From the NCBI RefSeq assembly GCF_006345805.1, contig NC_043008.1, positions 43,958,001 to 44,022,000 of the forward strand: DNA of 64,000 bases, written 5' to 3'. Below, in pieces: positions 1 to 64,000 of this stretch. Both the position numbers and the translations under genes were made by a program. Positions within the stretch are counted from its first letter, which is position 1; each line of letters starts with the position of its first letter. The DNA comes from Octopus sinensis. Taxonomy: Eukaryota. The notes under the pieces were generated by a model. That model was given only the letters and a program-made list of their open reading frames with translations, did no database searches and was not told the origin of the DNA.

Positions 1-1306
1 TCTAGAGAAGAAAAGAATATATGGCAACTTCAGACTGACTGATTTGTCCATGTGTGTGTGTGTGTGTGAAAGTGTGTGTGTGTGTGATGGCGAACAGAAG
101 AAGACAGTCAGAGGGAATGATAGCAAAGTGTTCAATCGATATACACATCGGTAACCATATTTTTCAAATTATGTTCTCAAGGCATACCGTAATTAGGAAT
201 ATATTATCTAGAATGTTACTTTTTATGAGGTTAGATTGTGGTTTCATGCGGAATTGGATGCTGTTGGTGGCGGGTCACATGTAGGCGCCAAATTAGCTAA
301 CGATACGCAAGGTGGCCTAAGGCTCTCTTCTTAAGCGGCAGTGTTCACATGAGCCTCTCTCGCTCGGTGCATGTGTGTGTGTGTGTTTGTCTATGTGTGT
401 GAGTTTGTCTGTGTGTGTGAGCTTGTATGTGTGTGTGAGTTTGTCTCTGTGAGTGTGTTTGTCTGTGTGTGTAGGTATAATCGAGTGCTTGTGAGGTAAG
501 TGATAATGAAAGATAGAGAGAAAGTGAGAAAGATATATTATTGATTTAGTGTTAGTAAAACTAATAAAAAACCTGGCACGAATTGGCAATATTGTCTATG
601 CTTTACAGGAACGGAGGAAACATGAGATTTATTCACAGAATTAAACATTTAGAGTATCATGAATATATTTAATAATAAATTAATAACTCAGCGGTATATG
701 TTAGCAGGGAAATAGCGGCTAAATAAACAGGAGGAAATTGTTATAAATACACTCTTAGAACTGGCAATGGATTTTAAAATACTGTTATGTATAAATAAAT
801 AACATTATTTGCGTTGCTATGATGCTCCAATAATTATTACGAACGATCACGGATATTATTAATCTCGTTCGGTTGAATAGATATTGATAGACGGAGAACA
901 TACTTTTACTTGTAAATCAACAGAAAATTTTACTATATCCGTGAATAATATATTTCGGTCACGCTTGTTAAGGAAGACATTCCGTTATGTCCGCGACAAA
1001 CGCTTACAGCCCACGCCTGACGCCTACGTCTTTTTATTCGTCCGATGATGTTATGTTAGTACACAGTCGAACAGGATAAAGGTAATATACGTAGGCGTCA
1101 ACATAGTACAAACTGTGATAGTTCAGTAAGGAAAACAATTATATTTTCATGAATGAATTCATCAGAACAACGATTGGTCTCATTCGTTATTGCTATAGGT
1201 GTAGTCTTAATTAATTAATATTGCTTAATTTAGACAGTCATACTTACATACAAATATATGTATATATATATATATATATGTATGTATATATGTATGTATA
1301 TATGTA

Positions 1307-1358
<52 letters not shown>

Positions 1359-1995
1359 GACACACACATATATATCTTGTATTTTTTTATTCACTCGTTG
1401 GAATATGGCTGTGCTGGAGCAACACCCTAAAGTGTTTGGTCACACAAATCGACCCTGGAATTCATTTTTAAACCATATACTTATTCCATCGGGTACTCTT
1501 TGCCGAACGGATAAGTTACAGTGATGTAAACAAACCAACATCTTTGGTCAAACGATGGTGCTGTCGAACACAAGCACACACACTCATAAGTATTTACTCA
1601 TTTGTGTATACAGATATACATATATATATATACATATACCATCAATCTATCTATCTATCTAACTACACATACATATCCATGCATTGATGTATACATATAT
1701 TTTATTATTTATAAACACACACACATACATTGGCAGCAACAACAAAAATAACAACAACAAACACACACGCACACAAATAAACATATTTGCACAAAAGGGC
1801 TTCTTTCAGTTTCTGCTTACCATATTGACACACAAGAATTTGCTTGCCTCGGGACGAGGGAGGGAACACTTGCCCGAGGTGCCGCCTACTGAGATGCGAT
1901 ACTTTCTCTACTTGTTCTGGTATGTGTGTACCTGTATTTATGTATGAATGTATGTATGTATGTATGTATGTATGTATGTATGTATGTATCTATCT

Positions 1996-2055
<60 letters not shown>

Positions 2056-2149
2056 ATGTATATATGTGTATATGTATATACAGGTACACGTACCTTTTAT
2101 CTTTATTGTTTCAGTATATGCATATATATATACGTACCTTTTATACGTC

Positions 2150-2276
2150 GGTCTGCAAAATTTCAACCCCTCCTCCACGGGGTGCAGACTGGGCAACGCG
2201 AGCACAGCAAGCCAGCTGTGCACACGGGGCTATGACAGTCATCAAGTCCTCAACGGTGGAACAGGCGGATGAAGTT
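2150..2276 (+). ncRNA. HDV-like (double-pseudoknot) self-cleaving ribozyme fold at RTE 5' end
   Basis: P1 GGTCTGC 2150-56 / GCAGACT 2184-90 (G.U at site); P2 AATTTCA 2159-65 / TGAAGTT 2270-76; P3 ACCCC 2166-70 / GGGGT 2179-83; L3 TCCTCCAC; P1.1 CC/GG then GCAAC; P4 hairpin GCACAGC/GCTGTGC 2202-21; J4/2 GGCGGA 2264-69. Confidence 0.7.
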
Positions 2277-2786
2277 GCCTTAACAACTCAACGGCTGTGA
2301 AGGCGGACGAAGGCTGCAGCAGACCATCGACTCCAATCGTCTCGGTTTACCTTGCCATTGGGTCAAGTTGGTGGTCTGTCAAGTTTACGTGTGCTTTACT
2401 GGGCGTGCGATCACAAGCACACGTTAAAACATTTCACGCACAGGCGTCTTCGCCACCACTCTTCTTATTCTTTCCAAGTCTTTCGCCGATCGGCGATGGA
2501 TGACGGGAGCAGGCTCGTGAAGGCTGGAGGCTCCTAGTGCAGAACCGGCACGGATGCAGTGGTTACATGATTCAGTCGCTCTATCTTTCGGAAGAAGCAG
2601 GGAAGATGTTTGGCAGCAGTATCCACGACTGAGCAGCCCTGTTTAGGATCCACTCTGCTCACCCTGAATTGGGAAGGGGCTAGAAAAGGTGACCTAAACA
2701 TAGTCTGCTTCACCCCAATCCTCTCTGGAAAACCGCGTCCAGAGGGATCACCATCATGCGATCGAAAGTCAAGATCAAGATACGCA

Positions 2787-5175
2787 ACGCTGAAATTCGG
2801 GACCTGGAATGTCAGGACTCTCATAGATAACACCAACTCAGACGGACCCGAAAGGCGAACTGCAATCATCGCCCGGGAACTCCATCGATTCAATTTTGAC
2901 ATCGTAGCTCTCACTGAAACCCGGAGAGCCGGAGAAGGCCGGCTGAGAGAAGAAGGCGGTCAATACACCTTTTTCTGGAAAGGAAGGTTACAATCCCGAC
3001 CATCAACGGATCCATGGTGTGGTTTTTGCAATACGAAACACCATTCTATCCAAACTGACAGGGCAGCCCATCGGAATGTCCGCACGATCATGACCCTCCG
3101 AATCCAGCTTGTCAAAAGTCAGCACGCAACTATCATCAGCGGAGGATTTAGTCAGGGAAGAGTTTTACAGCCAGCTTGATAGCATTCTCTCTACCGTCCC
3201 AAAGGACGAGAAGATCATTCTCCTGGGATATTTCAACGCCAGAGTTGGGAGAGATCGTGAACTCTGGACAGGAACCATCGGAAAGGAAGGAGTGGGAAAA
3301 GTCAATGCCAATGGAACTCTGCTACTCACTAAATGTGCTGAACATAACCTGCTGATAACCAACACCCTTTTTCGCCAGAATAATCGATATAAGGTCTCAT
3401 GGCAGCATCCAAGATAAAAAAAATGACATCTCATCGACTATATCATCGTGAGATCCCGAGACCAGCAAGATGTGTTGCTCACCAGAGCCGCCACTGGAGC
3501 AGATGAGTGTTGGACAGATCATCGCCTCATCGCCTCCACCATGAAAATCAAACTCCGACCAAAAGTGAAAGACGGAGCGACCATCCTGAAAAGCAACACT
3601 GAAATAGGAGACAGATGGAGAGAACACTTCGATGACCTCCTCAGTCACAAGGCTACCATCGACAAAAGCATACTTGACATGGTTCCTAAAGAGGCCAAAG
3701 ATTATTCTCTCGCTCGAATCCTGAACAACCGCCTCAAAACGCTGTCAGAGAGGATCCTTCCTGAGACGCAGACCGGCTTTAGGCCATCACGAAGCACAAC
3801 CGACATGATCTTCACGCTGCGACAGCTACAAGAAAAATGTCGTGAGCAACACCAACCGCTCTATTTGGCCTTTATCGACCTATCCAAAGCCTTTGATCGT
3901 GTCTCGCGAGGGCTCCTCTGGGATATTCTCGCCCAGTATGGATGCCCAGATAAGTTCATCCGGATCTTCAAACTCCTCCACGACAATATGCACGCCAGAG
4001 TCCAGACCGACAGAGGCAGTCCTGAGCCCTTTAAAGTCACCTCCGGAGTGAAGCGAGACTGCGTGATAGTGCCAACTCTCTTTACCATCTTTATCGCGAC
4101 AGTGTTGCACATCATACGAGATGACCTTCCACCTAGCATCGAGATCTCGTACAGAATGGACGGCAAGCTTTTCAACCTCGCTCGCCTCAAAGGTACGTCA
4201 AAGACAAAGGCGCAAAGCTTGCTAGAGTTCCAATATGCCGACGACAACAGTGTAGCAGCTTACAGAGAGGATCACCTCCAACAGATCCTAAATGCTTTTC
4301 ATCATGCACCTACTAAACTTGGACTGAGCATCAACATCAAGAAGACTCACTTACTCTACCAACCTCCTCCCAATGCACGTGTTGACAACCCGCCATCGAA
4401 TCAACTCGAAGGAATTCCACTGGAAAATGTGAACCATTTCTGCTACCTTGGGAGCCATCTGTCAGCAAAGGTAGACCTCAGCGATGAAATCCAACACCGT
4501 CTGAAGTGTGCAGGAACAGCTTTCGGCAAGCTTCGAACAAGAGGTTTTGCTGATCGGGACATCCGAACCGAAACCAAACTCATGGTGTACAGGGCAGTCA
4601 TTATTCCAACCCTCCTTTACGCATCCGAAACCCGGACCCCGTATAGTCACCACCTGAAAACGCTCGAGAAATTTCACCAACGCTGTCTTCGGAAGACCCT
4701 TAACATCAGCTGGGAAGACAGAAGAACAAACGTCAGCGTGCTACGAGAAGCAAAAATGACCAGCATCGAAGCCTATGTCATCAAAGGCCAACTAAGATGG
4801 AGCGGCCACGTGGTTAGAATGACTGACGAACGACTTCCCAAACAGATCTTCTACTCCCAACTCAAAGACGGCAAGCGCACAAAAGGAAGCCAGAAGAAAC
4901 GCTACAATGACTCCCTGAAAACGAACCTCAAAAAGTGTGACATCGACTGGGAGGAAACGGCAAAAAACAGACCACTCTGGAAAACCACCATCCATGAGGG
5001 AACGGCGACTTTCGAGTCGAAAAGGTCTGTAGAGCTGGAGGAGAAAAGACGACGACGGAAAGAGCGCCAACAACAACCACGTGTGACTCTCCCTTCCGGC
5101 ACTAGATGGCCGCACTGCGACCGATCTTTTCAAGCAAGAATTGGTCTTATCGGTCACCTACGGACTCACCAGTAA
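2787..5175 (+). pseudogene. Disrupted EN-RT ORF of the RTE element
   Basis: Split over ORFs 2610-3179, 3109-3417 and 3448-5175 by frameshifts and stops. Internal deletions are apparent, and the first Cys of the C-terminal CxxC is mutated (RWPHC). Confidence 0.9.
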
Positions 5176-5371
5176 ATTTGCGCGAAGACTATCATCCTCG
5201 ACCTTGAGGGATTGCCATGATGATTGTTTCAGTCATTGCTCTAAAATTGTTTTAAGCCTGAAACTTATTTCGTCAGACCCTTTTTGCCGAACGGCGAAGT
5301 TAGAGGCATGTAAAAACAGTAGAAAAAGCAGCAGCACAGTATATAATTAATTGCTTTCGTCTATTTTGAGA

Positions 5372-5715
5372 TCTCATTATATGAAATTGCAGTTTAACCA
5401 AAACCGGGTATCTTATAGTCGTGATTCATATCGAGCTCTTCTGGGTATTAGCGCGCGTCTACGATGAGTCTACGATTAAAAAAAAAAATTTCCATAATTT
5501 TTCCGTATTTTTAATGCATTTTCGCTCGGTTTATATAAGGGAAGTAACTCTCTAAAAACGTATTATTGAATCTCAGAACGTAAAAAGCTACAGTAACACC
5601 CCCCACCCCCTTTGTGGTTAGCCATATTGAGATGGCTATTATACTTTACATCTCTAAAAATGCTTATATAGCTATTTCCCTTACAAACCCGAGCAACGCC
5701 GGGCGATACTGCTAG
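5372..5715 (+). mobile_element. Non-autonomous Helitron
   Basis: 3' GC-rich hairpin CCCGAGCAACGCCGGG (5688-5703) followed 8 nt later by CTAG|T. A plausible 5' A|TC at 5372; the 5' boundary is less certain. Confidence 0.6.
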
Positions 5716-5902
5716 TCTTCTTATAATACAAGATACAAAATTCTATGCAATAAAATATTTACGATTAACGTCTTCCAGTCTTTTACTAAAAGTTTGGCTG
5801 TTTTACATGAAGGCAGCTGCTCATTATTGCTATCGTTAAAATTTACGTAACTTTGACATATACCTTTAACATAATAATGTATGTGCAAATATGTTTGCAC
5901 AT

Positions 5903-6055
5903 ACATTATTTACATTATTTAAATTTGACGGATATTTGTCCTCATCTTGTTTGTTGTTAACACAACGTTTCGGCTGATATACCGTCCTGCCTTCTTCAGG
6001 AAATTTCGAACTTGGGGTTTCATTCCTAAGGAATTTTCCGATGTTGTTGTTATTA

Positions 6056-6087
<32 letters not shown>

Positions 6088-6180
6088 GTTAGTGTTCAGG
6101 CCACTGCTTCGACTCGAACACGGAATCTTGAGGTTAGTAGCCCGCGCTATTCACCACTACGCCATATGCCCCTGGGCATA
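5903..6180 (-). mobile_element. tRNA-headed SINE-like element with internal (AAT)n and 3' hammerhead motif, copy 1
   Basis: Minus strand: A box TGGCGTAGTGG (6164-54), B box GTTCGAGTC (6119-11), (AAT)n, linker, CTGAAGA-A-GGCAG..CAGCC-GAAACGTT-GTGTT, then a tail of (T)AAATAATG repeats. Confidence 0.7.
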
Positions 6181-7135
6181 TAGAACTGTATGTTTGCACA
6201 TGTTCTTTGTTAATTTTTGCTGCAAATCCTCTGCACATCGTTGTTTTGGATTATAAATTTATTATTGGTTATTCTGCGTAAGAATGAATCCTTGGAGTAA
6301 TGTCAATTAAAATTGCTGAGCAACAAATAGAACCCCGTTGCTTGATCCCTTGCTCGGAAAATACTTCAGTGCAATACTTACTGTCTGCTCTTTAGTAACG
6401 TGGGGTGAAGGCCACATGGTGAATGTGAGGTCATGTGGATTGAGCTGTTGTAAATATGAAGCAACTTCATCCATTAATATACTTTCTGTTATAGGCACAA
6501 GGCCGGAAATTTGGAGAAAAGGGCCTAGTCGATAACGTGGCACTTATTTTATCGATCAAGAAAGGATGAAAAGCAAGGTCGGCCACAACGGTATATGAGC
6601 TAAGAACACAAACACCGACAAAATAAGTACTGATTAAGCTCTGGGATCGATGCAATCAACTATTCTGTACCGCCTGAGCCTACTTTTGGGGTCTTGGGCC
6701 TACATCACAGATAAAGCATAATTTCCCTAAACAAGGTAACGCGCTCCTGGAATCAGTAGCAAAATGGTTAAATATTTTAGCAGAGTTTCTTTCGCCACTT
6801 TCAGAGTTAAAATTTCGCTGAAATCAATACTGTTTCCATCTTTTCGGGATTGATAAATAAATATCGGCTGAACACTACGATTGATGCAATCAACAATACC
6901 CCTGCAACCATAATTTCGGGCCTTGGGCCTGTATTACGGAAGAATTATGGTTTCTCTACATAAAGAATCGACCTGGTAGAATTACTAGCAAGTTGAACAA
7001 AATGGTTAGCACCATTTCTCGAAAGAATGAAAGCACAGTCGACCATTGTGGGATTCGAACCCAGGATGCAAAGACTAGCGATTCTACCAGCTCACTGCTT
7101 TATAACTCAATTGCAGTATATTAGTATGGAAATAA

Positions 7136-7718
7136 AGCGGCAAGCTTGCAGAATCGTTACAGCGTCGGGAAAATTGCTTAGTGGCATTTCGTCAGGCTTT
7201 ACGTTCGGAGTTCGAATTCTGCCGAAGTCGACTTTGCCTTTCATATTTTCGGGGTCGATAAATTAAGTACCACTAACACACTGGGGTCGATATAATCGAC
7301 TTGATACCTATGTCTGTCCTTGTTTGTCCCCTCTATGTTTATCTCCTTGTGGGTAAGAAAGAAATAGGTATTTCGCCTGGCTTTACGTTCGGAGTTCAAA
7401 TTCCGCCGAAGTCGACTTTGCCTTTCATACTTTCGGGGTCGATTAAATAAGTACCAGTTACGCACCTGGGGGTCGATATAATCGACTTAATCCATTTGTC
7501 TGTCCTTGTTTGTCCCTTCGGTGTTTAGCCCCTTGTGGGTAATAAAGAAATAGGTATTTCGTCCGGCTTTACGTTCGGAGTTCAAATTCCTCCGAAGTCG
7601 GATTTACTTTTCATTCGTTCAGGGTCGATAGAATAATTACCAGTCGAGTACTAGGATTCATACCCTCGATTTAACCCTCCTCGGAAATCGCTGGCATTGT
7701 GCCGAACTTTTAAACAAA
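7136..7718 (+). mobile_element. Head-to-tail trimer of Meta-type tRNA SINE (OK-like)
   Basis: Three units with GACTTTGCCTTTCAT..TTTCGGGGTCGAT..AAGTACC; junctions AAAGAAATA|GGTATTTCG at 7366/7 and 7552/3. Confidence 0.85.
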
Positions 7719-8263
7719 CCTATTCGTAAGTAAATAGTAGCAAAGAGGTATTTATTAGATACATTGTCATAACTTTGAATAGAATTAAAAATTGCGTTAT
7801 TTCGCTTGGCATCTGTCTGTTAGTAACTGCAGTTATTTAAATGGAGGCAATACTGGGGCACCGCTTTGAAGGGAAGTAGTTGAAGAAATCAACTGATGTA
7901 TATTTCAATTCTATCGGCACTTATTGTATCGGCATCTTTGTCGAACAGCTAAATTACAGCGATGTAAGCAAACCATCACCGGTTTTCAAGGGTGGGTACA
8001 AAATACAGACACAAAGACACAAATATTCTCGCACGTACAGAAAACACGCACGCGCAAACACACACACACACGCATGCACACACAGACTCACTCGCACACA
8101 CGCGCACATATATACGTGGGTCTTTCCGTCCGTCAAATTTACTCACAACGCATTGGTCGGTCTGGGGCGGTAGTAGAAGATACCAGTCCTGCAATGGGAC
8201 TGAACGTGAGACAATGTGATTACAACGCGAGTTTCATTACCACGCATTCATCATACGCCTATA

Positions 8264-8677
8264 TACTCTTTTACTCTTTTACTTGTTTCAGTCATTTGAC
8301 TGTGGCCATGCTGGAGCACCGCCTTTAGTCGGGGAAATCGACTCCAGGACTTATTCTTTGTAAGCCTAGTACTTATTCTATCGGTCTCTTTTGCCGAACC
8401 GCTAGATGAAGGGGACATAAACACACCAGCATCGGTTGTCAAGCGATGTGGGGGGGGGGGCAAACACAGATACACAAACATATACACACACATGCATATA
8501 TACTTACATATACATATATACGACGGACTTCTTTCGGTTTCCGTCTACCAAATCCACTCACAAGTCTTTGGTTGGCCCGAGGCTATAGTAGAAGATATCT
8601 GCCCAAGTTGCCACGCAGTGGGACTGAACCCGGAATCATGTGGTTGGTAAGCAAGCTACTTACCACACAGCCACTCC
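8264..8677 (-). mobile_element. CORE-type tRNA SINE (OR1-like) with internal microsatellite
   Basis: Minus: GTGGCTGTGTGGTAAGTAGC..GGTTCAGTCCC head, GGCAACTTGGGCA CORE-like box, internal (TA/TG)n, tail TGACTGAAACAAGTAAAAGAGTAAAAGAG. Related copies at ~1380-1600, 13090-13190, 14925-15110, 15505-15730, 16775-17150, 28660-29050, 30110-30260, 44530-44640, 53330-53520, 55190-55340, 56620-56810. Confidence 0.85.
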
Positions 8678-9380
8678 TGCGCATATGTGAAAAAAATATA
8701 AATACTTTTTTCCCCATAATGCTCCAATAGTTATTACGAACGATCACGGATATGGCTAATCTAATTCGGTTAAATAGCGCTTGATAGATTAGAAAATGAT
8801 TTGACTAGTATCGGGATTAAAAATCATTATTTTAATAGCCATTAATGACGTATTTCTGTAATAGCTGTTAGCGGAACCATTCCATGGTGACCGCAGCCAA
8901 CGCTGTCAGCCAACTCTTTGCACCTACGTTTATACTTCCTTCCTGTAATGCTATATATATCACCTGAAGCCGATCGCCCACAGTTCAATTTTGTTAGTAA
9001 TTATCTTTTGATCTGTAATACTTCTAAACGATTAGTATCATTACTATAGGGGCAATTTTTATTAATTAAAATTTCCTGGTCTAACACTTCCGATTATTGA
9101 AAAGGCCTCACACACACACACACAAACACACACAATCACACATATACTACAGGAATAAAAATATTAAATACATGTTGCCTAAAACAAGAGAAAAAAATTT
9201 AATTTCGCTAATTGCTGTTTTTAGCAATTTTAATTATGCAACAATTGCCGCAGCGACAATAAGTTGTCAGTCAATAGTTTAAGGGATTAATCGAACGCAT
9301 TTGGTCAGCTTTTATAATCTTCAAATTGAAAATAATGGATGGATGCATAAACAATTATAGGGATATTTTCTATAATACAG

Positions 9381-9496
9381 GTGGAGCTACTGTATACCCA
9401 CAGGAAAATACACAAGTTTATGAAGGTTGGATCTATTTCACCATATCCCTGACAAGGGTGGTTGAATGGCAACCATTAAATGCGAACGGCACGGTT
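9381..9496 (+). CDS. Candidate internal exon of an unidentified host gene
   Basis: Acceptor ttttctataatacag|, donor |gtaagt, open frame (G)GATVYPQENTQVYEGWIYFTISLTRVVEWQPLNANGTV in non-repetitive sequence. No partner exons or homology established. Confidence 0.4.
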
Positions 9497-9629
9497 GTAA
9501 GTCCTTGGAGTATTTATGAAATACTCGCGTGCAATGTGGTTGCGAAGGAAACTTCTCAACCGTACAGCCATACCTGCCCCTTATAATCCGTATTTGGTAT
9601 AGAAATAATGAATTAATTAATATTCTTTT

Positions 9630-10020
9630 CTATTCTAGTCACAAGGCCCAAAATTTGGGAGGAGGGAGCCATTTGATTAGATCGACCCCAGTATGCAACT
9701 GTCAGGGCGCAAGGCCCGAATGATTTTGGGGAGAGGGGCAGTCGATTATATCGACTCCAGTATGCAACTGTTATTTAATTTATCGACCCCGAAAGGATGG
9801 AAGGCAAAGTCGTCCACGGTGAAATTTGAACTGAGAACGTAAAGACAGACGAATAAATAAATTGATATTCTATTCTACTCTAGGCACAATGCCCAAATTT
9901 TGGGGGAGGGGGGCCAATCGATTAGATGGAGTGCTCAGCCACTTTCACGTTAATTTCAAGAGCAGGCAGTTCCGTTGATCAGATCAACTTGAACCATCGT
10001 CGTCGTAACCGACGGAGTAC
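9630..10020 (-). mobile_element. Cluster of Meta-type SINE pieces plus OR2-like SINE 3' fragment
   Basis: Reverse-complement Meta body, duplicated GATTA.ATCGAC.CCAGTATGCAACTG segment, and a CGTCGTCGTAACCGACGGAGT end shared with 25649-25930. Confidence 0.75.
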
Positions 10021-10431
10021 CTTAGTATATTCAATAATAAATTAGCCGCTGAGACGAATGATGATGGCAGGAAACAAGCAGTTAGAAAACAGTTAGGAAA
10101 TTATTAAATACATTTTCACAAACTGGAATGGGATTTCAAAATCCTGTTATGTATAAATAAATAACATCATTCATCAGTCGAACAGATATTGGTAGATGAG
10201 GAAATATGCTCACTTAAGAGTTGAATTCAAAGTCTTACTACATCTATCAATCCTGTATTTCCGTCACGCTTGTTAGCAGAATCACTCTGCTGTATCCGTA
10301 ACTTAATGCTCCCAGCCTACGCTTAACACCTACGTCTATTCTCGTCCGGTTGTGCTATAAATATATCTACTTATGAATGTCTGTGTGTGCATGGATGTAC
10401 GTATACATACAAACACACACACACACACATA

Positions 10432-10479
<48 letters not shown>

Positions 10480-10786
10480 GTGTGTGTGTGTGTGTTGCAC
10501 CTACGTAGGAAACGCCTACTCATTAAAGCTAGAGAAATCAATTATATTTTCACGAATAAATACCTCAGAATATATTTATGAATGAGTTAAACAAAACATC
10601 TTTCCTTTTACGTGAACAGACTAACCAGTTTCGGACACACACAGCCACACAGACACAAAGGCATATATAGATATGTATATATATATAAACACATATATAC
10701 CTATATATATACATATATATTACATATACACACACACATGCACACACACACTCATACACGCACACACATGCACACACACACATAAT

Positions 10787-10863
<77 letters not shown>

Positions 10864-10865
10864 CA

Positions 10866-11400
10866 TACAAGGTGCGATGAATAAATTGTCGTCTAAATTA
10901 AAATATCTTGAAATGCTGAAGGGTAAATGTATTAAATAATATCGCCATCGGCTTCAACCACGGCCTCCACATAACATTGGAATCTCCTGCAACTCTTCTG
11001 GATGGTCTTCTTGTTTAAGTTGGTGAATGCTGCCATAATCCTTGCCTTCAGTTCATCTTTGGTATTAGAGGGGGTTTTGTTGGTCTTTTGCTCAACTGCG
11101 CCCCACGCATAATAATCAACGATGTTGCAGTCTGGGGAGTTTGTTTGCCAGAAGTTGGGGGTGGTGTGATCGAAGAAATTGTCCGACAGCCATGCCTGTG
11201 TTCCCCTGCTTGTGTGGCATGATGCAGAGACCTGTTGCCAGACATAGGGTCGTCCTGCAGCCACCCTGTTGACCCAGGGCAGCACTACCTCCTCCAGGCA
11301 CTTGATGTAGGCCTCGGTGTTGAGCGTGAGGCCGTGTGGGAAGATGGAGACATAACGTTGCCATCACTAGTGATCCCTCCAAACGCCATGATGTTGACTG
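10866..11400 (-). mobile_element. Tc1/mariner transposon 3' part, DD37D (maT-like), inactive
   Basis: VNIMAFGGITSDGNVM / FPHGLTLNTEAYIKCLEEVVLPW..WQQ(D>V)SASCH..NSPDCNIVDYYAWG; 37 residues between the 2nd and 3rd catalytic positions. TA + CAAGGTGCG TIR-like end at 10866. Confidence 0.85.
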
Positions 11401-11544
11401 AAACATGACTTCAAGTGTCGTGAAATCGTAGACATATCCATTTCAGATCTAAATAGGGATGTTGGACTCCTCATCACCCGTAACATGAACGGGCATCAGC
11501 TGATTGAACATAGGAAGGATTTTATTGTATTCTTCCAAAAGTTG

Positions 11545-11790
11545 GCAGGAATATTTTTATATATCAACTTAGATTTGCACCTTTAAGCCATATTAATCCT
11601 AATGAAAGGTTATTATCAACTAACAAGTACTCCAATCTCCCGCGCTCTGTTCTCAAAACTCTCATAAGTAATATATGCAAAAGAGTCATCAGAGGAGATA
11701 GTTTTTAACGCTGACTCCTCGTACAACAATGACGCAGTATCGAATAGCGGAATTTACGAGATATCCGATACCGTTAGTGGAAGCAATAGC
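11545..11790 (+). mobile_element. Penelope-like element RT C-terminal relic
   Basis: Frame-shifted pieces FLYINLDL, NKYSNLPRSVLKTLISNICKRV and SSEEIVFNADSSYNNDAVSNSG resemble the PLE RT C-terminal pattern (FLDxxLDL; NKxSNHPPSILKxLxxxIxKR; FNxxAPYYNxALxxSG) recalled from memory. Confidence 0.6.
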
Positions 11791-12279
11791 AGTAGAGTGG
11801 TTCTTTGTTCATCACCCGTAATGTCTTGATGGGATTTGAACTCGCAGGAGGATGGCCGGAGCTTAGTATTTTAAGCCGCACACTCTTTAACTATTCGACG
11901 TGTCTGCTCCCTTTTACAGAAAATTAGATATAATTGAATCACCTAAGGCGTGCCTTGCAAAATGCTTAGCGGCATTTCTAAAGACGATATAATCCACTTC
12001 CGTCTTCCCTCAGAATTGCTGGTATTGTGCCAAAATTAAAAAAAAATATTCTAGACTAATAGGTTTGGGTTTCCCCTAAAAGCCTGAAACGGGGGTTCGA
12101 GTCTCGACATAGAGATTGGCTTCACTTTTCTCTCTTGATTTTTTTCCTAATTATTTGTAATTAATCAAAGCTTAATTGATATCAGACTTCACTATGTCGA
12201 CATTACTGCGATGCAATTCATTAACAATTGAACCAATACACGCATACATCCTCACACACACACACACCTATATATAGAC

Positions 12280-12328
<49 letters not shown>

Positions 12329-12353
12329 ATATATATTATATATATATATATAT

Positions 12354-12392
<39 letters not shown>

Positions 12393-12401
12393 TATATATA
12401 C

Positions 12402-12447
<46 letters not shown>

Positions 12448-12983
12448 CATGTATAAATATATACATAAATATAGCTACATACATTTATGTATATATGTAT
12501 ATATAATATATATATATATAATATATATATATATATAATATATATACATATATACATATATGTATATATATATATACATATATGTGTATATTTAATTTGA
12601 TGTTAACTTAGTAATTTATAATGGATCAATTGTGTATGGTGTTATGAAAATTGTATTAATATTGCTTTTTAATATTATGGAATAATTATAGGGGTATAAA
12701 TTAAAAACACAAAACTAAACAAGACAAAGCGAGAAAGAAGTGGAAACTAACGAAGCCTAATGAATGTTAATGAATGTCGGAACGCAACGCAGAGACACGC
12801 AGAAGCAGAAAAATATATATGTGTAGGCATACGTCTACATATATTTGCGGAGACGTTTCTCAGTGTATAAACAGGTATGCATATATATATATGTCTGCCT
12901 GTTTGTGAATATATGTATGTATGCATGTATGTATGTATGTATGAATGTAAGTACGTATGTGTGTATGTATGTATGTATGTATG

Positions 12984-13018
<35 letters not shown>

Positions 13019-13233
13019 TTATGGATGTGTGGTAATATATATATATATCTGTGTTTGCATATATATATATATATATATATCTGTGTGTGCATATATATTA
13101 GGGTGGATTTCTTCGAACAAAGGCAGTGCTGCGGCATGGCCGCAGTGAAATGACTGAAACGAGTAAAAGAATAAAAGAATATATATATGCCCACATATGT
13201 AAATATCTGTGTGTGTATATATATATACACAGT

Positions 13234-13327
<94 letters not shown>

Positions 13328-13993
13328 CATATGTATGCATAATTTTATATATAATATATATGCATACATACACACACTCAAACGCACACACTTACATGTA
13401 CAAGCCACATACATTCGTACACATATATTCGTATACTACACACGCACGGACACCCGCAGTCACACACCCGGCAAATTTATGCGTCTCTGTCTAGGTTTGC
13501 GACCGTTTATTGATGTCAGACGGTAAACTTAAAGACAGAATATTATAAGAGATGTAGACAAAAGGAAACTTCTATCTCCTTGGAATATGTCCAAGTTCGA
13601 GCTCTTGGTCACTCCTTTCCAATCAGAATTATCTGGGGGAAATTTGGCATTCTGCAATTGTTTATGTTTACGATAATATTTGTTCAGTATTTCCGTGGAT
13701 ATTTTTTTTACCCGTACCTACATACGCCATCTTTTACTTTGTCTGCTCAAAAGTATCAGCCACATTACGCACGCACACAAACACACACACAAACCAACAC
13801 ACACTCATACACACTCATACACATTATATATATATGCACATATATCTTCTGTATATATATAGGTTTGTGTATCAAATTTGCAAATAATTGCGTGTATTGC
13901 TACAAAATTGTCTGTCTACAAGGTTAGTAAAGATATATATATATGTATACACACTTATATAGACACACATATATATACATACTTACACGTATA

Positions 13994-14073
<80 letters not shown>

Positions 14074-14078
14074 TATGC

Positions 14079-14110
<32 letters not shown>

Positions 14111-15208
14111 AGATAGAGAGAGAGGGAAATAGAGAGGCATAGACAGACGAGTGGATTGATAGATAGTCAGATAGATGTAACAACATGATTTATCACTTCC
14201 ATATAATCATACACCAATTATACTTCGTTGGTGAATTGATTAACAGAATAATTTTCTCTCGTCATCTCAATTGGATGGATGGTGGTTAAATGTCTGACAC
14301 CTGTGATATATCTTAGTTATACACAACTCATGCTATTTTTTTTTTTTGTTTTAATCAGTAACTTCATTGAGTATCCTAGGAGTAATTTGTAAATCGGTTT
14401 GAACTCGCTCATGCATTGTAAGGACGAAACATGTGCACCGCATCCGAACGTGCAAACAAGGGAGCAGTTGTGAACGACAGCTCAATTCATGTCATGATTT
14501 ATTATCTTTACAGATATTTATACTTATTACTTCATATCGAATGAGTATAAACAAATGAAAAGCAGATATACAAACGGGAACACAGATCCTGTAAACTTGT
14601 TTTGCAGAGTAATAAAATAGTCAATAGCTTTGTCTATAGTTTTTGTCTTGACACACACAGCTCCTAATAACGAGTAAACATATTATGGTTATATATGGTT
14701 ATAAGTTGATGAGATTTTCTCTAGTTCATAATGTTGCCTACTACTGTACGTTTCACCTGCGTTATATTATCTCAAACACAAATGTTCTCAGGCAAAACAG
14801 GAATTACAGATAATACAGTTTTACTTGAATGTAAACAAAAGACTGTTAATTTTAAAGACAATAACATCTTTGTAAAATATCATCCTGCAAGATTTGTGTT
14901 CATAACTACAATTGAATATCTTTTACTCGTTTCATTAATCGAATTGCAGCCGTGCTGTGGCAACACGTTGAAGGCTTTGTTTTCGTACAAGTAGATATCA
15001 GTACTTCAAAGTCTGGCATTTATTCCATCGAAATGTTTCGTCGAGACGTTAAGGTACTAGGAGGTAAATACAAGAACACCGGTTGTCAAGCGCTGGGAGA
15101 TGAACAGAGATATGCACACACAAACATCTGTTCTCTTACTCTATCACACACACACACACACACACGCACGCACACATAATCTGAAGCACTAGTTATTTGA
15201 TCTTCATT

Positions 15209-15210
<2 letters not shown>

Positions 15211-15300
<90 letters not shown>

Positions 15301-15322
15301 TTTATTATCATTATTATTTTTA

Positions 15323-15387
<65 letters not shown>

Positions 15388-15409
15388 TTTATTATCATTA
15401 TTATTTTTA

Positions 15410-15470
<61 letters not shown>
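15211..15470. repeat. (ATT)n microsatellite with 87-bp higher-order duplication
   Basis: The variant block TTTTTATTATCATTATTATTTTTAT occurs twice (C at 15309 and 15396). Confidence 0.95.
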
Positions 15471-15474
<4 letters not shown>

Positions 15475-16219
15475 GCATGTATAAGTATGTATATATATAT
15501 ATATATGGCCGCAGTCAAAATGACTGAAACAAGTAAAAGAATAAAAGAGTATATGGATATATATACTAGCAGGTTCCACACAGTTACCGGCTGCTAGATC
15601 TGCCCACGAACATTGGTCAGTCTGGGGCTATAGCATTATAATAGAAGACACTTATACAAGGTGAGACTTAAAGGTACTAAGACCCTTACCATGTGACTGC
15701 AAAGCGGAATTCCTAACAATAGCCATGCCTTTGCTGAGGAAATTTTTATAAACTGTCTATCCGATTGTTTCAGTAACTAGGACACAAACTTAATTTAAGA
15801 ATTACGTTTGTCTTCTAGTGCTGACAGTACAACCTGTCATTGATTTATTTCGAGAAGTGAACACTTTTATGAGGAGAGAAAATGGAATTTCATAGAACAA
15901 AATAAGAGAAGAGGGGAGAGGAACAACATCAACGACCAAAAGATCCTGGGCGTTTCAGAATGAAGTTATAAATATTTCCTTAATCGAGATTCTTCCTGAT
16001 AGCAAACTAGAACATGTATTTAGATATTTGTTGAATTATTTTATTTACAGTTTGATATCATTTAGGAAATTCCCATAATTTTTCTCGGCGTTCCAGTTGT
16101 CTTACGATAAATAGAGTAGATTGACATCGAGGTGATGTGTTCCTTATGACGTCTTAACACATCAGAGACATTGCGACATCAGAGACATATAGAAAGTGCG
16201 CGCGTGTGTGAGTGTGTAT

Positions 16220-16367
16220 GCGAGAGAGAGAGAAAGTGAGAGAGACAGAAACAAAGGAGAAGAAGGAGAGAGAGAGAGCAAGGTACAAATGATCCGAGTA
16301 AGAAAACACAAAGAGATGTATCGAATGACTGAAAAAGAGAAGAGAGGAAAAAGGGAAAATGGCAGAA

Positions 16368-16399
<32 letters not shown>

Positions 16400-16540
16400 G
16401 GAGAGAGAGAGAAACAGGGTGAAGGAAAGAGAGAGAAAGAGAGATAGAGTGCTGGAGAAAAGAAAAGAAACAAATGACGAGAACATGATTCAAACAAAGA
16501 CTGTGTGATGTACAAGATGAGAGAAAGAGAGAGAGAGAAG
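16220..16540. repeat. GA-rich polypurine tract
   Basis: Degenerate (GA)n/(GAA)n; a similar tract lies at 42850-42920. Confidence 0.9.
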
Positions 16541-17324
16541 GAGAAATATATTTGTCGTTTCATCTGACAGTATCTGTCAAATCTGTCAAGTCTCATTTCT
16601 CAAGTTTTTTTTTTATTTTCTGTTATTTTTGTTAGTTTTATGCAACACAAAAATGGACAGATAAGTGGGGGTGGGGGAGAAGGGGAGAAGGGAATACCCA
16701 GCGACACATGCTGCATGAAAATTTAATAGTAAAGTCCGTACTAATATATTTGATATTGAAAGCCAAAGAATCCAGTCGTGGCTGTGTGGTAAAGACTTTG
16801 CCTTCCAACCGCCTGGTATCGCCTTCAAGCCTACTGTGGCAAAACCTGGACGTTTATTCTATTCTAGCGTTGGGAACCTAAAGTATTTTGGCTGGTTTTG
16901 GTAGACGGAAACCACAAGAAGCTCGTTTACGTATATATCTATGTATGTGTTTAGTTGCTTATTTTCGTGTCTGATCCTATCCACCGCTTGAAAAAACCGG
17001 TGTCTACGTCATCTTAAGAATCCCGTTCCGCCGAAGAGTCGGATAAATAAAAATTCCAGACTTAAGCACTAGGATTAGATTCGTTTGAGTAAAACGCGTC
17101 AAGGCGCCGTCCAAGCATGGCTGCCCTCCAACGACTAACCCAACTAAAAGGTAGAGAAAACGTTTCGAAAAATACATGAACAGTACATAAAATATGCAGA
17201 GGAAGTGAAGAGGTAAAATACCTTGAAAATAGAAAGGACCATTACAGAAATTTTCTAACCGTTAGTCTCGTATATCCATCGAAATCTGACGAAGGTAGAA
17301 TAGTAAAACAATTATATATATACG

Positions 17325-17400
17325 CAGTAATCCCTCGACTATCGCGGGTGTTATTTTCCAAAACCCTCGCGATAGGTGAAAATCCGCGAAGTAGAGAAAA
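17325..17400 (+). mobile_element. pogo/Tigger-like element left end
   Basis: CAGTAATCCCTCGACTATCGCGG...CGCGATAGGTGAAAATCCGCGAAGTAG resembles Tigger-type TIR/subterminal sequence; the other end was not located. Confidence 0.55.
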
Positions 17401-17452
17401 TACTGCACTGTAATTTTTTAAAACTTAGTTTTATAATTTGTATATACATATA

Positions 17453-17600
17453 TACTCGAAACGTTAAAGACTTGTTTTATTATAATTCCTGAGCGCCATA
17501 CTAATACAATTGTTTGTTTGTATTCTACCTGCCTTCGTCTTTTGTTTATTTCTGTAAACATGCCTTCGTCTTTTGTCTATTTTCATAAAGCTTTCCGTTT
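17453..17600 (+). mobile_element. 3' fragment of PLE-like repeat (same family as 55390-55830)
   Basis: CTCGAAACGTTAAAGACTT..CCTGAGCG..ATACTAATAC..CTTCGTCTTTTG; other fragments at 20603-20690 (minus) and 56320-56400. Confidence 0.65.
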
Positions 17601-17607
17601 TATATAT

Positions 17608-17654
<47 letters not shown>

Positions 17655-18331
17655 AATCTCTGGGTAGCAAAAACATTTAGAAACCTTCTTTGCTACTCTT
17701 TCTAGCGAATCAGATGTCCTGTTATGGCCATTTCTTACGTGTTTAAATGTAAACTGTATGTTTATATATAGAGAGTGGAATACGCATAAAAAGTGTATTT
17801 TCGTGTACGTGGCTATTAGAATTTTGATACCAAGTCCGATATTATAACGTTCCTATTCAGATTCTGTTGAAATCTCTTGCTTTTAGTTCCACTTATATCG
17901 CTTCGTTCTTTGAAAGCGAAGCTACTCCCTTGAACTGTGATCGTCTGCAATTGTTTTGACCAATTCTAGTGCTAGTTGTAATATATAGATTCTTATAGCG
18001 CACAAATACATACAGATTCTCATACACGCAGCCGTGCAAGTATCTATGTATGTATATATATATATATTTATAAATCTATATGTACATGTTTATATATATA
18101 TACGTACACACAAACTAACAAACGCATACACACATACACATATAAATATATACATGTTTTATATGTACATACAAACACGAAAGCACAAAAATGTATGTGC
18201 ATGTATACACACACAAACATATATATATGAATGTGCTTAACATCGTATGCACACATGCACACGCATTCACATATATATACACACACACATATATATATAT
18301 ATATTCATGCATATATATATATATATATACT

Positions 18332-18407
<76 letters not shown>

Positions 18408-18774
18408 GTATGTATGTAAATGGATTTCAATGGAAAGCACTTGAACACGCGCCTTCCTAACTTACTGCAAACTTTCAGTGAGTAGTTCCACAGGAGATGT
18501 AATTAGAATCCGGTTGATGCAAGAATAGGTCAGAATCATTGAAATTACGCAACGGATGCTATCGATGCTTGCAACTAAATGTAGAGATTGTAAGTTGCAT
18601 CATCCAAACCATTCACTGGACTCTTCTCTCCTCAAAATATATTTAGAATAAAACTGAATGTTACCCTTACCATGAGAAGTAATCTGTTTCTTATCTTTTA
18701 TCCTTTGTGTTTCACTTGTTTCAAGCATTAGACTGCGGCCATGCTGGGGCATAACCTTGAACAATTTTGTAATA

Positions 18775-19080
18775 CATATATAAAGTTGTTTTATTTATAA
18801 TAGAAATATTAAAATTACTAAGTCTCTCTAAAAGAGATTACGTCAGCGTTACTGGAAATTAATTGTTATCGCCATATTAATATGGCAGTCTTATGGACAT
18901 AAGACTAAAGCTGTCGCTGATTAGATCCCTGAGGCCATCGCCTTAAGCTAGCTATTTGATACACAAACTATATCCATTATAACCTTCGAACAAGGGAGGT
19001 CAGCCGCTTCACACTGCCAGTCAGACAGCTACAGACGCGTTTCAGGGTAATTGCCCTTTGTCAATGTAGCGTAGTCAGAC
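18775..19080 (-). mobile_element. PLE pLTR-like / retrozyme-like segment hosting the hammerhead
   Basis: On the minus strand the hammerhead is followed by several perfect hairpins and then AATAAA near 18790-18800. Boundaries approximate. Confidence 0.45.
19028..19070 (-). ncRNA. Minimal type-I hammerhead ribozyme fold with U3-A8 core variant
   Basis: Minus: GCTACA TTGACAA AGGG caatta CCCT GAAA CGCG TC TGTAGC. Stem I 6 bp, stem II 4 bp, palindromic stem III ACGCGT, GUC site. Confidence 0.75.
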
Positions 19081-19719
19081 CCAGCAGGTGTCGCCACTGA
19101 TCGTTTCATTTACCTAGTTTTATTTGTTATGGAGATTGTAGTGGTGAAGGTGGGAGCAACAGCAACAGGACAATATCGACGTCTCTGTCGTTTTAACATT
19201 AAACCTTTGTTCATGTCACATGCCTCCATCACCATATCACATATCACAAACACAGTATTTGTTCACCTATCTTATTTTTATTCATTTATTTAACTCATTT
19301 CCATATTTCCCCCTTTTTATGCGAAAAATTCAAATGTTTTAAAAACGTTAACCTCACTAAACTCAGATAACGCATCGCTTCAGTCAATTAAATACCCATT
19401 ATTTTATAACGTTAAGCTATATTTTCTGAAGAGATCATTGAATTTTCACTTCATTTAACGCTTCTCGTCAACTATGAATATTTTGGGGGTATTTTGAAAT
19501 TTAATTTTCCAGTTTTTAATGTTTTAACTAATCTTCGAAAGCGTGGACAAGATATCAGAAATAGAAAGGGGTGGGTTTCAAACTTAAATTTTTTGATTTT
19601 AATATCAGGTAGCTTTTATATCGAGGTTGATATACAATGCGTTTACTAATTGTTCTCTGTAATAAAGAGGCTAACATTAAAACATTAAAACAGAGGCCGT
19701 GTGATATATACATACATAT

Positions 19720-19775
<56 letters not shown>

Positions 19776-20546
19776 ATATATATATAATATATATATATAT
19801 ATATAACATGGCTATGTGTATGTTTAATAAACATTACGCGTGTAAATTTACTCACGATGATATCTACAAACACGGTGGTTCAATATTAATGGAAATATAC
19901 ATGCGCATGTGCGTATGTGCGGATGACTGCTTGGTTATGCACACACGTACTCACATGAACACACAGTTCAGAGACATATACATATACATACATACACCCC
20001 ACCATATATATATATTTATATATACCAAAGGTTTGTAAATCCAACGGAGGCCTCAAAAGACATTTTACGAACCACAAAGATCAGAATTTTACTGCATTTC
20101 TTGATGGTTGAAATCAGATATGGAATATTTGTGGGTAATTTTTCAAAATATTGTCTGGTTTAAAAAGCCACATCAGACGCCATGATGGTGCTAAGGTGTA
20201 GGTACAGGAGGTGGTCAGACTTTGCATAAGGAGTGGACAACCACCAAATACACACACACACACACACACATACACACACACACACCCACATGTATATATA
20301 TACACAGTCAAAAATTGTGAAGCATGACTGTCACCACTACTACATGAACCTGAAGATTGCAGAATTTAATGCATGAAAGTACTAGTTCAATCAGAATGAA
20401 CATTTAACATTCTACTATTTTATTTTATTCTATTATATTATATTATCTTATAATATATCATTATAAGATTGTAAATAAAACGTGAAAATCAGACAAGGTT
20501 GGAATTCCTTTTATTAATATATTCTTCTATACACAATCACACACAC

Positions 20547-20596
<50 letters not shown>

Positions 20597-20779
20597 ATAG
20601 GGGGAGTTTACAGAAAAAAAAACAAAAGACGAAGTCAGATGGTGTACAAAACAAACATATGTATTAGAATAACGCTCAAGAATAGAACATATATGTACAA
20701 GAGTTCGAAACAAGGGGAGGTTATCAGGGATTTTTTCGGTATACAGGAGATAGTAAAAACTGTTGCGAATTATCAGGCT

Positions 20780-21130
20780 TTCTTAATTTAACATGATTTG
20801 GTTTTGATAGAACAAAATGTTAGAAATGGTAAAGTTTTGGTTTATATTTTTCAATGAGGTTTGCAATGCATTTAGAATCTGTGAGGGTTGTATCACTGAC
20901 GTTTATAACAAAGTTTGCTTTTGGCAAAATTGTTTAATATTTTCTGCTTTGAGCAAATGCTTAATTAGTATCTAAATGCATATCACCTGATCCGATAACA
21001 AATTTGATTTATTGACGTTAAAAGTAATCTGATTATGTGGATCATGAGGTTCTCAGCAAAGCATTATGTTTTTTTTCTTTTTAGACTAAAATCTAAAAAA
21101 TACCGATCCCGATTTTTGCCAACAGAATAA
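20780..21130 (-). mobile_element. Ancient LINE EN-RT linker relic
   Basis: Minus-strand peptide NVSDTTLTDSKCIANLIEKYKPKLY resembles the LINE linker pattern (D..eIan.f..yy..LY); heavily decayed. Confidence 0.35.
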
Positions 21131-22409
21131 CTGTAGAAAAGTTTCGAGCAACTTAAGGAACAGGAATATGAAACCAGAAAAAAAATTAACATATCAATTT
21201 AACAGAATATATATTGACGTCTGCAACAAGAATACCTGACAAAAGAGAGAAAAAAATGAAAATCATGAGTGCTTTCCAAAAGTTCTGTTGTACTAATACT
21301 GGACGTTTTATGAAATTCCATACCAAGTTTACCATTGTCGTTTAATGACTTTCTGTGCTTCAATCGAACATAGATCGCTTCTACTCCTCTGCCCATATAT
21401 GGAAAAGTCATTCTGATCATGGACCAAGTGAATTCATATGCGATTCTCTGAGCTCCTAGTCCAAAACCAGCTCATTCAAGTATGTAGATTAACGTTTACC
21501 TAATTTCTTCGTTTAAAATAAGCCAAACGAGCCCCGGTATAATAAGAAAGGTTCTGTATTAGTAAAAACCGTTCCCATTTAAATAATGTTGTTCCTAAGT
21601 CACCGATTCACTAGCGGACATCTAGAAAAGATTCTGAAGGGTCAGTAAAATTGTATTATATACATATGAGAGGGATAACCACTATGTGGACAACCTTATG
21701 CTAGAAGTAGATCCGCTATGGTCATACCACTAAGAAATGCTCTCAAGAAAAATTCGGCAAACAACCAAAACGTAATCGCGCAAGACAAAAGAAAAGCAGT
21801 GAAAATATGGATTATTCACATACATGTTTCACTATCAACATATTACGTAATTTTACTTACGTAAGATGTCCGTAGATCTTCGGTGTGGCCGTCCAAATGA
21901 ATATAATTTGCAGAACAGTATGCTGGGACGTCCGCACAAAGTCAGACTTGAAACAGTTCTATCCTTTTCCTTCGTTGCTACTATTCAAATGTCCTCGTTT
22001 TGGCGCGCTAAAAATTCCGGACAAAAATGATACTGCAGGAAATAATTTACTGCAGTAGCCTTTGCTGGTTAGAGAATGTATTGATGTAAATTTTAATTTA
22101 AAATGAGGTGAGAATTTTGATATTAATAATTTAATTACCATCAATTTCACATTGGTGGTCTAGCATATAAAAAAAAACTGAAGGATCAGTAAAATTATAT
22201 TTTATACATATGAGTTACAATGCAGTAAATCCTTTTTTGCAGTATCATTTTTTTCCGGTTCTGTGACAAATCCTTCGTAGCTACTAGGTTCGGCTAAAAC
22301 TAATTCCGTCCTGCAGTAACTTACAGAAACTATTTGTAGTATGACGTGTAGAAAGTGACCAGTGCCACCAAAATTTTCTCCGATATTATTGCACGTCTTA
22401 ATAACGATT

Positions 22410-22620
22410 TCAAATTTTGGCACAATGACAACAACTTTGTGGAAGGAGATGTGTCGATTACATCAACCCCAGTATTCAACTGGTACTTATTTTATCGACC
22501 ACCTAAAGGATGATAAGTAAAATCGACCTCGGTGGAATTTGAACTCAGAACATAACGACGGGCGAAATATCGCTAATCATTTCGTCCAGCGCGCTAACAA
22601 TTCTGCCAGCTCGCCGCCTT
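22410..22620 (-). mobile_element. Meta-type SINE
   Basis: Full head GGCGGCGAGCTGGCAGAAT.. and Meta body on the minus strand. Further copies at 24205-24420(+), 33180-33470(+), 34700-34810(+), 38100-38285(-), 47060-47160(-), 53115-53270(+), 63870-64000(+). Confidence 0.85.
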
Positions 22621-23376
22621 ATGACGTTCCTTAACAAATCGGTTTCATAGAAACTTTGCAGTTTTTAGCATTCCTTTAAGAACCTATAGCCCAGCTTTAT
22701 CTGTCTACAAGACAACAATGTAAAAACTACAAGGATCGATGGACTTCAAAACGCATCTAATTCAGTTTCTTTCTGTTTCGTGCTCGTGGTTTTCCTGCTG
22801 TAGACTTTTCTCTCACCCATCCGCAGCGGGCGCTATTTGCATCAGTCAGACGTTAATACACATTCCATCCGCTAAAATATCTGGCTTTGTGTGAACGTAA
22901 TAAACTAATATTTAAAAGCTGTTGGAAAATAAGTATTTGTTTATTTGTATTGGAAAATATATCTCGGAAGGAATCTCAGAAGAGAAACTAAAAATAACTG
23001 AAAGGTTAAATGCTTATTGTTATTAGTAGCAGCGGCATTAGTTGCCAAATATATGTCTTAGAGCCAAATGTCTGTTATGATGAAAAGCTTGGCACGCAGC
23101 CTTAGAAGAACTTTACAGCAAATATATTGATACATTCAGTTAGGTAACTAAGATACTTAAATTAACAAATGACATTTGAAATAAATAAATGAAGAGATAA
23201 ATAAAAACATAAATCTATTTGTAAATCAACTTCACAGTCTTTTCTATGGAACAACTTTAAAAGTTTAGATACACTGTACACACATAAATATATAACCGTT
23301 CCTAATATTTCTGTGTCGATGTTTTCATGCACACAGATACACATACAGTAACACACACACACACAGATACACATAC

Positions 23377-23424
<48 letters not shown>

Positions 23425-23745
23425 ACACACATACACGCACACACACACGCACACACAACAAACACACACACATTAATATTTGGCTTAGGCAAAGCGATAC
23501 AAGCAGCCTGGTGTTAGAACTCATTATACTTATGCTTCAGAAAAAAAGTAAACCCAGATCAAAGCATAAGAATTTGGATTATATGACAAGAGAACAAAAA
23601 ATTTTGCGATCAACTTCATTAGCTTATATGTGTTTCTGCTATAAGAGGCTGGTGTATCATATGTTAAGCTTCATCAGAGCATACATACATACATGTATAT
23701 ATAATATATATATATATATTATATATATATATATATTATATATAT

Positions 23746-23779
<34 letters not shown>

Positions 23780-23915
23780 ATATATATATAATATATTATA
23801 TATATATATATTTACAATTGAGGATAAAATCTTTATAAGAAATTATCAGTAGTTAGCGTGAAAAACCTCGTTTTCCGTTGCATGAAATTATAAGTAACTC
23901 GTAAGCAAATATATA

Positions 23916-23959
<44 letters not shown>

Positions 23960-24728
23960 TTATAAATATATGTACATTTGTGTGTGTGTGTATGTGTACA
24001 CACACACGTAAATTCTCATCCATCCCACCAAGTTTATGTCAAACGTAAACCTGGTTTGTTGTGGGCGACTCCTCTTGCTGTGTCTATATACTTTATCCGA
24101 AACAACCACCATATTTTAGTACCATAACCGCGCCCAACACATTTTGATATCGCCCAAAAATCAGTTCATTAGTCCTCCAGGATGATTCAGTAACAACTGA
24201 GATGACGGAGGCGGTGGGCTTGCAGAATCGTTACCACGGCGGGCAAAATGCTTTGCAGAATTTCATCCGTGTTACATTCTGAGGTTAAATGCTACCGAAG
24301 TCGACTTTGCCTTTTATCCTTTCGGGGTCGATAAAATAAGTACCATTTGAACTCTGGGTTAGATATAATCATCTTAACCCCTTCCTCAAACTTGCTGGCC
24401 GTGTTTCAAAATTTCAAACCAATGACTGATATTATTCAAGCGGTCTTAGTAAGCCCCCAGGCCAACCTCAATTAATTTCTCGATCATCCCCCATATATTG
24501 CAAGAGCAAACTTTCTATGGTTTAGCTGCCAATGAGCATTGGGTACATGTCAATATTCCAGATGCCAGAGGCTCAAAGATGCTGCACGTGAACCAGGACC
24601 CCAGGTCGTTTCGACACGTGAGCGATAAAACATTCCTAGATAATATTTCCAATGTATGAAGTTATTAGTAACTCGTAACCAAATATCGTGTGCATTAAAA
24701 TTATAGTATATATATATATGTGTATATG

Positions 24729-24835
<107 letters not shown>

Positions 24836-25648
24836 GTATGTATGTATATCCCGTGATCACGTGACCGGGAATCGGATTCATAACCTCACGATCGTAAGTC
24901 TACGCTCTAACCACTGAACCATGCGCCTTCACTCTGTAGAAATAACCTCAATAAAATAATGTAAAGAGCACTGCTAACGCAGTAGATCGTTGTGTTGACT
25001 TACAAAAAACATTTAACATACTTTATAGTATATTATAGTTGTATTACGAAATACCACGTGCCTACAAGTTGTTAATATGCTGTGACTGGAGTCATTTGAA
25101 CTTACTGCGGCAATGTTTCCCCTCAAGCATACAAAGGGAATTTGGAGATGTGCAGTATATTTCCAGTGCAAAAGTAGACCCCTACACAAGCATAGTAATG
25201 TAAAGGGCCCGTCTTGATTAGATTTTGCAGCACCGTTAGATTGGAGGCAGAGGCCCAATATTGTACGCTTCCTGCTCAGTAAATCTCACACCACAAGTCT
25301 TTTTTATGAGGAACCTTTAATAATAACGCTTATGGTTCAAAATCGGGAGCCACCGTCGAATTAAGAGTAGCCATTGAGCGAGAATGCTCACGAAGAATGC
25401 CAAATGAATTATTTTTTCATGTTTACGATTCCGTTGCTTCTGGTTATATGAAGAGCGTCGGCCAGGATGGTCATCAGTTTGAATAAATTCATAGCAAAAT
25501 TAAATTCTCTCCGTAGATTGTATTACATTCTGAAAAATGAAAAATGTATTTTAATAAACACTGACTTTATAATCATTCAGTGCGTGAATGCATTTTTGGT
25601 GGGACCCTTGCCGTATACATATATAACTATACATACGTACATACATAT

Positions 25649-25930
25649 GTGAAGTCGCGTGGTTTAGCGGTTAGGGCATTCGGCTCAGGATTGTAAGGTC
25701 GTGAGTTCGTGAGTTCGTGTTGTGTCCTTGAGCAAGACACTTTATTTTACGTTGCTCCAGTCCACTCAGCTGGCAAAAATGAGTTGTACATGTATTTAAA
25801 TGGGCCGACCTTGTCACTCTTTGTGTCACGCGTGTCTGTGGAGTGCTCAGTCACTTGCACGTTAATTTCCCGAGCAGGCGGTTCCGTTGATCGTATCAGC
25901 TGGGACCCACGTCGTCGTAACCGACTGAGT
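25649..25930 (+). mobile_element. CORE-type tRNA SINE (OR2-like)
   Basis: A box TGGTTTAGCGG, GTGTCCTTGAGCAAGACACTT CORE-like box, 3' CGTCGTCGTAACCGAC. Confidence 0.85.
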
Positions 25931-26543
25931 ACTCCTGTTATATACATATATTTTGTACATATACATACGTACATATACGTACATAAATACACACATTCAT
26001 ACGTACACACGTACATACATGCGGGCATATATATTAGTAAACAGTTCTTTTGCCTTGGTGTTTACGCAGTTATGGGAAACAGCAATAATAAATTCAGAGA
26101 TTGATAGACTGATTTCGAAGAGAGTTATATAGAATATTTATTGTGGAATAAAATACAGCCCTATGGTGCTAGTTTGTATTGATAGCTTCGCTGAGAAAAT
26201 CTGGAGACGTCAATACAAATTATGGCTATTATTCAAGTACTTGAAATGAACTTTGCCGGATTGGAGCGCAATGTTTTCGTGTGTAGCTTCGAGTAATATA
26301 TTATTGGCCACTTGCTGTGTTGTGAAATGGATTCTTTTTATTTCAGATAGTCTCAATCATGTCAGAGATCTCTCACTTTTATAAAGAGTCCACTGAATTA
26401 TCGGTTACTTTTGATGCCATGAGATACATTTTCGAGAGAAACATTTCCATCAATATGTATTATGTAAATTATGTCTATCGTAAATCTTGGACTTCAAAAG
26501 ATAAATCACGAAAGGAAACTCATTTTTATCTATATTGTATATA

Positions 26544-26612
<69 letters not shown>

Positions 26613-27705
26613 AGTATGTATGTATATATGTACAAAATATTACATCATATGAAATATTCATATTGTAGAAACATATCAGAAAAATCTGAATTATGTGCAA
26701 CCGAATAATCGTTTATTTGGCTTTGAGGACGATATTGTAATTGTATGTGAGTAGAACGTAGTGTAGAGAGATGCCTTACTGTGACGGTTGATACACAACC
26801 TACTCGCTAAATATAAATGAAACACTGCAACATTGAAGCATCTAGAAATAGCAGTTAAATTTCTATCTCATAGCAAATATAGACTGTATTGAATTATAAT
26901 AGATGGTTACATTAGGGAATACATTCGTAGCAACGATTGCGATGCACAGTTGAACCACGACAACAATAACAAGCGATATGTAACGTGTGAATTAAAGTGA
27001 CTTGAATGCGGGGTGAAAAAACCTGTTAGCTCAGTCGTGTGAATTTATTTAATCAGAAATATTCGTTACACCCGTTTCCATTTGCGGCAGATTCCGCCAA
27101 CCCTTTCACAATATCATATGTCAACAGTTTTCTCTAAATAGTTTTAATTCACCGCCTGTTACAATTTCAAATATTACCAAACCATACGTAATGTCGTCTT
27201 AAGGAACGGACATACAGATCAGTGTCCAAAAAAACCATAAATCTAGGGTCCCAATTTTGATCTATGTATGCTGTGTTTGGCTGTCAATAAATACTACAGG
27301 ACCCAGTGTATTAATTTGTTCTGGGGTCTATAATGCTACTAAGACGCATCTGACCAGACGTTTACTAATTTTGACGCATTCGATGGAAGAAAAGAATATT
27401 CGATAAAATTAGTTTTGTTCCTCTTAAAGTTACTTATGAAACCGTATATTTGTTTATGTAAAAAGCAAAATAGGGTTTTCTTCACACTCTTTCACATTGA
27501 AATGTAAGGTAAAGAGGCAGTAAGTAACATGTGACGGATATCACAGGTGATTCTCAGCGTAGAAGAGACAAAGAACTGCGTAAACAGTCGAATTTATAAA
27601 CCAACTATGGAGTATGAAGAAGATATAATAAAAATGTTTTCATTATCTTTTTGCTTCAGTATATTAAGTCATTAGACATTAGACATTAGATATTAGACAT
27701 TATAT

Positions 27706-27936
27706 GGCGGCGAGCTGGCAGAAACATTAGCACGCCGGGCAAAATGCTTAGCAGTATTTCGTCTGTCGCTACGTTCTGAGTTCAAATTCCGCCGTGGTCG
27801 GCTTTGCCTTTCATTCTTTCGGGGTCGATAAATAAAGTACCGGTTACGCACTGTGGTCGATATAATCACTTAATCCCTTTGTTCATCCCTTGTTTGTCCC
27901 CTCTATGTTTACCCCCTTGTGGGCAATAAAGAAATA
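27706..27936 (+). mobile_element. Meta-type SINE with 21-bp TSD
   Basis: Complete unit; flanks ATATTAAGTCATTAGACATTA (27661-81) and ATATTAGGTCATTAGACATTA (27938-58). Confidence 0.9.
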
Positions 27937-29055
27937 TATATTAGGTCATTAGACATTAATATTTCACTTAAATACGAATTCAAGTTTATAAAAATTTCAC
28001 TAACTCAAAGTTACGAAGCTAAAATATCAATATTATTTAGAAAAGGAGAAACAGCCCTTGCGGTAAGTTTTTAAAATGGTGAATATTCCTTTTCTCTACC
28101 GAATTCCTCGTGTAACCACCATATTAAAATGCCAAACTCAGTGTTAAGTTATCATTCTGCGAGTGCAGATTTAGCGCTCCAATGAGTATGAGCATTCCTT
28201 TACGTGTTCTCGATTCCATGTAATAACCAAAAAAGAAAAAAAAAACATTTCTTGAACTCTAATAAGTTTCTAGATTCCATACAGATATATATTTCAATTT
28301 TCTTAAAGAATTTCCTTTGAACTGCAACAAATCTTCATTCGCCAGTCTCTTCATAGTGTTTATATGATATTTAATCTTTCAAATTCTACAAACACAACAG
28401 CGAGGATTATTAATGATATGCTTTCTGTTGCTTTTGACTCTGTATTTATTGCAGGTGTTCCGATTATCAATGCTGGGGGAATATACAACTCACCTGGTGT
28501 GTCAAACAGTGTCCCTACACCATAATATATTTAAACATGTCATCAAATATTTATTTCTATACTATAGATGTCAACAGACTGATTTTAAGTAATAATTATT
28601 CTGTAAATACATTATTACCTGTTTATGTTTTAAAAGCCATGTATGTTCGTACCATATCTTTTTCTTTTACCTTTCATTAGTCCCCGTCGTTGAACAGCGG
28701 CCACGCTGAGGAAACATATTAAAGGGATTTAGTTGAATGAATCGAGTTTATTTGTAACTTATTTATAAAGCCTGTTGCTTATACAACCGTTCCCTTTTCT
28801 GCCAATCGGCTACGTTGCAGGGAATAAACAAACCAACACCGATTGGCAAGTGGTTGACGGCGATGAAGAGAAACATACACGCATAAATATGTACGACGGG
28901 ATTCTTTCAGTTTCCGCTACTCAAACCCATTCACAAGGCTTTGATCGGTCCGGGAATACAGTAGAAACAGATTTTCAACGGTGTCGTAAGGTGAGATTGA
29001 ACCAGAGAAACCATATGGTTCGGCGATGAGGTTCTTGCTCATACAGCCAGGCCAG

Positions 29056-29073
29056 AATCAATCAATCAATCAG

Positions 29074-29162
<89 letters not shown>

Positions 29163-29163
29163 A

Positions 29164-29216
<53 letters not shown>

Positions 29217-29221
29217 GTCTG

Positions 29222-29272
<51 letters not shown>
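29056..29272. repeat. (AATC)4-(TATC)n microsatellite
   Basis: About 200 bp of near-perfect TATC; a similar (TATC)n-(TGTC)n tract at 45985-46150. Confidence 0.97.
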
Positions 29273-29273
<1 letters not shown>

Positions 29274-29756
29274 CACACACACACATATATATATATATAT
29301 GTATTATATATTATATATTATATATATACATATATGCATACATGCTTAATTGCATATACATACATAAATGTCTTTATAAATATTTGTAATATTTATAAAT
29401 GTTTATCCAGGAACAAGTAATTATTTACGAGTTGCGTTTACATTAATGTGTGTCATGTGTATAAGACGCAAAAGACTTATAAATCACATTATAATCTATT
29501 AAAAAGGCATTTCGTAAATATATTTGTGTTGCGTTGTTTTGTCTTAAAACAAGAAAATATTTGCTACAGTAAATTGTGTAAATAGAAATATATTTAGTTT
29601 TGTTAAAACTCTAATTGGAAATACAGCAGAATCTAGAGAAATACACACACTCTAACAGGTGCACACACGCACGTACATAAACTGCACAAACATATGCATG
29701 CATATATATATATATATTTCTTATCTCATATATATATATATGTATATATATGTATG

Positions 29757-29787
<31 letters not shown>

Positions 29788-30669
29788 GTATATACATGTA
29801 TGTATGTACTTATATATATATATATGTAAATATGCACACACACACACACGCGCGCGCATATATATACTCTTTATTTTGGAAGAAATTTTCCCTGAGCCAA
29901 TCACATAAAGCTATAAATATAGCATGTAAATATTGCAAAACACTGGAGGATAGAGAAAGTCGAAGACTTTAGGCGATGTGCTTCGAGAACCAATCTTCCA
30001 AAAATCGATGTTTCACGTTCTTTCGAAAGTTTGTAAAATTCTCATGACACCTACAATATATATTTATAAATGTGTTTGTGTGTGTGTGTGTGTTTTTGAC
30101 TGCTTGTTTCCCCACCATCACTTGACATTCGGTGTTGGTTGGCTTACGTTCCCCTGTAAATGAAGAGGACGAAAGAATTAAGTACTGTGGGCATAGCTTT
30201 TTGAGTGAAACCTCCCAAGGCGGTGCATCAGCATGGCCAAAGTTCAGTAAGTGAAACAAAAAAAAAATAGATACATAAAAAGAAAAAAAGTTTAAAAATT
30301 CAGATAATTTGTTGAGGTTCGAAATATTATAACAAACAATAAAAACGAAAAACGGAATGAATTAACAAGTCTCTAATATAATTTGAGGAATATTTCACCA
30401 ATATTTCTTCCTTTGCAACGTATTAAATTCATCTGCTGAATTTCGACGATGAAGCAACAAAATTCTAATGGAGATGACAAGAATGTTATTAAAATTTTAA
30501 AAGTCAACAAAATATAAAGATGGAAATAAAACAGAAAATACTGAAGAATGCTTTATGCTAACAAATAACGAGGTACACAATATAACGCTAATCATAAAAC
30601 ATTTCATTCTAATTTGATTTTAATTTTCAATTTAGTTTCTACCCAATGTTTTAAAGGTCGCATTAACCT

Positions 30670-30743
<74 letters not shown>

Positions 30744-30857
30744 ATTATTATTATTTATTATTATTATTATTATTATTATATATTATTATTATCATTATCA
30801 TTATTATTATTATTATCATTATTATTATTATATTATTTATTATTATTATTCTTATTA

Positions 30858-30888
<31 letters not shown>

Positions 30889-30977
30889 TATTATTATTAT
30901 CATTATTATTATTATTATCATTATTATTATTATCATTATTATTATTATTATTATTATTATCATTATCATCATCATCA

Positions 30978-31048
<71 letters not shown>

Positions 31049-31097
31049 TATTATTATTATTATCATCATCATTATCATCATCATCATCATATCATCA

Positions 31098-31150
<53 letters not shown>
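30670..31150. repeat. Compound (ATT)n/(ATC)n microsatellite, ~480 bp
   Basis: Direct inspection; abuts a SINE head at 31153. Confidence 0.97.
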
Positions 31151-31152
<2 letters not shown>

Positions 31153-31345
31153 GGCGGTGAGCTGGTAGAATCGTTAACACGCCAGGCGAAATGCTTAGCG
31201 ATATTTCGTTGTCAGCTACTTTCTAAGTTAAAATTACGACACGCTCGGCTTTACCTCTCATCCTTTCGCAGTGGATAACAGTCGAACACCTGGGTTGATG
31301 TAATTGGCTTATCCCCTCCCACAAAATTGCGGCAACATTTGAAAT
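31153..31345 (+). mobile_element. Meta-type SINE (alternative tail) embedded in (ATT)n
   Basis: GGCGGTGAGCTGGTAGAATCG head, decayed body, tail running into (ATT)n. A second such copy at 32002-32215. Confidence 0.8.
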
Positions 31346-31363
31346 TATTATCATTATCATCAA

Positions 31364-31439
<76 letters not shown>

Positions 31440-31916
31440 GAATGAGAAACTAGTGCATGACATCAAAGTGACACTGGCATAAAATATACGAAGCCCAGTA
31501 TACAGATCATGACCACTTGTCTGATAAGGGTACTCTAGGCACATGCATCACAACAATATGTGCGCGACATGGTGATCTCATATGAAGATAAACAGTGCAT
31601 GACTTTACAGGTGAGGCACAGTTAGAATTTTCTTCTGGTCGAGTAGCCCATCCCACTCAAAAGGTCCCTGAATAAGGGTTGTTTAAGGATATTGAACGAA
31701 ACACCCACGTTTCCAGAGGTGAATTATGAAAACCCCAAAGAATACCTCTCAACACATGGCTACGATGCTCCGCCACTACTTCTGCTCGTGATCGGAGATG
31801 CACATATCGTCAACCACTCAGGGACATGCTCAACTGGTAACTGACAAGCAAATCTGTGGTATGGAGTAGAATATTTGCTGTAGCCCATCTGTTATACCAA
31901 GACAAAACAATTATTA

Positions 31917-31984
<68 letters not shown>

Positions 31985-32212
31985 GTTATTATTATTATTA
32001 CGGCGGTGAGCTGTCGGGATGAATGGCACACCGGGGAAAATGCTTAGCATCATTTGGTCCTGTCATATGTTCTGAGTTCAAATTCCACCGATGTCGACTT
32101 TGCTTTTCATCCTTTCAGGCTCGATAAAATAACTACCAGTCACACACTGGTGTCGATGTAATCTACCTTATGCCACTCCCGACAGTGATGGTATGGTACC
32201 AATATTTGAAAA

Positions 32213-32270
<58 letters not shown>

Positions 32271-32861
32271 ATCATCATTATCATTATCAGTTTTTGTTTT
32301 CGTAGTTGTGATTATTATTATGAACTTCGCTCGTAGCATCCATCTAAAATAATGCCACTGAAGACAATAAAAGAAACCATTGTCCTCCTCCTCCTCTTCC
32401 TCCTCCTCCTTCCGCCCATCATCATTATCATCATCATGGTCATCATAATCATCATAATCGTCATCATCATCATCATCGTTGTTGTTATTTTTAATACATT
32501 TTAAATTTTAAATTTTCATTACATTTTTATTGGCAGTCGAATTGCGGTATCAATTATTCGCGTCTTCTTAATAACTGATTCCGTAGTGTTTTGGAAGAGC
32601 TTCATCTTTCATTTTTAAAAGCATTAATCATTTCTTGACAAAACAAAAGGAAACAAACAAACAAACAAGCAAAAATAAAAAAAACAACTCAAACAAAAAA
32701 ACAAAAACAAAACCAGAAAGATACAGCTTTATATTGATATTTTCACTTTGTTCAATTATTGTTGAAAGACGGAAAGAATATGTAGGGTCATACATACATA
32801 CATACATACATACATACATACAGACATGAACGCATATATATATATATAAATAATATATTAT

Positions 32862-32933
<72 letters not shown>

Positions 32934-33823
32934 TATATAAAGATATATGTAGAGATATAAAATGGCATATATATATGTTTGAATCACGTTAAACATGGAT
33001 GAGTTTATAATGGTATGGGGTAAAAGATACACGTCTATTCCTAGAAATAGTATACTTAAACCTGTACGGTTATATTTTGTCCACAATTTGGATAAAACAT
33101 CTAGGAATAGAATATGTGCCAGAAAGTATATATAAAACATTGGTGAGGATGAATTCCATTATTTAGTAATTTCCTAAAGCAATGATCTGGCAGAACCGTT
33201 AGCACATCGGAAGAAACGCATACCAGCTTTTCTTTCGCTACTTTACGTTCTGAGATTAAATTCGGCAGATGTCGACTTTGCTTTTCCTGACATGGTGCTC
33301 GATAAAATAAGCTCCAGTTTGGCACTGGTGTCGGTGTGTTGAAATGCTGTTTGTGTCAACTTTGCTTTTCTTCCATTCAGGGTTGATAAAATAAAGTACT
33401 ACTTGATGTAATCGTCTCCTCTCCTCCCTCAAAATTGTTGGTCTTGTCTCATGATTTGAAACAGTTGTTTAATGCTTTCCACCAAAGACTTAAGATAGAC
33501 GGCATTAATCAAGAGAAATACTTCGAAAGAGCTAAACGCTGAGTGGGATATCAGAAAATATGGATAGTAAGCCACTGTGTAAAATTAATTCCCGTTTGAT
33601 TAGAACTATCTGCTTTGATTTCTTTTGCGAAACATACGAAAACTGCTTGTCGTGAAACATCATTCAGAGTACGAGGATGTTGAAACAGATGCTGAGAAAT
33701 AGTTTCAAAATCACACGAGGCATTCCAGTCTGGACCATCACGGTTTTTTTTTATAATTTAAGAAGTCAATTATATCGCACAATATAGCCGTACTTTATGC
33801 ATGGTAGGTTTAAATTTGATTAA

Positions 33824-33963
33824 GGCGACGAGCTGGCAGAGACGTTAACGCCATTCATCCTTTCGGGGTCGATTAAATACGTACCAGTATAATAGACTTA
33901 ATCCGTTTGTCTGTCCTTGTTTGTCCCCTCTGTGTTTAGCCCCTTCTAGGTAGTAAAGAAATA
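33824..33963 (+). mobile_element. Internally deleted Meta-type SINE with 15-bp TSD
   Basis: TAGGTTTAAATTTGA at 33805-19 and 33966-80; the B-box region is deleted. Confidence 0.9.
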
Positions 33964-36410
33964 GTTAGGTTTAAATTTGAAGGAAAGTTGCTTGCTATTT
34001 CTCAGTGACTGCGTAGAGAATCTTGTGTTAATTCGTAATATCGATACTTTTTCAAATCAGATCCTTATTTCCATCATGTCTGCCGCATCTGTTTCCGTTT
34101 ATCTCGTTATTTGTATTTGTCTTTATTGTTGTTGGTTCAGCCGCTACTGCTGGTCGTGTTTATTGCTGTTGTCATTGCTGTTGCTGTTAAGAGATTAAGT
34201 TTGCTCTTGTTGTTATTGTTCCTTCCACCTTTACGCCTTAACCCTTTCCATTCCAGTCGAATGTTCACTTCAATTTAATTTGTGGCATACATTAATATAA
34301 AAGTATTGTTGATTTAACTCTGTTAGCTCTGGCATCTAAATTTAACATGCAACCTACTGTAATATTGTTAATTAAATTAAGGTAGGAAACGATCTATGTA
34401 ACGTGTTGTTAGCGATGCTCTTCTCTTATTGTTGTTTTGTTGAGGAAGAGGCGATGGTGACGCTGAAGACTGCAGCGACAACGACACCGTTGATTAAAAC
34501 CTTATTATATGGAAGTGCGTGTGCACAGAATAATTATTATTCGACAGCAGAAATTGCCGTTTCTAGTGTAACCTTATAAACTTAAGAGAAAGTGACTAGT
34601 TGAGACTTCCATACTACCCATTACAGGATGTTGCCACGACCAATTGATTGAATAAATCAAGGGAAATTTGCATTCATTAAAGGAAATCCTGAGACGGGGA
34701 TTGCCTCACTGGATCGGTAGAGCGTCGGACAAAATGTTTTGTGATATTCAATTCCAACACTTTGCATTTTGAGTTCAGTTTCTGTCCAGCTCAACTTTAC
34801 CAGTCACATCATTCTCATGTACAGTGAGTAAAGGTGCGCGTGGCTTGGTGGTGCACGTTTCATCTTGGACAAGACGATTTATTTCATGTTGCTCCTGTCC
34901 ACTTAGTTGAATAGTTGATGTTAATGCATTCCTGTAGATAACGACATATTTGTTTGAACGTTTCGGTTTATATCTTTTGTTTCATCTTTCTGAAAAGGAG
35001 AATGTTGCCCGAAATATTGTAGGATAATTGAACAGCATATGTAACATATCGTCTCCTTGGTTTCAATCATTGACAACATCATTGACAGCATTTACTTAAC
35101 TAGTCTCTTGAATTACTTTTGCAATTACGGTCGCCGTATTACTCACGTAAATAACATGATTAATTACGTTTCATCTTCAGAACCAACTGATATTAAAATT
35201 GTCACACTTTCAGGATATTGCTGGTTATATTGTTGACAAATAATATTACATGAAGATCCATACTCCGAGCATTGATGCAGAGCAGTATTCTGCATGTAAG
35301 CGTGGTCTATTGTGTTTGTAATGCGTCATCCATGTATAATATTTCAGATTGTTTCATTACCCATTCTTGCTGCTGTTGCTGTCGTTGTTATAGCTTCTGT
35401 TCAGGTGAGGCCGAGTCGGAAAAAATGTCCCAGGTGTAAACAACCCGTCTTGTATACTAAAGACAACACTCTATAGGATCTTTCGTCTTTAACATACGCT
35501 GGTTTGATGTGATTTGAGGGCAATTTATCTGCTATATTCAACCGCTAAACGGCATACAGACATCTGTGTTACCGGTCATTCGTCGCACATTGTATGAGAG
35601 ACACAAACATTTTCAAAAGTTAGATCTCTTATAGCGATTTCAGAACTAGCTACTTGTTGCAAAATCAGCAGCTGAAATGCAAAAAAGAAAATTGTTTTAA
35701 ACTTGATATGAAGTAGTATATATTTATATATAACACTTCATATAATACTTGATATTTAATATGAAGGAGTCATATTTTTCTGTCTCTATAATTGCTTCAA
35801 ATTGATTATATCGTAATTATGACTTAAACAACTACGAAACTACCATTACGCTTTATTGTTATTGCGAAAAAAAAATGTGACAAAAATATTACATTTTTAT
35901 TAACTTCTTTTTAGAAATGAAACAAATATACTGTAATATACTAAACTATCGCCGTTTTCTCATGCGCTGGATGCCAGAACCGGACTGCAGTTTCAATGTA
36001 TTATTAGTAAATTCTCATGTGTTTCTAAACTTGTATCTCTATTGTCTATTTTAAGCTCCAAAATACTTAAATTCCCATAATTTAAATACATTTACATGTA
36101 TGTCTCGCTGGTAGAATAGATCGGTAGGATGGCATTTTTATAATAATGGATATTTGCCACAGCAATTGTCCGCGTAACAATGGATCTGTTACAGATGATG
36201 TAATAAAATTTTAAGCAGGATATACTATGTTTCCCGAATGCTGTTCCATATGACAATAATTCTGTCCATTCAGAAAAAGAAAAAGAAAAAAAACCAAAAG
36301 GATATTGTTAAAAAAATGCATCTCATCTTATTCCAGAGTTACTATAGTCGTTTAAACGTCGCTCATAAGTCTAGAGCAGATCTACCAGTAAGGGCGTTAA
36401 AGCCTTGTAA

Positions 36411-36860
36411 GGTGGCGAGCTGGCAGAATCGTTAGGACGCCGGGCGAAATGCTTAGCGTTATTACGTCTGCCGTTACGTTCTGAGTTCAAATTCCGCCGA
36501 GGTCGACTTTGCCTTTCATCCTTTCGGGGTCGATGAAATAAGTACCAATTACGCACTGGGGTCGATATAATGGACTTAATCCTTTTGTCTGTCCTTGATT
36601 GTCCCCGCTGTGTGTAGCCCCTTGTGGGCAGTAAAGAAATAAGACACGTTAGCACGCTGGGCAAAATGCTTAGTGGTATTTCGTCTGCCGCTACGTTCTG
36701 AGTTCAAATTCCGCCGAGGTCGACTTTGTCTTTCTTTCCTTTCGGGGTCGATTAAATACGTACCAGTTACGCACTGTGGTCGATATAATCGACTTAATCC
36801 TTTTGTCTGTCCTTGTTTGTCCCCTATCGGTTTAGCCCCCTGTGGGCAATAAAGACATAA
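36411..36860 (+). mobile_element. Head-to-tail Meta-type SINE dimer
   Basis: Unit 1 36411-36641; unit 2 starts at AGACACGTTAGCACG (36642). Confidence 0.9.
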
Positions 36861-37219
36861 ATATTCTCTGGTAATTTTGGTGAAATTAGCATTACATACG
36901 TACATAAATGCATACTTACTCACATAATGTATATAAACACACATACATATATACATACATATATGCATACAGTGTGTTATACATGCATTTCAGCGGATCT
37001 TACCAATATGTCTCGTAATGGGTATTAGATAACCGGATGTTAAATAATTTGCCGGGTATCTAAAGTCACGTTCATCTCTGAAGAGCTCGTGCATTCTGAT
37101 AACTTCCATTTTTCTTAAACGTCTAGTTAACAAACATCTGTTGCGAACGAAATACATAATACTGTATACAAAATACTGTATACTACGATTACTACACACA
37201 CACACACACACACACACAC

Positions 37220-37266
<47 letters not shown>

Positions 37267-38344
37267 CGAGAGAGAAAGAGAGAGAGAGAGAAGATTGATA
37301 GATATAGTTATATGTGCTTAAACATGGGGAATTACATTTTCACGACATCAGATGTTGTGTATTATTTTAAAATTCTTTTTTGTTCCAAATTACATGGTTA
37401 TATTGTATCGAATGTTTATATGAGATAAGAAACGAACGGGTAGTGCGATATATATATTTACTGGTAGCAGACATAAGATTACCCAACTGTTTCCAAGGAA
37501 CGTTTCTCTTGAAGTCGGAAACTGCAGTAAGGAAGGCGAAAAAAATAAAAGGACAAGAAAAATAAATAAGTTCACGACAGAGAAATATAAAAGACCATAA
37601 TTGTGAACGCAATTTCAGTCACGATTACACAAAACGAAATAGTCGTAGGTATTTGTTGATTTTAATGCTAGTCAGGTGTAAAATTCATATCGGGTGCAAT
37701 TGTAAAGCGGAAGGAAATGATGCAGTTTGATATTGATTTCAATGTATTAGAAATTGTAATGTGAATAGAATATTTTTCGTTTAGAAAATAGTTCGATTCA
37801 TTTCCTGAATGATTGTTTAGCACGTCTGAATTTTCTATAAAGAACAATTTTTTCAATACCTTTTTATTTTATATTTGTTAATTGAGCTATTAATGATCTT
37901 GCCTTTGGTATAGACAGAATTACATTAACCAATTACATTAGAAAATAATATTCCAAGGAATTTTTTCCGAGAGATATCATATATTTACAGAAATATTTGT
38001 TTTAATAAACTTGAAACGGTGAATGTTTCTGTTTTTTTTTTTTTCGTTTGAAAAACGTTTTTTATTTCGAATGTTAAAAATGGTATATAAATAATTGTTT
38101 CTACCATAGGCATAAGATCTGAAATTTTAGGGAGACCCTTGAACTTATCTTGCACTTATTTTATCAACCACGAAATGATGAAAGCAAAGTCGACTTCGTG
38201 GGTATCTAAACTCAGAACGTAAAGACGGACAACAAACCGCAAAGCATTTTGTCCGGCGCGCTAACGATTCCACCAGCTTGCTATCTTTAATGGCAAATAA
38301 ATAATGTCAACAATTATGTAGTATATAAAAAAAAAAGATTTATG

Positions 38345-38500
38345 CAAACCACCGTGTTTGATGTAAACCTCCGTGTTGAGTGTGAGGACGTGTGGGAAGA
38401 TGGATGGATGGAGGCATAACGTCGACATTACAAGTGATCACTCGAAGCACCATGATGTTGACTGGATGTTTCATTTTTATCACTCTCGGTGCAGGTCCTC
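38345..38500 (-). mobile_element. Second fragment of the maT-like transposon
   Basis: DNA aligns with 11320-11400; peptide PRVIKMKHPVNIMVLRVITCNVDVMPP. Confidence 0.75.
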
Positions 38501-38751
38501 AGACTGCACTGTCCTCAGATTGTCACCCAAACACTCTAAACTGTTCGTTATTGGGGCTTCCAGTGAAAATGCCAAGCAGCATAGCAGGTGGATTCCAAAT
38601 TTCTGGCAGAGTTAATTGCGTTGAGGCGCTGTTTTTCTCACAGACGGTGACCAACTGACCCCACTATACTATGTTGTCGACAAAATAAAAAACAAACAAT
38701 GCGCATGCGCGAAATTAAGAACTTACAATAATGAGAGTTTACCCATCGCAT

Positions 38752-38788
<37 letters not shown>

Positions 38789-38814
38789 CGCGCATTATAT
38801 ATGTATATATATAT

Positions 38815-38936
38815 GGCCTGCTCGCTTAGCCAGCGGGGTGGCGTCATTTAAAGGCTAAAACAATGCGAAACGCATTGTGACCACCAATGTGTAGCAACAT
38901 CTGATAGCCTGGCCGGTCACGGTAATCACGGTGATC
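38815..38936. repeat. Short hairpin-rich repeat flanked by (TA)n
   Basis: ACAATGCG-AAA-CGCATTGT perfect hairpin 38860-78; TTAGCC/GGCTAA and GTGACC/GGTCAC inverted pairs. Repeat status is inferred, not shown by a second full copy in the window. Confidence 0.45.
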
Positions 38937-38941
38937 TATAT

Positions 38942-38973
<32 letters not shown>

Positions 38974-38982
38974 CATTATTAC

Positions 38983-39059
38983 ATTATTTACAATGATGAT
39001 ATTTGTCCCCATCTTGTTTGTTGTTGACACAACGTTTCGGCTGATATACCCACCAGCCT

Positions 39060-39140
<81 letters not shown>

Positions 39141-39210
39141 TCACTGCTAGGAATCGAACACGCAATCTTGTGGTTAGTAGCCCGTGCTCTTGACAACTAC
39201 GCCATATGGC
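38983..39210 (-). mobile_element. tRNA-headed SINE-like element with hammerhead remnant, copy 2
   Basis: A box TGGCGTAGTTG (39204-194), B box GTTCGATTCC (39159-50), (AAT)~25, then ATGA-A-GGCTG..CAGCC-GAAACGTT-GTGTC and an AAATAATG tail. Confidence 0.75.
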
Positions 39211-39264
39211 ATATATATAAAGCACGATATGTTCGTGTTGTTTGAAAAACCGAGGTTCTATTGC

Positions 39265-39312
<48 letters not shown>

Positions 39313-39402
39313 TGTGTGTGTGTGCGTGTGTGTGTGTGTCTATATATTTATATGTATATATTTATATGTATATATATATATATGTATATATATATTTATA
39401 TG

Positions 39403-39522
<120 letters not shown>

Positions 39523-40292
39523 GACACACATACATATATACATATATATATATATATGAATGTGTGTGTGCGCGTGTGAGCATGTGTGTGTATATGTGTG
39601 TGACTATACGTCCAGACGAATTATTCCACCGTCCTCATACGTAACACATATAACGTATAGCATAATAGACAATAAGGATATATAACGACAGCTGACGATG
39701 CACAATAGACCGCTTATAGCGATCAAAAACACCATATATACTTCTAATTTCTTTTGTTCCTGATTTTCTCTGACAAATGTTAAATGGGTCGTATGTTCAT
39801 AGTTTCAAAGTGCTACATCAGTGATTCTTAAATATATTGTATACGATATATTGTTCTTAATACCTGTGACATGTCTATTAATCCAATTAACCCATATTTC
39901 TCAATAATCGTAAATACGTCTGCGATTATGGGAAATATTATATCCCTTCGTTTTGACAGATTTGATACGTCGGTATCTGCAGGCAGTGAAAAAATAAAAA
40001 AAACAAATATTATACACATGTAAAGTCTTATCCAACATGGTCGAGTGCACTTCCACATGAGCAGATCTCAGCTTCGGAGCTCGTCCCCGGAGAAAATCCT
40101 GCCCTTAAGCGTATAAAAATATAATATACATACATCATTCTTTTCTGTGTTGTTTCAATATATATGTATGAACACCGCCCAACACACACAAAAAAAAATA
40201 TATATATACATACATGTATATATATACATATACAAATATATGTATTACATGCATGCACATATATATATATTATGCATGTATATATATATATA

Positions 40293-40339
<47 letters not shown>

Positions 40340-40369
40340 CACCGTCTGCTCAAAATAAAATACAGCCTT

Positions 40370-40600
40370 CCTTCCATGAGATACCTAGCAGTTATTATTG
40401 ACCACAGCCTTCACTGGAGCGCTCACATCGATTATAAACTTGACTGTGCTTGCAAGTTTACGTGCCAGGACCCTTAGTATTTTCCAGTTCGTACAACAAG
40501 GTGACGGGTTTCCTGTTTTCTCTTCCCTTGTGAGGCCATGCCTAGAAAAACTTCGCCTTCCCCTTAGTGTTTATGCGTGACAGTGTTCAAGCTTAATCTA
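40370..40600 (+). mobile_element. Ancient LINE (CR1/L2/Jockey-like) RT C-terminal relic
   Basis: RYLAVIIDHSLHWSAHID and SSLVRPCLE match the KYLGV.iD..L.w..Hi and .lvrP.LEY patterns. Confidence 0.7.
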
Positions 40601-40978
40601 CGCTAAGCGGTTTCACTCTGTGCATGTTGGCTATGTTACCATAGCAACAGTTCAGATCCTGCTCCAAACACACGCACCCACAGCGCAACATTACTTTTCA
40701 TTATTAAGTCCTACTCTATCTAAAATGAACAAAAATGAAATCAAGGAAGAACAAATCCGATAATCTTCAAACTATATTTGGACAAAATTTCGCCAATGGA
40801 TACCAGCCTAACTAACTATACATGGTTATATCCCAGTCAATAACAGCTACCTACTCATGTCTTGAACGGGGTGTGATGCGACAAAACTACATTTGAAAAT
40901 GACTCAGTAGGCTCTACCAGATGGCGTTGTTAAGGTGCACATGGTCGGGCCAATTTTAGCTGAAACATACCTATGTTT

Positions 40979-41205
40979 TAAAGCAGCGATCTGGCACAAA
41001 CGTTAGCACCCCGGGCGAATGCGTAACCGCGTTTCGTCTGCCGTTACTTTCTGAGTTCAAATTCCGCCGTGGTCGACTTTACCTTTCATCCTTTCGGGGT
41101 CGATAAATTAAGTTACGCACTGGGGTCGATGTAATCGAAATAATCCGTTTGTCTGTCCTTGTTTTGCCCCTCTGTGTTTAGCTCCTTGTGGATAGTAAAG
41201 AAATA
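40979..41205 (+). mobile_element. Meta-type SINE with perfect 17-bp TSD
   Basis: GAAACATACCTATGTTT at 40962-78 and 41206-22. Confidence 0.92.
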
Positions 41206-42024
41206 GAAACATACCTATGTTTAAAAAAATAGATATATAGGTAGATAGGTGGATGGGTGGATGGATAGATGGTTGAATAGGTAGATAGGTAGACAGACCA
41301 ACAGATGAAGAAAGAACATCGGAATGCTGTGATTTATAAACAAGTCCGACCTATTAAATAGACGAACACCTTTGACTTTTAGCTGGGAGATACACGGCAC
41401 TCTACGCTATCCGTTACGCAAAAGAATTTCTCGAGACTTTACAGTTTTCTATGTATGCAGTTTGTAAATTACATGGAATGTATTAAATGTGAACTGGTTG
41501 TGTTTTAATTAAAATCGAAAACACTTTATAAAAACGAAATTCAAGAAACAAACCGCAAATAAAATATTCAATGTTTGAAATTTCCACTTTGGTTTCGTGT
41601 TTGTTCAGTTGATTATTCCTGCCGATATATTACTTGAAATAATCATGGAAGAATCTGTCGATGAAACCGTTGTTGTTGTTGCTGCTGCTGTTGTTGTTGT
41701 TGTTCTTGTTGTTGTTGTTCTTGATATTGCAGTTTTCATCTCTTTAATATCACATATCCATCTTTTTACTCACCTATTAGATTTAAACAAATACGCGTAT
41801 AAACACAATAATACATACATATATACATACACACACACACTCACACACACATACACACACATATATATGTATATATAAGTGTGTGTATATACATACATAT
41901 ATATATATTATATATATTATATATATATACATATATATTTATACTTATATATATATATATGCACGCACACACACGTATCCACTTTATTTCATACGTACAT
42001 ATATATGTACGTAAGTGTATGTGC

Positions 42025-42070
<46 letters not shown>

Positions 42071-42082
42071 GCACATACACAC

Positions 42083-42158
<76 letters not shown>

Positions 42159-44114
42159 CATACAAAGCTGTGTCAGAGTTGTAAATTAGTACATATTAAA
42201 AATTAAAAATAACGATTTAGCCATCGATTTTATCGATTTCCGCTTTACATTCTGCCGGCGGTTATTTTAATGTTGATTCTGAGGAAAAAGAATATTACGA
42301 AAAAAAAATATGAATATATATATTTAATTTATAGTTGAATATTAATAACGCATCAATATGAATTCACATAAGTTATAAGTCGTCCGTATATACATATTCG
42401 CATGTGAATATATGTGTACGTGCACACACACACATACGTATATATATATATATATATATATATATACGTCGATACATACATAGATGAATACATTTATACA
42501 TACACTGGTAGATATATTCTTGCTGCATCAATTAGAGACGCAGAATATGTACTGTACGTCGATATTATCCAAGTTCATGTGTATCGTGTATTTATAAGAT
42601 ACGTCCTCGAGAAATATTCTGTCAATATTCCTAAAATAATAGACTGTGCAAGATCCTTGCAGCAAGTCGGTTCTTGTCATTAGATTTAGACTTACAGTAC
42701 CACTGTTTTGTGAGTTTGCTCTGGCATAACATCTTAGAGAAGGGCCCTACTATACTTTACGTTCATTGATCCAGTTATCACTCCAGTTATCGATCGAATC
42801 ATTCGTCCATCCATCTATATGCTCAGTCGTCTATTCCTGGGAAAATCGTGTGTGAGAGAGAGAGAGGGGAGAAGAAAAAAAGGAAGAAAGAGGGAAAAGA
42901 AAGAAAGAAAGAGAGAGTCCTCTTCCGTGAACTTCTATCAGAAACAACTCACAAAACAATCTCCGATTGGATTCTCCTACCACCTCCCTCTTCGTGGAAA
43001 TCTCCTGCCAAACTGCCATGCTTGAAGCACCTGCTTTGCCATTCTTTCTTGTGATATTCTAATCCCACATCGTAGAACCGGAGGCGTGATCTCTAAATGT
43101 GGAGAGGTAGCGCCTACACACTTCGTTGAAGGCGATAACTTTAATTAACTCAAACTATAGATAATACCCTTAATTGAAAAGATGCGAACGTTATTGAACA
43201 CTTCTGAAATGCTTTGAAGGTTGACAACTCAAACCGAAAAACCAAAACAAACACCAAAAATCTTCTTGTTATAATCAATTTGCATACACGAGATCCAAGA
43301 AATGAATTCTAGCAAATTGATCACTGACAACTTCGGATAATTTTTGTTCATGTATGTATATACAAAACTTTATAGATACGTATTTCGTTTTTGGATTTGG
43401 TTTGCAAGATTCTTTATATGAGTTCGTGTGTTGAAGCGTATTCTGTTGTGTCTGGGGAGAGTCATTATCTTTTTGTGCCTTATAATATAACACACTCACC
43501 GGTAAAAGTTCCACTTTTTTTTCTTATTTTTACTTTCCTAAAATTTTCGTTGCATCTTGAAACCTTTTCAATAGGCTTAGCTCTCAATATATACATAGTT
43601 GAGTTAATTCAGGAGCAGCATATTCAATATAGTGAATGTTCTTTATACAGTTTGGTTATAGTTACATTTTGAAGAACGAGTAATGTGAGACAAATGTGGT
43701 CACTATTCCACCAAGAACATATTTCTTGAAGTTGCTATGAATGCATCACTGAGTTGATCTCCAAAATTACATATATTTGTATCATATTAAAACAAAAGTT
43801 TTCCGAAGTCTAATAAAGAGAAACTTAACCGCACACGAAGAGACAATTTTTGTGAAATGACCGCTTATATATTTCATAGCTGGTCGCTGGATTCGTAATA
43901 TTTAGCAACGATAAAAATAAATCTTAAATGTAAACTTAAGAAACTAGGCTCCCCTGTGGAACCCCCGGCACCTCTCTTTCTGTCACGCTCTTCTGCGCTA
44001 ATTATATACTGGATGAAGAATAAAGATCTCCCACATTGTGCAGGAATATAAAAAGAGAACCCCGCCAGTTTATTATGTTTCTGAAAATAAAATAAAAACA
44101 GTTTATTTTACTGG

Positions 44115-44360
44115 GTTTTAAAAACTATATTAGGCAAATGACGGCCGTTGTTGGCAATCGATTGATGCAGTCGTTCCTCGAAGTTCTTCATGATTATCTT
44201 TGTCACAGATTGATTATTGCGTTGATTTCCTCTCGAATCCTTTTTTTCAAGTGCTCAAGAGTTCGAGGATGGTGTCGGAATTTTTTTTTCCTTTCGGTAT
44301 CCCCAAAGGGAAAAGTCACAAGGGCTTAAATCTGGTGACCTTGACGGTCACCCAACGTCT
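44115..44360 (-). mobile_element. Tc1/mariner transposase C-terminal relic
   Basis: (W>stop)PSRSPDLSPCDFSLWGYRKE..HHPRTLEHLKKRIREEI..MKNFEERLHQSIANNGRHLPNIVF. Confidence 0.85.
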
Positions 44361-45309
44361 ACCCTGAAAGTATTTGAGTAATTAATGATGAACACGAAAA
44401 TGGAAGAACCTAAAAAAAAAACTTTGTCACATGTTTCTCTTCCACAATGGGTTGACAACCAGAGTTGAATTGTTTACGTTCCCATAACTTAGAATTTCGG
44501 TAAAAGAGACAGAATAAGGATCGGCCTTAGATATACGTCCTTAAATATATTAGGATAGGGGGTGGATTCTTTCGACTAAACCCCTCAAGGCCGTAGTCCA
44601 GCATGGCTGCCGTCCACAGACTGAAACATGTAAAAGTTCTGGTTCGTTGAATTCTAAACCTAATGCCCTCATAAACACTTACACCAAGCTTTTTCGGCTG
44701 CAATCGGATGCTTTTTCTTTTGATCAATATCTGTAGTGTGTTGGGATGACAAACTTGCCTGAACAACCGCCTTTCGTCTCCAAAAATGTTGGCCCGGATT
44801 GAACGTTCATCTACGGATCCTGTCAAACTTGACCGAGGCGGTGTTAATTATACTCATCAATATAAACCCGACGTGAATTGCAACTTCAAGAAAGATTGTG
44901 AATAACGTAAATACATTCCCAGATCTCTTTATCGGTGGAGGAAAACAGACGATAAGATTGTCACCTTCAGCAAACTTGCAACAATTAGAAAATATAAATT
45001 TCATCCTGAACAAGAATCGAAAGAAAATAACGAAGAAAATAAATAAATTGAGAATATTCTCAGCATCTAAGTAAACACTGTTCTAAAGAGCAGAGAAGGT
45101 TCTAGCAAGTCTATACTCTTTAGGCCATTGTTTATGTGTTTTAATTTCATCTAACTCTGATATACAGCTTTCAACAAAATCGATACAAATATACATACCG
45201 AATGCGATGTCTTTGTTAGATTGAATCACTTTTTGCATTCCTATAAATTATTATGATATTCAAGTTGATTGGGCATAAACTTAGTTCCCTTTCGCTTGTG
45301 TTACATTGG

Positions 45310-45720
45310 TTTCGAATTTTGGCACAAGGCCAGCAATTTCGCGGATGGAGTTAAGTCGATTACACCAATCCCACTGCTCAAGTGTTACACATTTTATCGA
45401 CCCTGAAAGGATGAAAGGCAAAGTCAGCCTCGGCAGCATTTGAACTCAGCACGTAAATTTGGAAAAAATGCTGCTAAGAAAGTTTTCCCCTACGGTAACC
45501 ATTCCACCAGCTCACCACTTTATTGGTTCCAAATTTCGGTACAAGGCCAGCAATTTTGTAAGAGGCGGTGAATCAATTACGTCAACCCCAATGCTCAACT
45601 GGTACTTAATTTATCTATACTGAAAGGATGAAAGGCAAATTCGCTCGTGACTGAATTTGAACTCAGAATGTAAAGACAGATAAAATACCGCTATTTATTT
45701 CGCCTGGCGTGCTAACAATG
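45310..45720 (-). mobile_element. Meta-type SINE dimer (alternative tail)
   Basis: Two head-to-tail decayed units on the minus strand. Confidence 0.8.
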
Positions 45721-45984
45721 CTGCTTTTGTAATATTAAAAAATAATAAATACAGTGTTTATGTGTATATATCGAATTAAGACAGCAAGGAAATATTCTAT
45801 ATTCTCGTAATATTCCAAATATACTATCAACCTCTAACTTCCACTCTCTGTCACTCTATCTATCTGCCTATTTTTTCTTTTTCTTTTTCACGATCCCTTT
45901 TGATCGAAAACCTACCAAAAAGAAAAGCTCTACCTTGTAATTTGTCCCGTCTGTGTTCAGTCCTGTGTGGATAATAAAGAAACA

Positions 45985-46046
<62 letters not shown>

Positions 46047-46047
46047 G

Positions 46048-46155
<108 letters not shown>

Positions 46156-47651
46156 GTCACCAGCTAACATTATGCGAATCTTCTGTTTTTAGTCTGCCTG
46201 TTTATATGTGCTTAACATTTACATGGAAATCCTGAAGTTTTCCTATGATATCATCTAAGAATGCATCAATAAAATGCTAGCGAAACAGCCAGAGTAAAGT
46301 TTGAACTCCACGTGTGTTCTTTTGTTTATGAGTGTGTCTGTGTGTGTGTCTGTGTGTGCGTGCGTGTGTGTGTATTATATAACTTCACATTCACCCATTT
46401 ACATGTTTGTACTACATCCCCATAGGCTGCCACGACACTGTACTTTGCACATTGGCACAGGTTATTATTTAGCTTTAATTAATCCTTATATTCAACGTAA
46501 TTAGATGCTAAATGAATGATATTTGTATCATGCGTGTTACGTAAATTTGTCCATGCGCTGCAGGCTTACATTTTGAATGAATTATTAACAAATTTGTTTC
46601 GACTTTAGACGAGGATTTTGCAACTGCATTCAGGTTCTCAGTAGTGTAAAGTGAATTACAATAATGAACTTAATGTCAGATGTATAATCCACCCCCACCT
46701 CCTGTAGGTAACTCACAACCAATCGAGACATTTAGAAATACATAGAGTTTCTCGAAATATATAACCAGGAGAAATATTTATTTGAATTAACTATTTAAAC
46801 AATAGTGTTTCAACGAAGTTATAAAAAAAAGACTGCTAATTATTTTATTTATTTAGATACATTTACGTTCGTATTTTAATTAGTATTATACCAAGGGGAT
46901 TAACAAATATTTGATAAGATAATCTACAGAAAAACAGAGTCTTCCCAATTTTATTCTAGAATAAGAGATCTGAGAAAACCAGAAAATCAAGGGGCAGAAT
47001 TAGTAGATAAAATGTTATCCAAATTCTAAGTATCTCCACTATTCTCTTGCTTGAAATTTTGATTATCGAGCCCCAAACTGATGAATGATAATATTGATTC
47101 CGGTTGAATTTGAACTCAGGACGCAAAGAGAATAAATAATCCAAGATATTCAATCCGACGCTTTCTCAGCTTTCTCAAGATTAAGCTAATCCGAAAACAT
47201 TTGTACAAATGTAATTTTATAACTCTCTTTTATTTTGGAGACTTTCGTTAAAACCTCACATCTGTCGCTGCTCCTTGTCGCCACTAAATTGTTTCCTGAA
47301 CTAGGAAAGGTATAGCATCACCTCTTATGATGTCACATCCTACAGTCTTTAACATCAATGATATAAAATAATACGGATTTCTGTCGTTATCTTGCAGTGT
47401 TTGTTCTCCACCTTTCGGATGAAGACAATTACTACAACGACAAAATATATTGACGCTTCTCTTGATCAAAGTCTGTCGCATTGAGAAGCAACTACCAGTC
47501 ATCTATATATTAAAAATCAAAACCTTCCTCAAGGCCACTATTGGAGTTTAACATTCCTGTCAAATTTCAAGTCAGAGCTCAGCGACTACGAACAAAATTC
47601 GCAAGCATTTTGTAGTAATATAGTTCTATATTTAAGAGATGAGGAATTATG

Positions 47652-47893
47652 TACATTATTTACATTATTTACATTCGACAGATATTTGCCTTCATCTTGT
47701 TTGTTGTTAACAAAACGTTTCGGCTGAAATTCCGTCCAGCCTTCTTCAGGTGTCTTAGAAATGAGAACCCAGGTTCGAAATTTCCCCAACACAGCTGAAG
47801 AAGGCTGGAGGGTATACCAGCTGAAACGTTGTGTTAACAACAAAAAAGATGAGGACAAATATCCGTCGAATGTAAATAACGAAAATAAAGTAC
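47652..47893. mobile_element. Inverted pair of hammerhead-bearing 3' modules
   Basis: Left arm 47652-47754 (hammerhead on minus, 47709-54); right arm with linker 47755-47893 (hammerhead on plus, 47790-47835). Same family as 5903-6180. Confidence 0.85.
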
Positions 47894-48710
47894 ATTTTGT
47901 AATAAGTTCTAATAACTCTCCTCAATCGTTACTCAAAATTGACACGACAATGCCGTAGCCAGCGAGTCGGTCTCTTAATTTAATATGTTCGGAGATAAAA
48001 TATATCAGGAACGTGCGAGTTACGTGAGCATCCTTCATCCGCCAAATATGGCAACTTTTCTTCCTAATAATGCTACATCAAGATATAATATCGTAATTTC
48101 TTTTCAGATCTAATAAACAAAGCCGGCATCAGGCTAAATTCGGGAATTCCTAATATCAAGAGATATAGCCTAACTGATATCACATATTTTCGTTCAACGC
48201 AATATCACAACTTTTGTAAACAACAAAGTTGCGGCAATATTATATATAGATTCATCTGTTTCAATATGTGGCTTCCATATATTTTTCAAGCGAATCATTA
48301 TATCATTTGTACTTTTATATCGTCGAATATTCTCTCGGTCTGGCGTGTAATTATAATCAGGTTTACGGAGCTCGTCCGCTAATCGCTTTTCGGAAAGAAT
48401 GTGTCTTCTTTATATCTACGAAGTGTTTACGCACACTCACTCTCTCTCTCACTCACACACACACACAAACATACACACACATATGGTGCTATCAAGTTAG
48501 ACATTGCCTGGGCCTATACTGGCCGAAACCTATCAAAGTTACCAAAGTTATATGTATATATATATATATATATATAAATATATATATATATTATATATAT
48601 AATATATATATGTGTGTGTGTATATATATATGTATATATATATATGTATTATATATATATATATATATTATATATATATATATGTATATATATAGTTACC
48701 AAAGTTGTAT

Positions 48711-48770
<60 letters not shown>

Positions 48771-48858
48771 GTGTATATATATATATGTGTATATATATAT
48801 GTATATATGTATATATGTATATATATGTATATTATATATATATATATGTATGTATGTA

Positions 48859-48907
<49 letters not shown>

Positions 48908-48930
48908 ATATGTATATATGTATATATATG

Positions 48931-48980
<50 letters not shown>

Positions 48981-51819
48981 ATGTATGTGTGTGTGTGCGT
49001 GTCTGCAATCTCATCCGGTTGAAGTGCAATATACATTAATATTAAAAGTACACATTACTCACCCTGCGCGCTCCTATTTTGGTAAATGCATTGGACAGTC
49101 AACATTATTATCATTAATACTGACAAACTTCTTCGTGATTTATTTTACTTTAAGTATGCTGTATTTTCCGTTCGCTATTTATACAAGACGTCTAGAAGTA
49201 ATTCTATGAACAGACAGTACATATCTTTCTTAAGTTCAATCAAATTAATTTTGCATTCATTTAAAATGAAACATTGCTTCGAGATGATGAACTCATTCTA
49301 ACACTAGTTATTTAACTGAGCAACCAGTACTGTAAATTTTGCAATTAGATGAAGATTCATGACCTTTCATATTTCATTTCCTCCGGAGATGCTAATTTTC
49401 TACACCACAGTATACCATTATTATTGCGTAACCTTTATAAACCTTTGTTTTGTGTGTTATAATTTTGTTAATTTATGTTGAGATCGAATTTTATTTGTAC
49501 AGTTTCTCTGCTCATGTCTTACTCTTTGTGCCCAGAAGACATAACTCCAGAACGTCAGAGGTAATGGTGAAGAGCTCTAAATGAACAGTGGATTATTAGC
49601 GAATGCATATTGATTAATTTCGAAGAGGAGGCGTTAGGGTTTATTGACGAAGTGTGGAAATTATATTGCTTCTAGCTTGTCCAACTGCAAATATCTCTAA
49701 TTAACTTCGCAAGCGTTGCTTTCGTATCTGCATCAGTCATCGTATGCTATACCTCAAATTTGTATATCAACTGCTGAACGGAAGTACAGTCGAAAATTAT
49801 AAGAGATGGTCATGGAGTTTTCTTTCTAACTATGAGATCCAAGGATCGAACCAAAAACATGTCATTTAGATCATTTGACAGTTTTGATGTTGCTTTTCTG
49901 TCTCTATTTGCTCTGAGCTCCATTTCAAAGTATTTTCAATTTCCTACTTCTGAACTCTGCTTGATCAATCAGTAACATCACAGAAGTAAGCCAGAACGTC
50001 AGCGTTTAGAGGCAGATATAAAAGCCACTAGCATAGATGAGCCGTAGTGGTCAGCATGTTTTATTATAGCATCGGCACGATCCATTCCGTCTTGCTAAAA
50101 CTGGGTATACGGAACGGGTTTTTCTAGTATCTCAAAGTACCAGACTTGTTACGCACAGTCACACCGATTCTATCTGATATTTTAAAGTTATAGGTGCAGT
50201 TATAAGCGCGCAGCATGTTGGTTACGGTATTTGGTTCACAGTTGCACGGCCGTGAATAATTCCCGGGAGCGCGTTCTTTCCTCGATCAAGACACTATTTC
50301 ACGTTGCTCCTGTCCACTTAGCTAGCGCCAGTCTTGTCACATTCTGTATCAGGGTGAATATCCCTAAGAACTACGCCAAGTTTACGCGTGTCTGCGGAGC
50401 GTTCAGTCACTCGCAGGTTAATTCGCAGATGCTGTTCCGTTGTTCGGAACACTCGTCGTCATAACTATTATTTTTTAAATAATATTTTTGTTGTTTTTGT
50501 AAAATCTCAGAATATAATTAAAAATTCACATTTTTTGTCAAATTATTTTGTTATATTTGTGTATCTATCCAACTGTAAACATTTTAAATATTTCACTAAC
50601 CTTTTGTTATAACCTGGCAAAAAGGACCTATTTTGCCAAAAATTGCTGAATTTGTTCCCACAGTCATTTTTATCCACAACCAGAATCGCAAAATTTCTTT
50701 TGAAAATATTTCAAACGGGTCAAAGTTGAGAATTTGACAGAGACAGGTTTGGGAAGAAAGATACAATTGCCATGGAATATTCAACCACCGACACAGCAAC
50801 TTAATGGCATACGGTTAATTTTACCGAACAATTGCAAGACTCATAATCGAAATCGGCGGAGATCCCTTTTTTCCTTTATATCAATCGTCAATACAACTGT
50901 TTAAGTTATATAGACATAATCTGGAGCTTCGTGAATTACCATGTCGACATTGACTAATATTTCATTATATGTTCGGAAGGCAAAAGTGTGGCCAGTGTTG
51001 ATACACGTCTGAAAGTAAGCTCTCTGGGGGATAGGAAATAATTGAGTAAAAGTAATGTTGCTAATATACAGTTGGAAAAATATCAGATACGAATTTAGAA
51101 GGAAACTGTGGTTGAAAGAGTGTTTTAGAGAGAGATATAGTGTTTCTCTGTCAATTGGGAGAATGAATTGAATAAAGTAATTATTAGACAGCCAAGTAAA
51201 CAATTATATTTGACCGAGTGTTCGACAGAAAGAAAAGATAAGATAGCGATCGGGTTTCGAGTGGGTAGATAAGTACACACACACACACACACACACAGAC
51301 ACACACACACAAACACAGACGGAGCACCCACATACATATATGTATATTTAAGCTGAAAGCAAGAGGTAATTGGTGGGGGTTGTAAGTATTCAACAGAGTT
51401 CAACGGACGGGAAGTTCGATGACCATTGATAATACAAACAACTTTCATCCAATCATCAACTGCCACGTTTCAGATCTGAACGTTTCTGCCTTTTATAAAT
51501 ATTGAACAGAAACAACCATGCATCTACAAGGAGCAAAAACATAGGTATGTCGTTAACATTTTAACAAAATCTAAGCAATTTCATTGTACTGGTTTTAATC
51601 TCTGTGAAAAGAATCTTGATCAGGTGACATAAAAAAACCGAGAAGACTAAATACTTGGAGGAGCATATTTCTGAGGGTAACTGTAGCGATTCTGTACAGT
51701 TAATGCACTTATTCATAAACTTATTCTTATCGCTTGCTTTACCACCAATGCCTACCTACTACACAACTTCTATATTGGACACGACTGTGTTGCAAGGATT
51801 CGGTCAGGTAGTGTGTTTT

Positions 51820-52236
51820 TATTTCTTTACTACCCACAAGGGGCTAAACATAGAGGAGACAAAGAAGGACAGACAAACGGATTAAGTGGATTATATCGAC
51901 CCCAGTGCCTAACTGGTACTTATTTAATCGACCCCGAAAGGATGAAAGGCAAAGTCGACCTCGGAGGAATTTGAACTCAGTACGTAAAGGACAGACAAAA
52001 TAACTATTTCTTTACTACCCACAAGGGGCTAAACACAGGGGACAAACAAGGACAGACAAACGGATTAAATTGATTACATCGATCCCATTGCGTAACTGGT
52101 ACTTTACTTCTCGACCCCGAAAGGATGAAAGGCAAAGTCGACCCCGGCGGAATTTGAACTCGGAGCGTAACGGCAAACGAAATACCGCTAAGCATTTCGC
52201 CAGGTGTGCTAACGATTCTGCCAGCTCGCCACCTTT
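51820..52236 (-). mobile_element. Head-to-tail Meta-type SINE dimer
   Basis: Junction AAAGAAATA|GTTATTTTGTC at 52005/52004, the same junction position as in the 7136-7718 trimer. Confidence 0.9.
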
Positions 52237-52370
52237 TTAGTCAGGTGTGTTTTTTGCCGTAAATATCACATCAAATATGACGCATCGCGCTGTTACTTCA
52301 GACGAGATTTAGTGTTCACGCCACACCACACCTTTGGCGAGGCTGATATCTTCTAACGCTTAAAAAGAAA

Positions 52371-52691
52371 GACTCCGTCGGTTACGACGACGAGGGTCCC
52401 AGCTGATACGATGAACGGAACAGCTTGCTCGTGAAATTAACGTGCAAATGGCTGAGCATTCCACAGACACGTGTACCCTTAACGTAGTTCTCGGGGATAA
52501 TCAGCGTGACACAGAGAGTGACAAGGCTGACCCTTTGAGATACAAGTACAACTCATTTTTGCCAGCTGAGTGGACTGGAGCAACGTGAAATAAAGTGTCT
52601 TGCTCAAGGACACAACGCGTCGCCGGGAATCGAACTCACAACCTTACGATCATGAGCCGAATGTCCTAACCACTAAGCCACGCGCCCTCAC
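52371..52691 (-). mobile_element. Full-length CORE-type SINE (OR2-like)
   Basis: Minus: GTGAGGGCGCGTGGCTTAGTGGTTAGG..GAGTTCGATTCCCGG..GTGTCCTTGAGCAAGACACTTT. Another full copy at 57141-57460(-); fragments at 34830-34920 and 50220-50460. Confidence 0.9.
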
Positions 52692-53079
52692 TCTTCTAAC
52701 GCTACACCCTAAAACAAAGCAGATAATATTCTGTAAAAAAAAAGATGGCCTTAGGCAGCCGATCATTGTACCAGTACACGTGTACTCAGCGTCGTTGTGT
52801 CTTCATTCCCATTTTCATGGAAAGACAAATTCTGTGCATTCAAACCTAAAATCCAATTAGTGCTTCTTACATAACGAGACGACGGTGTACGTATCATGGC
52901 TATAACGATATGAATACATCATATGCCACTTCGCAAAATTCCAATCTCGTACTTCACAAAGATATTACGTCAATGCACAACAAAAGAAAACATATTTCAC
53001 TCGGTTCCTAGTTATTGGTCTCAATCATTATGCGCAATTGTTACGTACGCGAACCACTCATACACACACACAATCACAC

Positions 53080-53115
<36 letters not shown>

Positions 53116-53266
53116 TTCGCCGTATGTATTTCGTCTGCCGCTACGTTCTGAGTTCAAATACCGCCGGGGTCGACTTTGCCTTTCATTCTTTCGGGGTCGA
53201 CATAATCGACTTAATTGTCTATCCTTGTATGTCCTCTCTGTGTTTAGCCCCTTGTGGGTAGTAAAG

Positions 53267-53326
<60 letters not shown>

Positions 53327-53971
53327 CGATGCTGGAACGCCGCCTTGAAAACGTCTTAGTCGAACAAATGGATCACTGGATATATTTTAATGCCAGCTAT
53401 TTATTATATCGAGCGATTTTTGACGAACAACTATGTTACGAGGGGACAAACTCAGCAAGACTGGTGGTCAGGCGTTCGTGGGGGGACAAACACGTACACA
53501 AAGACACGCAAGCACGAACACACACACACGCACACACACACACACACACGCACATACACACATGCTCGTTCGAACAGATAAAAAACAAATGAGCAATTTT
53601 TGCAAAACCGGACGCTCTCCTCGTTGATAAACGATTGTTCATGATTGAATTATTGCAAATTTCGGATATTTAACCATAGAATTTGAGATAATCGAAATAA
53701 AAGGAAGATGTATGGACAAGCGTAACATGATTTCGTTCGATTTAAGAATTGTTTCGTTGACGTAACGCTGCGGTTCCCAAACGTCTTTGGGCTGCCCAAG
53801 CCACATTCCTAGCACCCCACCCCAACTATCCGGACCCCTTTCTGAAGAAAACTCAAAGTAACTGTATTTAACAAATGAAACTTAACAGGCGTAGGGGTGG
53901 CGGAAACTGAAAGACGTCCGTCGTATATATGCATATATATATATATATATTATATATATATATATATATAT

Positions 53972-54002
<31 letters not shown>

Positions 54003-54508
54003 ACTGATAACCTTCTGGAAAGTTTTACAGATGTTTGAAGTTCCAGTGATGTTTGGATCTGCAGTCTTCGAATAAGATTTCTCGTTTCTGGCTTTGAGTA
54101 GCCCAATTTCTCAAGTTTAATATTTAGGCAATGTGTTACATATCCCAGAGCCCCCAAATTACGGGTATAAATGAAATCTTGTAATCTGGATACAGTAACT
54201 AAGATTTCTCATTAGTTCAGCGTAGGTATTCTCTTTTTCCCTGATACGCTGGGCAGTTAATTTCCACAACTTTAGTTGTATGTATGTAAGTATGCATGTA
54301 TGTATGTATGTATGTATGTATGCATGTATGTATGTATGTATGTATGTATGTATGTATGTATGTATGTATGTATGTATGCATGCAGGCATGGATATATATA
54401 TGTAGGTTTATATGTATGCAAGTTAAAGTATATACATTATCTATCTATCTATCTATCTATATGTGTACGTATATATACAAATATATACACATGCATATAT
54501 GTGCATAT

Positions 54509-54555
<47 letters not shown>

Positions 54556-54571
54556 AATACACACACATATA

Positions 54572-54611
<40 letters not shown>

Positions 54612-55389
54612 TAGATACAGAGATAGACACCCACATGCATATATGCATACATACATAAGTACAGACATATGTCATATTCACATATATTTACGTATAATTA
54701 CTTTCGTACACACAACCATGTATATATATATACATATACTGATAAATGTATACACGCATATATACAATCATAGAAATATTTCTACTGACTGATAGACAAT
54801 CAGACACACAAGAATTTCGGAAAATATCTGAGAATTGTCTTCTCTTTCTGAAAGTTTGTTATCATTCACATCGTTCTGAAATGTTATTTTGTCCTTCCCT
54901 GCTGTGGGTCCATTGATTTTAAGTTCAATCTCGATACACTCACTGAATAATGAATTACCTCTAATATTCTTTGTATAAGAAGGGAAAATCTGAAAAAAAC
55001 ATTTCGTTTTGTTTGTATAAGAATGGTGACCGTATAAACATATTTCAGACAACGAAATCATCTTTTTTCAGATAACATAACTGTCTTTCTCTGTATGCAT
55101 TCAACAAAGAAAACAGTTCTTAGTAATCGGTCAATTTGCCCAAACTTTTATGATGATATCAATTACATAAATACAACATTTTTAGGCATAGCTGTGTGGC
55201 ATCTGTGTGAGAAGATTGCTTCCGAACCATATGGCCAAGGGTTAATTACCACTGCGTAGTACCTTGGCGAAGGGTCATTCAGCATTCGACTAAGACCTTG
55301 GATGTGAATTTGGGAGAAGGAAACTGATAGAAGTACGTCGTATATGTGTGTGTAAATATATACATATATATACATACATACACACATAT

Positions 55390-55820
55390 GATTGATTCTG
55401 GTTTCAGCTCATGAGCTGTGTTTCCTTATCGATCCCACTCCACCACATATCACCACTACGCACACACTAGCACAGACTACCTCCCAGCCCCACACCATCA
55501 TTCACACACCTACATATGCAGACATGCACACATCAAGGTCACACGCACGAGCACCTTCGTTTTGGGATCACCACTACTTTATTATCTCCCGTTCTTCCTA
55601 GCTCTCCTGTGTGACACCTCTGTCCGGTATTTGACATGACAGATTGCTAGACACTACAATTCTTTATTTTCTCTCCTTGTTTCTTTCTGTGTTCTTTTCT
55701 GTAGAAGAGCATAGGCTTGAAATGTTAAAGACTTTTTTAACTTCCCGAGCGTTATACTAATACATCTATTTGCTGTCTACACCGCCTGTCTTCGTCTTTT
55801 ATTCTTTTTTGTGAATTCAG

Positions 55821-55830
<10 letters not shown>
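55390..55830 (+). mobile_element. PLE-like repeat with degenerate hammerhead-like motif at 55694-55731
   Basis: CTTTT CTGTAGA A GAGC atag GCTT GAAA TG TT AAAGA; the downstream part is shared with 17453-17600, 20603-20690 and 56320-56400. Confidence 0.55.
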
Positions 55831-55875
<45 letters not shown>

Positions 55876-55876
<1 letters not shown>

Positions 55877-56134
55877 GACGTATATTTGCCGTTTAAATAT
55901 GGCTAACCCCTAAGGGTGGACGCTACTGTAGTTTGTAGCCCCAGGAGGACACCTCCTCCAGCTGGCTATAGACACATTTTCTGTGCCCTATCAGTATTTG
56001 CAAAGGGAAGTCATCCTGATAGGGCACAGAAAGTGTGTCTATAGCCAGCTGGAGGAGGTGTCCTCCTGGGGCTACAAACTACAGTAGCATCCACCCTTAG
56101 GGTTTAGCCATATTTAAATGGAAAATATACGTCA
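55876..56134. repeat. 259-bp fold-back palindrome (119-bp arms, 21-bp spacer)
   Basis: 55876-55994 is the reverse complement of 56016-56134 with 5 mismatches counted by eye. Confidence 0.97.
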
Positions 56135-56173
56135 CGAGGGTTGCAGCTACTGTTTATAACTCGCTCTAAGGAT

Positions 56174-56225
<52 letters not shown>

Positions 56226-56398
56226 ATGTGTGTGTGTATATATATATACACGATGTTAAACCGTTAATCGCAGCACATTGCACACATTCTACACATTTTT
56301 TCTAAGAACATCCATGACTTTTCCCTTCTTCCCGAGCGTGAAACTAATACACCTGTTGGTTGTTTCCTCGCTTGTCTTTTGTTTTATGTGTAATTGAA

Positions 56399-56464
<66 letters not shown>

Positions 56465-56521
56465 CTGCGTGTGCCTGCGTGTGTGTTTGTGTCTGTATGT
56501 GTGCGTGCGTGTGTGCGTATG

Positions 56522-56568
<47 letters not shown>

Positions 56569-57755
56569 CGCACACACGCACGTGAGTACATGTTTACGTG
56601 TGTATTACTATTTGTGTTTTGTCCTCCATCACCGCATGACAAACGGTGTGTATTTCTAAGCCCTCAATACTAAGCAGCTCGGCGGATAAGATCTTTAGAA
56701 AAAGTACCAGACTTGAAAAATACGCTTTGGGGTGGATGTGTTCGACTAAATCCCCGAAGACGCCATCACATGACCATAATTTAAAGACTGAAACAATTGA
56801 AGGGTAAAAAGAAAGACGCGTATATCCAAACATTTTGTTACATTGCACGATATACTGCAAGTAAACTAGAACCACTTAGACAAGTGGCTGTCAACCCAAT
56901 ATTATATTTACCTCTGGGACCTTTCGATTACTAATTTATTCTGCCGTATCCCAATAGACATTCGATGTTGAATAACTAGTTCTATAAATATGTCTCTCAT
57001 AATTTCTGCTTGCTTTTCATACGGTCCACGGTCAAAAGTTTGCGATTGAAATGTCTAAGAAAACGTTTCAGTTTTCGGAAACACGTTACACTGTGATGCA
57101 AAACAGAAACCGATGTGATTCTTGCAATAAATAAAGAGCACACCGTCGGTTGCGATGATGAGGGTCCCAGCTGATGCTATCAATGGAACAGCTTGCTTGT
57201 GAAATTAACTTGCATGTGGATGAGCACTCTACAGACACGTATAACCTTAACGTAGTTCTGAGGGATATTCAGCGTGACACAGAGTGTGACAAGTCTAGTC
57301 CCTTGAAATACAGGTCCTACTCATTTTTGCCAGGTGAGTGGACTGGAGCAACGTGAAACAAAGTGTCTTACTGAAGGACCCAACGCGTCGCCGGGAATTG
57401 AACTCACGACCTTACATCCGTGAGCCGAATGCCCTAACCACTAAGCCACGCGGTTTCACACTTGAAAATAAATACGTTTTAGGGAAATGAACAACGGTGC
57501 CTATACTTTTCTTAAAGTCTAATTTTCTATTGTATTCTTTCGCCGATACTCTTCGTTACAGGGTCGTAAACAAACGGACTCCTGTTTTCAAGCGGTGAGA
57601 GGGACGACAAAGACAGACACAAAACCGTGAACACACACATATACACACATATATATATATTCTTACATACACACTCAGGCGCTCATGCACACGCATACGC
57701 TTACAGACACAAACAAACACACACTCACACACACAAACATACACGCACATATACA

Positions 57756-57791
<36 letters not shown>

Positions 57792-57865
57792 CTTGCACAC
57801 ATTCACACACGCACAGACACAAATAAGAACACACGTACACACATACCGGCACGTAGACATACACG

Positions 57866-57903
<38 letters not shown>

Positions 57904-58277
57904 CACGCATTCACACACGCACACACACATACACGCACACAAACGCACAGACACACAGACCCGTATATACTTAAACACATTCTCTCACGCACCCACACAT
58001 ACACATGGTCATATATATATCATAATATATCTGCGCGTATGGCTATGCACTCGTATATGTCCAGAGATATACTGGCGGGAACATATCGATTCGTATAAAA
58101 CATTTACGAGGTTCTACAACTAACTAGAACTTCACACTTCAAAGATTTTTTGATTTGAATTTAATGAATACACTTTCCTTCTAGAATAGATACACGCGTT
58201 ATACATACATATATACATACATACATACATACATACACATGTACATACATATACACTGATATATACACATGTATATA

Positions 58278-58650
58278 TTCTTTTATTCTTATATTTGTTT
58301 TAGTCATTTGACTGTGGCAATGCTGTAGCCCCACCGTTAGTCCAGAAAATCGACCCCGGGACTTATTCTTTGTAAGCCTAGCAATTATTCTATCATCTCT
58401 TTTGCCGAGCCGCTAAGTTACGAGGACGGAAACACACCAGAATTGGTTGCCAAGCGGTGTTGTGGGACAAACACACACACACACATGTATATATACGAGG
58501 GGCTTCTTTCTGTTTCCGTCTACCAAATCCATTCACAAGGCTTTGCACGGTCCGAGGCTATAGTAGAAGACACTTGCCCAATCTAACACGCATTGGGACT
58601 GAACCCGGAACCATGTTTGGTAAGCATGCTACTCACCACACAGACATTCC
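58278..58650 (-). mobile_element. CORE-type SINE (OR1-like)
   Basis: Same architecture as 8264-8677. Confidence 0.85.
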
Positions 58651-58699
58651 TGCGACAATGTTTAAGTATTTTGTATATATATGTATGTGTATACACACA

Positions 58700-59250
58700 C
58701 ACACACACACATACCGAGTATCAAAAGTGACACGCATAGAAGTAATGATTGTGGTCTTTACAAACAAATATTTTCGATTTTCGTTATCATCTGCAGGATC
58801 CCTTGTTTCAACCCTCTCCGTCAAAGAAAACAAAAAACCCACTTACAGAATTATTCCGATGGTGGTTGTGTGGGCTGTTTGTGTCATACGTAATGTTACA
58901 AATTGTACGAGATTCTTAAATTGATATCGAAGAAGATTACAGATCTGGACAGCCATTCACATCATCCGAAGCCGATTATCTTGCGAAGATATGAATTGAG
59001 ATCAGTAACTAGCAAATCTTTCATGAGCGTGAACTTTCTGCTGAAGTAGTACCTTATGTAGGCATCATTTCTCAGAAATATACATGGAATTCTTCACTTC
59101 TCTGACAAAGATTAATCATCGATTAATTACATGATTGTGAGATAATGTTCATTTTAAAGAATATAAACACTCTGAAGCGGTTTCCCTCATGCAACGGGTA
59201 ACGAGTTTATGACATTCTGGATAAATCCAAACGAGGATATATATATACCT
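58700..59250 (+). mobile_element. Ancient mariner transposase relic
   Basis: Scattered frame-shifted motifs DIEEDYRSGQPFTS (cf. EDxxRSGRP), ELSAEV and ATGNE (cf. TGDE). Confidence 0.45.
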
Positions 59251-60532
59251 TTATGTCTTTCTGGATCTATATCATGGAATTCCATTCCAGAAATGTAGAT
59301 ATGACAAACGTTTTAGACCGTTCCACTGTTTTCTCTCCTGAGTTCTTGGGTGTCATATTCACCCCATCGCCCAGCATACCACTATTGACTTCTCATTCAG
59401 TGACTTTAAAAAAACTTCATCGACTTGCATAATTTGATGATATAAGTGGCCGGCTTTACTCTTTGGTTTATGAAACCCCGAAAAGAAATTAAAAAAAACA
59501 AAACGCACAGAGTATTAAACCCTGTCTTTGCCTTCCAGACTAAACAGTAAAATATATAGGGAAAATAAAGAATGATTAGAGTAAGTGGAAAACGTGATCA
59601 AAGCTCTGCTGGATCATCAAGCTGTTAGATTAGCGAATTACAGTCGATTGTACTGAGCGACTTAATTATATTAGAAGTATTTCGTTTCTCGATTTCGATT
59701 TGTTAAAGTACAAAGTCGATGCTAGCGTTATTGCAATTCACAAAGTTGAAAGAATATAAGACAAATATCCGGTTATCCAGCTTCTTCTATGCTAAAGATT
59801 TTCATTATTCTAACGTTTGTGGACTGTTTCATTTCACTGTCCGTGTCTTCGCATTAAATTCCCAATCTAAGATCGTTAAACCACAGCCATTCATGTAGGG
59901 ATATCTACCGGTTCTGTTACACAACCTACATCGCATTAACCATGTACGTTTGTCTAATTAGAAGCTGCAGGGTGTATTGATCTCACCAATATCAACTGGT
60001 GATATCGATCAAATGGACATCAATAAGTTAATTGACACTCGCTTTATGGTATAATGTCTTTGGTACCTCAGTCAATAAAGTGTTGGCGATCGTTCAATAA
60101 TTTGTATTATATCAAACACTGATGTGTCCATTCCAAACACATTCAAATCTCGCTAATTCTGAAGAGGGGGGTGGGGAGTGAATCATTTCTAAAAGCGAAA
60201 CCTACATTCTTTTAATCTTTTATTCTTTCACTAGTTTTAGATATTGGCATGAAGACTTGGTGAGATACAGCCACGAAAGATTTTTAATCGACGATCATTA
60301 CAAACTCAGTACTTATTTTACCCTCGCGCTTCCATACATAAATGTTCGACGGTATACGGAAGTACAAACACACAAAGGCACATACAGTAGAATATAAACA
60401 CATACGCACACGAGCGCGCATACTCACACACACGCAAGTAGGCACACATATATGTATATATCTATAAATATATATATAAATAAATAGACACACACAAACA
60501 CACACACTCACACACACACACACGTACATACA

Positions 60533-60608
<76 letters not shown>

Positions 60609-60811
60609 ATGTATGTGTGTAGACGAGCCACAAAAATGGCGAAGCATTGATGTCCACCACTCCTATATGGGATTTGAGGTGAGTTGTCTCGCTTGTCAGT
60701 GACTTGCATGTGTTTTAACACCCGGTGCAACGAGAAAGCGTTCTCCACACAACATTATTTCGCAGGCTACCAGCAAATAGAGATACTCGTTGCTCTAAGG
60801 ATATGTTGTTG

Positions 60812-60853
<42 letters not shown>

Positions 60854-60871
60854 ACATAGATTATAATATAT

Positions 60872-61470
60872 TATGTATGTCTGTATATGCATATATAAAT
60901 AAGAGGAATAGCATCTAGGTGGATTTCTAATATCTAGAAGACGACGCCATATCGCGCCTTGCCACGAACAATATGTATGCGACAAGACAAATAGGCGACA
61001 AAATAGAACAACTAACTCCATACCTGAAGATTTCGCTATCACTGATCACTGATGGGATCATCCGTGGTTCTTCAGTGAAGCCGTTGCTGGAAACCTAATC
61101 CGCGGAACTTGATACAAAACGTCCTCGCGACAGAGAACATGCATAAAGTTGCACCAAGTATGCATATATGTATGTTTATATAAACATAAATATACACATA
61201 CACCACACACCCATACTCTCACACATTTTTCTCTCTTTTACTTGTTACAGTCATTTGACTGCGGCCATGCTGGAGCACCGTCTTTAGTCGAGCAAATCGA
61301 CCCTAGGACTTAATCTTTGTAAGCCTTGTACTTATTCTATCTTGTCATATTTGCCGAACCGCTAAGTTACGGGGACGTAACACAACACACCAGCATCAGT
61401 TCTCAAGCGATGTTGGGGAAAAACACAGACACACATACATACACACACACACACACGCATATATATATAT

Positions 61471-61526
<56 letters not shown>

Positions 61527-62116
61527 TATATATATGTATGTATGTCTGTATATGCATATATAAATAAGAGGAATAGCAATCTAGGTGGATTTCTAATATA
61601 CTAGAAGACGACGCCATATCGCCTTGCCACGAACAATATGTATGCGACCAAGGCAAATAGGCGACAAAATAGAACAACTAACTCCATACCTGAAGATTTC
61701 GCTATCACTGATCACTGATGGGATCATCCGTGGTTCTTCAGTGAAGCCGTTGCTGGAAACCTAATCCGCGAACTTGATACAAAACGTCCTCGCGACAGAG
61801 AACATGCATAAGTTGCACCAAGTATGCATATATGTATTTATATAAACATAAATATACACATACACCACACACCCATACTCTCACACATTTTTCTCTCTTT
61901 TACTTGTTACAGTCATTTGACTGCGGCCATGCTGGAGCACCGTCTTTAGTCGAGCAAATCGACCCTAGGACTTAATCTTTGTAAGCCTTGTACTTATTCT
62001 ATCTGTCATATTTGCCGAACCGCTAAGTTACGGGGACGTAAACACACCAGCATCAGTTCTCAAGCGATGTTGGGGGAAAAACACAGACACACATACATAC
62101 ACACACACACACACGC

Positions 62117-62120
<4 letters not shown>
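60872..62120. repeat. 665-bp tandem duplication bounded by (TA)n
   Basis: Unit 1 from 60872 and unit 2 from 61537 are nearly identical, differing mostly by 1-3 nt indels. Confidence 0.95.
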
Positions 62121-62149
<29 letters not shown>

Positions 62150-62265
62150 TACGACGGGCCTCTTTCAGTTTCCGTCTACCAAATCCACTCACAAGGCTTT
62201 GGTAGGCCCGAGGCTATAGTAGAAGACAGTTGCCCAAGGTGCCACGCAGTGGGATTGAACCCGAA
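61893..62265 (-). mobile_element. CORE-type SINE (OR1-like); its 3' half is duplicated at 61230-61420
   Basis: Tail, internal microsatellite and CORE box present; 5' head truncated near 62265. Confidence 0.85.
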
Positions 62266-64000
62266 ACCCGGAACATATATATTTATATAGAACACGATGT
62301 ATCACGTAGAATTTGAATTAAAAATTACATCATTAGGTGGTGAAAGTGGGACGTGCCAATACTAGTAATAAACCCCTAAAAAAACAGGTGATTCAAAAGT
62401 CCCTATGCAATAGTTCTGTTCTAAGATGACCGCCATAATTAAGAATCACCAGTCTTGGAAAGTTCAGACCCCAATTTCAAGTAAGTTGAGAAGAATTTTC
62501 GTAACCACGACGTAAAAAGCGAAAAGAAAAAAAATTAAAGCAAAATTATAAATTCGATCTATGAGAATAGCTTTATAGCGTAAATTGGCGGCAATTGAGG
62601 AATTATACCAGAAATCAATGCTGCACCAATATAAGACAACATCAATATATATGTTTTGTATTAATCTGAACAAAAAAGAAAAGCACACACATACCAGAGA
62701 AAAGACAAAGGCTGGTGGAAGAATTAAGAAATATCTATTTTCTTTCGTGTTGTGAACTGCATCAAGAAGAACGCTTATATTATTTGGTGAATCTTAATGG
62801 GAAGGAATCTAAGCTGCTCTACTAAAACACTGCGCATATTATTTTATCTTTCCTCTTGAATAACCTCCTTCTTCACTGAATTTTACTCACGTCATGTCAT
62901 TTCCGAATGTATAAGAAGATTCAGCAACGACTTCTTTTCATAAGGCTTACATATTGAAGAATGCAGTGTGTATATGTATAGGTGTCTGTCTGTGTGTTAA
63001 TTCCTGAGTATTTGTGCGTCTGTATTTGTTTCTGTGTACGTATGTACAAAACATATGTTTCATATTTAAATATAATTTACTGTGGAAACATGCCATTTGT
63101 TTCAAAATAAATACCAAACAATATGGATGCTAATAGTGATTTCTGTGTACCACATTTTTCATATTATAACCTCATTCGGCCACATCTATTAGAATGAGCA
63201 ATTATTTATGTTTTTTGTGTCTCGATCTTAAGCCACATCTGCATTTTTTATATTAGGGACAAAATAATCCACTCTTTCCTTCGTTTCTGCGAGACGGGAG
63301 CGTGCGATTTGCGGAAGAATTTACTTCTATTTCTTACAACCACCTCAAGTTTTCTTGGTTTCTTGGTATAAAGAGTGCAGACAGTGAATAAGCATATAAC
63401 CTTATTCCGTCGGTGTACTTTGGCCTTCGAAAGGTGGACGTAAACGACATTGTTCTTGAAAAGGAGGCCTTTTTCGAAAGATAAGAAGGATAACTTTCTT
63501 TCTAGCTGAACGCATTATTTGAAAACTTGTAACCGAGGCTGGTTTCTGATACTTTGTATTACCTTTTAGTCAGGAGGGGAATTTCTATCATTTTTATGAT
63601 CTGTCACTGAGTTTCGTAGGTTGAGAGCAGGGATGTGCTTAAATTTGAAACCTGGTATGTCTGATTCCAATGTAGTTTACTTTGCTAAAGTTCCCAGAGA
63701 AACCAGCTGATGATATTAAGATTTGAAACACGAACGCAAAAATCTCTAAATAGATATCGCTAGGTATTTGGTTTTATGTTCTCGAGTTCCATACCGGTAT
63801 GGACTGGTACATTTTGGGGGACCCCAAATAGATGAAAGAGAAATCTTACCTCTAAGGGTTATGAATTTATAACGCAGAGAATAAATGCATTGGAGCGTTC
63901 TGTCCGGCGTTCTACTGATTCTGTCAATTCTCTGCCAGATGGCTTTTACTTGGTGTCGGTTTCAAATTTTGGAAGAAATTTCGGATGAGGGGGTAAGTCG

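What the first reader, a model, noticed from the sequence alone, without database searches (positions are those of the whole stretch)
2150..2276. HDV-like double-pseudoknot ribozyme beginning at the inferred 5' boundary of the RTE LINE
SEEN: every HDV element appears in the correct order. These are a G1.U wobble-closed 7-bp P1 (GGTCTGC/GCAGACT), a 7-bp P2 (AATTTCA/TGAAGTT, one wobble), P3 around an 8-nt L3 starting TCC, a GG-GCAAC junction as in genomic HDV, a 7-bp hairpin in P4, and a J4/2 of C-G-G-A (CNRA) holding the putative catalytic C2266. Sequence immediately upstream is low-complexity flank. KNOWN: HDV-like ribozymes define 5' ends and aid translation initiation of RTE and R2 elements (e.g. 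the Anopheles drz-Agam motifs), and RTE LINEs are reported as expressed in octopus brain. Deviations: P3 can pair 5 bp (canonical 3) and the base of P4 is poorly paired, so this may be a structural variant or a decayed copy.
Basis: partly seen in the sequence, partly recalled or inferred. Interest (0 to 1): 0.85.

Follow-up and report, generated by a model that had tools for sequence, protein, structure and literature searches.

The report
Damaged HDV-like ribozyme at RTE start

Summary
A match this strong is expected 0.02-0.04 times per window by chance. G2150 is the true 5' end of the element: a mantis-shrimp copy (L006) starts at the same G, a metagenome copy (L001) two bases in, and a diverged copy (L008) starts with its own covarying P1.

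Relatives show a different, more compact fold. It keeps P1 and the GGGCAAC junction. P3 is 3 bp around the loop UCCACGN. P2 is TCAACCCC (2163-2170) paired with GGGGCTATGA (2226-2235). J4/2 is GGC-NAA-C, so the catalytic C corresponds to C2221, not C2266. This fold is 92.7% paired across four copies with six compensated changes.

The window copy lacks seven bases that form the 3' strand of basal P4, and its J4/2 reads CACA. The element itself has a frameshifted endonuclease and two internal deletions. It is therefore most likely an inactive relic of a known ribozyme-retrotransposon association.

In passing I found a covarying four-helix RNA element at 2608-2722, present in 60 related loci and absent from Rfam.

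The parts
2105..2115 (+). 5' copy of the target-site duplication ATTGTTTCAGT
   Evidence: The same 11-mer lies at 5223-5233, directly after the element's 3' (ATG)2 tail. It is the longest word shared by the two flanks.
2116..2149 (+). 34 nt of extra (filler) DNA between the target-site duplication and the first base of the element. It is TA-rich and contains a 13-nt copy (ACGTACCTTTTAT) of flank 2088-2100.
   Evidence: It does not align with the flanks of L006 or L001. Added nucleotides at 5' junctions are described for ribozyme-processed R2 elements (PMC3774820).
2150..2156 (+). P1 5' strand GGTCTGC. The predicted cleavage site is 5' of G2150, which is also the first base of the element.
   Evidence: 7/7 pairs with 2184-2190, with a G.U wobble. 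L006 homology starts at this G. L008 has GGTGTC/GACACT with two compensated pairs.
2157..2162 (+). J1/2, single-stranded in the compact fold.
   Evidence: Positions 2160-2161 vary (AT, TG, AG) with no compensating change in the invariant AAGTT downstream.
2163..2170 (+). P2 5' strand of the compact fold, TCAA-CCCC
   Evidence: Pairs with 2226-2235 in all four copies, 8/8. T2163-A2235 becomes C-G in L008. This helix was not part of the covariance model used to make the alignment.
2171..2183 (+). P3 (U2171.U2183 mismatch, C2172-G2182, C2173-G2181) enclosing L3 UCCACGG (2174-2180). C2175 and C2176 pair with G2192 and G2191 as P1.1.
   Evidence: This is the Rfam HDV-F-prausnitzii alignment of L006, with L3 UCCACGU against consensus UCUaCGU. 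L008 has ACU/AGU 3/3 and L3 UCCGCGU.
2184..2192 (+). P1 3' strand GCAGACT (2184-2190) followed by the GG of P1.1 (2191-2192)
2193..2221 (+). J1/4 GCAA, the orphaned basal P4 5' strand CGCGA (2197-2201), and the P4 hairpin CACAGC-AAGCCA-GCTGTG (2203-2220). The deletion lies at the 3' end of this hairpin, after T2219 or G2220 depending on the alignment.
   Evidence: L001 and L006 carry 7 extra nt here, which pair with CGCAA/CGTGG as basal P4. The window scores 94 bits against 117-118 for L001 and L006 with model R1.
2221..2225 (+). J4/2 remnant C-A-C-A-C. C2221 is the homologue of the catalytic C.
   Evidence: Relatives read GGC-AAA-C (L001, L006) and GGC-CAA-C (L008), aligned to the Rfam consensus GGCuAA.
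2226..2235 (+). P2 3' strand GGGG-C-T-A-TGA. This is the 3' end of the compact ribozyme.
   Evidence: The Rfam alignment places CGGGGCUCU of L006 on the consensus uGgGaCaca.
2266..2276 (+). Probably not part of the family ribozyme.
   Evidence: Perfect only in the window. Given the real 5' half, the chance of a CNRA followed by a P2 of at least 7 bp is 0.55%. This stretch is part of the conserved 5' UTR block that starts near 2224-2244.
2608..2722 (+). Conserved four-helix RNA element of the RTE 5' UTR. Noticed in passing, same element.
   Evidence: Alignment A4 of 41 loci. 90.9% of cells paired and 14 of 20 pairs with compensated changes. Model R2 finds 60 loci. No Rfam match.
2790..5175 (+). 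Degenerate APE + RT reading frame. APE runs from about 2790 to 3417 with a frameshift. RT is 3448-5175 and ends in a C2H2-like motif.
   Evidence: Pfam Exo_endo_phos and RVT_1. The ORFs lie in different frames. Two deletions of about 490 and 270 nt relative to L006 are also seen against P0001.
5176..5222 (+). 3' UTR ending in ...CCTCGACCTTGAGGGATTGCC plus (ATG)2
   Evidence: Relatives end at the same place, followed by (ATC)n or (ACG)n repeats.
5223..5233 (+). 3' copy of the target-site duplication ATTGTTTCAGT

Best explanation
Window 2150-2235 is a damaged copy of an HDV-like self-cleaving ribozyme that forms the first ~90-95 nt of a family of RTE-type LINEs. In intact relatives the RNA would fold as follows. 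P1 is 6-7 bp and begins with a G.U wobble. P2 is YCAA-CCCC paired with GGGG-C-U-N-UGR. P3 is 3 bp around a 7-nt loop UCCRCGN. Two loop C's pair with the GG after P1 to form P1.1. P4 has a conserved base and a variable tip. J4/2 is GGC-NAA-C, whose C is the general acid.

Inferred from established knowledge of R2, L1Tc, Baggins and RTE ribozymes: the element is transcribed as part of a longer host transcript. The ribozyme cuts 5' of G1, so every RNA template, and hence every full-length new copy, begins at that G.

The window copy keeps P1, P2, P3, P1.1 and the P4 tip. It has lost the 7 nt that form the 3' strand of basal P4, and it has A to C at the purine position of J4/2. It sits in an element with a frameshifted endonuclease and two internal deletions. 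It is therefore most likely an inactive relic.

Shown: the pairings, the element boundary, the covariation, the deletion. Inferred: catalysis, co-transcription, loss of activity.
For: 1. Boundary. Three independent insertions start at G1 or two bases in, each after unrelated flank: window, L006 and L001. The diverged copy L008 starts at its own P1, directly after (TA)n.

2. Rfam. The HDV_ribozyme model aligns full length, positions 1-89. L006 scores 33.0 bits (E 0.002 in a 221-nt search) and the window 25.7 bits (E 0.08). HDV-F-prausnitzii and drz-agam-1 also match weakly.

3. Model R1. This model was built from the window lineage alone. It finds L008:9234-9405 at 28.1 bits, E 5e-4 over 392 kb, full length, and no other plus-strand site.

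4. Pair counts. On the four-copy alignment with pseudoknots, 92.7% of cells are paired. Six pairs have compensated changes (P1 x2, P2 x1, P3 x1, basal P4 x2), against 0-1 in slid controls. P2 is 100% paired although it was not in the model.

5. Conserved J4/2 and P2 3' strand. The motif GGC-N-A-A-C-GGGG-CU is shared by L001, L006 and L008, and L003 has a near-match, GGC-TA-GGGG.

6. Damage. The 7-nt gap and the CACA J4/2 are specific to the window, and its scores are lower (against 57).

7. Element type. APE + RT, a 3' trinucleotide-repeat tail and an 11-bp target-site duplication.

8. Literature. HDV-like ribozymes at RTE 5' ends are described (PMC6765202; PMC3774820).
Against: 1. No copy reaches Rfam's gathering score of 50.

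2. Neither L006 nor L001 passes a strict descriptor. P3 has a U.U or C.A mismatch, and the contiguous P2 core is only 4 bp.

3. All six compensated changes come from one diverged sequence (L008), and the alignment was fitted to the nested helices.

4. Other subfamilies (L002, L007, L010-L013) share the 5' UTR only from about 2241 onward and show no HDV-like match. 80 metagenome relatives show no enrichment of descriptor matches.

6. No cleavage data exist for any copy.
Confidence: 0.7

Rival explanations
1. The reader's fold is the working one in this copy or its sublineage. It would be an HDV-like ribozyme spanning 2150-2276, with a 7-bp P2 (2159-2165 with 2270-2276), a 5-bp P3, a branched ~70-nt P4 and catalytic C2266. 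It might have taken over after the canonical J4/2 region was deleted.
For: All helices are perfect in the window. Three differences from L001/L006 each improve this fold: AT at 2160-2161, one C fewer in the C run, and G2180. A CNRA followed by a P2 of at least 7 bp arises by chance in only 0.55% of simulations given the real 5' half. L003 keeps ATTTCA/TGAGGT directly after GGCGGA.
Against: P2 is 4/7, 5/7 and 3-4/7 in L006, L001 and L008. The changes are uncompensated: G2271 to A in L006, T2270 to G in L008, and 2160-2161 TG in L001/L006. P4 has no closing stem next to P1.1, so C2266 is not held in place. A 5-bp P3 is not canonical, and the Rfam models align the 3-bp register. The fold was derived from this one sequence, which biases it towards fitting. 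The host element is a dead copy, so there has been no selection since insertion.
Confidence: 0.1
2. The conserved 5' terminal structure (P1 enclosing a C-rich loop) is not a ribozyme. It would be a 5' end element with another role, such as an internal promoter or start-site determinant, RNA stability, or recognition by the element's own protein. The resemblance to HDV would then be coincidental.
For: All Rfam scores are below gathering. P3 is imperfect in most copies. P1 covariation alone proves only a hairpin. A defined 5' end could equally come from a precise transcription start.
Against: Sequence identity to the HDV consensus falls in exactly the single-stranded core: the L3 UCC, CUGGGCAAC, and GGCNAA followed by a G-rich P2 strand. 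The long-range P2 is 8/8 in four copies with one compensated pair. Basal P4 covaries. The ribozyme-RTE association is known.
Confidence: 0.15
3. Chance resemblance with no conserved structure.
For: Loose descriptor matches occur about once per window by chance.
Against: The match strength is expected only 0.02-0.04 times per window. It sits on an independently mapped element boundary. It is conserved and covaries in relatives.
Confidence: 0.03

Closest known systems
[quoted passage not shown] 2011, as cited in PMC6765202 and PMC3774820)
   Same: Same position (first nucleotides of an RTE-type LINE), same predicted cleavage site (the element's 5' junction), same double-pseudoknot order and same proposed role (releasing the element RNA from a co-transcript).
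   Different: This is a different RTE lineage, whose copies occur in a mantis shrimp genome and in marine metagenomes. Sequence is not alignable beyond the core. drz-agam-1 matches at only 14.8-18.5 bits. P3 carries a mismatch in most copies and P2 has two single-base bulges. The primary paper was not available to me, so the comparison rests on reviews.
Hepatitis delta virus ribozyme family, Rfam RF00094
   Same: The model aligns full length. The core letters are shared: L3 UCCUC/UCC, CUGGGCAAC after P1, GGCNAA in J4/2, a G-rich P2 3' strand, and the G1.U wobble.
   Different: Scores of 25.7-33.0 bits are below the gathering score of 50. J1/2 is longer. It is a cellular retrotransposon, not a viral RNA.
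HDV-like ribozyme of Faecalibacterium prausnitzii, Rfam RF02682
   Same: The L3 loop is nearly identical (UCCACGU against consensus UCUaCGU) and the P3 register is the same.
   Different: 18-21 bits against a gathering score of 44. That one is bacterial and sits upstream of glmM.
R2 retrotransposon 5' ribozymes
   Same: An HDV-like fold at the 5' end of a non-LTR element. 5' junctions carry added nucleotides because cleavage removes the upstream sequence (PMC3774820). This matches the 34-nt filler at 2116-2149.
   Different: R2 inserts site-specifically into 28S rDNA and is transcribed by Pol I. This family inserts in or next to TA-rich repeats and other sites.

Membership tests
HDV-like self-cleaving ribozyme | Nested double pseudoknot in the order P1-P2-P3-L3-P3'-P1'-P1.1-P4-J4/2-P2' | tested here: met
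   Met for L006, L001 and L008, and for the window except basal P4. 92.7% of cells paired across 31 pairs, including pseudoknots P2 and P1.1.
HDV-like self-cleaving ribozyme | Cleavage site at the first nucleotide of P1 (usually a G.U pair), coinciding with the RNA 5' end | tested here: met
   G.U is present in the window, L006 and L008. Element homology starts at that G. This is a test in sequence only. The 5'-OH end itself was not observed.
HDV-like self-cleaving ribozyme | 3-bp P3 closing a 7-8 nt L3 whose C's form P1.1 with the two bases after P1 | tested here: inconclusive
   L3 is 7 nt (UCCACGN) in all copies. P1.1 is 2/2 in the window and L001, and 1/2 in L006 and in L008 on the model alignment. 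P3 is 3/3 only in L008 and L003, and 2/3 (U.U or C.A) in the window, L006 and L001.
HDV-like self-cleaving ribozyme | Catalytic C in J4/2 within C-N-R-A, directly 3' of P4 | tested here: not met
The window reads C2221-A-C-A with the basal P4 3' strand deleted. Relatives meet the feature: CAAA in L001 and L006, CCAA in L008.
HDV-like self-cleaving ribozyme | Score at or above Rfam's gathering threshold for an HDV-type family | tested here: not met
   No gathering match in the window or in loci L001-L009. The best scores are 33.0 bits (L006) and 25.7 bits (window) against 50.
HDV-like self-cleaving ribozyme | Mg2+-dependent self-cleavage giving a 2',3'-cyclic phosphate and a 5'-OH | not testable with these tools
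   Needs in vitro transcription and cleavage assays.
RTE-clade LINE | Single ORF with an N-terminal APE-type endonuclease followed by a reverse transcriptase | tested here: met
   Pfam Exo_endo_phos and RVT_1 in that order. Intact relatives are 960-1000 aa.
RTE-clade LINE | 3' end with short tandem repeats instead of poly(A), and variable target-site duplications | tested here: met
   (ATG)2, (ATC)n or (ACG)n after a shared terminus. An 11-bp target-site duplication.
RTE-clade LINE | Phylogenetic placement of the RT within the RTE clade | not tested
   Only indirect evidence. Relatives are named 'craniofacial development protein 2-like' and 'endonuclease-reverse transcriptase' by their sources. 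No tree was built.

The most novel reading that the evidence does not exclude
After the canonical basal P4 strand was deleted and J4/2 was altered, this sublineage rewired the ribozyme. A downstream C2266-GGA and a new 7-bp P2 (2159-2165 with 2270-2276) would then serve an HDV-like core with a 5-bp P3 and a branched 70-nt P4. That would be a natural example of a self-cleaving ribozyme rescued by a surrogate catalytic strand.
Probability: 0.08. Interest if true: 0.55.

Novelty: new member of a known kind. Interest (0 to 1): 0.33.

Why it matters
HDV-like ribozymes that define the 5' ends of RTE, R2, L1Tc and Baggins elements are established, so this is a further lineage and not a new principle.

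It is useful for three reasons. It gives a structure-based marker for the true 5' end of this RTE family when annotating genomes rich in repeats. It shows how reading a fold from a single copy can misplace the catalytic strand when that copy carries a small deletion. It also draws attention to the rest of the 5' UTR: a strongly covarying four-helix element about 75-180 nt upstream of the ORF, found in 60 related loci and absent from Rfam.

That element is a candidate for how an uncapped, ribozyme-cut RTE RNA is translated or recognised by its own protein. How such RNAs are translated is an open question for these elements.

Tried and rejected
1. Rfam at gathering thresholds on the window and on nine loci gave nothing. 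Only sub-threshold HDV-type matches appeared in short-range scans. An E-value scan of six further loci found no HDV-type match.

2. There is no second copy of the element in the window.

3. Exact-pattern scans for the conserved 5' UTR anchor found no match in viral contigs or in JGI metagenomes.

4. 80 metagenome RTE relatives share only the 2608-2722 block. A relaxed HDV descriptor gave about 60 matches on both strands with no enrichment upstream of the ORFs. It was too permissive to be informative.

6. L002, L007, L010, L011, L012 and L013 have unrelated or truncated sequence 5' of about 2241. I could not find their 5' ends.

7. L009 and L093 are 5'-truncated copies.

8. I first took the motif GGC-N-A-(N)-GGGG seen about 300 nt upstream of many ORFs for a J4/2. 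It is a different conserved motif, homologous to window ~2489-2500 (GGCGATGG).

9. I first took the CTG at the initiator position as decay. It is shared with L001 and L008, so I do not count it as damage.

10. The primary papers (Ruminski 2011, Webb 2009) are not in the library.

11. Pfam on other long ORFs of the window gave no host gene, so the organism stays unidentified.

Full report
THE OBSERVATION

- P1 is GGTCTGC with GCAGACT, 7 bp, starting with a G2150.U2190 wobble.
- P2 is AATTTCA with TGAAGTT, 7 bp with one wobble.
- P3 is ACCCC with GGGGT around TCCTCCAC.
- GGGCAAC follows P1.
- A 7-bp hairpin lies at 2202-2221.
- C2266-G-G-A precedes the 3' strand of P2.

P4 has no closing stem. 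Region 2193-2265 folds as two adjacent hairpins.

My descriptor scan of both strands found this as the only full match outside TA microsatellites, apart from one weak match on the minus strand. In 12 Mb of Markov sequence a match this strong occurs 0.02-0.04 times per 128 kb.

THE HOST ELEMENT

Downstream lie an APE-type endonuclease (from about 2790, frameshifted) and a reverse transcriptase ORF at 3448-5175. Relatives number in the hundreds, and intact ones are 960-1000 aa.

The element ends at about 5222 with ...GAGGGATTGCC plus (ATG)2. Relatives end at the same point, followed by (ATC)n or (ACG)n. That is the RTE-type 3' end.

An 11-bp direct repeat, ATTGTTTCAGT, lies at 2105-2115 and 5223-5233 and brackets the insertion. 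So 34 nt (2116-2149) lie between the target-site duplication and the first base of the element. This filler is TA-rich and includes a 13-nt copy of nearby flank. Such additions are described for ribozyme-processed R2 elements (PMC3774820).

Compared with L006 and P0001, the window copy has two internal deletions of about 490 and 270 nt, plus the APE frameshift. It is a dead copy.

THE 5' BOUNDARY

There is no second copy in the window, so I fetched relatives through their proteins.
- L001 is an ENA metagenome contig, 91% identical. Its homology starts at T2152, after (TA)n.
- L006 comes from Oratosquilla oratoria chromosome CM102914.1 and is 88% identical over the whole element. Its homology starts exactly at G2150, after unrelated (TA)n.
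- L008 is a 73-79% identical subfamily from the same genome. It starts with its own P1 directly after (TA)n and is flanked by (TA)n on both sides.

WHICH FOLD

The Rfam HDV_ribozyme model aligns full length to the window at 25.7 bits. It aligns better to L006, at 33.0 bits and E 0.002. In L006 the model gives a compact fold:
- P1.
- A 3-bp P3 (UCC/GGU) around L3 UCCACGU. The F. prausnitzii model has UCUaCGU at this loop.
- G(G/A)GCAAC.
- A P4 made of a base (CGUGG/UAGCG in L006, CGCAA/UAGCG in L001) and the CACAGC/GCUGUG hairpin.
- J4/2 GGC-AAA.
- C-GGGG-CUCU on the consensus P2 3' strand.

The partner of GGGG is the C run just 5' of P3. The helix continues as TCAA with U-N-UGA, with two single-base bulges.

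I built a covariance model (R1) from the window lineage using only the nested helices. It finds L008:9234-9405 at 28.1 bits, E 5e-4 over 392 kb, full length, with a 100-nt insertion in the P4 tip. It finds no other plus-strand site in 94 sources.

On the resulting four-copy alignment, with P2 and P1.1 added as pseudoknots, 92.7% of cells pair. Six pairs carry compensated changes: P1 x2, P2 x1, P3 x1 and basal P4 x2. Slid controls give 0-1. P2 is 8/8 in all four copies although the model did not contain it.

The caveats are that all compensated changes come from L008, and that the alignment was fitted to the nested helices.

It is 4/7 in L006, 5/7 in L001, 3-4/7 in L008 and 6/7 in L003. The changes are one-sided and none is compensated.

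THE WINDOW COPY

Relative to L001 and L006, and to the CGGC-CAA-C of L008, the window lacks 7 nt (ATAGCGG or GATAGCG, depending on the alignment) at the 3' end of the P4 hairpin, after T2219 or G2220. These bases are the 3' strand of basal P4. The window reads G-C2221-A-C-A-C-GGGG where relatives read GGC-AAA-C-GGGG. This explains three things:
- the orphaned CGCGA at 2197-2201;
- the lower scores of the window copy, 25.7 against 33.0 with Rfam and 94 against 117-118 with R1.

In the compact fold the catalytic C corresponds to C2221, and it can be locked into the hairpin by G2202. I infer that this copy is inactive or badly impaired. No tool here can test that.

WHAT REMAINS OPEN

Given the real 5' half, a CNRA followed by a complement of at least 7 bp abutting P3 arises in only 0.55% of simulated downstream sequences. 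L003 also keeps 6 of 7 pairs.

No copy reaches Rfam's gathering score. P3 carries a mismatch in three of five copies. Other subfamilies (L002, L007, L010-L013) share the 5' UTR only from about 2241 onward, and I could not find an HDV-like fold in them. A non-ribozyme 5' hairpin is therefore kept as a rival at 0.15.

COMPARISON WITH WHAT IS KNOWN

[quoted passage not shown] The paper on octopus RTE elements does not mention a ribozyme (PMC9115989). However, nothing here shows that the window is from an octopus. The closest copy whose organism I could name is from a mantis shrimp. This is a new member of a known kind, and this copy is a relic.

SIDE FINDING

Window 2608-2722, about 75-180 nt upstream of the ORF, is the one part of the 5' UTR that aligns across distant relatives.
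- An alignment of 41 loci shows four helices with heavy covariation. 90.9% of cells pair, 14 of 20 pairs have compensated changes, and there are 83 compensated cells against 5-8 in slid controls.
- A model built from it finds 60 matches in 94 sources, one per locus. All but two (inverted fragments in L004 and L093) lie on the plus strand, in the 5' UTR upstream of the endonuclease region.
- Rfam has nothing like it.

It is the more novel object in this element and deserves its own study.

Noticed in passing
window 2608-2722: A conserved four-helix RNA element in the RTE 5' UTR. Helix a is CUGAGCAG/CUGCUCA, with an inner hairpin CCU/AGG. Helix c is CCCC/GGGG, which becomes CCUC/GAGG or CUCC/GGAG in relatives. 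Helix d is GGGGC/GCCCU, which becomes GGACC/GGUCU or GGGGU/ACCCC, and it closes a near-invariant loop UAGAAAAGGU. 14 of 20 pairs are compensated across 41 loci, and model R2 finds 60 matches. There is no Rfam match. It could be an IRES-like or protein-binding element of the uncapped, ribozyme-cut RNA.
   Followed up: yes
window 2105-2149 and 5223-5233: An 11-bp target-site duplication, ATTGTTTCAGT, brackets the insertion. 34 nt of TA-rich filler lie between the duplication and G2150, including a 13-nt copy (ACGTACCTTTTAT) of flank 2088-2100. The same 11-mer also occurs at 15764 and at 56787 (minus strand) with unrelated flanks.
   Followed up: partly
L006 (Oratosquilla oratoria CM102914.1:76575840-76582015) against window 2150-5093: The whole element is about 88% identical to a copy in a mantis shrimp genome. 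Further subfamilies (L008, L009, L093) occur in the same genome. Protein relatives at 50-70% identity occur in fishes, Anolis, coelacanth, amphioxus, corals and shrimps. Either the window is from a crustacean and not an octopus, or the family has moved horizontally.
   Followed up: no
window 2251-2279 and 2289-2318: An imperfect tandem duplication: TCAACGG-TGGAACAGGCGGATGAAGTTGC and TCAACGGCTGTGAAGGCGGACGAAGGCTGC. Both units are conserved in L001, L002, L003, L006 and L008. The function is unknown.
   Followed up: no
window 2319-2325: GCAGACC is a perfect complement of the P1 5' strand GGTCTGC, so it could form an alternative pairing. It is kept in L001 and L006. L008 has no matching change (GCAATGAATC), so there is no covariation support.
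   Followed up: partly
window 2790-2792: The codon homologous to the initiator ATG of L002 and L003 is CTG in the window, L001 and L008. Because it is shared across subfamilies, it suggests non-AUG initiation and not private decay.
   Followed up: partly
window 2148-2149 with 2191-2192: In this insertion the flank can extend P1 upstream by two pairs (C2149-G2191 and T2148.G2192). That would compete with P1.1.
   Followed up: no
window ~2489-2500; L014:744, L016:217, L017:606, L019:859, L020:887, L022:1051: A second conserved 5' UTR motif, GGCGATGG(G/A), lies about 300 nt upstream of the ORF in many relatives. It contains an ATG in a good context, so it may be the start of an upstream ORF.
   Followed up: no
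L008 9130-9233 and 13209-13290; L006 1760-1826; L001 1-42; L002 3985-4032: Family members sit in or next to (TA)n microsatellites. L008 is flanked by (TA)n on both sides. This suggests that the endonuclease prefers TA repeats.
   Followed up: partly
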